A stretch of 60,082 nucleotides of DNA, the filler included, from Platydemus manokwari (lineage: Eukaryota), in the NCBI GenBank assembly GCA_037951405.1. It is 5 parts of 5 records of this genome, joined end to end, with 100 filler letters (N's around TTAATTAATTAA, not from the genome) between each part and the next. Parts side by side here need not be neighbours in the genome. Positions count along the whole stretch, not along the records: positions 45,697 to 60,082 come from JBBMOY011470307.1; 4 more parts are not named here. One strand, given 5' to 3'. The position numbers and the translations under genes are program-made. This document shows positions 1 to 60,082 of the stretch, piece after piece (within the stretch, counting starts at the first letter, position 1; each line of letters starts with the position of its first letter). The notes beneath the pieces are model-generated. The model was given only the letters and a program-made list of their open reading frames with translations. It was not told the DNA's origin and made no database searches.

Positions 1-1593
1 ATTAAAATCTTTTTGTTATAAATTTTTAATAAAAATTATACATTATTTTGTACTGTTTTATATTAAAAATGTTTGCCTACCTATATAAAAATACTTGGTA
101 TCGGTGTATAGAAGTGTTAAGCCTATTTATTAACAGTTTATATGACTATTTTAAATTGGTTAATTGCATACAGATATTAATATTAATGTCTAAGTCATTT
201 TATGCTAACTCTGCTAGCCTCCAAACATCAACAATGATACATTAATAATATATAATGAAAAGGATTATATATAATCAAAAATAATGTTTTTTATGAAAAA
301 TACATTTGAACTATATTTATGTGTAATGATATTGTATAATAAAATAATAACATATAGTGATGGGTTATTATTGTTTATAATGGTTGTGCTTTTTGCATGG
401 ATATAATTTTATACAACGTAAAGGGGATAATTTCTGAATAACTAAATAATTACTGACCCTAAAAATCAAAGGTTGCAAGCTTTATTTCTTATTCACGTAC
501 TGGTCAGTACGACTCACAAAAATATCACAAAAATGCAATCAAACTTGGTTTACAGCTGATATTCGTATTACCTAGTGCGACTTTAACATTCAATACAATG
601 TCCCAAAAAACGCAACCAAAATTTGCAGTTAGCCATCGGTATTTATATACAGAAAATGTGTGTAATTTTTGTGACATATTTGTATCATATTTTGAATTTA
701 TCTTTATGTTTACAAATTTCTATTAGGGTTATTGATTTTTTATGCGCAGGATTGGTCAATCCGTATGTGTGTTGTTATGTGCCTATGTCCTTTTTTCCAA
801 TTATCTTTTTCCATCTAACTCAACTATGCTTGGTTGATTGCCATGCATGTATGATTCTTAAGCATGCGAATGCTTAAAACAAAGGTTCCAATGCGCAAAT
901 CAACTTTCCTTTGCAAGATTTTGTCTCACTCAACAAATGACATTGCTCATACATTGTTACTACTGTGTATTATTATAACTACTGTAGTTTGCATTATCAA
1001 TAATAATATTTAAATGAATTTTATAAACGGTTAAAGAAGATGTACAAAAATATCTTTGAGGAAACATAATTTTTAATATTTACTTTTTCATAAATCAATT
1101 TAGAAATAAAGAATGTTACTAAATAATCAAAAATATTCAACAAAAATATGTATATGTTGTTGGCATTATAAATCTTGATATATATATTTATTAATTCAAG
1201 TTTTCAACAGAAACAGTTTGGTACGATAACTGAAGCAGAGGTAAATATTAGCATTATTAAAAACTTTCAGTTTCAAATCAATAAAATTTGTTTGTTAATC
1301 TAATCGATTTATCTGCATTCTCTTAAATGATAACCATCTCCTAAAGTATATTTCGCCCAGTCTGAATTATCTATTGAGGACAAATTAATAGAAATCTTAT
1401 AAAATGATTTTACCAGATCTGTGATTTGAAATGTTTGAATAATATGGTGAGACTTTATTTTTAGCTAATCCATTTTCTTTACCTACACCAGTCTCATCTA
1501 AATTAAAATATTTAATAAAGTATAATCAAATACAATATTAAATTTTGTATTACGCATTTAATGTAAAATCAATTAAGCTATTCTATTATTATG

Positions 1594-4500
1594 TAACTAA
1601 GATTCATTTCATAATTTTTTCTATTCTATCTTCAAGTTGTTTAAATCGAGTCCACCATGTGCGACTTTGAAATATTGAAAGCTACTGAAGATTACATGAT
1701 CGAAATTCAGTAAAACGTGAAAATTACTATTAATCAGAAAAATCTAGACTTAAAAACTATTTCAAATGCGATTTTCCGCGAAGCTAATAAATATTAAAAC
1801 TATAATTCTTTCTCAGTTGGTCAGTGTATTAGAAAATATATTGTCATCTAACATTAAAGATGATTTTGACGAGTATTCCTACAAGGATGACAAGCCAAAT
1901 TTTAAGCCCAGACCCAAGAGTAACTCCAAAAAGAAATATTCAAAATCTACTAAGCAAATGACCAGAGAAAACCTAAATTTACTCGACAAAGAAGACATCT
2001 CGAAATGTTAGACAATTACGACAAGCACTTAAAAAATGTGGACCAGCCTTACAATGACCGCAGTTCAAAGAGAAACGTTAACTGAAGATCACAACCTTCT
2101 AGTTTCGAAGCTGAACGAAATGGTACGCTGAATGGGTGCAAACAAATAAATCGGTTGGCCAAAGTTTTGGAGACATTCTTAGCGAATTACCCGATTGAAA
2201 ATACGGATGAATACTCTCATTTAGAGAATAGACAATACCACTTCAATGCAAGACCATCTTGATTTTGGTAATAGCTCAGAAATCATCCCGAATACTATAG
2301 CCAAACAATTGAAAGAAGTTGATCTCGATATAGTGACCACAAATCACGTGAATCTGGATATTCTCTACACAAATGTAAGAAAGACTATAATACAAGACAA
2401 AGAGACAAACTTCAAAATGATTAGCTCAGTTACGCAAACAGAAGTGCCCACCATAGACCTAGAGAGTGAATCGAACTCACATTTCACTGAAACACACCTT
2501 AAAATCAATACGGCAACATCTCCTCTATCGTCATTGAAAATTGATAATGCGATAGTATTGGATAAGTTCTACCGTCATTCCACAGCAAAAAAATATGATG
2601 TTCTCTAACTCATCAAAAGATTTGAACTAAAAAAATGAAGGACGAGCTCATGGCAGAATACACTAAAAATAAAACTCAAGAAATCTGTTCATCTCAAGAA
2701 GTAGTGAACCCAGTGATTAAAGAAGTCAAAATCAAAAAATTTACTACCAGTCAAGGAAAAAAATGCTGAGCCTAATGGATAAACAGGCCATAGCGTCGAC
2801 ACCAAAACACGTAAACAAGGATCAATCTTTCTCAACCATCCTCACCTCAAGGTTGTTAGATAGTGAAGAGTCTTGCACTGCGAACTACACAGAATTTGAC
2901 TTTTGATGGGCCTCGTCCGGAGCGAACAAAAGGGCCTCAGTGTCGCATACCAAATGGTTCTCTCAAGACCAGATTGATAAATATGCATTAACAAATGTTA
3001 AGTTAAATGATTGCATGTTAATCAGTAGCTATGTTGCAAAATTATTTACAAATGGAGCCAATTTCAATAAAGTTGGTATCAATCCCATGAAACTCATAAC
3101 ATGTAAAACGGTTCTTGCTCCAATTAAAGTACGAAACCAACACCGGATGCTACTGGTGATATATCCATTTGGGGAGGTATACTAGGCCGATTGAGTAGTT
3201 AGGAATTCTTAAATGAAGCTGAAATCAAAGCGAAGAGAATATGCAACACACTCAAATAAGAAAATATACTTTGGAAAACTCAAAGATAAAAAGAAACTTC
3301 TCTGATAAAAAGAATGGCAATTACAAAAAAATAACTTTGACTGCGGCCACATTGATTGCGTAGTCAATAACCAATAATACATAGGCATTACTTTAGAACC
3401 ATCAAAAAAAAATGTAAACAAAATATTTCAGAATATTCGATTAACCAATTAACAGGGATGGGACCGACAACTGCAGAAAATCAGAATAACCATATCCTCT
3501 TTACATTATGGCCTTATGTAAAAAAGAATTTCAATGTCGAAAATTTCTAGTACTCGATCTTTTATTGGTAGATCCCTCGAAATCTGTCTAAAAACAGGGA
3601 AATTATCTTTTCTGATGAATTCTGAACGCTGGATTCTAGTGATAACATTTATAACAGAAAAATCAATTCAATTGCTGGACCCTAGAGGTGATGATGAAAC
3701 ATAAAAAAAATTACTCAGCAATCTAAATATAAATATTTCCATAATGATATGAAACAAAGAAGGCCTGAAATAGATTGAGATGTGCATTCCAAGATAATTG
3801 CCCAAAAGATACATTTGAAATCAGAAAATCATTAGCAGAAGGAGTGGCCAACAACTTTACAAATGAAACAGTAGATTAAATGTTTAGCAAATACTGTGAA
3901 TTTATTCGCTGTCTCTCCAAAATTAAATCATTAAGTAACACATACTTGGGTAGAGCTAATGATGAAAAAAGAGTTGAAACTGACCTAAAACTAAGAAGAC
4001 CGTTAAACCACGCTCCATCTGCTACCTTTGAATTAGCCACGCAATACAAAAAAGTTGACTGTCAACTTATTCAAGAAGACTTCGAAAAAAACAGAAGCAA
4101 GAAGCAGATCTTCCTTACTGTGAAGGATCGTGTACGAAAGCATGTAAAAATTTTTGTTCACTAAAGAGACTTACTAAAAGGGGCCAAAATTGTGACTTCA
4201 GCATAAAAGAACCAGAAACAATGTATACAACTCTTTGCAAACAGGACCCAAGTGCCCCTGGAAAAAACACGATCAATTATAAAGATATTCCATATGCAGA
4301 CCCAGAGACAAAAATCATAAACAAAATTTGCACAAAATATCTAAATAACCAAGAAATACCAGAAGAATGGAAAACATGTACAACATATAAAACCCATGAA
4401 ATAAGATCACTATCATGCAGTCAACTCTTGGCGCCCTATTGCTCTGCTCGACTGCAGCTATAAAATTTTCACAACTATTCTGTACAAGAAACTGAAAAAT

Positions 4501-6654
4501 TGAATTGATGAAAGCATCCACTCCAGAAGAGCCTAGGTCCAAATGACGGATGTGCCGAACACAACTTTTTACTTCGAGCCATTATAGAAGAACACAGCAA
4601 GAAAAATGTCGATAATGTTCACATCGGATTCTTATAAATCGAAGAAGCCTTTCTTTCATTAGATCTTGAAGCGATGTTCACAATCCTTGAGCATATAGGA
4701 TTGATTGAAACTGATATCAGAATCATAAGAAGTCTCTACACAGACTGCCAAACTTCTCTTAAATCCGGAGATTATGAAACAAAACCGACAAGACTGCCAG
4801 ATCTCCATGCTATTTTTCAACATTGCCATCAACCCAATCTCGGTACAAATGTACAACTGTCTTATTGGAGGCCTGATAATTGGAAATCATCGAATTTCAT
4901 GCCTTGCCTATGCAGATGACATAGCAATTATTACGATAAACCAAAATGGTCTCCAAATGATGAAGAATGAAGCATCGGCGCTCGGGTTCCAACATAGTTT
5001 CAAGTTCAAATTCTCAAAACGTGGGCACTTACATAATCAAAGAGCAAGTACTAACACGGTGGAATACCTGATCCACAATGAGAAAATTCCTACAATCAGT
5101 CTAGAAGAGTACTATCTCTACCTAGGAGTGAACCTCTCTTTGAAGTTACATAATACAACAGAAGGACTGTTCATCGATATGGAAACTCAGATAAATAAAC
5201 TGGAAAAATGCATTTTATTACCATGGCAGAAATTAACGGCCTTTGAGTTGTTCGTACACACCAAAGTGACCTTCTACATGAGAAATTGCTATGTCACTTA
5301 TAGAAGATTACTGCAGTTTGAAGTGATGATAAGAAAATATCTGAAAAAAATCTTTGGCGTACCGAAATTTTGCTCATCGAATTACCTCTATTCAACAAAA
5401 TCAAAGCATGACGAGGAGTATACAATACAATCCATCACCCAAGCGTATCATCTATTAACGAGCAAACATGCAATGATTAGGATGACGGCCATACACTCCT
5501 TGTGCAAAAGTTCTGGATTGAATAACCAAGCTGCGACAATCGAAGAAGCATTAGATTGTATTAATTCGCATATCCCATCAAATGAAAGGAGCAAAACATG
5601 GTGGGGAAATTAAGAGCTCGTGTTAAATATCCCGGTTTCTTTCACTATTATGAACGGTGAGGTAATGCTTAGAGTTCAACAAAGCCTTACAATCAATGGT
5701 TCCCATTACAAAAGGAGTGTCATAGTGGAACCAAAGAAAACCAAAAAACGTCAAAACTACTGAGACAATGTTTCGTACGATCTCACTAATTAAACTGGAC
5801 TAATCAAATCAGAAATGGACGCAATAGCAGCTACTCAGAAGCGTCCAATGTGGTCAAAAGTAGTTTTTAATGGGCATCTAACTATTGCTGAATTCAGATT
5901 TATTCATGATGCAAGGACAGACAACCTTCCGACTCTAAATAAAAAGTACATGAGAGGAACGGCATACAGAAAACGTTTATATGAAGTAGAATCGCAAACA
6001 CACGTCTTCACCTGATGCAAACCATCTCACTCTTTTGTACTGTATAGACACGACAGAATCATGGACATACTATACGGATTACAGAGTCTTTGTAGAGAAA
6101 GAATGTCAATTTAAGGAATCCAAATTAAGGGTAGATCTTCAAAAAATAAATGATCAAAATTCCACGATCGTAATACTCGATGTAAAATGCCCTATGGACG
6201 AACCTGCATTAATGTCCGAAACATCTCAAAAGAATATAGAAAAATACACAGACCTCCGAAATGCGATAAAAAAAAAGCGGTCCGACTGTACTGTAGAACT
6301 GCTTACTTTTGTAGTATTAGTTCTCGGAACTTGGCCATCACAAACGAATGATACAGTCCAAAAGAAATTAGAAATTAACAAGAAAATGATAAATAAGATA
6401 GCTCTTGCCTGCATAAAGTCGAATATAATTACGGGAAAAAGGACGGCAACAAAGACAGTCTTAAAAATAAGGGAAGGAGATTTCCAAGACAACATCGACT
6501 GAATTCAATTCAAAGGAGACAATTGAATTAAATGTTGAATTGATTGTGTGATTGAACTAGCGAACTGTGATTCGTGGATTGAACGAAAGAAATAACCATG
6601 TACATCCCATACTTTAATGTATGGGTATCTCGAATATCAATGTTTATGAATAAA
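1594..6654 (+). mobile_element. Decayed RLE-type non-LTR retrotransposon, NeSL/Utopia-like (Ulp1-like protease x2, RT, CCHC remnant, restriction-like endonuclease)
   Basis: One long ORF broken by stops and frameshifts. Ulp1/C48-like motifs at about 2950-3360 and 3600-3790. RT motifs IPEEWKT, RPIALL..SYKIF, DGCAEHNFLL (4340-4600) and LAYADD (about 4905-4920). ESQTHVF..C knuckle remnant and RHDRI (about 5990-6060). RLE core LRVDL...VILDVKCP...K..KY (6125-6250), stop at 6502. 3' UTR stem-loop CCCATAC-tttaat-GTATGGG (6606-6625) and AATAAA (6649-6654). The 5' boundary is inferred from a candidate TSD and is uncertain. Confidence 0.88.
4330..5613 (+). pseudogene. Reverse transcriptase domain of the NeSL-like element (frameshifted)
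   Basis: ORFs 4221-4463, 4674-4919 and 4774-5613 join by frameshifts into a non-LTR RT with YADD, the YLYLGV primer grip and an LPWQKL thumb motif. Confidence 0.92.
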
Positions 6655-7199
6655 TATTATTATGCCATGTATATGAAATAAAATTTATCAAAAGAATTGT
6701 TTTCAAAAGTAAATTAATTTATAAAACATGTTGTTACATTTTATGTTAAAAAAGCTAACATGTAACAATCACGACTTATTTAAAATTCGAAATGTTGTCA
6801 TATATAATGTGCTACAACCGTGCTCGTTTTAAAACAACAATATTTGAAGTAAAATTCAATTGTGTTTAAATAGTGAAATCCTTCGTTATATAAGATAGAA
6901 AGAAAAATATCTCTGCTAGATTTTTTGGTCAATGTAAAAGCATATAATCCAAACGGCTCTTGAGAAAACTGCTAATTACCTAGCCTAAATTTCATTTGAA
7001 TTCATATTTTATAGATGAATTAACAGAAAATTCGATCAATTTTTATTTTCCATTGTAGGCCTATTGAAATTCTGAAAGTACTCTTTCAAGAGCCTTTGGA
7101 AAATATTTAAGAAGATTTGGAAGCTTAATTTGAATATTATAAACATTTCATTAGGTCGAAGTTACGTTTACTACGTGTAATTTAAAATATTGTTAATTT

Positions 7200-9165
7200 T
7201 TAGTTAAATAGAAATCTCTTGTTCAAAACTCTATTATTTACTTTTCTGCCTGAAATTATTAACCATTTTAATTAATAAATTATAAATATTTTAAAATTTA
7301 AAAAGCTATTATATAATTGTTAGATTTAATTTTACAAATATTACTAATTAAAAAATTAAAATATTATTATTTAATTTAATATTTCTAAACTCACTAGAAT
7401 TACAGCAAAACAAACAGCATAACATGCATTTGTTTGAGGAATTTGGAAATTCATCAAATTGTGGTGATGATTTGCAACATTGACATCCATTTGAAAGTTT
7501 ACCTAAAACAAACGGTAACGTACAGCATTTAATACAAGACGCCCTTCTGCAGCCATGACAATTTCTAAGCCTGGCACATCTCCAGCAACAAATTCCTGGT
7601 CGATAAAATAGCCAAATAAAGGCAAATACTGCAAGTGGGAGCAATAGTAAAATAAGCCATAGAAGGTTAGTAGAATTTGCAATGATCGAAATAACTAAAT
7701 TAAATATTGTATTTTAAATTCAATAATAATCATTTGACAGTAAATAAATCATATTGGGAATGCACTTGAAATTTAATAAAAATTTGAAATACAAGAAAAG
7801 CAAGGTTAAATAACAGATAATTTCTGTTTCTGGTGTCTATATATTCCAGAAGTATTACAATTTTAAATAACTTTATGATATCGTTTTTAGTGTAAGTAAA
7901 AAAATAATGTAAAAAATGTGCTCACTCATCTAATCATCGCGCTATGTTACATTCCAAGTAATGACCAACTTCTAATAGATGAAATTAACAATTTAAGACT
8001 CTTCTGAATGATTTTCCCGAAGAATATTTCCTCGAAAGTGGTTTATTAGTAAATAAGTTGATAGTAGTCAATTAGTGTCCTTCGTTGTGAACTGTGACTT
8101 GATATTTATACCTCTATTCTGCGTGAGCTGCCACTAATGATACCATTGATTGTTATTTTCTCACAGATTTTATTTTCTAATCCAACATAATTTTAACGAC
8201 ACAATGATAATCAATCATTTTAGCCTCCTAGATTAGTCACAAATTTTTTGATAGAAAATAAGCAGAATACCTTTGTTCTCGTACAACTCATTACTTTAAA
8301 CTATATCTTAACAAACGCAAGGCTAACTTCCGAACTAAAATTTAATATATTTGCCAACTGTTTTTGCCTTATTCTGTTTTATCTACACTGATTGTTGTTT
8401 TCGGTGCTTTCTGATATCGTCTATCCATAAATTATTTCCTAGTGCTTTGGTTGAATCACATCACTATTTTAAATGCATCTTGATCAAAATATTCATTCTT
8501 TGATATACTCTTAAAAAAAGTTTATTGGATTAAAGAGAATATCTACAAAATAGTTCCTTTGTTTGTTAACATTGCTGTGAAAGCCTTATGAGTTGTGATA
8601 TTTTTGTTTATTGTTAAATAAAAATTTGATTATAACAGTTAACAATAATATATAATAAATTAGTTAGAATTTGGAAAATCACAAGTAATCTAACATTTAC
8701 CTAAGCTAATGAATAATTTATGTTTTATAAATATTTTTAAAGTACCTGGAGAGCAAACTGTCTGATCATAAGTAATAGAACTCCCTCCTGTAGGAATTCC
8801 GCAATCCATTCCCCCGTATCTGTCGCATTTCAAATTTATATCTATACATCTATCAGTATAAATACATTGAAATTCTGTTGCCAGATTTACACATCTACCT
8901 TTAAATTTATTAATGAAAAATATTTAAAAGGAAATATACCGAAATAAAAACTGTAGAAATCTATGATTATACTTGTCGTGGATCTACTTAGAGTGGTGGA
9001 AGCGTAAGTGGTATTATCATCACGAGTCGCTGTAGTATAAAAACCACCAATTAAAAAAAATCTTAAAGTTAAGGAGTTTTCTTCAAAATAATCTTTGTAA
9101 TCCGTTCCACTTAACTGAGAATTTCCGCATAAAATTTCAGTTGTATTATATTTCGGACGAATTAA
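7200..9165 (-). CDS. 3' part of a single-pass receptor: CUB-like C-terminal half, LDL-receptor class A module, TM helix, Cys-rich cytoplasmic tail
   Basis: Exons 9165-8940, 8898-8746, 7694-7395 and 7249-7200 splice in frame through GT-AG phase-1 introns. LDLa-like module CVNLATEFQCIYTDRCIDINLKCDRYGGMDCG...DQTVC sits on its own phase 1-1 exon. TM LLWLILLLLPLAVFAFIWLFY. Tail RPGICCWRC... ends RFLFN*. The CUB assignment (ILCG...NSLTLRF...IDFYSF) is tentative, and the 5' exons were not resolved. Confidence 0.8.
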
Positions 9166-9849
9166 CTGAAGAAATTATGTTTAGAAATAATTAATAATTA
9201 ATTATGTTAAATATATTTATAAATTATAAATAAATTTTAAAATGACATCAGGCTAAATCGATGAAAATAGAATAGAGTTATTGTAATTAAATTCATGGTG
9301 GATTACCATTCTTACTTTCATAAATTTGGAAAACCTTACCAGGGATCAAATTTGATGATATTATGAGATTAGATAAATTAAATAAGCAATTTATAAACTT
9401 AAATTACTTCAGGTCGACATAGTATTAGCAACATGTCGAATAATTTACGGATGTACTTTACTAGCATCTTTCACATTTCTTTTCGAATATGATCTATTTT
9501 TTGACAACCGCTATAAGTGATTCAGCGAATTTTTCTTATATGCACATAGTAAATAATTTATTTTAGAATCCAGTATATATTTGGAAGAATATACTCAAAG
9601 TTTTATTATCAAGCTTCTTTCAAGAATGGTTCAGTAAGGTGATTAAATAAACAAACAAAAATAAATAAACAAATTTGTTTAAATAATTGATTAGCGAATT
9701 AGCTTAATTATTAAAAAAATATTTTATATCTGCGAATGTTAATATGGCTACTTATACTCTCGTTATCTTGCTAATACTTAATCTACGGCTTAGTGTATTA
9801 GGTGGACCCACTCTCCGTAACCGGCTCGTTCTCTTTTGGGTGTTCTTCG

Positions 9850-10620
9850 TTGAATTCTGAATTCGATTCTTGTTCAATTGCAGCTACTTGTCTATTATTT
9901 TGGTTCACCATTGTGTAATTTTGATCGTGGAAATTCAGTCTGTTTTCATTTATTGAACCTCTTCTTATGGTACTCTGTCAGCGATCAACCTTTCTCTGGT
10001 TTATTGATGTCATCTGCTGGTAGTTGGATCCTTGTTGTCCCTTCGTATAACATTCTCTCTCGCAATATCCTCGATAATTATTTTGCCACACTTTATGGCA
10101 TTTGGATAATTTCTTGCCACGTGACCTACTCTGTGACATGTATAGCACTCACTTTTCACTTAAGTGCTATATGTCCTGGTTTTTGGCAATTATAGCCTGG
10201 TTTTTGGTTGCCCCTTGCTCACACTGTGTTTACTTCTCTTTCTTTATTTCTCGCTTCATCCAAAAACTTCACTGTTTTTTATCTGATCCACTTCTCCAAT
10301 GACTCTAATCTTTATTTTCTTCTCAATTCAACATCCTCTGCACAATATACCTAAAGGAAATAGTCAGTACCTCTTTAGTTACATTGTGAAACAATATATC
10401 TTCCACTAGCCTATCCACCGTTTTGAAATGCACTTCCACCAGTGCGACCTTCCTTTTGAACCGCAGAGCTCCCATGCAATTTTAACAAAACCCTTCCTCA
10501 ATCTGTCCTCTCACCCCATCTTAGCATCTGCCGGTTCAAATTATTCCACTAAGCCGTCGTGCAACAGTGCTAATACAATAGCATATTAAACGTGTTTTGG
10601 GATTTTTCCATCCTCAAAAT
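9850..10620 (-). mobile_element. Degenerate LTR-retrotransposon gag remnant with tandem CCHC zinc knuckles
   Basis: Minus strand gives (G)YNCQKPGHIALK* at about 10156-10197 and ECYTCHRVGHVARNYP at about 10103-10150, two decayed CX2CX4HX4C knuckles, in a purine-rich stop-riddled frame. Boundaries are approximate. Confidence 0.7.
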
Positions 10621-12769
10621 ATCGATAATATTTTTTAATAGTGTTCGACATTATCACCTATTTTAAATAAAAAACACTGGTGCGATACATTTCCAGTATG
10701 CATGAGATTATGTAATTTACCGATTACGTCAGCATGTTGAAGATAGAAATTTTACAATTTTTGATGAAAATGGAGTAAGCGATATTTTAGCCTCCCTCGG
10801 CGGACCGAAAACATCTCTCGGCGACCTGTTGAGATCCCATAACCAAATCTCAATGTGTTCCGCTCTGTTCGGCCAGCCAATCTATGCTTCGAATCCGTCC
10901 AACAAATTTGTCTCAGTCAACAGATTCGAACCACTCATAAAACTATTCTGACTCCGTACCACTCACTTACTTCCACAACAATCCTAATCAAAATCGACCT
11001 CGACGACAACATAAACCTAAGAATTCTTATCAAAATAATAATTATAATTCTAATCTTGTTCACCATTCTCGATTAGACCCTGCCAGACTAATCACTTCAA
11101 ATTGGAATACAGATCTTCTCCTACCGCAACCAGGACATCCAGTTTAGGGGTCGACAGGTGCATGACTGTCATCATGATAGCGAACAATTGGGAACCTCTA
11201 TGGATCTAGTTCTAACTATTTTATTTTATATTTTATCTTTAATTAACATTTCTAACATTACCCACTTTACTAATCTATAGTGTAATAAAATATCTCTCAA
11301 AAATTTTCAAACAAATAATTCATATACGATTGACCCATTTCATCATCACAACTATACGAACAATTTATTAACCTTGATGCGCACAATACCACACTCTCCC
11401 TCATTTCACCAACAGATCCTGAAAAAATAGAGCAATCAGACTCAAATTTAACTAACCTATCGGTACAAACCCCACGATGGAATTAGATAATATTGTGAGA
11501 TATTTATTATGAATTAAATTTCAATTTAATTCAAAAAAATTTTAATTTACATTTTATTCAAATTTTATTCAGATTTAATTCTAATTTTATAAAAAATTAA
11601 ATTAATGTAAAATTAAAATTATTTGTTTAAATATTTGGATTTAAATAGATTGATTGTATCTTGAATTTTCAATTTGTTTTTAATAGGTAGTTTTTAAAAT
11701 AGTAGCCGCTAACAAATATAATAAAACATATGAGGTCGAGGTGAGGGATTTCCAATTGCCTCGTGAAGACCACTTTTTATGCTCAATAAATATTATTTTT
11801 TTAAGTTAACAGACGCGTTTGTAGTCAAGGAATTTTTCTGTTTTTATCTGATAGTGATAACATTGTAGATTTTGTCAATAGGCTTTATTATTTCTAGAAA
11901 ACAGTTTAGAACATTCTGATCAAATGACTTTTTTTATCATTGCACTCAGTGTTTCCTATGACCTGGAATATCATCTTATGATTTTTCTACAATAATTATT
12001 TCTGTGAAAATCAAAGATCATTTTAAAATGTTGTGAATATAAAAATGATGTATACGTGATGAAAAATTCGATTTAAATTACCTAGTTACCTGTCCTTGAT
12101 TGTATGAAAGCAATTATCATGAAAGGCTGAAATCCAGTAACCAATAAATTCTAAAAAAACATCCGAGACACTGAAAAATTTAAAATATCGCTTACCTAAT
12201 TTTGAAAATTATCTCTTTATTTATTTAAAATTTTTAATAATTTCTAGGAAACATAGGCAAAAATATTCAATGTAAACAGGTACCAATGGTAGTTGGTAAT
12301 TGTGGAGTTAAGGATAGAGACTAGTAGTTCAAATTCATTTGTCAACTGGACATGCTACCAACAAGACTGTCAATATTTAGATTAGATTTTTGATATAATA
12401 TATACATTCATTATATAAATTTAATATATCTACAATTCCTAAATAACATATGGGATAATTTCGTGTCTTTCGTGTATTACTTTCTTACGTGTATGAGGTA
12501 TCAGATGACGCGGTCAGACATAAGAAGTCCGTAAAAGATAATTATAATGAAGTGCTTATCGGATTCTATATGATTGAAGGAATAATAACTGAGTTATATT
12601 CATTTATTTATTGAATTTTATATACAATAAGGACAACTTAATTATCATTCAATTTCCGATAACCATAATTCCCAAGACTATTGACAATTTCTTTTAGCAT
12701 GGATATTTTATTTAACTTATTTAAGATTAAATTACTTAAAATTTTACCAGTTTTATTTTGATTTACAGA

Positions 12770-12869
12770 NNNNNNNNNNNNNNNNNNNNNNNNNNNNNNN
12801 NNNNNNNNNNNNNTTAATTAATTAANNNNNNNNNNNNNNNNNNNNNNNNNNNNNNNNNNNNNNNNNNNN
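12770..12869. other. Assembly gap with artificial six-frame-stop linker (44 N + TTAATTAATTAA + 44 N)
   Basis: The identical 100-bp structure occurs four times in the window. Confidence 0.98.
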
Positions 12870-14710
12870 TTTGAGCACATATCTTATCTTGTCCCTTATG
12901 TTTGAATCTCATTGAACTTTTATCTTCTTCACTCATATATACTGTTGATCTTTCCTTAATTCCTTTTTCAGATGTTTCTCGATCACTATTAGGTAAATAA
13001 CTTTCCGCCAACTTCGTCTCTTTGAATATTTTTCTATTTACTGCCTGTAATTTTTCTTATTTTAACAATATTAAAGGGCATTGGTATGGGTTTGCCTTAT
13101 GTATAATTAGTGATATTCCTATGTCATTTATTTCTTTTTCATATTCACAATTTATCCATGTTGGCATTTTCTTAGTCTGATCATCAAATGTAGATTGAAA
13201 TTCTATTAATTCTATGATGTAATGTCTTAAGGCTACTACATTTTCTTATTCCACACTTGGTATTCTTATCCCTTACAATATGCTCTGTCCTTTTATCCTG
13301 CAGGTTCTATTGTTTGTCTAGTTATTCCTTTTCCTAATCATATTGCATATCTTCATTTATTATGTCAATAACTTCCCTAGCTGTTTCCATTGATTATTCG
13401 GTTTATTTCTTCTCTGTATTTACTCGTACAATGGTCTAATGCCATTATTTGCAAATTTTCATTTTTATATACTTCTTCATTTTGATTAAATTCTTTAATT
13501 GCCTGTGTATGCATTTGTTTTTTCTCTACTGCGCGGGTTTCGTCACAAAGTGCTTGTGTTTTATATTTGATTCTCCATTTTGCTTTTTCGTCCAAATCAG
13601 AATCTTTAGGTGGTATGTTTTTTTCATTAGGTATCATGGGATCATCGTTTCTTTTGATTTTATTTTTAATTTTATTTTTAACTCCTGGTGGTCTTCCTCT
13701 AGTTTTCCTTCTCATTGTTTCCTGATCTTTTAATCTTATATTATTCTTTGATTCCCCGTCTGTTTCAGTTCTCTTTTCTAAAGGTCCTTCTTTTCCCTTT
13801 ATATCTTGTTCTTCTATTTCTCAATTACTATTGTAATTATGTGTGGTCAGATGATTTATTAGTTCATTAATTGCTTGGCTTTCTATTGACGTTGATGGTA
13901 TGTATTCTTCTCTTATCATATTTCCATAATTATCATATTGGAGTTGTGGTATGTGTCCGTAATTATCCTGTAATTGGTATTCCGGTGGAAATATTGGTTG
14001 TTGTTGTACATGTTCTTCATCGTATATAAATTCTTCTTCAACCTTATTTTTTTTCTTCATCATCATTATTCATTTCCGGTATGGTTAAATTTATTTCTTC
14101 TCGGAATGGGTAAACTATTTTCTTAATTTCTATGTTGATTCGTTTACGATTGCTTTGACTTCCAAAACATGGATCATGATATTGCCCTTGTGGACATCCT
14201 ATACAATTCTCTAACTCATCTTACTGTTTCCTTATCTGTTTATTCATCTTACATGTTTCTGATGATTCTATTAATTTCATAAAATCTTTTCCTGATCATT
14301 TTGTATCTTCTGATTTTTTAATTTCTTTTTTCTTCTTTGATGTTTCCTTCCGTTCCTTATTACTCTTATCATCTCCACTTGCTACTTCATCTATTATTTC
14401 ATCCAAATACACTGACCTTTGCCTATTAAGTTTTTTTTCTTTGCTTTTTCCTCTACATTTTATCATTCTAATTTTCTTCGATCTCTTATCTTTTTCCACT
14501 ATTTTGTTCATAACTATACTTCTATTATGTTTATTTCATCATCTTTTAAGATTTCCATTGATTTTCCCAATCTGCATTTCTTTTTATGGTAAATTATCAC
14601 ATTTAAGTGTATCATTCAACTCTGCTTGCTGCTTGCCATACTATTATATTTTTAAGATATTTTATTTTAGCATCCATAGGCATAATTTTATATTCTGTTG
14701 TTTTAAATGA
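12870..14710 (-). mobile_element. Decayed long ORF with an AT-hook, probably transposon-derived (gag/ORF1-like), truncated by the gap
   Basis: Intronless chain of minus-strand ORF pieces (14296-14511, 13821-14066, 13377-13715, 12870-13011) separated by stops and frameshifts. Strong A-rich coding-strand skew. RKTRGRPPGVKNK AT-hook at about 13675-13712. No catalytic domain recognised. Confidence 0.5.
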
Positions 14711-15970
14711 GCATGTACTAGCTTCTATCTCAAATTTTACTATGAATTTTGTTTCCTCGATTACTATATTAATGACTAAATTTATTATACGGTAATGTTA
14801 ATGGTTTAAATTTTATTATATTAATGCCAGTTTTCATGAATTATAGAGCCTATTAATTGTGGCCTAAATTATATTATATTCCTATTGGTCACAAAATCAC
14901 CGTGAATTCACATAAAAAACTATTATACGTAAAATAAAAAATTATACATTGATACACATAATTATTTCAGTTTCAAGAATCGTCAAAAGCTCCAAAACCA
15001 AACATTAGTACTATTAAATATCCACTATATATTTCAATAGCTGATTAATATTTTAAATTTATAGAATTATAATCATTTCTACTAGAATTAAAAGCTTTTG
15101 CATTTATTATTTAGATAATTGTTTTATTCTTTCCAATATATTTCATGATCAATTATTATTATCTATATTTAGCATCCATATTTATTATTACTTTATCTCA
15201 ACAAAACGTAAAAACTAGAATTAGAAATTAACAATAACGATTAACAGATTAAGACAAATGTGTTTCACACAGAATTAATACAATATGCAGCAATAATCAT
15301 TGAATAAAAAGTCATGTTTTAATCAGATTCTCAACACATACTTACCATAGCTAAAATTGTCAAATATCCCTAAATTAGCTTAAATATATTACTATTGTTT
15401 TGGTGGGTTATTATTATTGTTATTGATAGATACCGAATCCCAACAATTACATTACTCAAAGAAACAGTACATCCCTAAGAAACAGTATATTTGTTATCGA
15501 AATCCAAAAAATTCGATTTAAATCCTAGCAATCACAAAATGTTGCCTAATAGCTAACTAATTTTGTTACATTTTCTAATAATCGGATTTATCAAATCGTT
15601 AATAAAATTTGTAAAATTGGAAATTCAAGAACTTGTATGTTAATTTTGAATATCCCTGAAATTTAATTCAATTTACTCTAAATCAAATTGAAAGTTACGA
15701 AATAAAAAATATAAAAATAACTTAAATTTTTTCTGTAACTTGTAAAATTAAAAATTTGCAAGCAAAAAACCAATAAAATAATATAATTTAATTTATTGTT
15801 TAATTTTAACTTAATGCAAATTAATATATCAAAAGAGGAAGATAAATTTAGTTTCTGATGATCAAAGTCCCGAGTTTTGAAGAGTACTGTGAGGTGATTG
15901 GTATTCATTTTTTAAAAAATTTAAAACAATGTAATTATCCAACTCAATATCTCTTCGTAAATGAATTACT

Positions 15971-18900
15971 TTATATCATTTCATCTTCACCATCTTCTGC
16001 ATCTACAATTTCTTCATCGTTCTCCTCCACTTCTGCTACTTCATCCTCATTTTCAGCTTCCTCGGCATTCACTACCTCTTCTTCTTCATCATATCCACCT
16101 CCCATATTAAGATCCATTTCAGGATCCTTTTGAGGTGATTTCGGCTTATCTTCAGATTTTCCCCCATCTTCTTCCTCTTCTTCATCATCAACACTTATTT
16201 CAATATAATCTTGTAGAAGTGCATTTATCTCATCCTTTGCTTCATTAAACTCACCTTCTTCCATTCCTTCTCCAACATACCAATGTACAAAACTTCTCTT
16301 ACTGAATAATACATCAAATTTTTGACAGAATCCTTGCCAAACTTGCTCAACAGCTGTTGAATTGGTTATCATTGTCACGTTACGAGAGCTTTGAGCCATT
16401 TCTGAACCCGGTACTACAGTAGGAGGCTGCGAATTTATACCCAACTTAAAGCCAGTTGGACACCAGTTGACGAATTTTATATCAGTTCTTCTCTTTACTT
16501 CGAAGATCGCACTATTTACCTGCTTAGGAGTAATATCCCCTCGATATTGTAAGCAGCAACTCATATATTTTCCTTCACTCATATTGCATGATATCATTTG
16601 ACTACTTTTTTCAAATATTGCTCTTGTTAGTTCATGAGTTGTTAGTTTTTCATGTTCTGCTCGACGAATAGAAATTATAGGTGCATAATTTATAACTGGA
16701 AAATGAATCCTCGGATAAGGTACTAAATTAGTCGACAATTGGTCTAAATCAGCATTAAGAAAGCTTTCATATCTTAATGAAACAGTGAGTGAACTAAAGA
16801 CTTGTGACATGATTCGGTTAATGTTGTTATACGTTGGTCGAGCTATATCAAGAGTATTATTACACAATTCATATATAGACTCATTATCAAACATAGCACA
16901 AATCTCCGAGTGTTCTGTTGATGCATTCATACTTAACACTGAATTATAAGGATCAACAACTGCAGTAGATAAATTATTTGAAGGAGCCACTACAATTTCA
17001 AACTTTGTTCTTTTGATATACTCTACTCCTAATCTCTCAAGTAATAATGCTGCAAAACCCGATCCTGTTCCACCACCAAGGCTATTTATGATAAAGAAAC
17101 CTTGTAACATATCACACATATCAACAGCTTTACGAACTCTTTCAACAGATTGATCAATTAACTGTTTACCTAAAGTAAAATGACCTCTTGCATAATTATT
17201 AGCAGCATCTTCATAACCAGATATTAATTGATCTGGATGCCAAAGATTTCTATATGCCCCAGTTCTTACTTCATCTAAAAATATAGTACACATGTGATTT
17301 ATTAAAATAATAGCTTTTAATTTATTAAAAAAACTTTGGATAAGTTGTTTTCGATAGAGAACTAAAATTAGTAGTTTTGTCAGAAATTCAATATTATGAT
17401 ATAATTACAATAAAATTTTCAACATCAATTTAATATTTTAAAAGATAAAATATCCAAACTATAAGCTCTCAGTCTGGGTAGTTCGTGATTGCTTATTTGA
17501 TGTAAAAAAATTAAAAAAATAAAATAAACTAACAATCATATTCAAATGATACTTCATACAAATCAACAATAATAATGTTATATCAACGTATAGAATTCAA
17601 AAAATTATAAATGTCAGTAAAATTACAAAATTACTAAACCTTTAAAAATTCGAAAAATAATTTAGAATATGAAGATATATTATTGAGAGTAGTAACCAAA
17701 AAGAATTAGGAACTTGTATAAGATATGAAAACAACGTAATTAAATAAAGTTTCAAATCAAATTTAAATTTTATTTTTAATAGTTCAAAATTATAGCTTAA
17801 ATTCAGTTTAATAATATTGATAAGCATTCTGTTAATCTTATGTAAAATGAATAATCGCTTAACTTCTAAATTTTATTTCTAACAAAACCGATTTTTAATT
17901 TTCAAGTCTTTGTGATAAAGAATAACTTCATACTATCTATTAGAAATTTATCTACACTTCGGTTTATGCCTTTTAAAATATACGAATTCTTATCGATAAA
18001 TATATCGATAACAAATTATGAAATCTAAATATCTTTCTAAACATTTTTATCCTTCAATTTATTTTCAAAATATTTTATAATCGAAATAATCGTATCAACC
18101 AACAACAGTTGTTTAAATTATGCATATAATCAGGTTTGATTTTACGTTGACTTAAAATTTGATATGGAAGACCATAACTTGGGTTAAGTTAATAAAATTA
18201 GTCCTTTGACTTACTTTCATAATAAATAAACTTTATTATTATAATCTAATTTATATATATTTGCATTGTTTGATTTAATCATACAACTCAGTTAATATTT
18301 CACATTTTAGGATATCTAATAGGGAACAAAAACAGTTTTAAAATCAAGGTCATATTCTAATCACAAAACTTCTATATGATTATTTGAGTTTTAAATTCAA
18401 TTTTTTATAATTATAAATCGAGTTAATTAACTACACACCTGTTTAATGATATCATTGCTTATTTTTATAAAATAATTGTAAAAATTGAGAATATCTCTCA
18501 ATTTACGTCTAATGTTAAAAAAGAGCCCTCGCTAATTTCCAATAAATGGCAATTCGACTTACTTCAATCCATTTTTCAAATAATTAAATTATGAAGAGGC
18601 TTCGAAGCTCTTGTGTTTTTAATATTTGATTTTAAACAATTAAAATTTTTCTCAAGTATTTAAATAAAAAATTCAAAGTGTTTTTACAGAATACAGCTAA
18701 ATAAATTATACAAATTTTTGAAATACACTCAACAAATTAAAAATTTTATTTGAGAACCGCTTTTTTTAACTTGAGCCAAACCATTAACCTTTTTAAAGAA
18801 TGTTTAAATAAATTATTTATAACATATAACGAAGAACATTTTCCATTTTGAGATAAATTTTATGAAGATGTAGTTTGATTCGTTTGATTATTAAAACAAA

Positions 18901-19563
18901 AAAATCTTGATAAAAACAAATAAAAACTTAATATTTAAGTAAAATAGGCTTGACTGATCTTACTGATGAGAAAATACTTAGTTTTTAGCTATTTTATGTA
19001 AAACTCGATGATCCTGTAGATGATTATTGGAACTTAGAGAACACATGAATCGGCCCTACTTACAGTGCTAACAATAGTTTATCAACCATAAATCACCAAA
19101 AAATTAGAACTCAAAAAATTTAAAAGGAACACAGATAATTTTGTGTACAAAGAAGCTTTTTTCATCTTCAATTTCAAACCAATCATCCATCTATTAATAA
19201 ATCTTCTTCTAAGAACAAGAAATTCAATAAAAATATCCAATAAATTCACCTAAAACAGTTGGTTCCAAGTCAATAGAAATAGCTCTTGGTACATATTGTG
19301 ATGCAGGCACTTCTTGGAAAAATGTTTTAAAAGCACTACTATCATCATCTTTCAAATATTCTTTGAGGATTCCATTTGCCTGTATGCCGTGTTCGATGCA
19401 TAATAATTCCCACGTTGCATTCGATATTTGTACCCCAGCTTGGCCAACATTGACGGAAATTACTTCACGCTATTAATGAGTAAAATAATCATTCGTTAAG
19501 ATAATTCACAACAAACATATGATGATTGATATTAAATAAAATAATGTAAATAATAATTACCAT
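15971..19563 (-). CDS. tuba: Divergent alpha-tubulin, 508 aa, extended acidic C-terminal tail
   Basis: Exon 1 is the ATG only (19563-19561). Exon 2, 19469-19250, reads [28 protein letters not shown]...[15 protein letters not shown]. Exon 3 is 17274-15971. Total 1527 nt in frame with GT-AG introns at positions typical of metazoan alpha-tubulins. Motifs [39 protein letters not shown] and [15 protein letters not shown] are present. Confidence 0.97.
18181..18777 (+). mobile_element. MITE family A, copy 1 (in tubulin intron 2)
   Basis: Colinear similarity to 27187-27773 and, inverted, to 59325-59907. Imperfect TIRs of consensus GGCTYAAGTTAARAAAAGGGTC. Confidence 0.8.
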
Positions 19564-20135
19564 CAAACTCGATGATATATAAGCTACTATCGCGAAATAA
19601 TAAACTAAGTTGATTAAAGGTATTTAAACAACATTGACAAAAAATAGTTTAATATTTTATATTAAATTATTGAATTTGAATTTTTTGTTGGTCAAAACAT
19701 TTTTCTGTTCTTAATTTAATCGCTTTGCTAAACAGAATTAAACTAATTATTATTATTGATAAAAAAAATTTACAATAAGAAAGAATTCTGGTTGTTTATA
19801 AAGTCTGAACTATGAGACGTATTTTATTGAAAAGTAAATCAATGTGACAAATTAGTCAAAACTCGATGTTTTAAAATAATTCAGAAAACATATTCTGCTT
19901 AATGAAAATATTAATCTAATGTAAACATAATAATAATTATAAAATAGATAAATCACAATTTCAAAAATACAGAAAATCATTTAATTTCTTTATCCAATCT
20001 AATTTCATTATAATGTTTGGTTCAATTTGTAACTGATATAAGTTAGATGTTCAATAATCAACATAATATTCAAATATAAAAGAATAAATAAGAATATTTG
20101 AATTTTATTAACATCTACAAAAGTGGTAAGAATAA

Positions 20136-23100
20136 TCATTTTAATTCCAGAGCTTCAGCAAGACTGGTTTTGAATTGATCTCGTTCTTTAATCTATTAAA
20201 ACAACAAAAAATCAAATCAAAAAAGAAAAGAAAATTAATTTACGCGCAACTCCAATTCGGTTTTCAAATTCGTTTCTGAATTCTCGAGTACAGCAATTCT
20301 AATTTCTTTTCGCTTCAATTTTCTCTCGGAATCCGATTTCAAATTGAAAATTTCTTTTTCAAAGCTGTATTCCAAAAATTAATGACAGTTGAGAAACATT
20401 TCCAAATAATCAATAAACAAATACTTTCCAGTGGTTTCAACCAATTCAGTAGATTTATTATTCAATTCTGATTGCAATTGTTCCAATTTGTCTCCACATT
20501 TACGCAATTGTTCTTGTAAAATGGTCTCATTCTACACAATATTTATTACACACACACACACGCACACACACATCAATAATATATCATGAATAATATAAAA
20601 TACAGACACTTCTCTAGCTTATTATTATTATTATTTATTTATGCATTATATTTTCAATTTAATATTATAATAATAAAAATGTTTTTTATATTGTTATTTT
20701 ATTTATTCACTAAAACGATTTATAAATATTTTATAATTAGATTATAAACAGAAATAATAATAAAATTAAATTAATTGATCATTATAATATTTATAATTGC
20801 AAGCATAATAATAACTCTTATTATCAACAATAATCTCGGCCATAATCATATTTGATCCACTCAAATTATAATTATTTATATAAATTTATTATTAATAATT
20901 ATGTTATATTAATTATTATAACAATAATTATAAAACTAAGTATAACTATTTTTAATTATATTTATAAGAATTAATAAAATTATAATTATAATTTTATAAA
21001 ATATTATTCTTGTCATTATAATTAAAGATACCAAAGTTAATAATATTATTTACAATATTAAGTGTTGATAATATTTTTAAAATTATTTTTATTTCAATTA
21101 TATTTAATTATAATCATTATATATACATGCTGTGTGATTTTTGAAGGATTGTGATAATTCCAACAGCTAGCCCACCCAAAGATCTGTTTTACGTGTGCTA
21201 ATGTCCAATAATCAATATTGAATATGATACTGAACCAACTATTTAATAATAAGCTCACTGATTGGTACAAATCTCTGACCAATGGAATCTAACTCGCTTG
21301 ACCATACACATCATTTGTAATTGCAATCTGAGCCCATATCAGTTTATTAGATAATAATCAATAATATTCACAATATAAAACATGCAATGGCTGGTTCATT
21401 AGTATTATAAATGACAAAATGATAATAATAATCAAAAAATATCTTCTAGAAATATGAAATTATAAATAAAACACAATAAAATGATAAAAATAAATCATCA
21501 TCCAGTTCGATACCTGTTGCAAATTATTGATAATCGTCTTGCTTGAGCCGACCTTGTTGACATATGTGTTCAAAATGGCTTCCATTTCTCGATTCTCCTG
21601 ACAAATAGCTTCCATATCATCAGAATGTTTTTTCATAATCTGTTGAAGCGTGTCGGAATACTGATTAATGACGATCCTATCAACCATACCACACATCCAA
21701 TCAACCATGAAATATGAATTTATTCAAATGATTACTCGTTCTCAAGCTTGCAACAGTTCAAATATTCGATTTCCTTATGCAAATAATCGATTTCCTTGGA
21801 TAAATTGGCAATTTCCGCGGACATCTTATCAAGTTCTTCAGGTTTCGGTTGATTTATTTTTAACTGATTCATTCGTAATTGCTCGAGATTCTCCTCATTC
21901 TCTCTCAATAGATCAGTTATCATAGAATCTTTCTCTTTCTCCATTTCAATGAGCTTGTTTCTATTTGTTTCCTCGATTTTTTCAATCCTTTTCTCATTTC
22001 CACTGATGATTTCCTTGATTTTCATTTCATTCTCGACAATCAATCGATGAATTTCTTCTTGTTTCTCTTGTTTAATTTGTTCAATTTCGTCCTGAAACCT
22101 TTTCTCGGCTTGTTTCCATTCCCGTTGTTGATGACGATATGATCGTTTCAACTTATCATGGACCGATTGGTCAACATATTTCTTCATGGGACTAATGGGT
22201 AACAAATTTTCTACTGCCACACTGTTTTCTTCCATTGATTCATCAGATAAGTACTATAATTGACAAAAATGGTAGTTTTATCCAATAAACCATGACAAAT
22301 TTCATTCCCATTATTATTAATTAAATTTTGATTAAAGTAATTAATTTTTAATTAACCTAATTATTAATTTAATTCGAGCTATTCCATTGACAAGACAAAT
22401 GAACATTAAAAGAGTACAAAACAACATTCTTTATCGAATAAATCGTGACCATTTCATTACAATAATAATTAATTAAATTTTGATTAAAGTAATTAATTTT
22501 TAATTAACATAATTTTTACTTCGATCGATATATATATATATTTATCAAGGATAATATGCATTAAATGTACCACAAAGAACACAATTACTGAAAAACAGTC
22601 ACAAAATTCTCATTACAATTGATTTCATTCTGATTAAATAATTAATTAACTAATTAATTAAATTCAAGTAATTGATTGACACATGTAATGAGAATTATGC
22701 GACGAAAATGACATTTTTATTAAAAATAAATCCTAAAAACATTATTACAAATTATCAAATATTAAATTTCCATATATTTAGAATAATTAAATTATTTATT
22801 AAAAATATATTTATTAATAAAAACTTATGTTATTGAAATATTCAACACAATACTCAAACGAAAAGAGAATTTATTATTTTTAATTGTCAATTTACAAGAA
22901 AATATAACAATGAATATTGTTTCCTACCTGATTATCAAAGGAAATATCTTTCAATGGATAAGATTTCTGTTCACAACACAAAATATCGTCATTCTAAAAA
23001 TCCATCAATCAACATTAATAGTTCAATGAAATCTAATTGCCAACATGGAATGGATCAAATGGTTTCTGATTGTTTTCATCAACTTTTTCCATTTCATTAT

Positions 23101-23589
23101 CCACGTTCTCCAAATTAAAGAAATTCCAAGACTGGTCCAATTTGCTAAAGTTAATTCAACAATAATGATTGCTTTTCAAAGTATAAATTCATGATCTCAT
23201 TACCCAACGGAAGAATTAAGTAAACTTTTACGATCCTCTTTTCTAACACATTCCGAACTCGAATACGGATTTAAGGGATCTAAACTAATCAACAATGACA
23301 TTCGCGAAGTTTTCTGCTTATAAATTAATAAATCCATAGCAAATAAGATATAAATGTAATTACGGGTTTTATTACATCTTCCATATCTAAATAATTAAAT
23401 CCAGATAATTTAATAAGGTTAAATTAAAAATACCTGAATTAATATTTTCTTTGTCTAATTCTGATAAAGAGCTCTTATCTTCGAAGCTAAATAATATTTG
23501 GCAATGAAAGAATTAAAAACAATAAGAAAATCTACTAACTTTACATTTGAGTGCGAGGAAAGTAATTCAGAAAAACTATAATTATCCAT
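20136..23589 (-). CDS. Coiled-coil protein, 456 aa, probable divergent TACC (transforming acidic coiled-coil) family member
   Basis: Eleven exons: 23589-23540, 23486-23434, 23386-23364, 23316-23204, 23144-23045, 22993-22928, 22253-21736, 21676-21514, 20531-20425, 20364-20244, 20192-20136. They give 1371 nt in frame, all introns GT-AG, eight of them 47-60 nt. AATAAA at 20104-20109 on the minus strand. TACC-like motifs: SLLISLDPL (cf. SLYLKFDPL), FDPF, ENEIVINQYSDTLQQIM, NETILQ and RKEIRIAVLE near the C-terminus. The gene structure is well supported; the TACC identity is about 0.5. Confidence 0.85.
20548..20572. repeat. (CA)n microsatellite next to a splice acceptor
   Basis: acacacacacacacgcacacaca is directly visible. 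Confidence 0.9.
22291..22703. repeat. Intronic local duplication plus small foldback element
   Basis: The ~70-bp unit ...ttaattaaattttgattaaagtaattaatttttaattaac occurs at about 22291-22360 and 22444-22512. Inverted arms gtcacaaaattctcattaca (from 22598) and tgtaatgagaattatgcgac (to about 22704). Confidence 0.7.
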
Positions 23590-26286
23590 TATTAGTTATG
23601 AATTTAATTATTTAAATTGTGGTAAAATGTCTTACTACTTTTATAAACAAATTAAACAATTATTACTTTTATTAAATCAAATAATAAATGTTTTTAAATT
23701 AATTAAATACAAATATTTATTATTTGAAACGAATGCATAAAAATCGTACAGAGTGTAACTGTTTTCATTAATAATCATTTTAATATAATATCAAACATCT
23801 AACCAAATGCAGCAGAGCAAATTACACATCATAAATTAAAAATCTTACTAAGTTGAAATTAATTAAATATTTAAATTAATTGTTTATCTTTATGAAATAT
23901 GTCCATTTTGTCAATCGTTTGTGGTAATTATCTTTTAACTTTGCTACAAAAGAGTAATCTTCTGATCGTTGTCTTGGACTACACAACTAAGTAAAAATCA
24001 TTTTCCATGAAATGCAAAACTACTTACAAAAGTAAATAAAATTTAGCACATCCCATATCTGTGTTAACTTTATCTTATTATTTATTCGTAAATTAATTTT
24101 TCTGATTTGAAGTTATTATTTAAAGTTATTATCTCAATTTCTTGAGTATACAGAACCTAAGCTTCAGCATGGATAAGAGTTCAATATAGGTGGAATTCAT
24201 TAACATCTTTACACTAGCTACCTTTATAATAAATCATGACACCAAATCACATCAATATTCTTCAACCTAAAGGAATAAGAAAGCCTTGATTAAAATCGTT
24301 CCTTTATCAAAATAAAATTTACAAATAATTCAATTGAAAAATAATAGATAGTTCATATACTTCCTCTAGTTCATCTTTAATGAATTTCGTTTGAGTATGT
24401 TTTCCAGAATTTTCTTTCACAAATATGAAACTATATCGAATATAATATCGGACTGGAGATTTAGTTTATTAGTCACTTTGAAGTATTGATTTGTAATCAG
24501 TAGTGCTACGATAGCGGTGTAAATAAATAAATTATTCGGATGGTGCGTGTTATTTTTTTCCATTTAATTGATTTCTTTTAAGTTCTTATAATTGCTCGAA
24601 TTTTTATTTAAATTTGTAATTGACATTTATATGATCCTTTTTTGTTAAACTACTTTAATGGATTTTATTATGGATTTTATTGTTGTCTTTAAGTACAAAG
24701 ATCTGAAAATAAATCACCTCATCAATTCCTACAGTAATTTTTGAGGTTTATTTTTACTATAATATGCAATTATTAAATCAATAATCTAATCTTTCAGCAT
24801 CAAACTTTATGGGTTGGTTAAGAATCTTTCCTACCGATGTTAGCAATATATAAATGTAGCAAACATTTACATATATTATAATCTCTACGTAAACTCATTA
24901 GAAGTCAATATGAGTAATTCAATAATTAATTCATACCAGTATTAACCCCATAAATCAATGTTCAGATAAATCAGCAACGGTAATGGAAAATAAAAGTGCA
25001 GATCAAGATAGGGAAAAGATTCAAGGCCATTTAACTTTTAATATCGTTCTTTTCATAATGTTAATAGAATGAACATTCAGAATCGGCCTGAGCATCCTCA
25101 TGCTGGATTTCTAGTCTTTCACTATTGCACATATTTTATTTTAGCGCTATAATTTTCCATTTATTTAATATTGTGTTTCTTGATTTAGTTTTCACACAAA
25201 ACGCAAACTTATTATTTTTGTGCTTTAATTATAACTATATTTTCTAATTTTTGCAAATTATTCCAAATTTTTGCGAATAATCAACCTACAATCTAATTCC
25301 ACTTACAACTATATGGACTGATACGGATAAGAAAAGCCTTCATTTATTGGACCAATAACGAATATAGAAAATTTTTATATATTAATGAGTTTTGAGTAAT
25401 GTTAGGCAAAAGTTGTATTATATGTAGAAATCCATCTTGCTTTTCATTTTACATAAATTTTCTCAATTGAAGTAAAATTCAAAAGTAATACATTTTTGTC
25501 TAGAACCTATCACACGACTGTATTTAATTTAATAAACTGATGTCCAGGCTTGAGACTTCAAACAATGAAGTATCAAGTTAAAAATTACTCTTATACCTTA
25601 CCTTCTGAGTAAAAACCATTTCACTCAATAGTAATGGGCCAATTTCCACCTTTAATAGATAAAACTAAACAGATTATATTTCAGTAATTAATGAAATCTC
25701 TATGTACCTGTAAAATAAGCTCGATGATCTTAACTGAGTGATTATCTGACCTCTCCTTTATAGATTTTAATTTGGTATAATGTTTAATTTACATAGGATT
25801 TATTCAACGATAACTGAACCTCACGTAGTTTTGAATGCATAAGTAAAGTTTAATGAGATAACACAAATATTATGGTAGCAATGAAATAAGAAATATTTAT
25901 CACAAAACAACGAGTCTTATTTATCATCCTCAAAGTTCTCATCCCCAAACAACTAGTCCTTAATCATATTCTCAAAGATCAGACAATACAGACAAAAACA
26001 AAACCCAGCAACAAACCACCGTGGATACAGATGTAGACCACTATTTATGCAATTATATTTGGTGAAAATATTTTCTGACTTTGAAAATTATTTAATTTTG
26101 ACAATTTCATAAATTTTGACTTCCGTTTCAAATTACCGATATGGCAAAATTTTATGATTTTTGACGGATATTGTAAATATTTGATTTTAATAAAAATAAT
26201 ATTTATTTGGAAAATGTTGTTAAGATAATTGCTCAATATAATAAAATATATAGTAATAATAATAATGATAATATTGATAATAATAA

Positions 26287-26386
26287 NNNNNNNNNNNNNN
26301 NNNNNNNNNNNNNNNNNNNNNNNNNNNNNNTTAATTAATTAANNNNNNNNNNNNNNNNNNNNNNNNNNNNNNNNNNNNNNNNNNNN
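26287..26386. other. Assembly gap with TTAATTAATTAA linker
   Basis: 44 N + 12-nt linker + 44 N. Confidence 0.98.
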
Positions 26387-27186
26387 ATTGACAAATGTTA
26401 CCCGACACTATTATTATTTTATAGAATATATATCGCATTAGTTATAAACAACCAATGAAATCATTTAGATTAAAATAATCTCATTTTATACCAATTTAAT
26501 GAGTAGATGCTGATTTATATGTGATGATAAAATCAACGTCATTTCTATAAACGTTAAAAATCAAGTTCAAATTATCATCAAATTATAAATTGACAAAAAT
26601 ATGTCATGTTTAACGGAAATCATATAATTCAAATGCACCAGTTCACATAATCTATCATTATAACAAAGTCCAACATCATTGATTTTTCTAATCACAAATA
26701 TAGTGTTTTATCATTAAAATTTAGCTACTTCTATAATTGATAGGCAGTTCTTTAAAAATCGATTTAATTCTAAATCCATGTAATTCTATTTCTCTGGAAC
26801 TATCAATCGACATATGATAAATTCACACATCTCATTTTCGTTGTAAGTGTTGATCCAATAAATTTCCATTCATTTATAAAAAAATATCATAATATTCATC
26901 ATTAACATGAACAAGAATTGAATAAAATGTGTCAAATCCTATTCAAATATTAATATTCGATTTGCCATCTTATAACGACAATAAATATTTAATCCAGCCA
27001 ATGACTGCAAAACAAATGAAACACAAATGCAATCAATCAATTAGAGATCTCACAAATAATCGTAGAGTGAATTGTTTTTTTTATAATTTTAATCGAGAAA
27101 TTGTTTATCTGTGTGTCGATGATAACAAATGGGTTTCAACCATCAATTGATTACTTGTGAAATATTTGAAAATTATTTATATTTAT

Positions 27187-27773
27187 GGCTTAAGTTAAGA
27201 AAAAGGGTCCCCTGGTCTACTTTCGTTATAATGAATTTTCGCCCATGAGATAATCTTATAACTTAATTTTATATATAACTGCTATATTTGATTTATTCGT
27301 GTAATTAAGTTAATATCTCATTTTTTAAAATGTCTAATCGCGACAAAACAGTTTCAAAACCAAGTTCCTATTCTGATCACAACACTTCTATATGATTATT
27401 TGAGTTTTTAAATTTAAATTTTTATAATTATAAATCGAGTTAGTTAATTACAGACACGTTTAATAAAATCATTACATATTTTTATAAAATAATTGTAAAA
27501 ATTGAGAATATCTGTCAATTTGTTTCTAATGTTAAAAAAGGAGTCCATGCTAATTTTCAATAAATAACTTTTTCGACCTACTTTTTCATTTTTTCAAATA
27601 ATCAAATTTTTGGAAATTTTTAAGCTCTAGTCTAATTGATATTTGATTTCAAACAAATAAAATTCTTCTTAAATAATTAAATAAAAAGTTAAAAAATGTT
27701 TGTAAGGAATATAATTAAATAAACTATATAGAATTTAAATTTCATTTTAAGACCCTTTTTTTAACTTTAACGG
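27187..27773 (+). mobile_element. MITE family A, copy 2
   Basis: TIRs ggcttaagttaagaaaaagggtc and gacccttttt-ttaactttaacgg. The interior matches 18181-18777. Confidence 0.8.
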
Positions 27774-27980
27774 TATTTATTTAATTATTATAATCGTATT
27801 AAAATGATAATATAATATATTTATCAATATATCAGTGCAATACAGGGGATTAATGCTCAAATTTATTTTTATTATTTCAACATTTAAAGCTAACAATTTC
27901 ACATAATTTTCACAGGAAAAGAGATGTCTGTCGAGTACAAGTTAACAACAACAATACCTTAATAATAAGAAAAGACTATG

Positions 27981-28609
27981 TGATCCCTGTCAAATATAGC
28001 TTGGGTTCCGCACAGCGACTGACAATAGAGGGGCTTGGCAATAGCGACCACATGTTAGCGATTGTATTATAAGAGCTAGTGTCATGACAGCGACATATTG
28101 ATAAATTTTGATTTTAAGTGAACTGACTAGACTAGTAAATGGTTTTAGCAATGTACAAATTGCCAATAAATTAGGTGTTTCTGAATATTGTATAAAATAA
28201 AATCGAAAAATATTATTGGAGGCAGACCATATATCCTAACTACAAGAAACACGCCTATATCAGAAATACGAATGTGACAAATTAGAAAAAAGAACTCTCG
28301 ACACTGTTTTTGCGAGAAAAATTTGAAAAAAATGTGTCGTCATCGTTAATTATAAAACGTTATACACTATTGAACTTTTCTCAAAAAGTAATACAACTAA
28401 ACACGTAGATGCCAACTCGAAAACACAAACAATAGAAACATAAGCCTGGACCTTGCGAGCACAGATCTCATTCTGTCCGTTTGATAATAAAGTCGCTAAT
28501 GTTACAGTCGACACTATAATATATAGTCACTATCATGTTAAAATATCTATTGTGCAATCGCTTTATTGACAGTTGGGATTCTTAGACTCGCTATCCGGCC
28601 AGGATCCAG
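27981..28609 (+). mobile_element. Internally deleted DNA transposon with long imperfect inverted ends and a transposase HTH remnant
   Basis: The GC-richer ends are approximately inverted (gatccctgtcaaatatagc / gctatccggccaggatcc; tgacaatagag / ctttattgaca; gacagcgac / gtcgctaatgt). 28141-28197 translates GFSNVQIANKLGVSEYCIK, a helix-turn-helix pattern. Confidence 0.55.
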
Positions 28610-31079
28610 TCAAATATAATGGCAAATGTCTTTATTTTGTTTTTCATAGCAGAATTATTAAAAAAATATAACGATGATACTGAATAATATCAGAAATTGA
28701 AATGATAACATCAATTAAACGTGTCGTGTCAAATCTAAAACATGCTTTCACAAACAAACCACTAGAGTTACTCCAGTGTGAATAATTTTTCTTACTGTGT
28801 AGAGGCTTACAATCACACTTGAGATGCTGCTTTATAAATTGACATTTTTGATGTAAAATGCTTAGATTCAATGTGGCTTTAATCACATTTTGTATTTTAA
28901 TGTTGAATCGACGAAAATAATGAGGCTGTAAAGGTAATTTGTTACTTTCTCATTAATTGTATTATCGAAGTTACAGTAGAATTTATAATACAGTATCAAT
29001 GCCAAAGCTCCTCAATGAAGAGTTATAACAAATAGAGTAAATGGTGTCTAATTTGAAGTGTAATTGGTTTTCGTTGTAAAATCTATTGATCGTTAATTTA
29101 TCAAAACAAGATTTCATATATTTCAAAGCTAGAAATTGATCAAAAATTTACTCCAAAAATATCGATTAATTAAGTAAAAAATGATAATTATTGAATTACG
29201 TCATCGTTACGTTTCCTAGCATAATTATGACGTACTATATTTTATAGAATCACATGATTATCATTGCGCCAAAATTAGTTTGTATGCTAGTGAGAATTTT
29301 GTACTATGACCCTATTTGTATTTATTCCCGGATATATTCCACCATATTGTGATCTTTTATGTATTTATTATGCATTTATGTTGTCAACAAAAATGCCCAA
29401 TCATATAGTATTGGATGCTGGATTTGGGATCAAACAAATAAATAGCACTGTGTTATCTTGACCAGAAAATACTGGTTTTTTTATTCGTAATTATTTCACA
29501 ATTCATACTAAGAGAAAGGGAAATGTTTTTCTTTCAGTTAACAATCTTGGTACAGTAAAAATGGGTTTTTTCAAGATTACCAGATATTAATAATGTCGCA
29601 AATAAATGATTATATTTAATGAAAAACTCGAAATAAGTATTTGTAAATTAAACGAAAACAACTTATATAATCACTATTAAAATATCAACACAATTCATCG
29701 ATAACTTAAATGTGTATCTATTATTATCTACTATTATTATTATTTGGATGAATTATTTGAAAACACATTCTATTTTATTATGTGTTCCATTGAAACAAAT
29801 CACAGAATACCGCTGCCCGATACTGTCTTATGAAACAATTATCGCCTGCTAAATGCACGAGGAGCAAAAATCATTTCATATAGAAGTACATCTTAATAAA
29901 CAATCAACAAAAAAGGGAGTTTAAGCAATACTAATTATACTTACAACACAGTTTTTGAATCATTATATTCAACAATAATAACAAAATAATGTTTATATAA
30001 ATATATGATATAACTTATGACATATGGAGGTGATTGAGAAATTTTCATATCAATTATTGGTAAACAATGACAATAAAATAATAAAAATAATTCCATTCAC
30101 CACTGCCAATACAGAATATTTTTTGAAATAGTAATTTTATGTTTAACAGAGAAAAAAACAAATTTAACAAATCCATCATAAGAATCTCGTGATAAATTCG
30201 AGTCCATAATTGATGAATCCTCTACCAGAAATTGAAGATATGCGATAATCTCTTACCAGATATAACACAACTGGGACGTAAATGAAAACCACTTCAGAAC
30301 AAAAATATTTATATAAATAACTGAGATAGGAAATATATCTATCTGAAATTGATGCTTGTTTTTTTCATTTTCAATCAACACTACTAAATAAATAATTATT
30401 GGACAATATGAAATAATATTCAAAAATAACAGTGGGAATTTGTTTTAAATTTTATATCCCAAATAAATAACCGGCTGTTGGGGAAAGAAATGGTTATTAG
30501 GAATCTTATATAAATAAACAGAAATTTTTATGGTTAAGACTCTTATTAATAATGACAAATATATCCGAATTATTTATTATATTGGTTTACCACGTTGCAG
30601 TATTGGTTCAGTATTGATCTCTCTATAAAATCACAAAACAATTTCAATTGCAAAACAAAGAATAAAAAATTACAAATAAATAAAAAAATACTAAAGAATG
30701 GTTAATATAATCGATTTTATATAAGTTTTTCAAATCAAAATCGATGATAATTGATATTTCCCAAATTCAAAATCATCGAATCATTGTCACTGTCGACTCA
30801 TTTCAAAAGCATCTTAACAATATCTATACATTAAAGATAAGATTTTTGATACCAACCTTTATACTGATGAGTTACATTCAGATCATATGTTTAAATAATC
30901 GCCCATATTTGTACAAGAACATACATTAATTTAGGATCATGGGATGCACAGAATTATGGAGTCTTGAGACGAATAGGGTTAGATAATAAGAGTTCAAATG
31001 AGTTGGCTTTCCTTATTCTATCATAGAATCACATAATTTATATAGGGTTCGCATAGCAATGGAGGCTAGGCATGTTTAA

Positions 31080-31270
31080 CACGCAATAACACAATTACGG
31101 CACCAGTATAGGTATTTCTATGGTTGTTGTTTATAAGGTTTATTTCAGAGACTGTATAGCCTTCTACACCTTTTATGTTTTATGTGAGATCGTGGTAGAG
31201 CGCATCTGTCGTGATTGCAAAGCTAACCTCTTCATGTTTTAACCATGTGCTAAAAATCATCCATAGGCTA
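31080..31270 (-). mobile_element. Possible LINE APE-endonuclease N-terminal fragment
   Basis: Minus frame reads VSFAITTDAL...NIKGVEGYTV...HRNTYTGAVIVLLR, resembling the IAITET...GY...R...GGVAILI pattern. It is highly degenerate. Confidence 0.3.
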
Positions 31271-33836
31271 TAGGATTAATCATACTTTTATATTTAATTT
31301 TTAGATAAGATAAAATTCGCCAGGAGATGGGTTTTATTATTGTTTGTTATTATTTCCTATTCTTTTAGATTTTAGCACAACTTTTTGATGATGCAATTAG
31401 GAATGTTGTAGTATGATCACACCGAACCAATGAGTTCCTGTGCCATTCGGATTTGACTGAAACAAAAAAGAATTGTACGACGAAAAAATTATTTCCCACT
31501 GACTACTAGTTAAGAACGAGAAATATCTTTGTTATGTAATAAATCCTTGCAACAAAAAAAATATAATATCATTCTTTTCATATTTACAAATTGCAGAAAA
31601 TATGTTTTTCATTTTTTTTAACATTCAACAAAAAAACCTTTTTGAAAAAAAGCTAATTCTACAGAAATGAATACAGTCGAATGAATATCAGATTTTTGTT
31701 TCTGACAAATCGATTTCAATTGAAACGTTAATTCACAGCATTTTTTCGAGAGAATTTCACTTTCAACAATGAAAATCACGATGGAATATTTGATTTGATT
31801 GAAGATAATATCAACGGTGCGAATGCTCATCAAATGATTAATTTTAACCGGGGAATATTCACATACGAACAATGATAGAATTTTATAAAGTTATATATAT
31901 AGATGGAGAGAGAGAGAGAAAAAAAAAAGAAGAAAGAGGAAGGAGAAATGAGATAATATGTAAAGAACAATTGTTTAGTACATGTTCGATCAAAAATTGT
32001 TTCTATTAACGATTCTATATAAATATTATCATTTATTAATATCTTACACAATCACAACCATTTTTATATCGGAAATACTACTAATCAAAACAAATATTTT
32101 AGCTCCTCCACTCTTAAATTATCATATATAATGCCAACATAAATTTACAGATTATTAAATAATTCTTCAATCCTTGTAAGCTGATACGAATAATTAAGTC
32201 GACTGACTGTAAATCTAATAAATATAAATATTTCACAAACTACAAACCACTTCTATCACAGCATTAGTTTCATAAAAGTAATGTCAAGGAGATAATAACA
32301 GTCTAAATTATGCGCTATCAAATCATCATCTATAATATTTTCAATAAAAAACATATTTTATTAATCTTTGTTTTAAAAGGAAAAAGAACAAAACGAATAA
32401 TTCATGTTTTTTTTATCTATTGGCCTTTAAGTGGAGTGATATAATTGATAATAATAATAATAAATATTTATAGATAACATCAATTATACAATATTGATTT
32501 TTGTGTGTATTTATATAAATGTGTGTCTGTGTGTTAGCAGAATTAATTTTAGAAAAATTCTTCAAATTAATATATTGTTAAGAATTCAATTATTCACGAA
32601 TCAACTTCCAATATCGATTATTTATAAATAATTAAAATCCAGATTATATAATTGCATCAAACCAATCACCATCGGTATAGATTAATAAAATTCATATCAA
32701 AATAATCTATCTATTCACCAACACTGACATAATTTACAAACAAATTATTATTTTTCAATCCAGAATATGATACAAAATCTGTTCATAGCAGTTATTATTT
32801 TCAATGAATGAGAAATGAATCTGTAAATGGATATATGATAATATTATTTTTATTCGAACATCTCTGATCGATCGATATTCGAGTTAGCATTTTCACAAAT
32901 CAGATCAACATCGAATCGACATTGATATTTCAGAATCAAAAAACAAACCACAAAATACGATGTATATATAAAATATTATAGATTAAACAAGATAATTATT
33001 AATGGTACACATTTTTACCATTCATTTTCTTTTCATAAACAACCTTATTAATATATATACATGATCCTATCAATATTATTTTACAATGACATTTGGTTTG
33101 GAAATGTTAATCAGAAATAAATACTTCCTTATCTGACACTGATATCTCGATATTATTCATAACAAGAAAGTGAAAACAAAATGCCAATGTATAAATATTT
33201 GAAGATATTGAAACAAATTGTATCTTGGTTGGTCAATAATTGTTTGAAGAATTTTGAAGTTATTAGTTTTATGCTTAAAAGAGATTTTCAAAATTTTATT
33301 TTATCTCTAAACAATAATGATGATGTAAGTGATAAAGAGATTAGATGAAGAATTCAGCTGTTTGAAACCATCAAAGAAGAATGGATCTGCAATACTGCTG
33401 TGAAGCCATTCTACCAGTAAAGCACCATTATGGTTGATAAAAGAAAATATTAAAGCTATGGGATTTAAAGAGATATATTATAAAAATAAAAAGAATTACA
33501 CATCGATATTGTCTTGAATAGATATCATATATTTCAAATATCAACAATCCATCATCATGATGAGACTGTTCCTATTATAATTATACATTTATTTTAGTCA
33601 AATAACCCATTTGTCTAACTAATAAAAATTGAGAAATCATAAAAAATCAAATTAAAAATTCGAATATATCTGTCTTAAAATAATTTCAATGCTGCTGGTA
33701 ATAATATGTGTTAATACTAATAAAAATAAAATCATCTATTGATCACAAATTAATAAAATGGTTATCAAAACGATAAATAACGTGTGTTTATACTTGGAAT
33801 TTTATGATGATGTTGCAGAAAAGCAAAACAAAAGCT

Positions 33837-34295
33837 AATCTAAGAACCTTACACCACAAAAGTATATTTAATGAAAATTTTCAATCAAATTATATTGATT
33901 ATTTATATTTTTTTAATATAAATATATTTTTTATTAAACAGACAATTTTAAATATTAATTGACTTTAAAATCCCCACACACGTCTTTCTTTAAAATCTTT
34001 GATTTTCTTCAAATATCATTCTCATATTATTTTCTATATTTTATATCCAAAATCCTCCGTATAATATTCTCTCCCTATATATATCCTAATATCTATTTCC
34101 CTGTATTCTTTGTATCCCCATTCTAATACTTCTTGTATTGATCTTCTCAGAGTCGAATCCAAATATAAGTTTACCATGTTAGTTGCTACAACTACATAAA
34201 AGGTTAAATCATAAATGAATCTAAGAACTTCAAATCACAAAAGTATATTCAATCAAAATATTCCAACAAATTTTATTGATTATTAATATTTTTAT
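33837..34295 (+). repeat. Two copies of a ~80-bp dispersed repeat (about 33837 and 34218), with a third weaker copy near 37371
   Basis: aatctaagaac...cacaaaagtatattYaatSaaaat...caaattWtattgattatt is shared between the copies. Confidence 0.65.
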
Positions 34296-35079
34296 TTCTT
34301 GTTTATAATGATCAACATAAATGTTATTAATTGATTTTCAAATTATCGATTTATTTTATCCAATTAACATGATAATTGATTTCAGAGCTTGAATAATGGA
34401 ACAAACATTACAATATTAGACAAATAAATCTATAAATTCGTTAATAAATATTTGATAAATTGGAAAAATCATCTCAAATTATTTTTAAAACTATTATTAA
34501 GTACGCAATAAATTCGAAGAGTTTCTTAGTGGTGTTCTAATATTTATTTTACTGGACATCATCAATTCGTATTTTAAAATCAAACAACTTTAATGAAATA
34601 ACATCAGCTAACATGACGACCACTGATTTTAGATTCGAGTCGGGTAAGATTAATACCCGTCCAGTATCGAATACAGATGATATTGAATCATTTATTAAGA
34701 GCTGCCGATAATTGTTTTTTGGAATTTTCAAATAATGAATTAATACACCCAATTCAATAACAATACAAATGCGGACAATGTAAGGATTTTAAAATCAAAA
34801 CCAATGATTAAACGAATAAAATTGATCGATATGAAATACACCATTAACATTGAATTTACAATTTTCCTTTTGGAATAAAATACACTTCAATCGATTTTTT
34901 CTCAAACATAAAACAAAATGAAATTTTGTTAATAATAATTTGATTTTGACAGAGAACAACTCTCAGAAATTGCTAATAATCATCTCTGTAAAAAAATTTT
35001 CTTTGTGAGAAGATAAAAAAAAATTATTCATAAATAAAGGAATTTGAATTAATAGTTAATTATTTTAAAAAATGGATTT

Positions 35080-35263
35080 ATTCGTTCTTCCTAACTGCCA
35101 CTTTTCTTGGCCGCAAATTCCTCTTAACCGCAACATGTTTAGAATAATAAAAAAAATTAAAAGTTCATTACATTTTTTTCTTTATTATTTTTCTTTTAAA
35201 AAATTCCTCTTAACCACCAACATTTTTTCAGTTCCTGAAAAGTGGATGTTGGAAGGAGGAGGA
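35080..35263. mobile_element. Small TIR element (MITE) abutting the gap
   Basis: Ends cttcctaactgccactttt and aaaagtggatgttggaagg are inverted. Internal direct repeat aaattcctcttaacc occurs twice. Confidence 0.6.
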
Positions 35264-35363
35264 NNNNNNNNNNNNNNNNNNNNNNNNNNNNNNNNNNNNN
35301 NNNNNNNTTAATTAATTAANNNNNNNNNNNNNNNNNNNNNNNNNNNNNNNNNNNNNNNNNNNN
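35264..35363. other. Assembly gap with TTAATTAATTAA linker
   Basis: 44 N + 12-nt linker + 44 N. Confidence 0.98.
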
Positions 35364-35412
<49 letters not shown>

Positions 35413-35413
35413 G

Positions 35414-35453
<40 letters not shown>
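35364..35453. repeat. (TAT)n microsatellite
   Basis: About 90 bp of TAT repeats with one interruption. Confidence 0.97.
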
Positions 35454-37891
35454 GGATTGACACAATTGTTGTTGTCACGCTACATTACAATCTATACATC
35501 TGTTTAAAATATTCTCTGTCTATCTCGATGTGATAAAAATAAAGCAATCATTTGACAAAAGTATAAAAATAAAAATAGATAAAAACAATTAGTTAAATAG
35601 AATGTTTCGATAATAATTCAATATTTGCTTTCTGTATTCACCTTATATCTCATTAATATGGTGATGAAGAGCGAAAATATCATGGCGCATTTTTGTTCTC
35701 ATTTATCAATAACGGTGATTATATGATGAAATAAATTATTCCGTCTTATATTTCGCTTGAGATAATCGTTATTTCATGATTATCGTTAATTTCTTTCCAA
35801 TTTATATCTACTGTTGATTTTCATTCAAAATGATCTATTTCTTTTTTCCTTTTTTGCCTCGACTGTCATAATAAAATATTATTGGTTTCATTTCATTGTA
35901 TATGATCACATTCCTTTGTATTTCATCTATTGTTGATGTGTAGATGATTTCGGAGATCGAATTTCAATTTTGATTGCTTAAGTTGTTTTATCAGCTTCAA
36001 TTACACTGACACCCTCTTTACTTACTCATTATACCAACATCGCTATTGATTATTATTACTTCCCCAACACGACTTTAATCATAATTGTTATGGTTTTGTG
36101 ATTTATTCATTCGAAAACAAATAAGAATGTTATAGAATTCCTCATTTGATTTCGCGAATCTTTAAAAACATCTAAAATCATCATGGCCATTTTTAATTTT
36201 GCTTATAATAGAAGAAAATGCATTGAAATAGGTTCTGCCTTTTAATTTATTCTAACTAAGATGTTTAACGTTCTGATTTAAGTAGTCAACAAATAGTATC
36301 AGATCATGAGCTAATTCTCAAGTATCAGCACAAACACTATTTTTGGCTTTTTCAACAATACTTCATCAAACCATTCGTTGTCACTTCTCTAGTGCACATA
36401 ATGCAATACAATTATGCTTATCTCCTACCAGTTTAGACTACACCGGCACGTAAGGCCATAATACGAATCAAATTTTATATTTTATTTTTTTGTAAGTCTG
36501 TTGAGATTGCAAAATATACTGTCCTACTTTTTCTTTTATTCAATTTTAGGACTTCTCCTTTCGAAAATGCCCCTCTTTGATATTTCATTGTTACTAAAAA
36601 TAACTTGATATTGATGGTAGCAACATAATGATACGAAATATACCAACATAACCATTATTCAGATCAAAATTCAAATTTTGTGTTTCATTTCATTATTTTT
36701 TAAACACATTTTTGTAATAATTTTTCAATATTATAATTATTATCTTAGTGGTTTCTTGTTTTACTGAATTGTTTCAAGACCTTTCTGTTGAAATAGGTAT
36801 TAATTATTTTTTTCGTCTCACAATTATTGATTATTCAATATGGTGGAGTCCTTTGGCATTTGATTTGACATTGATTTGGACCATGATCTGATTGATACCG
36901 TTTCCTACAATTAAATAAATAATTATCACAATAATCGCTTAGACTTGTAATGATCGTTCGAATATACATCTTTATCGGCATTTAATCGTTCGAATTTTAG
37001 CTCATATCTATAAGTTCAACAGTAAGAGTTCTTATTGCTTACTAAATCACTTTCATAAAGAGAAAGAGAAATGCACACTGGTTTTGCTCATATATTTCAA
37101 TGACTCACACAGCCGTGAATTAAAATAATCCGATTATAATTGACGTAATAAAATAATTTCGGCTGTTAAACAACTAATCACTGTGAAAAGACTCAAATAT
37201 TTCACTTCCATGGAATGCATCGAAAATTTTATAATATCTCAATAAATTATAGTTTCAAGAAAACAAAAACGATCATTTAAATAACTAAAACAATTTTAAG
37301 ATATGAAATACTGTTCGTATTGTTAATTTCTACTTATTACTTAAAGCACAAATTATAAAAAAAAAGACATAAGACATTCGACCCACAAAGTATATTTATC
37401 CAAAATATTCAAATTAAATTATTTAAATATATTTTTAATCGTTAATTTTATTTAAAATTATTTATAAAACTCTAAAATCTTCTCGATTATTATTTTTTTC
37501 AAATATTTTTCAACCCCAAATATCGATATTTTCACATTAATAATTTACGAGAATTATTATGGGCATAATAATAAATAATATTTTAATAAGGTCTCAAACG
37601 ATTTTAATGGATTTGGGAAATATTCTTTCATTAAAAATTTATTAGATTTATCGATTAGAGAATGACAGACATATTTGAGTTAATAAATCTCGAATCTAAT
37701 AATATTTAATTAAAAGATTTTATATGATATAAATCAATATTTTATGGGCTTAATTTAGGGTCAAATAGAGGCTGACAGTGAAAAGATTGTCACTGTTTCG
37801 TGGACGCCTCCAATAAATTATGAGGTGAATTTTCAAAATTTTCTTGAATATTTTAATATCGTTCTAGATTGGTTGTGTGATCTCGGCAACG

Positions 37892-38105
37892 ATGTCGGTA
37901 ACATTGAAAGCTGAATCATCAAAAACATATTCTATCGATTTACGGGCATTCATTTTATGATTTGTTTTGTACACAATTTATTAGAATAAATTATTACTGA
38001 TCATCGCTCTAATCTTGAAACGAAACACCTGCACTATAAAAGTTTACATCCTAGTGAAAACTAATAAAAAATTTACGTATCGTTGTCATGGATACATGTT
38101 CTGAA
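37892..38105 (+). mobile_element. Tc1/IS630-type transposase remnant
   Basis: MSVTLKAESSKTYSIDLRAFIL contains a YSxDLR N-terminal motif. A VVMDTC fragment at about 38082-38100 resembles the second catalytic Asp motif. Heavily deleted. Confidence 0.4.
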
Positions 38106-39066
38106 ACAACGGTTGTTTTTAAATTTATATTTACATTAATTCTAATATGAATACCAAAGACTCAGTTACCATACCTTTGTACAAGGCATTATAAAAGAAG
38201 TAGTCTTCAAGGTCATTTAGTAATTTTTCTGCTGACACTCTAATCTAAACAAAACCATAGTGTCGAATCAAGCATTTTTTCATCAAAATATTAAAATTCT
38301 AATTCTTAAAAAAAGATTATTATTATATATTATTCATACTTTCACAAGAAATTTTCTTCGAGGATATATTCTTCCATCTCATTGTCATTATTCTCATCTG
38401 TAATATCTTTATCATATATTTGATTTTTCATTTCTAAAGACGTGTCACAAAAATTACATAATCTATGTTTATCAAGTTGATTAAGGATTTCCAATGGAAA
38501 TTCAATGTTCATTACGAGATAATCTTTACCTCATTTTATTCAAGAATTGAGATTTTTTGTGTTTTTCTACTGAAAGTTATCTACTTCCTTATTGATATCG
38601 ATTACTGCATTTTCATTTTGTTATCTTTTCCATTAGATTAATTTACAAATCACGTCAATATTTTCTGTGATCGGAAAAGACGTCGATGTTGTTGATGAGT
38701 AACTGGGAGAAAAGATAACTTCTTATCTCTAATCCTCGATGATGTAATTCAATATTAGCTACGCCTTGTAACCAACACTTTAAGATTTCCGTGTGGCGAG
38801 TTGGGACTATCGAACATGATATTATTAGAAATTCAATATTATTCGATATATCATAAAATTGACAAAGAAATCACACAAAATCAATGATTGCACATTATTG
38901 AGCAATTTTTCAGAGAACCCCGATTAATTTTTCATATATTCGTTGTTATATTCGACAAAGAATAGAATCAGCATCTCTTGAAATTTCCTTTTAGAAATGG
39001 TTGTAACAGTGGTTTAAAACCATATGAGTCAGTATTTTTTTATTTTAATTAGATGTATCTCTGAGT

Positions 39067-39335
39067 GTCAGACAACAATTATTTTTGGTTGCAACTACTA
39101 ATCTTGAAATAAGATAACAACAATATAATAGATTATAGTATCTCTGTAGTCGACATATCGACTCAACAACGTAAGTAATTAAATATTATTCCTAATTCTA
39201 GTTAAGATAAAAGTTGATTTTCATGGATTTGCCGTAATGGATTATGGTAGTCGGCATCTTCAGTCGACAACATAAGTATTTGTTTAGAGAACACCTAATG
39301 CGAGGTAAGATAAAAGTTGTTCTCCAAAGATTATT
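39067..39335 (+). repeat. Degenerate ~95-100-bp tandem repeat, three units
   Basis: The unit gtc.acaac.taagta...ctaat...taagataaaagttg starts at about 39068, 39160 and 39263. Confidence 0.55.
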
Positions 39336-39949
39336 ATTAGCCTTATAAACAACAATAATATTCGATTACAAAATTTAGTTCGCTAATCATCAGCTTTAAT
39401 CAATAATGGAATTATTATTTTTATTTTCACTCATTGAAAGAGATTTCGATGGTGACAAATACAATCGTTTATTGTTTTCATTCGTTAGCAAATTCTGCGA
39501 CACATCATAGATTATATTATACAATCTCTAATGAACTCTGGTAACCATTTTAGGAAGTTTCATCAGTCAATACATAAACGGTTGAAATGAGTTTCATTTT
39601 TCTCTGATAGGTGTATGATATTTATACCAGCTTGTCTACCAATAATTAGACTGTTTAATTTTATTGGTCAGTTTTTAATTTTGTTTTATTTATTTTTATC
39701 GTTATATTTTTTGTTCAGCAAACAGAACTTTGTTAGATTTTTATATTTTCATGTAAATGTTGAATAAACGGATTATTTTAAATATCACAGATATAATTTG
39801 TTCTGCTTCACTTATTTCTATTTTATTTCATTTGTTTTCATTAATATTAATAATTTATATTAATAATCTAATATAATTCTTTTAAAAGTTATTTATGCTC
39901 TTTATAGTATTAACCAGAATGATCACTGAAAAAAGTTTAAATCAAGCTA

Positions 39950-40470
39950 AACAATCCGTAAATATTCAATGCAAGGATATAAAGTTTAACTGTAATAAAG
40001 AAGATAGCTACAAAGACTGTTTGTCAGAAAATCAATTAAAAGCCATGCATTGTTACCGACCAAAAAAGATTGGCAGACGCTTGTGAAATCCTACTTCTAT
40101 TATAGGTTTATAGTGTGCGTTAACTTGAAGTTTCTTCACTTTTCATTCGATATGACAATTAACGCATCGGTATGCTAGCAAATTTCCTTGAATTTTTCGT
40201 GACATTGGCATATTTATTTCTTACATGAGATCATGAAAAGGTATAGAACTACAAGCAATATCAACTTACAAATATAACGTTGATGTGATGGATCTTCCCA
40301 CCGCCTTGTGAAGAACTTGTTTCTGCACAATAAAAATTAGTTTATTCGATGTTTGTAGCCTGTGGTTGATATGCATCCGTTGATTAATGACTGCTAAATG
40401 TGGATTTTTATATCGGGCGAATCTAATTGGATATTGGCTCGAACGTTGGTCTAATCTGAGTGAATCGACC
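39950..40470 (+). mobile_element. Possible P-element-type transposase relic
   Basis: Fragments LSENQLKAM...AL and CGFYIGRI*LDIGSNVGL resemble P-element transposase segments. There are many stops, so support is weak. Confidence 0.3.
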
Positions 40471-43400
40471 TTATTTATACACTGCTATATAGTCATGTGG
40501 TTTCCCTAAATATTATTTATGAACCATTTATTTAATTAACTTTTTTATTATTACCATAAGATAAATCACAAAGCTAAACATTATAAGATTTTCAATATAT
40601 AAAAATATCAGAAATGTAAAGAGATTTCGTCACGACAAATGAAGATATCGAAAATATCTTGATCAATGAAAATTAATATCATGTCGATATGTTAGATTGT
40701 TTTTATAGGGAAATGAATCGATATTTGAGGACATACCTTCTTGTTTGAACAATTCAATTCTCTCTTATAAAACTCCAACTATAGAAATTAAAAGCGGCAC
40801 TAATACACCCCTTCCAAAATATGAAAGTCAAAATCTTTTATGTAATATCAAGTGATCCACTACAACTAGCACGAATCAAATTTCCATAACAGTTAAACAA
40901 ATTATTTTGGAGCATTGATTATCATATAATTCAAAAACATAGTCAAGACGAACTTATTAAACATGACATCCAATAGAAAGTAAGAACTAATAATACAAAT
41001 AACCAAAAAATTGAAACATGAAAATGTTCACTGTTTCACACAAGAGCTCTGGAAAGCTATGAAACAGATCATTAATCTGTTTCTATGTACTTATCAATTC
41101 AAGAGTCTGTGAACACTTTTATTGCTTGGAATCATTTTCCGAATAATTTTGTTTTACCTTCTGCAAACCAAGTTTAGAAATTGACTCATGCGTCCATTCC
41201 AATTGTGGGAACTTTAATTTGATTCAACCGATGTAGTAATTCTCTTTCATTCGCGATATGTAAATCTCATTTATTATGAAATCTTATCCAAAAGGAGAAT
41301 ATAAGTAAATAAGTAATAGCTTATTAGTTGAATAAGGATAATGAATTGTATCAAGATTGAAATGAAAAGTAGAAATATAGAGAATGTATATAACAAATAT
41401 AGGATATAAAAATAATCAAAGAATAATTAGATGTTTATATGAAAGAGAATATATATATAGAATTCAATAATAAGAAATATTGAGAAGATAAAGGATTTCT
41501 TAGAGTCCTTTTCTATTGGTTTTTAATGAAATGTTAGCAGCTACTTTTATCATGAAAATAATTGGAAATCAATTTTTATAAATGGAACACGAACATTTTA
41601 TTGTTGCACAAATATTAATCTCATTTTATGCTATCCGTTAACCAGGACATAAACTTAAACACAAACTATCGGTGTGAATAATCATTATAATTATTTACAC
41701 CGGATCGATTTTCACAAATATACTCAGCCTAATTACAAGCTAAGAGTCAGATTTTTTGTGAGCGATTCTCAACAAACATCTACTTCAATATACACTAAAT
41801 CATAACGCCAAATTATTTTCTAATTTTTATTTTCTATTATTTTTATTCAGCACTCATTTAGAAATATCGATAAGAAACCGAAGATAACAACCTGAAATTA
41901 CTGAGCTGAAAATTCCACAGATATTTAATCACATATTTTTTTGATTTAATTTTTTTTACAACAAATTTTCTTGTATAAGTCATTAATTCTATTAAACACG
42001 AAATGAAATTGCTGAATCTTTGTTCGAGAAAATCTTGTAGAATCGATTATTTCCATCATTTTTCAATTTATCAGCAATAATTCGTCACGGCTTATCAGCT
42101 CACTTTTCGCGGATTTCATTTGAATTATCGTGCAACATTCAAAAATATCACTGCTAATAAAAAAAAGAAAAAAGAATAATCCTATCAACGCTAATTAAAT
42201 AATTTATTATTTTCATTTTTTCACTTTCTTTTCGATTTCCACATCCGAATACTCAACTCTTTTTTTTACTAATATTACTACTGTTTTAGTTGGATTACTT
42301 TTAGTAAAAATATCGTTTGTTAACATCAAAGTTTATTGTTTCAAAATTAGCACGTGGTTTTTCGAATATTTAAACAAATACAATATCTAATATTTATCTA
42401 ACTATTTTAATTATTTTGATTTATTTTAACTTGGTTTCACTTTTATTCCGATAAAGTGCAACGCAAAACCAATCCATTATCAATCGATTTAAACTTTAGT
42501 AATAAGTATAAAGATTAATAAATACGAGAAGATAACTGGTCACCAGGATTTTAGAAACTGATGAGAAAGCAAATTATGATTAATAAGGCCAGTTGAAGAT
42601 TGTTTTTTAACCATATCGTTAAAATACTTTGGAAATAATACAAAATTTTAATCCACTGATAAGAATACGATTGTCTACTTGGGTGATAGCGTGATACTCA
42701 TATCAAACAAAACAAACACACCTCAATACAGTAACAAACAAAAAACATCAAGAAACAGTACAGCATTCGAAACATCATCAAAGACAACGGAACACAAATA
42801 TTCAAATCTGATAGCTTGTAAACACAATACACTTCAAACAATCTACAACTTTACCGAAATGTTTTTGTTTTCATATTTATTGAGTTGGATTTGATGATGT
42901 ACGATTCGACATACAGTCGATCGTGATTAACAAGTTACAGTAAATTAATAATATTTTCATTTTATAAGTGATAAAAAAAAATATTTGAAAAATGAATTAA
43001 AAATTTATAATAAAAATATAAAAAAATCAAAAAATAAAATAAGTTTGGGTAACCCAATCTTAACAATAATTAGTTATTGATCGCACACAAGATGATTACG
43101 CCACCAATAAATTGGTCCATCCTCTTTCTCGTTAAAAGTGATGATTGTGGTCATACAACCAACCAACTCATAGATTTATCAATCTCCAACAATTTCTAAA
43201 TACTGTATTACGTCACAACAATTATCTTCACTTCATTTAATATTACGGTTTGATAATTTCGAGGTTGGGTATCGACAATATAGTTCATCGATTTAAAACC
43301 CAGACCAAATTAAATACACCGGAATTTAAAACATTGATTCGAGATTTATTATTGGAGTGGCCATCATTTGAGCAATGTTTATTTTTCAAAAAATTTTCTT

Positions 43401-45596
43401 TCAAACCGAATCATTGAAACTAAATTATGTTTTGTGGAATACTGAAAAAATTATAATTTCAACATCAATTTCTGTTGGGCGTATTGTAACCTAATATCAG
43501 AATCCATCACGCTACAATCTCATGATAAACAGATATGGGTTATTTATTACAACTTCTATTAGAAAAAATAGTCGAATTTTAGTATTTCGTCTATTTCTTC
43601 GGAAAAATCTGGCTCAAATATTTTTTGAATTTCTACTTTTAAAATTTCCAACTGGCTTTTTACACCCAGCTGCTTCGCTGTTTTTCCTTTCAGAGATAAA
43701 TATTTTTACTTTATGATGATGATGACGATTCCGACATCATTATTTTCATGTAGTACATAAGTGGGTTAAATTTTTATATTAAATTACTATCTCTCTCTCC
43801 GACATAAACAGCCAGTAATAAAATATTTTATCAAATAACTGTCTCATGTCTTTTCTTGTCAAATTACGATTTAGAAATTGAAATATCTTTAACTCCTTAA
43901 TCAATGGCACCCATTTGTAAAACTCTCCAGCAGTCAGATTTTTTCCATGCAGTTTTAATATTGTTTCGATATCATATGTTATGCGTGTTCAGATCTTATT
44001 TAAGTTTCCCAAGGTTCTGTGACAATTTAAGCTTACATGTAAGCTGTTGTTTTAGATAAATACTCAATTACCACTTCCATGATATCGATTGATTTCTATT
44101 TTTTAAAATTTTAAAACTATTATTAATAAAATGTGATTATTATTGATTTCTTCATGGAATAATGACTAATTTTTTGATTTTTGGCTTCATTTTCTAATAT
44201 GATAACCCTCTGCTTTTTAACTCCTTATGTATCTCCTTATTATACTCAGAATATCAATAATCAACGCTTTATATAAAATATTATTATAATAATTAATAAT
44301 AATAATAACAGTAATAATAATAAAATTCTCATATTTAAAATATTAAAAAGAATGTTTGTCCAAAATCTGGGTCTACTATTTTATTTGTTATCAACAATTT
44401 AATCCGGCTCATAAATTAGAAAAAAAGATGCCAATATCGTGTTTAAAATGTTTAATTTAAACCTTTATTTTATTATATCATTGCAGACATACTCAAATAG
44501 AAATTTCGAATAAAGAAAAATACATAACCGACTAATCTTCAATAAAAATACAAGATCAATTTGCAAGAAACCTGATCAATAATTTCGTGAATAAAAACAT
44601 CAACCTTTTATAATAAATATTTACATGATAAACACGTTACTAATAATGGATAAAATAAAATAGAAATTTTATAAAAAATATTTCTTTCGATTTGTTTTTC
44701 TTTTAGCGAATGATTTAGTCGAAATAAAAAAACGAAAAGCACTCTCCCGTGCTTTGCTGCTACCATTCGATGCCGAAATATGTCAGACAATGACGGAATT
44801 GTTCTTATTTTCACGGTGTAATTTTATCATTTTATATTAATGAAGAACAAAACTGTCATGATAAATAATTTTCATTAATTTGGTAATCAGGAAAACAAAA
44901 TTGCTTTTTCGCTTAGATTTTCATTGAGAGGTGTTTCCTTACAAATTTCTCTATCACAGATTTTTGTTCCTTTTTTCACTTGACGATTTTCTATTTTTAT
45001 CCACTTTTTGTTTAAATTATTTGAAATCAATATTCTGTGAAATTGTTTTGTTTAAATCATAAAATATTATATTTAAGAAAATAATTATAATATTTGTAAT
45101 TATCGGTGAGGTTGGGATGAAGTGAAATTTTATTGCAGTCTGAGATTTGCAGTCTGTCATTTAAATTAATGACAGTCGATTGTATTTTAGATTCATGCGA
45201 TCTATAACACACGACTTTAAGTTGAAGTAAAACTTCAGTGTCTTGATATTTATAATTGCAATAATAATATTAATTATTATAACGACAAAGATAATAATAT
45301 AATAATTATTAATAATAACTTTTTGTTGCTAACACTTCTTCGTTTTTTATGTTGGATTCAAAAGTCAAAATTCTCAATGTGCAAAAAATATATAACATAT
45401 TACAGATTTTCTAAACAAATATTTTTTTATTTTTAACCCTTTTAATAATTCACATTTAAATTAATATAAACATTATTTTTAACACATTTTAAATTTTTAA
45501 AATTTCATAAATTATTTTTAAAAATTTGGAGAGGTTGTAACAAGTTAAATATTAAATATTTTTTATATAATTAATGAAAGATATTTTTAATAATTA

Positions 45597-45696
45597 NNNN
45601 NNNNNNNNNNNNNNNNNNNNNNNNNNNNNNNNNNNNNNNNTTAATTAATTAANNNNNNNNNNNNNNNNNNNNNNNNNNNNNNNNNNNNNNNNNNNN
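45597..45696. other. Assembly gap with TTAATTAATTAA linker
   Basis: 44 N + 12-nt linker + 44 N. Confidence 0.98.
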
Positions 45697-46550
45697 ACGG
45701 CTTATATATTTCAGAGAAGGTTAACTTGATTTATCATAGTATAAAGGCTTTGTCTTCGGATTTGTATGTAAAATACAAAGATGTGACATGATTGAATGTA
45801 AATTTGAAAGATCGATAAAAAATACATTCATATAGCAATTTGGTGTCTCCATATTTTCATAAAAACGAAAGAAACCTTTACTAAAGCTTCATCAAAGACA
45901 TTAATGCTCCATATTTGCCAATCTAACGATTCGTGATTAGAATTTTTAATGAATACCACTTTATTCCATGTGATGTCTTATTTCGGTTTATTTTAAATAA
46001 AACAGTCTATCTCGCTTAAACTAGCTGACCTAAAATAGGACATTAAAAATTAATTCTTTTAATTTTAGGTTGGTTTTAGAATTTTCAGAATTTACTAAAT
46101 TGAAAAAATCTGTACTTATAAAGTTATATCACTTTACATTTCATTTAATCAATAATAATTCTTAACATTTTTTAATCTTTCACGATCGATCAAAATATTG
46201 ACGATTTGGCCAATCATCATTTATATTTAATAAATCAATTAAATAAATAAGTAATTTTTCATTTTGTCATTCTCATAGATCAATTTGATAGTTTATGAAA
46301 TCGATAATTAATTTAACTAATAAGTACTTTCGTTACGATTATTAGGTACGGTGTAAAAAGTATTTATTTTTTGATTTATTTAAATATTTATAAAGCAATA
46401 AAAGAGATTATATAACATAATTCGTACCTAACCTATATATAAAATAATCCTATTGCAGAGTGAAATAATAATAATAATAATAAAATAGATTTTCGAAATT
46501 GAATTTAACATGTTGTTTATTTAGTCGTTGTTCTAATTTAGAAATTTAGA

Positions 46551-46596
46551 AATCCCTGGAATGTACTGGTGGAACCCTGGTGAAAAAACCACTGTC
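46551..46596 (+). mobile_element. hAT-type terminal fragment
   Basis: ggaaccctggtgaaaaaaccactg resembles the ...ggaaccctggttgaaaaacactg termini of Buster/Charlie hAT elements. No partner end was seen. Confidence 0.45.
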
Positions 46597-46934
46597 ATAG
46601 AATATATGAATAAAATCGAAATTGTTTTATTCGAACTCCTATAATAGAAAACAATTCAATTCCTGTTCAACAAAGAATATTTACTGATAAATTCAGGTTT
46701 ATTAATTTTTAAATTTTTTCGTTTTTAGTCATAGATAAAGCAAATTGTTATAAGTCGATTATTCCTATTATTTTATTGGATCTTTAATTTTCGATGAATT
46801 GATTTATTTTATTGATACAACATGGTATAGCTATAAGACACTGTAATAAGAACAAAGAATTGTCAAAAATATAAATTGTTTTAACTAATATTTTGAAAAA
46901 ACTATTAATCAATAAAAATTTAGTTCGAAACTAT

Positions 46935-48759
46935 CACTTATTGGAAAATAATTGATGATTGGTAACCTCGAAAGAATTTAGAACAATATATTAGATGTTT
47001 GGAATCAAATTAGAAGTTATATTTCCATAATATTAAATATCACCTTATCATTGTATTGTTTTTTCATCAATTTGTACCATTGGGTTTGATTGTGAGATGA
47101 TTTATTGGTCGTAAGAATTGGTGTTAAATCGACTATTCTAGTGGTCCTCAGATTTTCAGTTTTCATTTGACTATTGGAATCAAGTCTTTCAAGTCGCATT
47201 TTTCTAACATAAACCGATGGTGTTGACTGAGCAGATCTCACAGATCCATATTCCTGTATTTATAACGAAAAACGTTAAGGCAATGATAATTGCTTTTATT
47301 ATGTAATTTACGTTAACACGACCTGACGACAAATCGTTCGCTAATCGAAGCTGACTATTGGTTTGTGATGAATTTGAATGAATATTATCGATGCTTCGAA
47401 AATCTTTTTGATCAAGATAATTGGTGGATGAGTTTCTTAACAATTTCGATTGATTCGACTAAATTGAACATCTTATTCAATGTAATAACAGAAGTAATAG
47501 AAAAAATGACTTCACCACGCTTTTATGTTATTATAAATAGTCGATAATTTAAAGTAATCTTTCAGGAAAATTCTGGAGAATACATAATAATTATTCACAG
47601 TTACTTAAAATGGATAACGTATCATCGTTGCATTAATTCCGTAGTCGGAATGGAATAATTATGTCCTTTCTAATAAGATTGAGAGAGTATTTTAATTGTT
47701 TTTAAGATTATTTGAGTAATTTATTGTTATCTAACTACAATAAAATCCAATATTCATCATCAAATGCCAACTAGTGAAATGATATCAGATTTTAAAGCAA
47801 GGTTATCAAATAAACTAAAACGGGTGAAAATGTCGCAAACAGTGTTGTATACTGAATTCTAGAATTTTCACAAACCAACAATTGATATCTGATTTTAATG
47901 GAAGATATTTATTTTTAATCAAAATCTTTATTTTATTTTAGTTTTATTATATTCGCCTTGAGTTAAATTTATAACAACCTATCTTCATATATTTATATAC
48001 CTACATAATAATAGCTTTACAAAAGTTTTAATTGATTCTTGTATTGCGCAGATAGAACATCACTGAATCTTCTCCTGTGAGATTTCAGGATTATTTTGTG
48101 GAGGGAGTTTATAATGCTTAATATCTCTAATATTTAAGTGACTTTAACTTCGATTAGAATAAACCTTTGATGAATGAAATAAATAGCGTAAATCTTTCAA
48201 ATAAATCAAAGCACCGGGAAAAGGAATATGAGAAAGAAAAGAAGGAACACTGATTCCCAGTAAATTACGGAAGCAAAAATGTTGAATAAAGACATAACTG
48301 ATTATCAATCGATGACAGAAAAAAGTCTGAGAAAAATATTATTGAATGAGAGAATGAGTTATTCTAGTTAAATGTCTTTCAGAGTTACAAGATATAAAAG
48401 AGTGACGGGATCTGTGACAATGCATCTATATCGATCGTTTCAAATCTTAATTATTGAAATGATTTGTTTTAAATCATTCCAAATTTTTAAACAATTCTCA
48501 TACACAGCTTAATTTCGTCTGAATAATATTTTTTGCTGGCATATTAAAATCTATTACGCAACACGTTTAACACATTTATTAACACCGGATGAATTTAAGA
48601 ATCCAAGATGAACATCAACACAGTTATAAATAATAAGTTATAAACGAATCTGTCAAAAAGGTTATACATAAAAATACTAACTGAATTCTCCTGTTGCAAA
48701 GCTTTGTTGACTTTTATCCACTCAGATAGGAGCATTCCACTGTTTTTAAATGATGCCAT
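46935..48759 (-). CDS. Putative spliced gene for a small Ser/Asn-rich protein of unknown function
   Basis: Exons 47458-47312 and 47253-47044 join in frame over a 58-nt GT-AG intron (SNQSKLLRNSS...GRVN|EYGSVRSAQSTP...QYNDK). Candidate last exon about 46967-46935 (VTNHQLFSNK*). Candidate first exon 48759-48682 (MASFKNSG...QQENS|gttagt, phase 0). The terminal exons are speculative. Confidence 0.45.
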
Positions 48760-49399
48760 TTTGTTTTGATCTAAAAGAAAAATTCGTCCTTTATTACAAA
48801 ATTTAGTCAATTACTGAAGGAGTAATATTGAACTTTTCAGAAATACTATTTTTCCCAAAATTAAGTTGCTATAGCAACCACCACCAGAAATGAAGTCAAA
48901 ATCTAGAGAGATGGTGTAAAGAAATTTAAATAATAAATATCGTTTTAGTATTGATCGATTTCTATTGGATGTTCACAATGGAAACAACAAAAGAAATTCC
49001 ATGTTTGGCCTGAGAGAGTTCTCTAAGAATTTTATATTCAATTTGGCCATTGGCTTACCTGTTAGAAAACCAACTAACGTAAAAATAGATTTCAAATAGA
49101 TAAGCGGATATCAGATCATTAAACCCGTTGTTTCTTCATCCTTAAAGGGAATTATTTTTCAATTGAATGCCCTTCCGAGTGACAATTGTAACAATTGTCA
49201 GATAAATTAGGTTATGACAGGTTCCGTGAAAGACAATTCCAGAAAGTTTATCACTTCATTGATCAAAATTAATTTTTAATGACTTTCCTTAGATAAATTG
49301 GTCAATGCTTTCATTTGCAGTCCTCTTAAAAAATAATTTAAGATCGATTAAATTTTTATAGTAATTATATTTTTGATTAAATTTGGGACACATTACTTC

Positions 49400-49740
49400 C
49401 ACCCCAATAAGTGAATTTTGTTATCATTTAAATATCACTATTTTCTTACTTTTTGGTCCTAGTATTTTGTTAATGTTACTGTTGTACTTTTTAATATAAT
49501 TGACAATGTCCGTATCTTATTGACCACTTGTATTTGTTCTTTCTTCGACTCGATCACAATTACTCTATTGTGAAGACGAGATAAGTTTCAATAGACACTG
49601 TTATTATTAATCCCTTGTTTAAGATTTAACTCAACATTACTTTAAATACTAAAGAGGTGGTGAAATAACAATGAGCGATAATTAATACTGTCGATGAAAT
49701 TATCCTTATGCCCACTTGGTTGTAATGAGATCGTCAGGTT
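49400..49740 (-). mobile_element. LINE reverse transcriptase fragment (decayed)
   Basis: Minus strand DSINYRSL...TSLVFKVML resembles the NYRPI.L.S...K motif at the start of non-LTR RTs. Confidence 0.35.
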
Positions 49741-51198
49741 TTTGATTAAATAAACTTTATTGATTCGGTAACATATGATTTTAGATGTGTATGTTTGGGT
49801 TTTGAAAATAACTAAATCGAACTAATTTTCACCTGGCGTTATGTACAATTTCATGGCATTTTGTATCCATTTCATTGTGTACGATGATATGTAGATTTGC
49901 CGTTTGTATTAATTTTTATTGTATTCCTTTTATCTTGAATCTGATCAATATTTGTGTTTTATAATTTGATAATTCTCGGAAAGCTTTAGTTAAATAAGTT
50001 TATTAAAAATCATATTTATAAAATAATATGATGGATATTTGCATTATTTATCTCCATAAATATTTAATGATCAAAATAATAATATCTGAAAAACCCCATT
50101 AAAGTTTCCCGTATAATAAATTTATCCACAAAACGATAATCTGTAATATATTATCGTGCAATGACATTGTAAAATAAATTCTCACCTATTATCGCACAAA
50201 ATATATTGAGGTAGTGAATAAAATATTCCCAATAAGGTGACGAATGATATTGAAATTTATAAATAAAGAAATTCTGACATCTTATGCCAACTGGCTGATC
50301 AAAAACCCAACTCGGTTTGATATGAAAATGTTTATTGTAATTAACAGATACACCACTTTTTAAGTATACAACAATTAAATAAAAATGGCTATAAATCACT
50401 ACTTATATTTGTCAATGATTTTAAATATACTTTTATACAAATAAACGCTGGACAAAAACTTCCCAGTGTGCAACTTCAGGATAGCAACTTCAGGACCAAC
50501 CAGACCCGTCGTGCTTATTGGGTATGTGTCCTTCTCAAGAGAGGTTTCCGAGCTCGGCTCGATAGATAGGAAGAATATACGATATAAATAATCAATATAG
50601 ATTTTAGACGAACGTATCTTACTTGAACCTAGTATCTTCCTCGGCAATTAGTATATTTCTAAACTCTTCCTATATTTCTATAGGGCATATACTTGATGGC
50701 AACTTCGAAGAAATTGGATTTGACAACTGCGGCAATATCAATCTTCTTGACGATTAACACACTATAAGTTAGTGGTTTCCAATTAAATGGAGTTCTTAGT
50801 TGTTTCTTCAGGTTACGGGCAAAGGCATATGATGTTTAACTGCCTTATATATAGTTACTGAGTCATGGGGTAAATATTACGTTCGAATAAAATATGCGGG
50901 CTCAATTTCCTCTTTATGGTGATGACTTTTATAAATTCAATAGGAATATTTTCCCGAAGTTAGTTGTCATGCGGATTTAATTGTTGATAATATTTTAAAT
51001 ACGGTTAAAAGTCGGGTGAAAATATTGATTTAATATTTAATATTTTTGGTTACCAAACTAAAATAAGTCCTAATTAAACTTATTTTATCGATCTAAATTG
51101 ATTTAATTTTAATATTAACTTCTAAATTACCATAAAATAGTATTTAACTATTTTATTTAATGATAACAATATTTTATTATTAAAATCAGAAATCTTTA

Positions 51199-51200
<2 letters not shown>

Positions 51201-51230
<30 letters not shown>

Positions 51231-51231
51231 T
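51201..51231. repeat. (ATT)n microsatellite
   Basis: Directly visible. Confidence 0.9.
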
Positions 51232-53569
51232 AACCAAAAATATCAATTTACTTATTAATAAAGGTTTTTCCTATTTTATTATTAATATTTTTCTTTGCTT
51301 ATAAATTAAAATTGTTTGCACGTTGAAAAGCCTGTATGATAAAAACGAAAAATAATACTAGCAATTGAAACCAAAACCTTTACAATATAAAAATTACTAC
51401 TTATATATACTTATATCGAGGTTCATGCAAAATAAATTGTCAATTTTAAAAGTCAATTTCCCAAATACCCCAACATTTCCAACATGAAAACAAAAATGCA
51501 TCGCATCAAATAATATTCGAATACAAATTCTACGAGTGACTCGTTCCTGCCTTCCTAAGGCAGTACTCACACAGTTATTGTATGCAATTTAGAACAGGAT
51601 AGCGGAAGATCATTCTGTTCTGCAGAATAGAATCCATATATGTTCAGTGTTTTATTGGAAAACCCTACATTGGTATAAAATACTGAACGTTATTATACAT
51701 CGTTTATTTTTCATTATGGAGTTTTTACTCAATCATCTCCATTAAAATAAAGTTTATTAATTGTCATCTAAAGCAATAATTGTAAAGTTTGGTGTATGTT
51801 GTATCATCGGCTTTTAAGTTTTGTTTTGTTTTTTTTATTTAGTCATCAAACTGTATAATTGGTTTTTAATAATATATATTTTTGATTAAACGCCTTAGTT
51901 ATTGATTAAATAGTTCATTATTATTGGTGTTATATAGGTTTAGGAATTAAGGTAGGGTGCATTGACTTACACTGATCGTTAAGATATATCACTATTGCCT
52001 CAACTATTGCCTTCATACAATAAAGTTGTGTGAGATGAAGAATTAAATTACAAAAAGATTTATCACACCTGCTGCCTTAATCAAGAACATGTTGAGACTG
52101 ATTAAGAAAATAGTGATATTAAACAGAGATAAGGTTAATAATAAAATTAAAAACAAATAAGGTCAGAACTTAACACGTAAACACGGATGAAATAATAGAT
52201 GATCAAGCAATTCGTCGAGCGTTGCAGTTTATAGGACTCATTCCTCATACTTTAGAAAAGAAGAAATTCAATGAGGTTCAGATTAACTCCATAAATAGGA
52301 TATGTAAGACCGAATATAAATACGTATGAATTTATAGGAACTGGTCTCTTGCTTACAATCTGAAAACAGTTATTGTTGTATGGGAAGAATTCTAGGACAA
52401 GTATTCTTATTAACAAACAGGGCATATAACTTCTGACAATTGGATTCACAAGAAATTTACTTAATTAGAATAAACTTATGGCTTCATAATGTAATTCTTC
52501 CAATGGTTCCAAAATTGTTGTATGAATCTGTACTTATACTGAAATATATTCCCTCCTGATTTTAGTGGAAATAGTTAATTGCGTTTATATTTCAGTGTAA
52601 AAAGGATCGAATTATTTATAATTGGATAATTTTATTTTATTGAATATGGGGAATAATTTTGTTTCATCACAGAATGATGGGATGGTTATTCTATAATAAA
52701 ATTTTATAACATTTTAAATTTCTTTATCTTTGCCATTGAGATATACGTATTTTTATTATTTCATTATCTCTTGCCATATGGGTTTATATAAGATTAATTT
52801 TTTGAAATATTATTGTAGGGATTTTTAATGAATTTTGAAAAATTTTAAAATTAGATTTTTAAATTACAGATGTATTAAATTTTATTTGGTGGGCTCTCGA
52901 TTTCCTAACACGCCAATAGAAGTGTTAAGTCACTGTTATCAGATATTATAAATTAAATAACAAAAATAATGCGAGAATTCGATTACCAAAATTGGATGAA
53001 GTTTAAACAAAGCGATAGAAAGAAGTACTCTGGCTGTTGCTAAGAGATAATGTAAACTACAGTACTATGAGAATGATTAAATGTAAAGTACCAAAAATCA
53101 ATAACCTCGCAACAGTTTGTTTTCATAGGTTAATAAAGATACACTAGTTAAGTAAAATTTGTGATAAAATTCATAATATTAACGATAACCACATTAAACT
53201 ATTTATATAAATCACCATTATGTATCCCAGATATACGAGATCATCTTAAAAAAAATTAGTCAATATCGACTGTAATCGAAAGAAATATTTACATTTTATT
53301 TTTTAAAAGACATGGATATATACAGAAGAAACAATTCCGAACATTCCATTGTATTGACAGTAGATTTCATTTATTCCACTAAAATTAAAAATTTTTCTTA
53401 CTTATTGTTTGGAATCATTTCGAGTGTTCCATCAAAGAATTATAAACATTCTCAAAATTATAAAATGGAATATTAAATATTTAGTAAATTTAAAAATTTG
53501 ATTTTGAGGCTTTTTTATGATATTTTTCATTTTCTAAAACTATTTGAAAGCGTGATCGCAAATACTCAT

Positions 53570-54788
53570 CAATTATAATTATGTCAAAAAGAATATTGAA
53601 CCCCTCTCCAACATTTTCGTTCAAGTTTTCTGCATATAATTTTCATTTGTTCAATAAGGATATCATTCTTGGAATTATTTGCAACTGATCCATGTTTTAT
53701 GGGATGTACCTGCTATATAACCTACAATTTTGACCAATGACCCGAAGATATTCGTAAGCAACTCAAAATTGTGTTAAGCTCAAAAGCAAGCTTATTTTGA
53801 GTTAAACGTGTCGTATGCTGTCGAGCGTTATCGTGAAAGAAACGGAACTTTTCAAAACTGTTTCCACACAAACAGCGTCTCTTTTCTCGAATCGCATCTA
53901 CGACTTTGTTCAACCAAGTGCAGTAAATTTCGGCGTTTATGTTTTATCCAAAAAAATAGTTGCGATGTGCTTTTGTGCTGTCAAACATTGACAAATTGAT
54001 GTTGTTGGTTTATCACCGGCATTGTATTAAGGTCGGTTGTGATAAGATCTATTTGCATTCTTCTAATATACCTACATCTCATCCACTGTTATGAGTTGGG
54101 ATAGAAAGTCGTTCCGTTGGAGCACGGCTAAAAAATCGCTACATGTACTTTCTCTCCTAGCTTTATTTTCATATGACAAACCTTTGGCAGCTATCTGTTT
54201 GCCAAGTACTTTTCAATTTTATGCAAGTGTCGAAGTACTGTTATGTGAGACAACGACAGCTCTCCTGCTATATTACGTGATATACCATATTTGCCATATG
54301 TCAGAAACTCTTTGATTTCTATATCATCTTTAACCAATGGTCGCTGACTTATCGCTTCAAAGTCAACAACGAAAAATTACCAACAATGAATTTTGCAATT
54401 ATTGACTGGCAGTTTCTCGAAGACACGGTAACTGTGCTAAGTATGGAGTTAATCTTCTTCTCAATTTCTGGTGGATTGATTCCATCTTTCCACAAAAAAT
54501 AGGTCAGCTTTTTCAAGTCGCTATTCTTAAACTCCATCATATGCCACAAAATAATATTTTTAAAATGATAGCTATCTAAAACAATTATTTAATTATAAGA
54601 TAGAAATTAAACATTTTAAAAAAGATTTAATAATGCACTTAAACTAAACATTTCTACATAAAACATTGAAATTTTTTTAGATTTAAATCGATTGATCCTT
54701 TGTTTATATTTCCAATTTGCATATTCTCTGTAATTGTTAAATAAATATTATTTTATATCTGATAAGACTTTCGTTCCGATCCTATATA
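53570..54788 (-). mobile_element. Decayed mariner transposon
   Basis: N-terminal HTH MEFKNSDLKKLTYFLWKDG...AKFIVGNFSL (54349-54540). First catalytic motif LITVDE (about 54078-54095). Second motif FFHDNARQH (about 53815-53842). Candidate 5' TIR TA-TAGGATCGGAACGAAAGTCTTATCAG at 54759-54786. The third Asp motif and the 3' TIR were not found. Confidence 0.88.
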
Positions 54789-54862
54789 AAGTTGTTAATA
54801 TAACTCACATTACCGTCTCACCTCTGAGAATCGAGATCTTGAGAAGACAGTGAAACTTTCAC

Positions 54863-54863
<1 letters not shown>

Positions 54864-54949
<86 letters not shown>
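54864..54949. repeat. (TAA)n microsatellite
   Basis: About 85 bp with one interruption. Confidence 0.97.
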
Positions 54950-54950
<1 letters not shown>

Positions 54951-55346
54951 TTTTATCGTCGGGTAATAATTTTTTACCCCTGTTGATGTTCTTTAATATC
55001 ACATCGACCGCAACGTATCGATTAAATTTAAATTTTTATAATTAAATTAATAATAATTATTATTTTCTTTAGTGTGTAGGTGTTGAACAATTACTATCTA
55101 CAAGGAAGTAAGTAATTTTGGATACTGATACTCGTAGGAACAAAATCGTGAATATCAATGCTTTAAGCCAATCACAAATGTTTATAATTAATACAAAACA
55201 GCATAAATATCAGATTTATCTTTAATCGATGTTTTCAAATTGAAGGATAACGTAAACATTGATTAGCAATATTAGATGCTTTAGTGTATAACGGTAAAGT
55301 TAGGTTATAATTGTAGAAAATAAATCATGTGTGGAGTCCAACAGAT

Positions 55347-56994
55347 TTAAGATGTCCAGTCATACGGAACTGAATAAACATTAGCAAATTCATCTGTTAT
55401 TTTATTATCCGATGATGCCTGATTGGTAGCTTAAAATAGAAACAGAAAATATAATTGTTATGAAATGAAATAAAGCAATACCTTGAATATTGCTAGTGAT
55501 GTTAATTTGCTGATTTAAAATGGGATTCATTTCTAATCCTCCAGCTGCTATGTTAGCAGACGTATTTTGTTGCATTAAATTGATTTCACGAAACTGAGGT
55601 TTTTTACTGTTGAAATCGTTCATTTGACCACTTCCAGTTCCAGTATATCCTCCCCCATCACGACCCGAATAATTTCCTTGTCCTCCACCACCTTCGCCCA
55701 TTAATCCACCACCTCCTGCAAAAGTTCCCCATTGATTTGCTGCACCTACATATCCAACGTTAGCACCAAACAAACTGCTAGCTCCTCTAGCTCCGTCATT
55801 TCCTTCGCCAATACCACCACCAAATCCTCCTGATCCTTCAACATAACTCATCATTCCCAATTGTGCCATATTATTTCCTCTATTCAAATTATTTGCACCG
55901 ATAGGAATTTGTTCTACATTTTTTATTGTCTGCTCCTGAGAAAAAGATTCGACGTAGCTTTCATTCATATAAGTTCCTTAAATAATAATATTATAACCTT
56001 TTTATTGTACATAATTATTTAAATTACCTGGTTGCGAAGGGGAATTTAATATCTGACTTTGAATATTTCCTTGTGAGGCGGGATTCCCAAAAAACACTTT
56101 TAAAATGATCAATACAGTTTTATTTAAAAAAATTAAAATAACTTGGTTGTGAAGGCGTGTTTATTATCTGACTTTGCATATTTCCTTGTGCAGCTGGATT
56201 CATAAAAAGCACTTGAAAAAATTATCAACATATTGATCTGATCAATAAAATTAAAATCACTTTGTTGAGGAGTGTTTATTATTTCACTATAGATATTTCT
56301 TTGTGCAACGGGATTTCCATAAAACGCTTTTAAAATTATCAATATATTTTTATTAAAAAATTTAAATCACTTGGTTGTGAAGGCGTGTTTATTATCTGGC
56401 GTTGCACATTTCCTTGTGAAGCAGGATTCCCAAAAAACACTGGATAAAAGTATACATTTATTGATTTAATAAAAATAAATTAAATCACTTGGTTGAGAAG
56501 GAGTGTTTATTATCTGACTTTGCACATTTCCAGGTAAAGCAGGATTTCCATAAATCACTTGATAAAGATATCATTATATCGATGTCATCAAAAAAATTAT
56601 ATCACTTTGTTGTGAAGGAGTGTTTATTATCTGGCTGTGAATTATTCCTTGTGAAGCAGGATTCCCAAAATACACTGGATAAAAGTATATATTTATTGAT
56701 TTCATTAAAATAATTCAAATCACTTTGTTGTGAAGGAGTGTTTATTATCTGACTTTGCATATTTCCAGGTAAAGCAGTACTTGGTTCCATGGTACTGTTC
56801 AGTATTTTTGCATCCACTGGCACAGTGGGAGTTTCATTTAAATCACTTGAGAAGGAAAAAAAGGAAGAATATCTTAATTTTAATATAAAATTCAAAAATG
56901 TTTTAAAAATATTTCCCCAAACTTACACAGTCACTGCAGCTCCGGAAATTGAAAATGTTGTCATACCAACAGATAAGGCCATTATAAAATTCAT
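55347..56994 (-). CDS. Putative secreted repeat protein (~392 aa): signal-like N-terminus, seven 22-23-aa repeats (first partial), Gly-rich domain
   Basis: Exons 56994-56927, 56845-56724, 56674-56606, 56557-56489, 56439-56371, 56326-56261, 56211-56143, 56096-56028, 55976-55482 and 55429-55347 give 1179 nt in frame with all GT-AG introns (44-52 nt, first 81 nt). Repeat consensus MFFGNPASQGNxQSQIINTPSQP. The protein ends VYSVPYDWTS*. An additional short upstream exon (MKIPN, about 57094-57109) is possible. Confidence 0.85.
56028..56790 (-). repeat. Tandem array of ~110-118-bp exon+intron units
   Basis: aatcacttKgttgtgaaggMgtgtttattatctg recurs at about 56025, 56140, 56256, 56366, 56484, 56601 and 56719. 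Confidence 0.95.
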
Positions 56995-59324
56995 AAAAAA
57001 TGTCCCTACAATTTTAAATCGAATTGAATTATTGTAGAAATTTAGAAAATAAGATATGAAGATTTCTAATCTTTTTGAATGCAAGCAAAAAACTATTAGG
57101 AATCTTCATATAAATGCAAACTCTAATGAACGACGAGCAGGTTCATAGTAATTATGTAAGATGGAATTGACTCAGATTCGGACACTGTGGTTAATATCAA
57201 TAGAGTCATGCGGTTGAAATAACGTAGTTAAGGCTACATAAATGAACTAACAGTAGTCCATTAATGACTTTTCGTGCATGTAAACATTATATTAACGTTA
57301 TAAGGGAGATTCATAAATGGAAATGTTAATGTTGCATGTATAATCTGTATGTACTTTGTTTAAAAGCATATTAATTAGTGATTAATTAACCTCCAGGCCA
57401 TGTTTACATAATCAGAATTTAGACAATGTATATAACATGGTAATCGTTGTAAATAAATTGTTCCTTATTAAAAGTCTTCTAACTAACAGACATAAATTGG
57501 ACTTGAAGTGATATTAAATGGGTATTTTTCAAGATTTTTCGAGAGAAAAATATTTTATATACATTCATTCTTTTACAACGAAACCATTATTAACTTTCAA
57601 ATATCATTAAATCCTTTTTAAAATTCTTTTTCGCATTTTTATTTTTAATATGTGAAATACGATATCGGCCAATGAGAATTACCGTATGTGGCAATTGGAT
57701 TGATATTAGAAATTGGTGATGCTGGAAAAAAAATTATATTGGCACATAAAATGTTATTATAGCAACTAACGACAATATGTTATGTTGCAGAATCCAAAGT
57801 TTTGACCTAGACTTCTACTCAAAGTTGACGACGGGCTGACATAACAGTATGGCTGATTAGTGTAGGCTGGATCGCTGGTTGCAACTCTAAGTCGTATAGT
57901 TGGGTTAAAAATTTGAATTCATCAAATTTGAAAATTTGAAATATCCTCATGTTAAATATCTGTTGAGGCTGGATATTGAAAATTGTAATTATAATTACAA
58001 AGCTACGCTTAAAAATATATTGCGATCCTATTGGGAATCACATTCAAAGAGTGAGGTCAATCCACAATTAAAAACTCACAATTAAATATTCAGCACCGAA
58101 AAGATAAAATATCGACACAATCCAGATAGGTATGAAGATACCGACTTCGAAATACTGAAAATTATTTACTATATTCAACTTCTTTTATAGAATTGCTGTG
58201 TGTGATCACCTGCTATCTCGTGGCTTTACTTTTTTGCCAAAATCATCTTCTAAATCACAGACAATTAGCTTATTTTGATATTTGTTACCATTTGTTGATT
58301 TGCGTCAATTGATGATCAAATTTATTTTATCAACTGATATTTTTTAAGACGTCTGAGCGGCTATTGGGACTTGCGCTCATCAAATCTTTGTGTTATGCTG
58401 ATGTCTTCCCGTAATTCTCTTATTTAATTTGTTTTACTGAACAATCATAAGTAATACTTATGAGTAGCTGAGGATGAAGATATATCTTATTATATGCAAA
58501 TGATAATAATAAACAGTAGTTACATGGGGAATTTTACTAAAAAATCCGTCACATGTGTAAATACCCAAAATCTCATTTATAAGGTAAAAGTTTTATATAA
58601 ATTATTCGTTTAAGAATTCTTTTTTAAATAGTCTAGGAGACTATCAAGTTTTATATAAAAATTGAAAATTTAGTTGCTAAATTGTCGACTGAGGATTTTG
58701 CAAATTTTATCCTTAAGTAAACTACGTTGCGTATCAATCCATGTATTGATATTTAAATAGGTATTCTAAATAAATTTTTAAATAGTTTTAAAATTCATTG
58801 ATTTATTTGAGAATTAAAGACCTGCAACTTCTTATATTTGTATTAACTTGTGATTCCTTTGATTCTGTTAGCGACAATAAATCTTTTGAAATCTAATAAT
58901 CATTACAATTAAAACTTGTGTTTTCACTTAACATTAGCGATCTGAAATTATTAGTATCTATTTATGATTTAATTATTCCAAAAATAACTCCTCTTCAACT
59001 ATTTCATACTTCAATCATCTATGATATATTAATATTAGTCTGTCTAGTTTAAGATTTGTCAGTCAATTTTATCTTATTATTTGTATTGTTAATATTTCAA
59101 CCAATAATTTTAAAGACAACTGGAAAAAGTCGATTTTATCGTGTAATTTACACATTTAAGTCAGTTCTTTGGTTAACGATCATTATTTTTTTATTTAATT
59201 ATTTAATATTAAAGCGAGTATTCAACATCGAGATTATAAACTAAAAGTGGTAAATATCGAATAAATCATCTTTACCACTTTTAGCATAGACACTAATTAG
59301 CTGCTGTTTGTTCGTTAAAATTCT

Positions 59325-59907
59325 GGGTCAAAGTTAAGAGAAAGAGTCCTAAAATAAAAATTTTAATATGTTGAGTGTATTACATAAATCTATATAGTTT
59401 ATTCAATTACATTATTTAAAAACATTTTGAATTTTTTATTGAAGTACTTAAGAAGAATATTAGTTGTTTGATGTCAAATAATTAATTCAATAGAGCTGCA
59501 AAATTTGATTATTTGAAAAAGGGATTAAAGTATATCGTAGTGGAATTTATTGAAAAATAGCGAGGACCTCTTTTATAAAATTAGATGCAAATTGAGAGAC
59601 ATTTAAAATTTTTACAATTATTTTTTAAAAATAAGCAATGATATCATTAAACATGTCTGTAATTTATAATTTAAAAAATTTAAATTTAAAAACTCAAATA
59701 ATCGTATAGAATTGTTGTGATTAGAATAGGAACTCGGTTTAAAACTATGTTTTGTCCATGTAAGACATCCTGAAAAGTGAGATATTAACTGAAATATACG
59801 AATAAATCAAACATCGTAATTATATATAAAATTAAGTTATAAAATTATTTCTTGCGCGAATATTTATTATTAAAGTAGGTCAAAGTACCCCTTTTCTTAA
59901 CTTGGTT
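59325..59907 (-). mobile_element. MITE family A, copy 3 (inverted)
   Basis: The interior is the reverse complement of copies 1 and 2 (aaaactcaaataatcgtatagaattgttgtga; aaataagcaatgatatcattaaaca). TIRs gggtcaaagttaagagaaagagtc and accccttttcttaacttgg. Confidence 0.8.
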
Positions 59908-60082
59908 CGAATTCTCCATTTATTAAATTACAAAATTAAGCCAAAAACTGTATTTATTATAACGAGATAATATTTATTCGAGTTTGATCACATTCTTTTT
60001 AAAAATACCGGTATGAAATGAGCGTTTTTTTGTTAAAATGAAACACTAATTTTGAATGGAAAAGTAAAAAACATTTATTCAA

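Follow-up and report, generated by a model that had tools for sequence, protein, structure and literature searches.

The window analyzed, a 60,082-nt stretch of Platydemus manokwari DNA (GCA_037951405.1), contains an alpha-tubulin gene of three exons, coding for a product of 508 amino acids; the gene and all of its features described below lie on the minus strand. Exon 1 (19561–19563), assigned from the sequence and a splice model, comprises the ATG start codon only and is followed by the donor GTAATT; the cDNA-derived relatives compared for this exon begin with MREVIS (P0110) and MKEIIC (P0084). Exon 2 (19250–19469, 220 nt), recovered by tblastn of the spliced protein against the genomic piece, lies between the acceptor TTAATAG and the donor GTGAAT. 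It encodes residues 2–74 and the first base of codon 75. The nucleotide-binding loop GQAGVQ lies here, as does the H1-S2 loop, which is divergent and has one residue fewer than in canonical alpha-tubulins. Exon 3 (15971–17274), identified from the ORF list and from the Pfam and PDB matches, encodes residues 75–508 and the stop codon, covering most of the GTPase domain with the tubulin signature GGGTGSG (17057–17077, invariant in both multiple alignments), as well as the intermediate domain, the C-terminal domain, and the tail.

The spliced reading frame is unbroken (1527 nt, 508 codons and a stop), and both introns have GT/AG borders in the splice model. Intron 2 (17275–19249, 1975 nt, about 21–25% GC) is a phase-1 intron located before the Asp of DEVRTG, a position identical in three related genomic loci (L001–L003). 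The sequence-only reading, which had described an intact ORF with conserved introns and no appearance of a pseudogene, is borne out by this gene model. Intron 2 also holds a very high-copy repeat, roughly at 18289–18812, with summed contig depths of 3.5e3 to 1.7e5 in the repeat bins of run X1; this run is DNA, since its contigs span introns. Scans of the genomic piece for Rfam families and tandem repeats found nothing relevant.

The exon 3 product matches the Pfam families PF00091 (Tubulin; 129.1 bits, cut-off 33) and PF03953 (Tubulin_C; 143.5 bits, cut-off 26.6). The best 60 of its 168 PDB matches (E <= 1e-30) are all alpha chains, with E-values of 1e-154 to 1e-146, and the protein nests among alpha-tubulins in trees rooted on beta-tubulin. 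Judged by overall similarity, the TNLVPYPR motif and tree position, it is unambiguously an alpha-tubulin. The contacts of the non-exchangeable GTP (N-site) are present (Q11, A12, Q15, D69, E71, D98, A99, N101, S140, G143–G146, T179, N206, Y224, and N228), except that E183 is replaced by Asp. Lateral and longitudinal lattice elements are conserved in the alignment, as are K352 and the motor-binding glutamates E415, E417, and E420 of helix H12. Position 40 aligns to Leu instead of Lys40, and the DKTIGGG context is missing. The C-terminal tail (15974–16195) comprises 74 residues after DYIEI, of which 36 are Asp or Glu and 4 are Lys or Arg; it ends with -DEMI and lacks the terminal Tyr of the canonical short acidic Glu-Tyr end used in the tyrosination cycle.

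The site in question is the 23-residue segment of the T7 loop and helix H8, encoded at 16709–16777 and delimited from the sequence, HMMER and multiple alignments. The interval given previously, 16720–16780, covered most of this segment and missed its final codons, those for VPYPR. Residue equivalence follows from a HMMER alignment to solved alpha-tubulins (E ~1e-153), gap-free in this region, and from multiple alignments; canonical numbering is used here, the Gln at position 254 being residue 253 of the protein itself owing to the missing residue in the H1-S2 loop. The codon CAA (16739–16741, TTG on the plus strand) places Gln at the canonical catalytic Glu254, GAC (16742–16744) places Asp at Thr253, and AGC (16763–16765) places Ser at Gly246 of the GxxNxD motif of the T7 loop. 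All three replacements had been read from the DNA earlier, and both the minus-strand codons and the alignment agree with them. Asn249 (AAT, 16754–16756) and Asp251 (GAT, 16748–16750) are kept, and V250A and F255L are further departures from the canonical sequence near the site. Consequently, the catalytic motif GxxNxDxxE, whose Glu254 is the GAP residue for the E-site of beta-tubulin, is altered at its first position (Ser246 for Gly) and its last (Gln254 for Glu). The segment LNADLDQL is locally similar to the T7 loop of beta-tubulin, LNADLRKL, with Lys254. This non-catalytic residue at 254 of beta-tubulin explains why the alpha N-site below it keeps its GTP unhydrolyzed. Unlike beta-tubulin, the window protein is an alpha-tubulin by similarity, by TNLVPYPR and by tree position; the alignments and trees thus present it as alpha-tubulin by descent, yet without the catalytic hallmark of canonical alpha-tubulins.

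Relatives sharing this remodeled site were collected by several searches. A profile search of a 90%-clustered database yielded few members, its list being dominated by fused or duplicated canonical tubulins, and more were obtained by an exhaustive search of representatives and by a trematode-seeded search. In the resulting family (n = 24) position 254 is occupied by Gln in 23 members and by His in one, position 246 by Ser or Asn in all 24 and never by Gly, and position 255 by Leu or Ile in 23; the window protein, with Ser246, Gln254, and Leu255, fits this signature. Every canonical alpha-tubulin domain retrieved (n = 252) has Glu at position 254, and a comparison with the 23/24 Gln of its own clade indicates that Gln254 is not there by chance. 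The relatives retain Gln254, with no reversion to Glu. The named members belong to the planarians Schmidtea polychroa and Dugesia ryukyuensis and to six trematode genera, Fasciolopsis, Fasciola, Opisthorchis, Paragonimus, Echinostoma, and Calicophoron; the flatworm label rests on these, most of the 24 being unnamed database sequences. The family was not found among the vertebrate sequences retrieved.

Phylogenetic analysis (IQ-TREE, LG+F+G4, 60 sequences, 372 columns) recovered the family as a monophyletic clade of 23 tips with UFBoot 93; the trematode subclade, subfamily A, and the pair formed by the window protein and P0003 each received UFBoot 100. There are several family paralogues per genome. 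Among full-length members with a scorable tail, 43–108 residues follow DYxE, and the tails of subfamily A contain 33–36 Asp or Glu. On the alignments and tree, the window protein does not stand alone as an odd isotype: it belongs to an old flatworm family with multiple paralogues that has remodeled the T7-loop/H8 motif to S-x-L-N-x-D-L-x-Q-[L/I].

The gene is under strong purifying selection. Comparison of the core with the closest relative (359 codons, NG86 values) gave dN 0.038, dS 1.70, and omega of about 0.02, a value that is only approximate because dS is near saturation; dN in the tail is 0.41. The Gln254 codon itself differs synonymously: L001 and L002 use CAA, L003 uses CAG. Neutral drift, which the sequence-only reading had kept in view, is not borne out by these values. 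In X1, the only public run, a contig built independently is identical to the gene over 15800–17282, with zero differences, and has CAA at the codon with no variant.

Two planarian proteins in the same clade, both mRNA-derived, are the closest named comparisons: S. polychroa Q7Z1L8 (P0084) and D. ryukyuensis A7M6D9 (P0110). Like the window protein, they have Gln254, Ser246, Leu or Ile at 255, and a long non-canonical tail. Their identity to it is only 57 and 54%, respectively, and they belong to other subfamilies, that of S. polychroa differing by the replacement of D251 with Asn and of R2 with Lys, and that of D. ryukyuensis by Leu253 and a basic, Ser-rich tail. A literature search found no paper remarking on the loss of the catalytic Glu in either protein. 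Outside the flatworm clade, non-acidic residues at 254 occur in other natural alpha-like tubulins, from Tetrahymena thermophila (XP_001021180, Gln), Sparganum proliferum (BHF84084, Gln), and Paragonimus westermani (KAF8569058, Ala). These fall outside the clade in both trees and are much more divergent, and several of them have also lost D251 or N249.

Glu254 of alpha-tubulin is regarded as an invariant catalytic residue on which dynamic instability depends, and its mutation is dominant-lethal in yeast. Studies of GTP lattices rely on engineered E254A, E254N, or E254Q tubulin. QM/MM calculations assign to E254 the role of the base that takes the proton from the lytic water (PMC10319017). Human alpha-E254Q tubulin is hydrolysis-deficient: its lattice contains GTP throughout, no catastrophes occur, and EB3 is bound all along the microtubule (PMC11893814). 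The window protein, having Gln at 254 and no carboxylate there, carries the identical substitution at the identical position; E254A and E254N have been engineered as well (PMC7018511, PMC8764682). All these human mutants are point changes in a canonical alpha-tubulin, whereas the change in the window protein is natural and ancient and is accompanied by G246S, V250A, T253D, F255L, and the 74-residue tail. We infer that the behavior of human E254Q would also hold in this sequence context.

The proposed mechanism is as follows. The protein retains what is required for binding the non-exchangeable GTP, pairing with beta-tubulin, and entering the lattice. It lacks the carboxylate with which the upper dimer normally takes a proton from the lytic water at the E-site of beta-tubulin, and the GTP of a beta-tubulin below such an alpha-tubulin would most likely be hydrolyzed very slowly or never. 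The outcome would be microtubules in the GTP state, or GTP islands in mixed lattices, resistant to catastrophe. Because human E254Q is hydrolysis-dead and catastrophe-free, the window protein is, with fair probability, an alpha-tubulin whose GTPase-dead state is natural and which serves to build or dope stable microtubules.

The GTPase may instead be kept, or merely slowed, by means of another base, such as Asp253, a water wire, or E69 of beta-tubulin, so that the isotype tunes dynamics; this is the strongest of the alternatives, and we consider it unlikely. G246S, V250A, T253D, and F255L could reshape the site, and Asp253, which directly adjoins Gln254 in the window protein and in 10 of the 24 relatives, could in principle be a shifted acid. 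A comparable shift is seen in Toxoplasma alpha3, where Glu occupies 253 and His occupies 254 (PMC10056924), and the QM/MM study describes higher-barrier routes via beta E69 or phosphate oxygens when E254 is out of reach (PMC10319017). Against this stand three considerations. Human E254Q by itself abolishes detectable lattice hydrolysis (PMC11893814). Residue 253 should point about 100 degrees away, because it precedes 254 on helix H8. Finally, Asp253 is not conserved: six of the eight trematode members have Thr at position 253, and other planarian subfamilies have Ser, Asn, or Leu there, whereas Gln254 hardly varies. Compensation by the new Asp, offered by the sequence-only reading as its alternative, is weakened by this pattern and, given the lack of conservation, is unlikely as a family trait.

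Toxoplasma gondii alpha3 and its coccidian homologues also offer a parallel as natural alpha-tubulin isotypes: they lack the canonical GAP residues (Thr251; Gln or His at 254), have an unusually long tail of 48 amino acids, and were proposed to stabilize polymers (PMC10056924). They differ in their independent apicomplexan origin outside the flatworm clade, in the N-terminal MPREI insertion, and in the loss of D251, which the window protein keeps. This convergence, in which the GAP residue is lost and a long tail gained, may reflect a general path by which intrinsically stable microtubules evolve.

Less probable again is a specialized non-dynamic role outside ordinary lattices, for example at the minus-end interface with gamma-tubulin or in an axonemal or centriolar substructure, or a function exerted mainly through the long acidic tail. 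The T7 face of alpha-tubulin is the minus-end face of the polymer. Across the family the tail is very long and varies, and in the subfamily of the window protein it is strongly acidic; the presence of several paralogues per genome also suggests subfunctionalization. The conserved lattice elements, K352, and H12 motor-binding glutamates are, however, those expected of a lattice-forming tubulin, and the data contain no pointer to any specific alternative partner. That the codon reflects an error of assembly or sequencing, or that the gene is a neutrally drifting pseudogene, is effectively refuted: although the sole supporting run may be the same data from which the assembly came, the recurrence of Gln254 in relatives from many species, the very low omega, the intact frame with canonical splice sites, and the invariant codon in the run contigs all argue against it.

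Under the favored reading of a naturally GTPase-dead alpha-tubulin, the cellular use could be in male germ cells or sperm, within stable arrays such as cortical microtubules or axonemes. The S. polychroa protein Q7Z1L8 was reportedly published in 2003 as a divergent, testis-expressed alpha-tubulin. The leading sexual-specific transcripts of D. ryukyuensis include homologues of alpha- and beta-tubulin with expression in the testis (PMC6467871). By analogy with these D. ryukyuensis homologues, which are not sequence-matched to the Gln254 family, a role in sperm is plausible, with indirect support. The five described alpha-tubulin isotypes of Fasciola hepatica are mutually 72–95% identical (PMC3820024), and the trematode Gln254 proteins are probably outside this set because their identity to canonical alpha-tubulins is only about 45%. 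The spatial transcriptome of F. hepatica, in which alpha-tub1, 4, and 5 are testis-enriched, was considered as expression evidence for the Gln254 family and rejected.

A whole animal alpha-tubulin family with exactly the E254Q change and under strong purifying selection offers a natural study system. It opens the questions of how cells use non-hydrolyzing microtubules and disassemble them, whether the native lattice is expanded, and which co-evolved changes (G246S, F255L, and the long tails) remove the growth abnormalities of the single human mutant. The occurrence of the family in liver, lung, and intestinal flukes, together with its absence among the vertebrate sequences retrieved, gives it some interest as a parasite marker. 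Tentatively, and with rather less than even confidence, we propose that flatworms have kept a multi-gene family of GTPase-dead (E254Q) alpha-tubulins since before the split of planarians and flukes, forming permanently GTP-state, expanded-lattice, catastrophe-free microtubules, probably in the cortical and axonemal arrays of filiform sperm. If true, this would be the first animal case of microtubule stability hard-wired in the catalytic site of tubulin, as opposed to stability conferred by MAPs or modifications, and a natural counterpart to the E254Q GTP-cap mimic of the laboratory.

The piece of the window from record JBBMOY011736953.1 (positions 12870-26286) is AT-rich, with a GC content of 21-35% that peaks over the coding exon, and its minus strand carries a single tubulin gene. 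In the splice model, exon 1 consists of the ATG alone (19563-19561), followed by GTAATT, exon 2 occupies 19469-19250, and exon 3, including the stop codon, extends from 17274 to 15971. Both introns have GT/AG ends and the spliced coding sequence of 1527 nt encodes 508 residues, consistent with the intact, intron-containing ORF described in the sequence-only reading. The minus-strand codon at 16739-16741 (TTG on the plus strand) is CAA, placing Gln at the position of canonical E254; the nearby codons put Asp in place of T253 and Ser in place of G246, and keep D251 and N249 as Asp and Asn. The HMMER alignment to solved alpha-tubulins (E about 1e-153) is gap-free across the T7/H8 region, where a 21-residue segment of the window protein lies opposite the 21 canonical residues. 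The H1-S2 loop is one residue short, which makes Gln254 residue 253 of the window protein. The codons and the alignment confirm the E254Q substitution, and the accompanying Asp at T253 and Ser at Gly246, in every detail.

The T7/H8 motif is remodelled (Ser246, Asp253, Gln254 and Leu255). The protein retains the GGGTGSG signature, the N-site GTP contacts (Q11, A12, Q15, D69, E71, D98, A99, N101, S140, G143-G146, T179, N206, Y224 and N228), R2, K352 and the helix-12 glutamates E415, E417 and E420. The presence of these residues predicts that it should bind structural GTP, pair with beta-tubulin, enter the lattice and carry motors. The protein has lost the context for Lys40 acetylation. The C-terminal tail comprises 74 residues past DYIEI, 36 of them Asp/Glu and four Lys/Arg; its last residues are -DEMI, not -EEY. 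Tails of 43-108 residues with variable sequences occur across the Gln254 family, being strongly acidic only in the subfamily of the window protein.

Only one public run (X1) holds the window tubulin sequence; it is a DNA run, as evidenced by contigs covering introns. Its 2394-nt contig (depth 11.6) is identical to 15800-17282 with zero variants listed, and shows the same CAA codon, which speaks against an assembly error; X1 may, however, be the source of the assembly itself, and the comparative evidence is therefore stronger.

The first protein search revealed six relatives with 54-87% identity to the window protein, all carrying Gln at position 254: P0003, P0013 and P0100 (Logan), P0014 (MetaClust), and the named proteins of Schmidtea polychroa (Q7Z1L8, P0084) and Dugesia ryukyuensis (A7M6D9, P0110). 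As the three Logan proteins stem from one and the same sample, one genome has at least three Gln254 paralogues, and the family has thus already expanded within single genomes. The related genomic loci L001, L002 and L003 of Logan sample SRR33002330 (87%, 72% and 60% identity) all show the phase-1 intron of the window gene, with an AG acceptor immediately before the Asp of DEVRTG. The codon for Gln254 is CAA in three of the four genes (window and L001-L003) and CAG in the fourth, a synonymous change at a kept residue. In L003, a separate 99-aa tubulin N-terminal ORF (207-506) abuts the main ORF (503-1954), so that the intron before DEVRTG is very short or absent there, versus 1975 nt in the window. 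The closest relative of the window protein is P0003 (87% identity), encoded on genomic contig L001. Comparison of the window gene with L001 over 359 core codons (NG86) gave dN 0.038, dS 1.70 and omega about 0.02, the latter being approximate because dS is close to saturation; dN in the C-terminal tail was 0.41. On these core rates, neutral drift of the window gene is excluded.

An exhaustive profile search over 1.84 billion representatives retrieved more family members, and a further search seeded with a member from Fasciolopsis buski added proteins of Fasciola gigantica, Opisthorchis viverrini, O. felineus, Paragonimus, Echinostoma caproni and Calicophoron daubneyi. Among 24 members, eight of them from trematodes, Gln occupies position 254 in 23 and Glu in none, as expected if relatives keep the substitution, while Glu254 is present in 252/252 canonical alpha-tubulin domains of the same data set. 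Canonical Gly246 is replaced by Ser/Asn in 24/24 members and Phe255 by Leu/Ile in 23/24; Asn249 and Asp251 are each retained in 22/24. The single non-Gln member, P0160 (MetaClust UPI0006049EE8), has His254 (LDHDLVHF), as reported for Toxoplasma alpha3-tubulin. In the S. polychroa-type subfamily (P0084 and P0128), the second GAP residue, D251, is changed to Asn (NANLSQ/NANLNQ), and P0084 also carries Lys for Arg at position 2, a residue proposed to form a salt bridge with beta E69 in the compacted lattice. Judged from these substitutions, the catalytic face of this subfamily is doubly or triply disabled.

In the maximum-likelihood tree (LG+F+G4, 60 sequences, 372 columns, beta-tubulin root), the Gln254 family forms a single clade of 23 tips (UFBoot 93), including a trematode subclade with support of 100. 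The window protein and P0003 are sisters (100) within a four-member subfamily (also 100). FastTree analysis of 124 sequences again recovered a 13-member planarian-type core as one clade, this label resting on two named triclad sequences; most of the unnamed members carry no species assignment. The window protein is thus an alpha-tubulin by descent and a new member of a divergent planarian alpha-tubulin group, belonging to a conserved multi-paralogue flatworm family with natural E254Q.

The new Asp253 had been offered as possible compensation for the lost Glu254. Toxoplasma alpha3-tubulin offers an analogy, with Glu253 followed by His254 (PMC10056924). However, Asp replaces canonical Thr253 in only 10/24 members, namely the subfamily of the window protein and a few others; the trematode members (Thr in 6/8) and two planarian subfamilies lack it, and residue 253 should face another direction on the helix than residue 254. 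Such a patchy residue cannot be the basis of the conserved function of the family; a partial rescue may occur, limited to the subfamily of the window protein.

The closest natural parallel to the window protein is Toxoplasma alpha3-tubulin, a proposed polymer stabiliser with a 48-residue tail and neither D251 nor E254 (PMC10056924); its origin is independent of the flatworm family. Other alpha-like tubulins outside the flatworm clade have Gln254 (Tetrahymena XP_001021180, Sparganum proliferum BHF84084) or Ala254 (Paragonimus westermani KAF8569058). The representative search revealed many such highly divergent alpha-like tubulins (P0283, P0268, P0234 and others), among them these three and an Asp254 protein of the yeast Tortispora caseinolytica (ODV90974); the residue found at 254 was Gln, Asp, Ala, Val, Ser, Gly or Leu. 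From these sequences, natural loss of Glu254 seems commoner than usually assumed. No report of catalytic Glu loss in flatworm tubulins was found in the literature searched, which is weak evidence as most subscription journals lay outside the search.

Each beta-tubulin E-site in a protofilament is completed from above, by the T7 loop and H8 of the next alpha-tubulin. The likely functional counterpart of the window protein is engineered human E254Q tubulin, whose microtubules contain GTP all along the lattice, undergo zero catastrophes and bind EB3 over their full length, with mild growth abnormalities remaining in the single mutant (PMC11893814). E254A and E254N, the precedents invoked earlier, behave similarly (PMC7018511, PMC8764682), and E254Q adds the identical substitution. 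By analogy with these mutants, the window alpha-tubulin would most likely block GTP hydrolysis in the dimer beneath; its pure polymers would be in the GTP state and intrinsically stable, and polymers mixed with canonical tubulin would contain GTP islands. The proposed GTPase-impaired, stabilising character is supported as far as computation reaches. Retention of Gln itself, rather than any non-acidic residue, together with the fixed changes at 246 and 255, suggests an interface re-optimised around the amide.

Several other features were detected in the same piece. Within intron 2, at 18289-18812, summed X1 contig depth is 3.5e3 to 1.7e5, versus about 5-15 around it, and the contigs have many loose ends and joints, as would be expected of a dispersed repeat present in very many copies; its internal direct and inverted repeats are weak only, and an Rfam scan of the piece gave no match there. 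Two adjoining minus-strand ORFs at 21460-22235 (167 and 82 aa), Glu/Lys-rich and coiled-coil-like, had no significant Pfam match and are probably exons of a neighbouring upstream gene. Downstream of the tubulin gene, three Lys/Glu/Asn-rich minus-strand ORFs of 71-112 aa (13377-14511), likewise with no Pfam match, may be exons of another gene.

P0084 and P0110, the planarian members with names, are mRNA-derived, and a 2003 description reportedly presented the S. polychroa protein as a divergent alpha-tubulin expressed in testis. The sperm of flatworms have unusual axonemes and cortical arrays of long-lived microtubules. Among the strongest sexual-specific transcripts of D. ryukyuensis are those of two alpha-tubulin homologues, which may or may not belong to the Gln254 family, and of a beta-tubulin homologue; all three are expressed in testis, as is a homologue of a CCT subunit (PMC6467871). 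Testis-expressed tubulins and the sperm arrays thus make a role of the Gln254 family in male germ cells plausible.

What the first reader, a model, noticed from the sequence alone, without database searches (positions are those of the whole stretch)
55347..56994. Secreted protein assembled from a tandem array of duplicated symmetric mini-exons with weak GTGAT donors
Seen: what looks like a ~115-bp minisatellite is an exon+intron cassette repeated seven times. Six exons are 66-69 nt and all phase 1-1, each encoding one repeat: MYFGNPASQGIIHSQIINTPSQQ, MIYGNPALPGNVQSQIINTPSQP, MFFGNPASQGNVQRQIINTPSQP, TFYGNPVAQRNIYSEIINTPQQ, MLFMNPAAQGNMQSQIINTPSQP, MFFGNPASQGNIQSQILNSPSQP. The only exon indel is 3 nt, whereas the introns vary freely (44-51 nt), which points to coding selection. 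Five donors are A|GTGAT and one is A|GTTAT, unlike the GTA donors common elsewhere in the window. Any subset of exons can be skipped in frame. Inference: a length-tunable secreted structural protein (adhesive, mucus, rhabdite or eggshell type), architecturally reminiscent of schistosome micro-exon genes but with larger, repeat-encoding exons.
Basis: partly seen in the sequence, partly recalled or inferred. Interest (0 to 1): 0.75.

Follow-up and report, generated by a model that had tools for sequence, protein, structure and literature searches.

The report
Repeat protein gene from duplicated exon-intron cassettes
A 118-bp "minisatellite" in an AT-rich animal-type genome is most likely seven tandem copies of a small exon plus a tiny intron inside an orphan gene for a probably secreted, disordered, Gln/Asn/Gly-rich protein. 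This gene design is already known elsewhere, and no RNA data were available to prove the splicing.

Summary
On the minus strand, 56994..55347 gives a coherent 10-exon, 392-codon model:
- a 68-nt ATG exon with a hydrophobic N-terminus;
- seven homologous cassette exons (exon 2 is a cassette exon with a 53-nt insertion; exons 3-8 are 69, 69, 69, 66, 69 and 69 nt, all phase 1-1), separated by 44-51 nt introns;
- a 495-nt Gly-rich exon;
- an 83-nt last exon.

Evidence that the cassettes are coding is only internal, and each strand is modest:
- the frame is open in 7 of 7 exons;
- the one exon indel is 3 nt;
- GT and AG are kept in all cassettes;
- GC1/2/3 matches the long exon;
- G/C sites are lost 3.5 times more slowly in exons than in introns.

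A neutral simulation is not decisively rejected (P = 0.12 for no stops; P = 0.08 for synonymous excess). The only public run holding the locus is DNA, so no junction was tested.

No homologue, Pfam family, solved structure or confident fold was found, so this is an orphan. Combinatorial exon skipping is arithmetically possible but unsupported, and such short introns argue against it. It is not a micro-exon gene. The closest analogues by design are the schistosome SmPoMuc and MEG-4 genes and the nematode RrCEP genes.

The parts
56927..56994 (-). Exon 1 (68 nt, ATG at 56994, ends in phase 2, donor GTAAGT). It encodes a hydrophobic N-terminus that is probably a signal peptide of about 19-20 residues.
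   Evidence: It holds the first ATG of the open frame. The Kyte-Doolittle 11-residue mean is 1.2-1.7 over residues 1-15. Small residues sit at -3/-1 around residues 17-20.
56724..56845 (-). Exon 2 (122 nt, phase 2 to 1). It is a cassette exon with a 53-nt insertion after its first 7 nt. Donor A|GTGATT.
   Evidence: Alignment A2 shows the acceptor region and exon start are homologous to cassettes 3-5, and the last 62 nt are homologous too.
56028..56674 (-). Six phase 1-1 cassette exons: 56674-56606, 56557-56489, 56439-56371, 56326-56261 (66 nt), 56211-56143 and 56096-56028. Their introns are 56605-56558, 56488-56440, 56370-56327, 56260-56212 and 56142-56097.
56675..56723 (-). Intron 2 (49 nt), the first cassette intron, GTGATT...CCAG.
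55977..56027 (-). Intron 8 (51 nt). Its donor CAG|GTAATT is the best in the gene (8 of 9 matches to consensus). It joins the array to the large exon.
55482..55976 (-). Exon 9 (495 nt, phase 1-1). It encodes a Gly-rich low-complexity region of 164 whole codons and lies in the only open frame longer than 106 codons in the 14.4-kb piece.
   Evidence: It has no Pfam, homologue or PDB match. AlphaFold2 mean pLDDT is 46.7.
55430..55481 (-). Intron 9 (52 nt, GTATTG...TTTTAAG). If retained, the frame runs on for 25 codons into a hydrophobic tail and stops at 55405.
55347..55429 (-). Exon 10 (83 nt, 27 codons plus the TAA stop at 55349-55347).
56846..56926 (-). Intron 1 (81 nt). Its 3' end is homologous to the 3' ends of the cassette introns.

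Best explanation
This is a real, lineage-restricted (orphan) protein-coding gene on the minus strand (56994..55347; 10 exons, 392 codons).

How the repeat domain arose. The central domain grew by unequal crossing-over of a roughly 118-bp unit made of one symmetric phase 1-1 exon (69 nt, one 23-residue repeat) plus one mini-intron (44-51 nt). Part of the growth came in two-cassette steps, hence the 235-bp super-period. Every copy inherited the GT, the AG and a branch-point-like TTGAT or TTAAT.

How it is probably spliced. Introns this short are recognised across the intron, so the default expectation is that all seven cassette exons are spliced in constitutively.

What the product probably is. 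It is probably cleaved after a 19-20-residue signal peptide and secreted. It would be a cysteine-free, Gln/Asn/Gly/Ser-rich, largely disordered protein with this layout:
- seven repeats, each pairing a short aromatic patch (FFG or FYG) with a beta-prone QIIN patch between Pro/Gly turns;
- a Gly-rich tail with scattered aromatic residues.
This composition is typical of self-associating extracellular matrix, glue or fibre proteins.

Shown: the array, the exon/intron arithmetic, frame coherence, composition, and the absence of relatives. Inferred: splicing, secretion, and a structural role.
For: - Array and model.
- Frame coherence. The 68-nt exon 1 ends in phase 2. This exactly compensates the 53-nt insertion in cassette exon 2. 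The cassette frame is also the frame of the 164-codon exon 9.
- The proposed frame is open in 7 of 7 cassette exons. Frame +1 has stops in all seven and frame +2 in one.
- Codon-position GC in cassette exons is 0.48/0.42/0.21, against 0.50/0.45/0.23 in exon 9. Intron GC is 0.17, and the pattern is permuted in the other frames.
- Third positions vary most: 0.25 against 0.17 and 0.16.
- There is one 3-nt exon indel against multiple intron indels.
- GT and AG are invariant in all cassettes while neighbouring positions vary.
- G/C-to-A/T loss per G/C site is 0.086 in exons and 0.306 in introns. A/T-to-G/C gain is equal at 0.065 and 0.068.
- The cassette donors and acceptors are homologous copies of those of exon 2. 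If exon 2 is spliced, the copies carry the same signals.
- The locus is single-copy at about 13x in the only public DNA run, with no variants reported.
- Composition and N-terminal hydropathy.
- No confident fold for exon 9.
Against: - No RNA evidence at all. The only holder of the locus is a DNA run.
- The copies are related by descent, so the internal signals are few independent observations.
- Neutral simulation from the consensus gives P = 0.12 for no stop in any unit and P = 0.08 for the observed synonymous excess (12 synonymous against 37 non-synonymous). dN/dS is therefore not clearly below 1.
- Exon identity (0.77) is only slightly above intron identity (0.69).
- Because the exons are symmetric, a transcript joining exon 2 directly to exon 9 would be equally in frame.
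- No homologue exists anywhere to show conservation.
- The N-terminus lacks a basic n-region and is only moderately hydrophobic.
- Seven of nine acceptors are AAG, which is unusual in most animals. The source organism and its splice norms are unknown.
Confidence: 0.6

Rival explanations
1. The gene is real, but the internal cassettes (exons 3-8, or most of them) are pseudo-exons in what is effectively one roughly 750-nt intron. The mature mRNA joins exon 2, or one cassette, to exon 9, and the array is a decaying minisatellite.
For: Joining exon 2 to exon 9 is in frame. Neutral drift is not formally rejected (P = 0.12 and P = 0.08). Exon identity barely exceeds intron identity. One cassette has an odd GTTATT donor, and exon 6 is the most diverged, with 13 differences from the consensus.
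Against: Every cassette carries the same donor and acceptor as exon 2, so the spliceosome has no visible reason to ignore them. The open frame, in-frame indel, GT/AG retention, GC retention and codon-position periodicity all point the same way.
Confidence: 0.12
2. Micro-exon-gene-like combinatorial system. The cassette exons are alternatively skipped in many combinations, up to 64 in-frame isoforms for exons 3-8, to vary the length or the antigenic face of a secreted protein.
For: All cassette exons are symmetric and no skip junction creates a stop. Donors match the consensus at only 4-6 of 9 positions, while the last cassette has the strongest donor at 8 of 9. There is precedent in schistosome MEGs and SmPoMuc (PMC3961193, PMC2576457).
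Against: No transcript data are available. Exon skipping is associated with long flanking introns and exon definition. Short introns with weak sites favour retention (PMC6142364, PMC1831480), and the introns here are 44-51 nt. RrCEP genes, which have one intron per repeat, show no alternative splicing (PMC5103176). Symmetry is inherited from a single ancestral exon, so it is not independent evidence of design.
Confidence: 0.1
3. The coding unit is only the 187-codon ATG-to-stop ORF (55968..55405), a Gly-rich protein with a hydrophobic C-terminal tail and no signal peptide. The upstream array would then be a non-coding minisatellite, in the 5' UTR or promoter-proximal.
For: The ORF starts with an ATG 3 codons after the proposed acceptor and ends with a 16-residue hydrophobic stretch if intron 9 is not removed. 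No RNA data exclude this.
Against: It does not explain several features of the array. These are the open, periodic frame, its exact phase link to an upstream ATG exon, and the GT...AG bounded AT-rich spacers. The hydrophobic tail is what translating any T-rich intron gives. Intron 9 has a good pyrimidine tract, and exon 10 stays open for 27 codons in the spliced frame.
Confidence: 0.1
4. Not a gene: a chance open frame next to a minisatellite, or a dead gene remnant.
For: There are no homologues in 1.84 billion representative proteins or in other collections, no Pfam family and no expression data.
Against: A 190-codon stop-free frame at 28% GC is the only one longer than 106 codons in 14.4 kb, and it has strong Gly-codon skew. 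Nine GT-AG introns of 44-81 nt link 10 open segments into a single frame.
Confidence: 0.06

Closest known systems
Schistosoma mansoni polymorphic mucins (SmPoMuc), PMC2576457
   Same: A signal-peptide exon is followed by a small symmetric exon that, together with its flanking intron, is tandemly repeated in the genome. Each copy encodes one peptide repeat. A non-repetitive C-terminal part follows.
   Different: There the exon is 27 bp within roughly 1-kb genomic repeats separated by microsatellites, the repeat is a 9-residue mucin unit, and the genes form a multigene family with documented variable transcripts. Here the exon is 66-69 nt within 118-bp units, the repeats are Gln/Asn-rich rather than mucin-like, the locus is single, there is no sequence similarity, and no transcript is known.
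Schistosome micro-exon genes, especially MEG-4/Sm10.3 with tandemly repeated exons (PMC3961193 and its references 15, 19, 20)
   Same: Symmetric exons with lengths that are multiples of three lie between a 5' signal-peptide exon and 3' conventional exons. Exons can be dropped in frame.
   Different: MEG exons are 6-36 bp and make up most of the coding sequence. Here exons are 66-69 nt and 42% of the coding sequence is one 495-nt exon. Introns here are tiny. There is no homology, and the organism and splicing behaviour are unknown.
Rotylenchulus reniformis CEP effector genes (RrCEPs), PMC5103176
   Same: A secreted precursor carries up to 4 tandem peptide domains with exactly one intron per domain. 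These are also lineage-specific genes that arose de novo.
   Different: Those encode plant-hormone-mimic peptides with introns from under 100 to over 700 bp. The repeat here has no CEP or CLE motif. The authors found no alternative splicing.
Repetitive secretory and fibre protein genes with iterated exon-intron units: spider Flag silk and the Chironomus Balbiani ring 3 gene (from my own knowledge, not checked here)
   Same: The structural repeat and its intron are amplified together, and the product is a Gly-rich, disordered secreted protein.
   Different: Those genes and units are much larger. There is no sequence relation. A fibre role here is only inferred from composition.

Membership tests
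Schistosome micro-exon genes (MEG) | Most of the coding sequence lies in micro-exons of 6-36 bp (PMC3961193) | tested here: not met
   Cassette exons are 66-69 nt (exon 2 is 122 nt), and a single 495-nt exon holds 42% of the coding sequence.
Schistosome micro-exon genes (MEG) | Internal exons are symmetric, with lengths that are multiples of three | tested here: met
   Exons 3-8 are 69, 69, 69, 66, 69 and 69 nt, all phase 1-1.
Schistosome micro-exon genes (MEG) | Transcript variation by exon skipping, shown in cDNA | not testable with these tools
   No RNA run holds the locus. The one run available consists of DNA contigs.
Schistosome micro-exon genes (MEG) | Sequence relationship to a MEG family | tested here: not met
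   Exon 9 and the repeat profile have no hits in the protein collections, PDB or Pfam. The spliced full-length protein was not searched.
SmPoMuc-type genes (tandem exon-plus-intron genomic repeats encoding a variable repeat domain) | An exon and its flanking intron are repeated in tandem directly after the signal-peptide exon, with one peptide repeat per exon | tested here: met
   Seven cassettes.
SmPoMuc-type genes (tandem exon-plus-intron genomic repeats encoding a variable repeat domain) | Mucin-type Ser/Thr/Pro-rich repeat and homology to SmPoMuc | tested here: not met
   Ser+Thr+Pro make up 22% of residues, while Gln+Asn+Gly make up 34%. No homologues were found.
Secreted protein (classical signal peptide) | An N-terminal n-, h- and c-region with a cleavage site | tested here: inconclusive
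   A hydrophobic core of about 9 residues (mean Kyte-Doolittle about 2.2) and small residues at -3/-1 near residues 17-20, but no basic n-region. No SignalP tool was available.
Tandem exon-duplication repeat protein (generic) | Homologous adjacent exons with conserved splice sites and a preserved reading frame | tested here: met
   Inclusion in mRNA was not tested.

The most novel reading that the evidence does not exclude
A taxon-restricted secreted fibre or glue protein in which each 69-nt mini-exon encodes one strand-turn unit of a cross-beta or beta-solenoid stack. Each unit would pair an aromatic patch with a QIIN patch like the tau VQIINK steric-zipper core, bounded by Pro/Gly turns. The number of units would be tuned by copy-number change of the 118-bp cassette and/or by in-frame exon skipping. 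That would be a micro-exon-gene-like diversifying design outside schistosomes, built on mini-introns.
Probability: 0.08. Interest if true: 0.65.

Novelty: new member of a known kind. Interest (0 to 1): 0.35.

Why it matters
If transcripts confirm the model, this would be one of the most compact exon-plus-intron repeat units described: 118 bp, with introns near the minimal size. It would give a clean natural example of a minisatellite that is also a coding repeat, and so show how orphan secreted repeat proteins can grow by unequal crossing-over without breaking the reading frame or the splicing. It would also warn annotators that 'minisatellites' in AT-rich, short-intron genomes can hide coding exons. 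As it stands, it is a well-formed but unverified gene model of a known architectural kind. It has no demonstrated function and no evidence for the more exciting combinatorial-splicing idea.

Tried and rejected
Expression
- The look-up of sequencing runs returned one holder, which is DNA. Read laying gave genomic contigs at about 13x. The few 'joints' had 20-21-nt sides in repeats, so I treat them as spurious. Splicing could not be tested.

Homology
- Exon 9 gave nothing with Pfam, the search for homologous proteins, HMMER against 1.84 billion representatives, the ESM Atlas, PDB sequences or JGI metagenome contigs.
- The repeat alignment A1 gave nothing in Pfam. In the PDB its only hit was one chance match at E = 1.6. 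Metagenome contigs gave nothing either.
- A local tblastn of the model against the 14.4-kb piece found no paralogue outside the gene.
- A peptide-string search of the literature gave 0 papers.

Structure
- Single-sequence AlphaFold2 of exon 9 gave mean pLDDT 46.7 and no secondary structure. This is compatible with disorder but does not prove it.

Source organism
- Rfam and tRNA scans of the piece were empty.
- The neighbouring open frames have no Pfam family except weak mariner-type hits.
- The organism stays unknown.

Other
- The bacterial promoter/terminator scan is irrelevant to a eukaryotic gene and was ignored.
- Neuropeptide or hormone precursor was considered and rejected. There are no dibasic cleavage sites flanking the repeats, and the whole protein has only 11 Lys+Arg.
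- Mucin was considered and rejected on composition.

Left out
- It was assembled only inside local scripts to check frame, composition and self-matches.

Full report
WHAT IS THERE

The piece (45697-60082) is 27.8% GC. Tandem Repeats Finder finds one strong array, 56017-56777, with period 118 (6.6 copies, 77% matches) and a 235-bp super-period (3.3 copies, 80%).

Read on the minus strand, the array sits inside a coherent gene model that I rebuilt and checked by script:

| Exon | Coordinates | Length | Notes |
|---|---|---|---|
| 1 | 56994-56927 | 68 nt | ATG; ends in phase 2; donor GTAAGT |
| 2 | 56845-56724 | 122 nt | phase 2 to 1 |
| 3 | 56674-56606 | 69 nt | phase 1-1 |
| 4 | 56557-56489 | 69 nt | phase 1-1 |
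| 5 | 56439-56371 | 69 nt | phase 1-1 |
| 6 | 56326-56261 | 66 nt | phase 1-1 |
| 7 | 56211-56143 | 69 nt | phase 1-1 |
| 8 | 56096-56028 | 69 nt | phase 1-1 |
| 9 | 55976-55482 | 495 nt | Gly-rich |
| 10 | 55429-55347 | 83 nt | TAA stop |

The introns are 81, 49, 48, 49, 44, 49, 46, 51 and 52 nt, all GT...AG. The model has 392 codons and no internal stop.

Exon 2 is a seventh cassette exon. An alignment of exon 2 and its upstream intron end with cassettes 3-5 (A2) shows that its acceptor region and first 7 nt are homologous to theirs. A 53-nt insertion follows, and then homology resumes to the donor. Because 53 is not a multiple of three, exon 2 must be entered in phase 2 rather than phase 1. 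That is exactly what the 68-nt exon 1 delivers. This consistency check is independent of the repeat itself.

ARE THE CASSETTES CODING EXONS?

No RNA evidence could be obtained. The single public run that holds the locus has 0.97 of the sampled words, including the introns. When laid on the locus it gives colinear genomic contigs at about 13x, so it is DNA and probably the source sample. The case therefore rests on internal evidence. This is weakened because the copies share ancestry.

In favour:
- The proposed frame is open in 7 of 7 cassette exons. One alternative frame has stops in all seven and the other in one.
- GC at codon positions 1/2/3 is 0.48/0.42/0.21 in cassette exons, against 0.50/0.45/0.23 in the long exon 9. 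Introns are at 0.17, and the pattern is permuted in the other two frames.
- Third positions are the most variable: 0.25 against 0.17 and 0.16.
- The only exon indel is 3 nt, while the introns carry several indels of 1-5 nt.
- GT and AG are invariant in all cassettes although the adjacent positions vary. Position +3 is G, T or A, and the bases before AG are CC, CA or AA.
- G/C sites are lost at 0.086 per site in exons and 0.306 in introns. A/T-to-G/C gains are equal at 0.065 and 0.068.

Against:
- A neutral simulation from the consensus gives P = 0.12 for no stop arising in any unit. It gives P = 0.08 for as many synonymous changes as observed (12 synonymous against 37 non-synonymous).
- Mean exon identity (0.77) barely exceeds mean intron identity (0.69).

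A mechanistic argument also bears on this. The cassette donors and acceptors are copies of those of exon 2. If exon 2 is spliced, nothing visible would make the spliceosome ignore the copies.

I put about 0.75-0.8 on most cassettes being genuine coding exons, and about 0.6 on the whole explanation including secretion.

THE PRODUCT

Exon 9 lies in the only stop-free frame longer than 106 codons in 14.4 kb (190 codons). It stands out in GC (0.44) and in GC skew.

The model protein has no Cys and only 11 Lys+Arg. It has 50 Gly, 45 Asn, 40 Gln and 37 Ser, and six N-glycosylation sequons. The repeat consensus is xFGNPAxQGNxQSQIINTPSQP, with invariant I, N, P and Q positions.

The N-terminus has a short hydrophobic core and small residues at -3/-1 near residues 17-20, but no basic n-region. 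A signal peptide is plausible but unproven.

Nothing related was found:
- no Pfam family;
- no relative among 5.8 billion clusters within the length band;
- none among 1.84 billion representatives of any length;
- nothing in the ESM Atlas, PDB sequences or metagenome contigs;
- nothing in the literature by peptide string.

Single-sequence AlphaFold2 of exon 9 gives mean pLDDT 46.7 and no secondary structure. The gene is an orphan. Its function can only be inferred from composition. That points to a disordered, self-associating extracellular protein (matrix, glue or fibre), which I hold at roughly one chance in three.

From my own knowledge, the QIIN core of each repeat resembles the amyloid-forming VQIINK segment of tau. 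A 23-residue Gln/Asn/Gly-rich repeat is also the size of one coil of curli-type beta-solenoids. These are leads, not tests.

COMBINATORIAL SPLICING

It is true that any subset of exons 3-8 can be dropped in frame and that no skip junction makes a stop. But that symmetry is inherited from one ancestral exon.

The donors are 'weak' only against the general consensus. GTGATT donors match 4-6 of 9 positions, the gene's own unique last donor GTATTG matches 5 of 9, and the last cassette's CAG|GTAATT matches 8 of 9.

Exon skipping is associated with long flanking introns and exon definition. Short introns with weak sites are associated with intron definition and retention (PMC6142364, PMC1831480). 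With 44-51-nt introns, the expected error is retention. Here it hits a stop within the intron in seven of nine cases. For introns 2 and 6 it shifts the frame, and the stop comes in the following exon.

RrCEP genes, which have one intron per repeat, show no alternative splicing (PMC5103176). I give the combinatorial idea about 0.1.

COMPARISON WITH WHAT IS KNOWN

The design is known: a signal-peptide exon, then a tandemly repeated small symmetric exon with its intron, then a unique 3' part.
- SmPoMuc genes repeat a 27-bp exon with its flanking introns as roughly 1-kb units that encode a 9-residue variable repeat (PMC2576457).
- Micro-exon genes, including MEG-4/Sm10.3 with tandemly repeated exons, use 6-36-bp symmetric exons (PMC3961193).
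- RrCEPs carry one intron per peptide domain (PMC5103176).

The present gene fails the size criterion for micro-exon genes and has no homology to any of these. It works like them architecturally but is not a member. It differs in the compactness of the unit (118 bp, near-minimal introns) and in its Gln/Asn/Gly-rich rather than mucin-like repeat.

LIMITS

- The source organism could not be identified.
The joined protein was assembled only in local scripts and was not sent to any search or folding tool, so full-length searches and a fold of the repeat region remain undone.

VERDICT

This is a well-formed orphan gene of a known architectural kind. It is unverified by expression, and the length-tuning idea has no support.

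Noticed in passing
window 53650-54900 (minus strand): A degenerate mariner-type transposon remnant. Its frame-shifted ORF pieces carry HDNARQH- and ITVDEM-like motifs and give weak Pfam Transposase_1 and HTH hits. Its 5' part, 54450-54900, has contig depth of about 9,000 against about 13 for the gene, so it belongs to a family of several hundred copies in this genome. ENA proteins 67-80% identical exist but are unnamed.
   Followed up: partly
window 54864-54949: An (ATA)n microsatellite of 28.7 copies lies about 400 bp downstream of the gene's stop codon, at the edge of the transposon. Reads appear cut there.
   Followed up: no
window 56017-56777: The array has higher-order structure. Cassette introns fall into three types in the order A B A C B C (intron identity is 0.90 between c2 and c4 and 0.89 between c5 and c7). 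TRF scores the 235-bp period higher than the 118-bp period. This suggests two-cassette duplications and/or gene conversion.
   Followed up: partly
window 55405-55481 (minus strand): If intron 9 is retained, the frame continues for 25 codons into a strongly hydrophobic tail of about 16 residues before a stop at 55405. This is probably just what a T-rich intron translates to, but it would be a membrane-anchored isoform if real.
   Followed up: no
window 56465-56710 (plus strand): An 82-codon stop-free stretch on the opposite strand spans two cassettes, 'introns' included. The 118-bp period is not a multiple of three, so the frame is not repeated. I take it as a by-product of the repeat, not a gene.
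   Followed up: partly
window 50154-50835 (minus strand): Three abutting stop-free segments (58, 82 and 83 codons) lie in a region of raised GC (0.35-0.37) and have no Pfam match. This may be a decayed gene or a transposon ORF.
   Followed up: no
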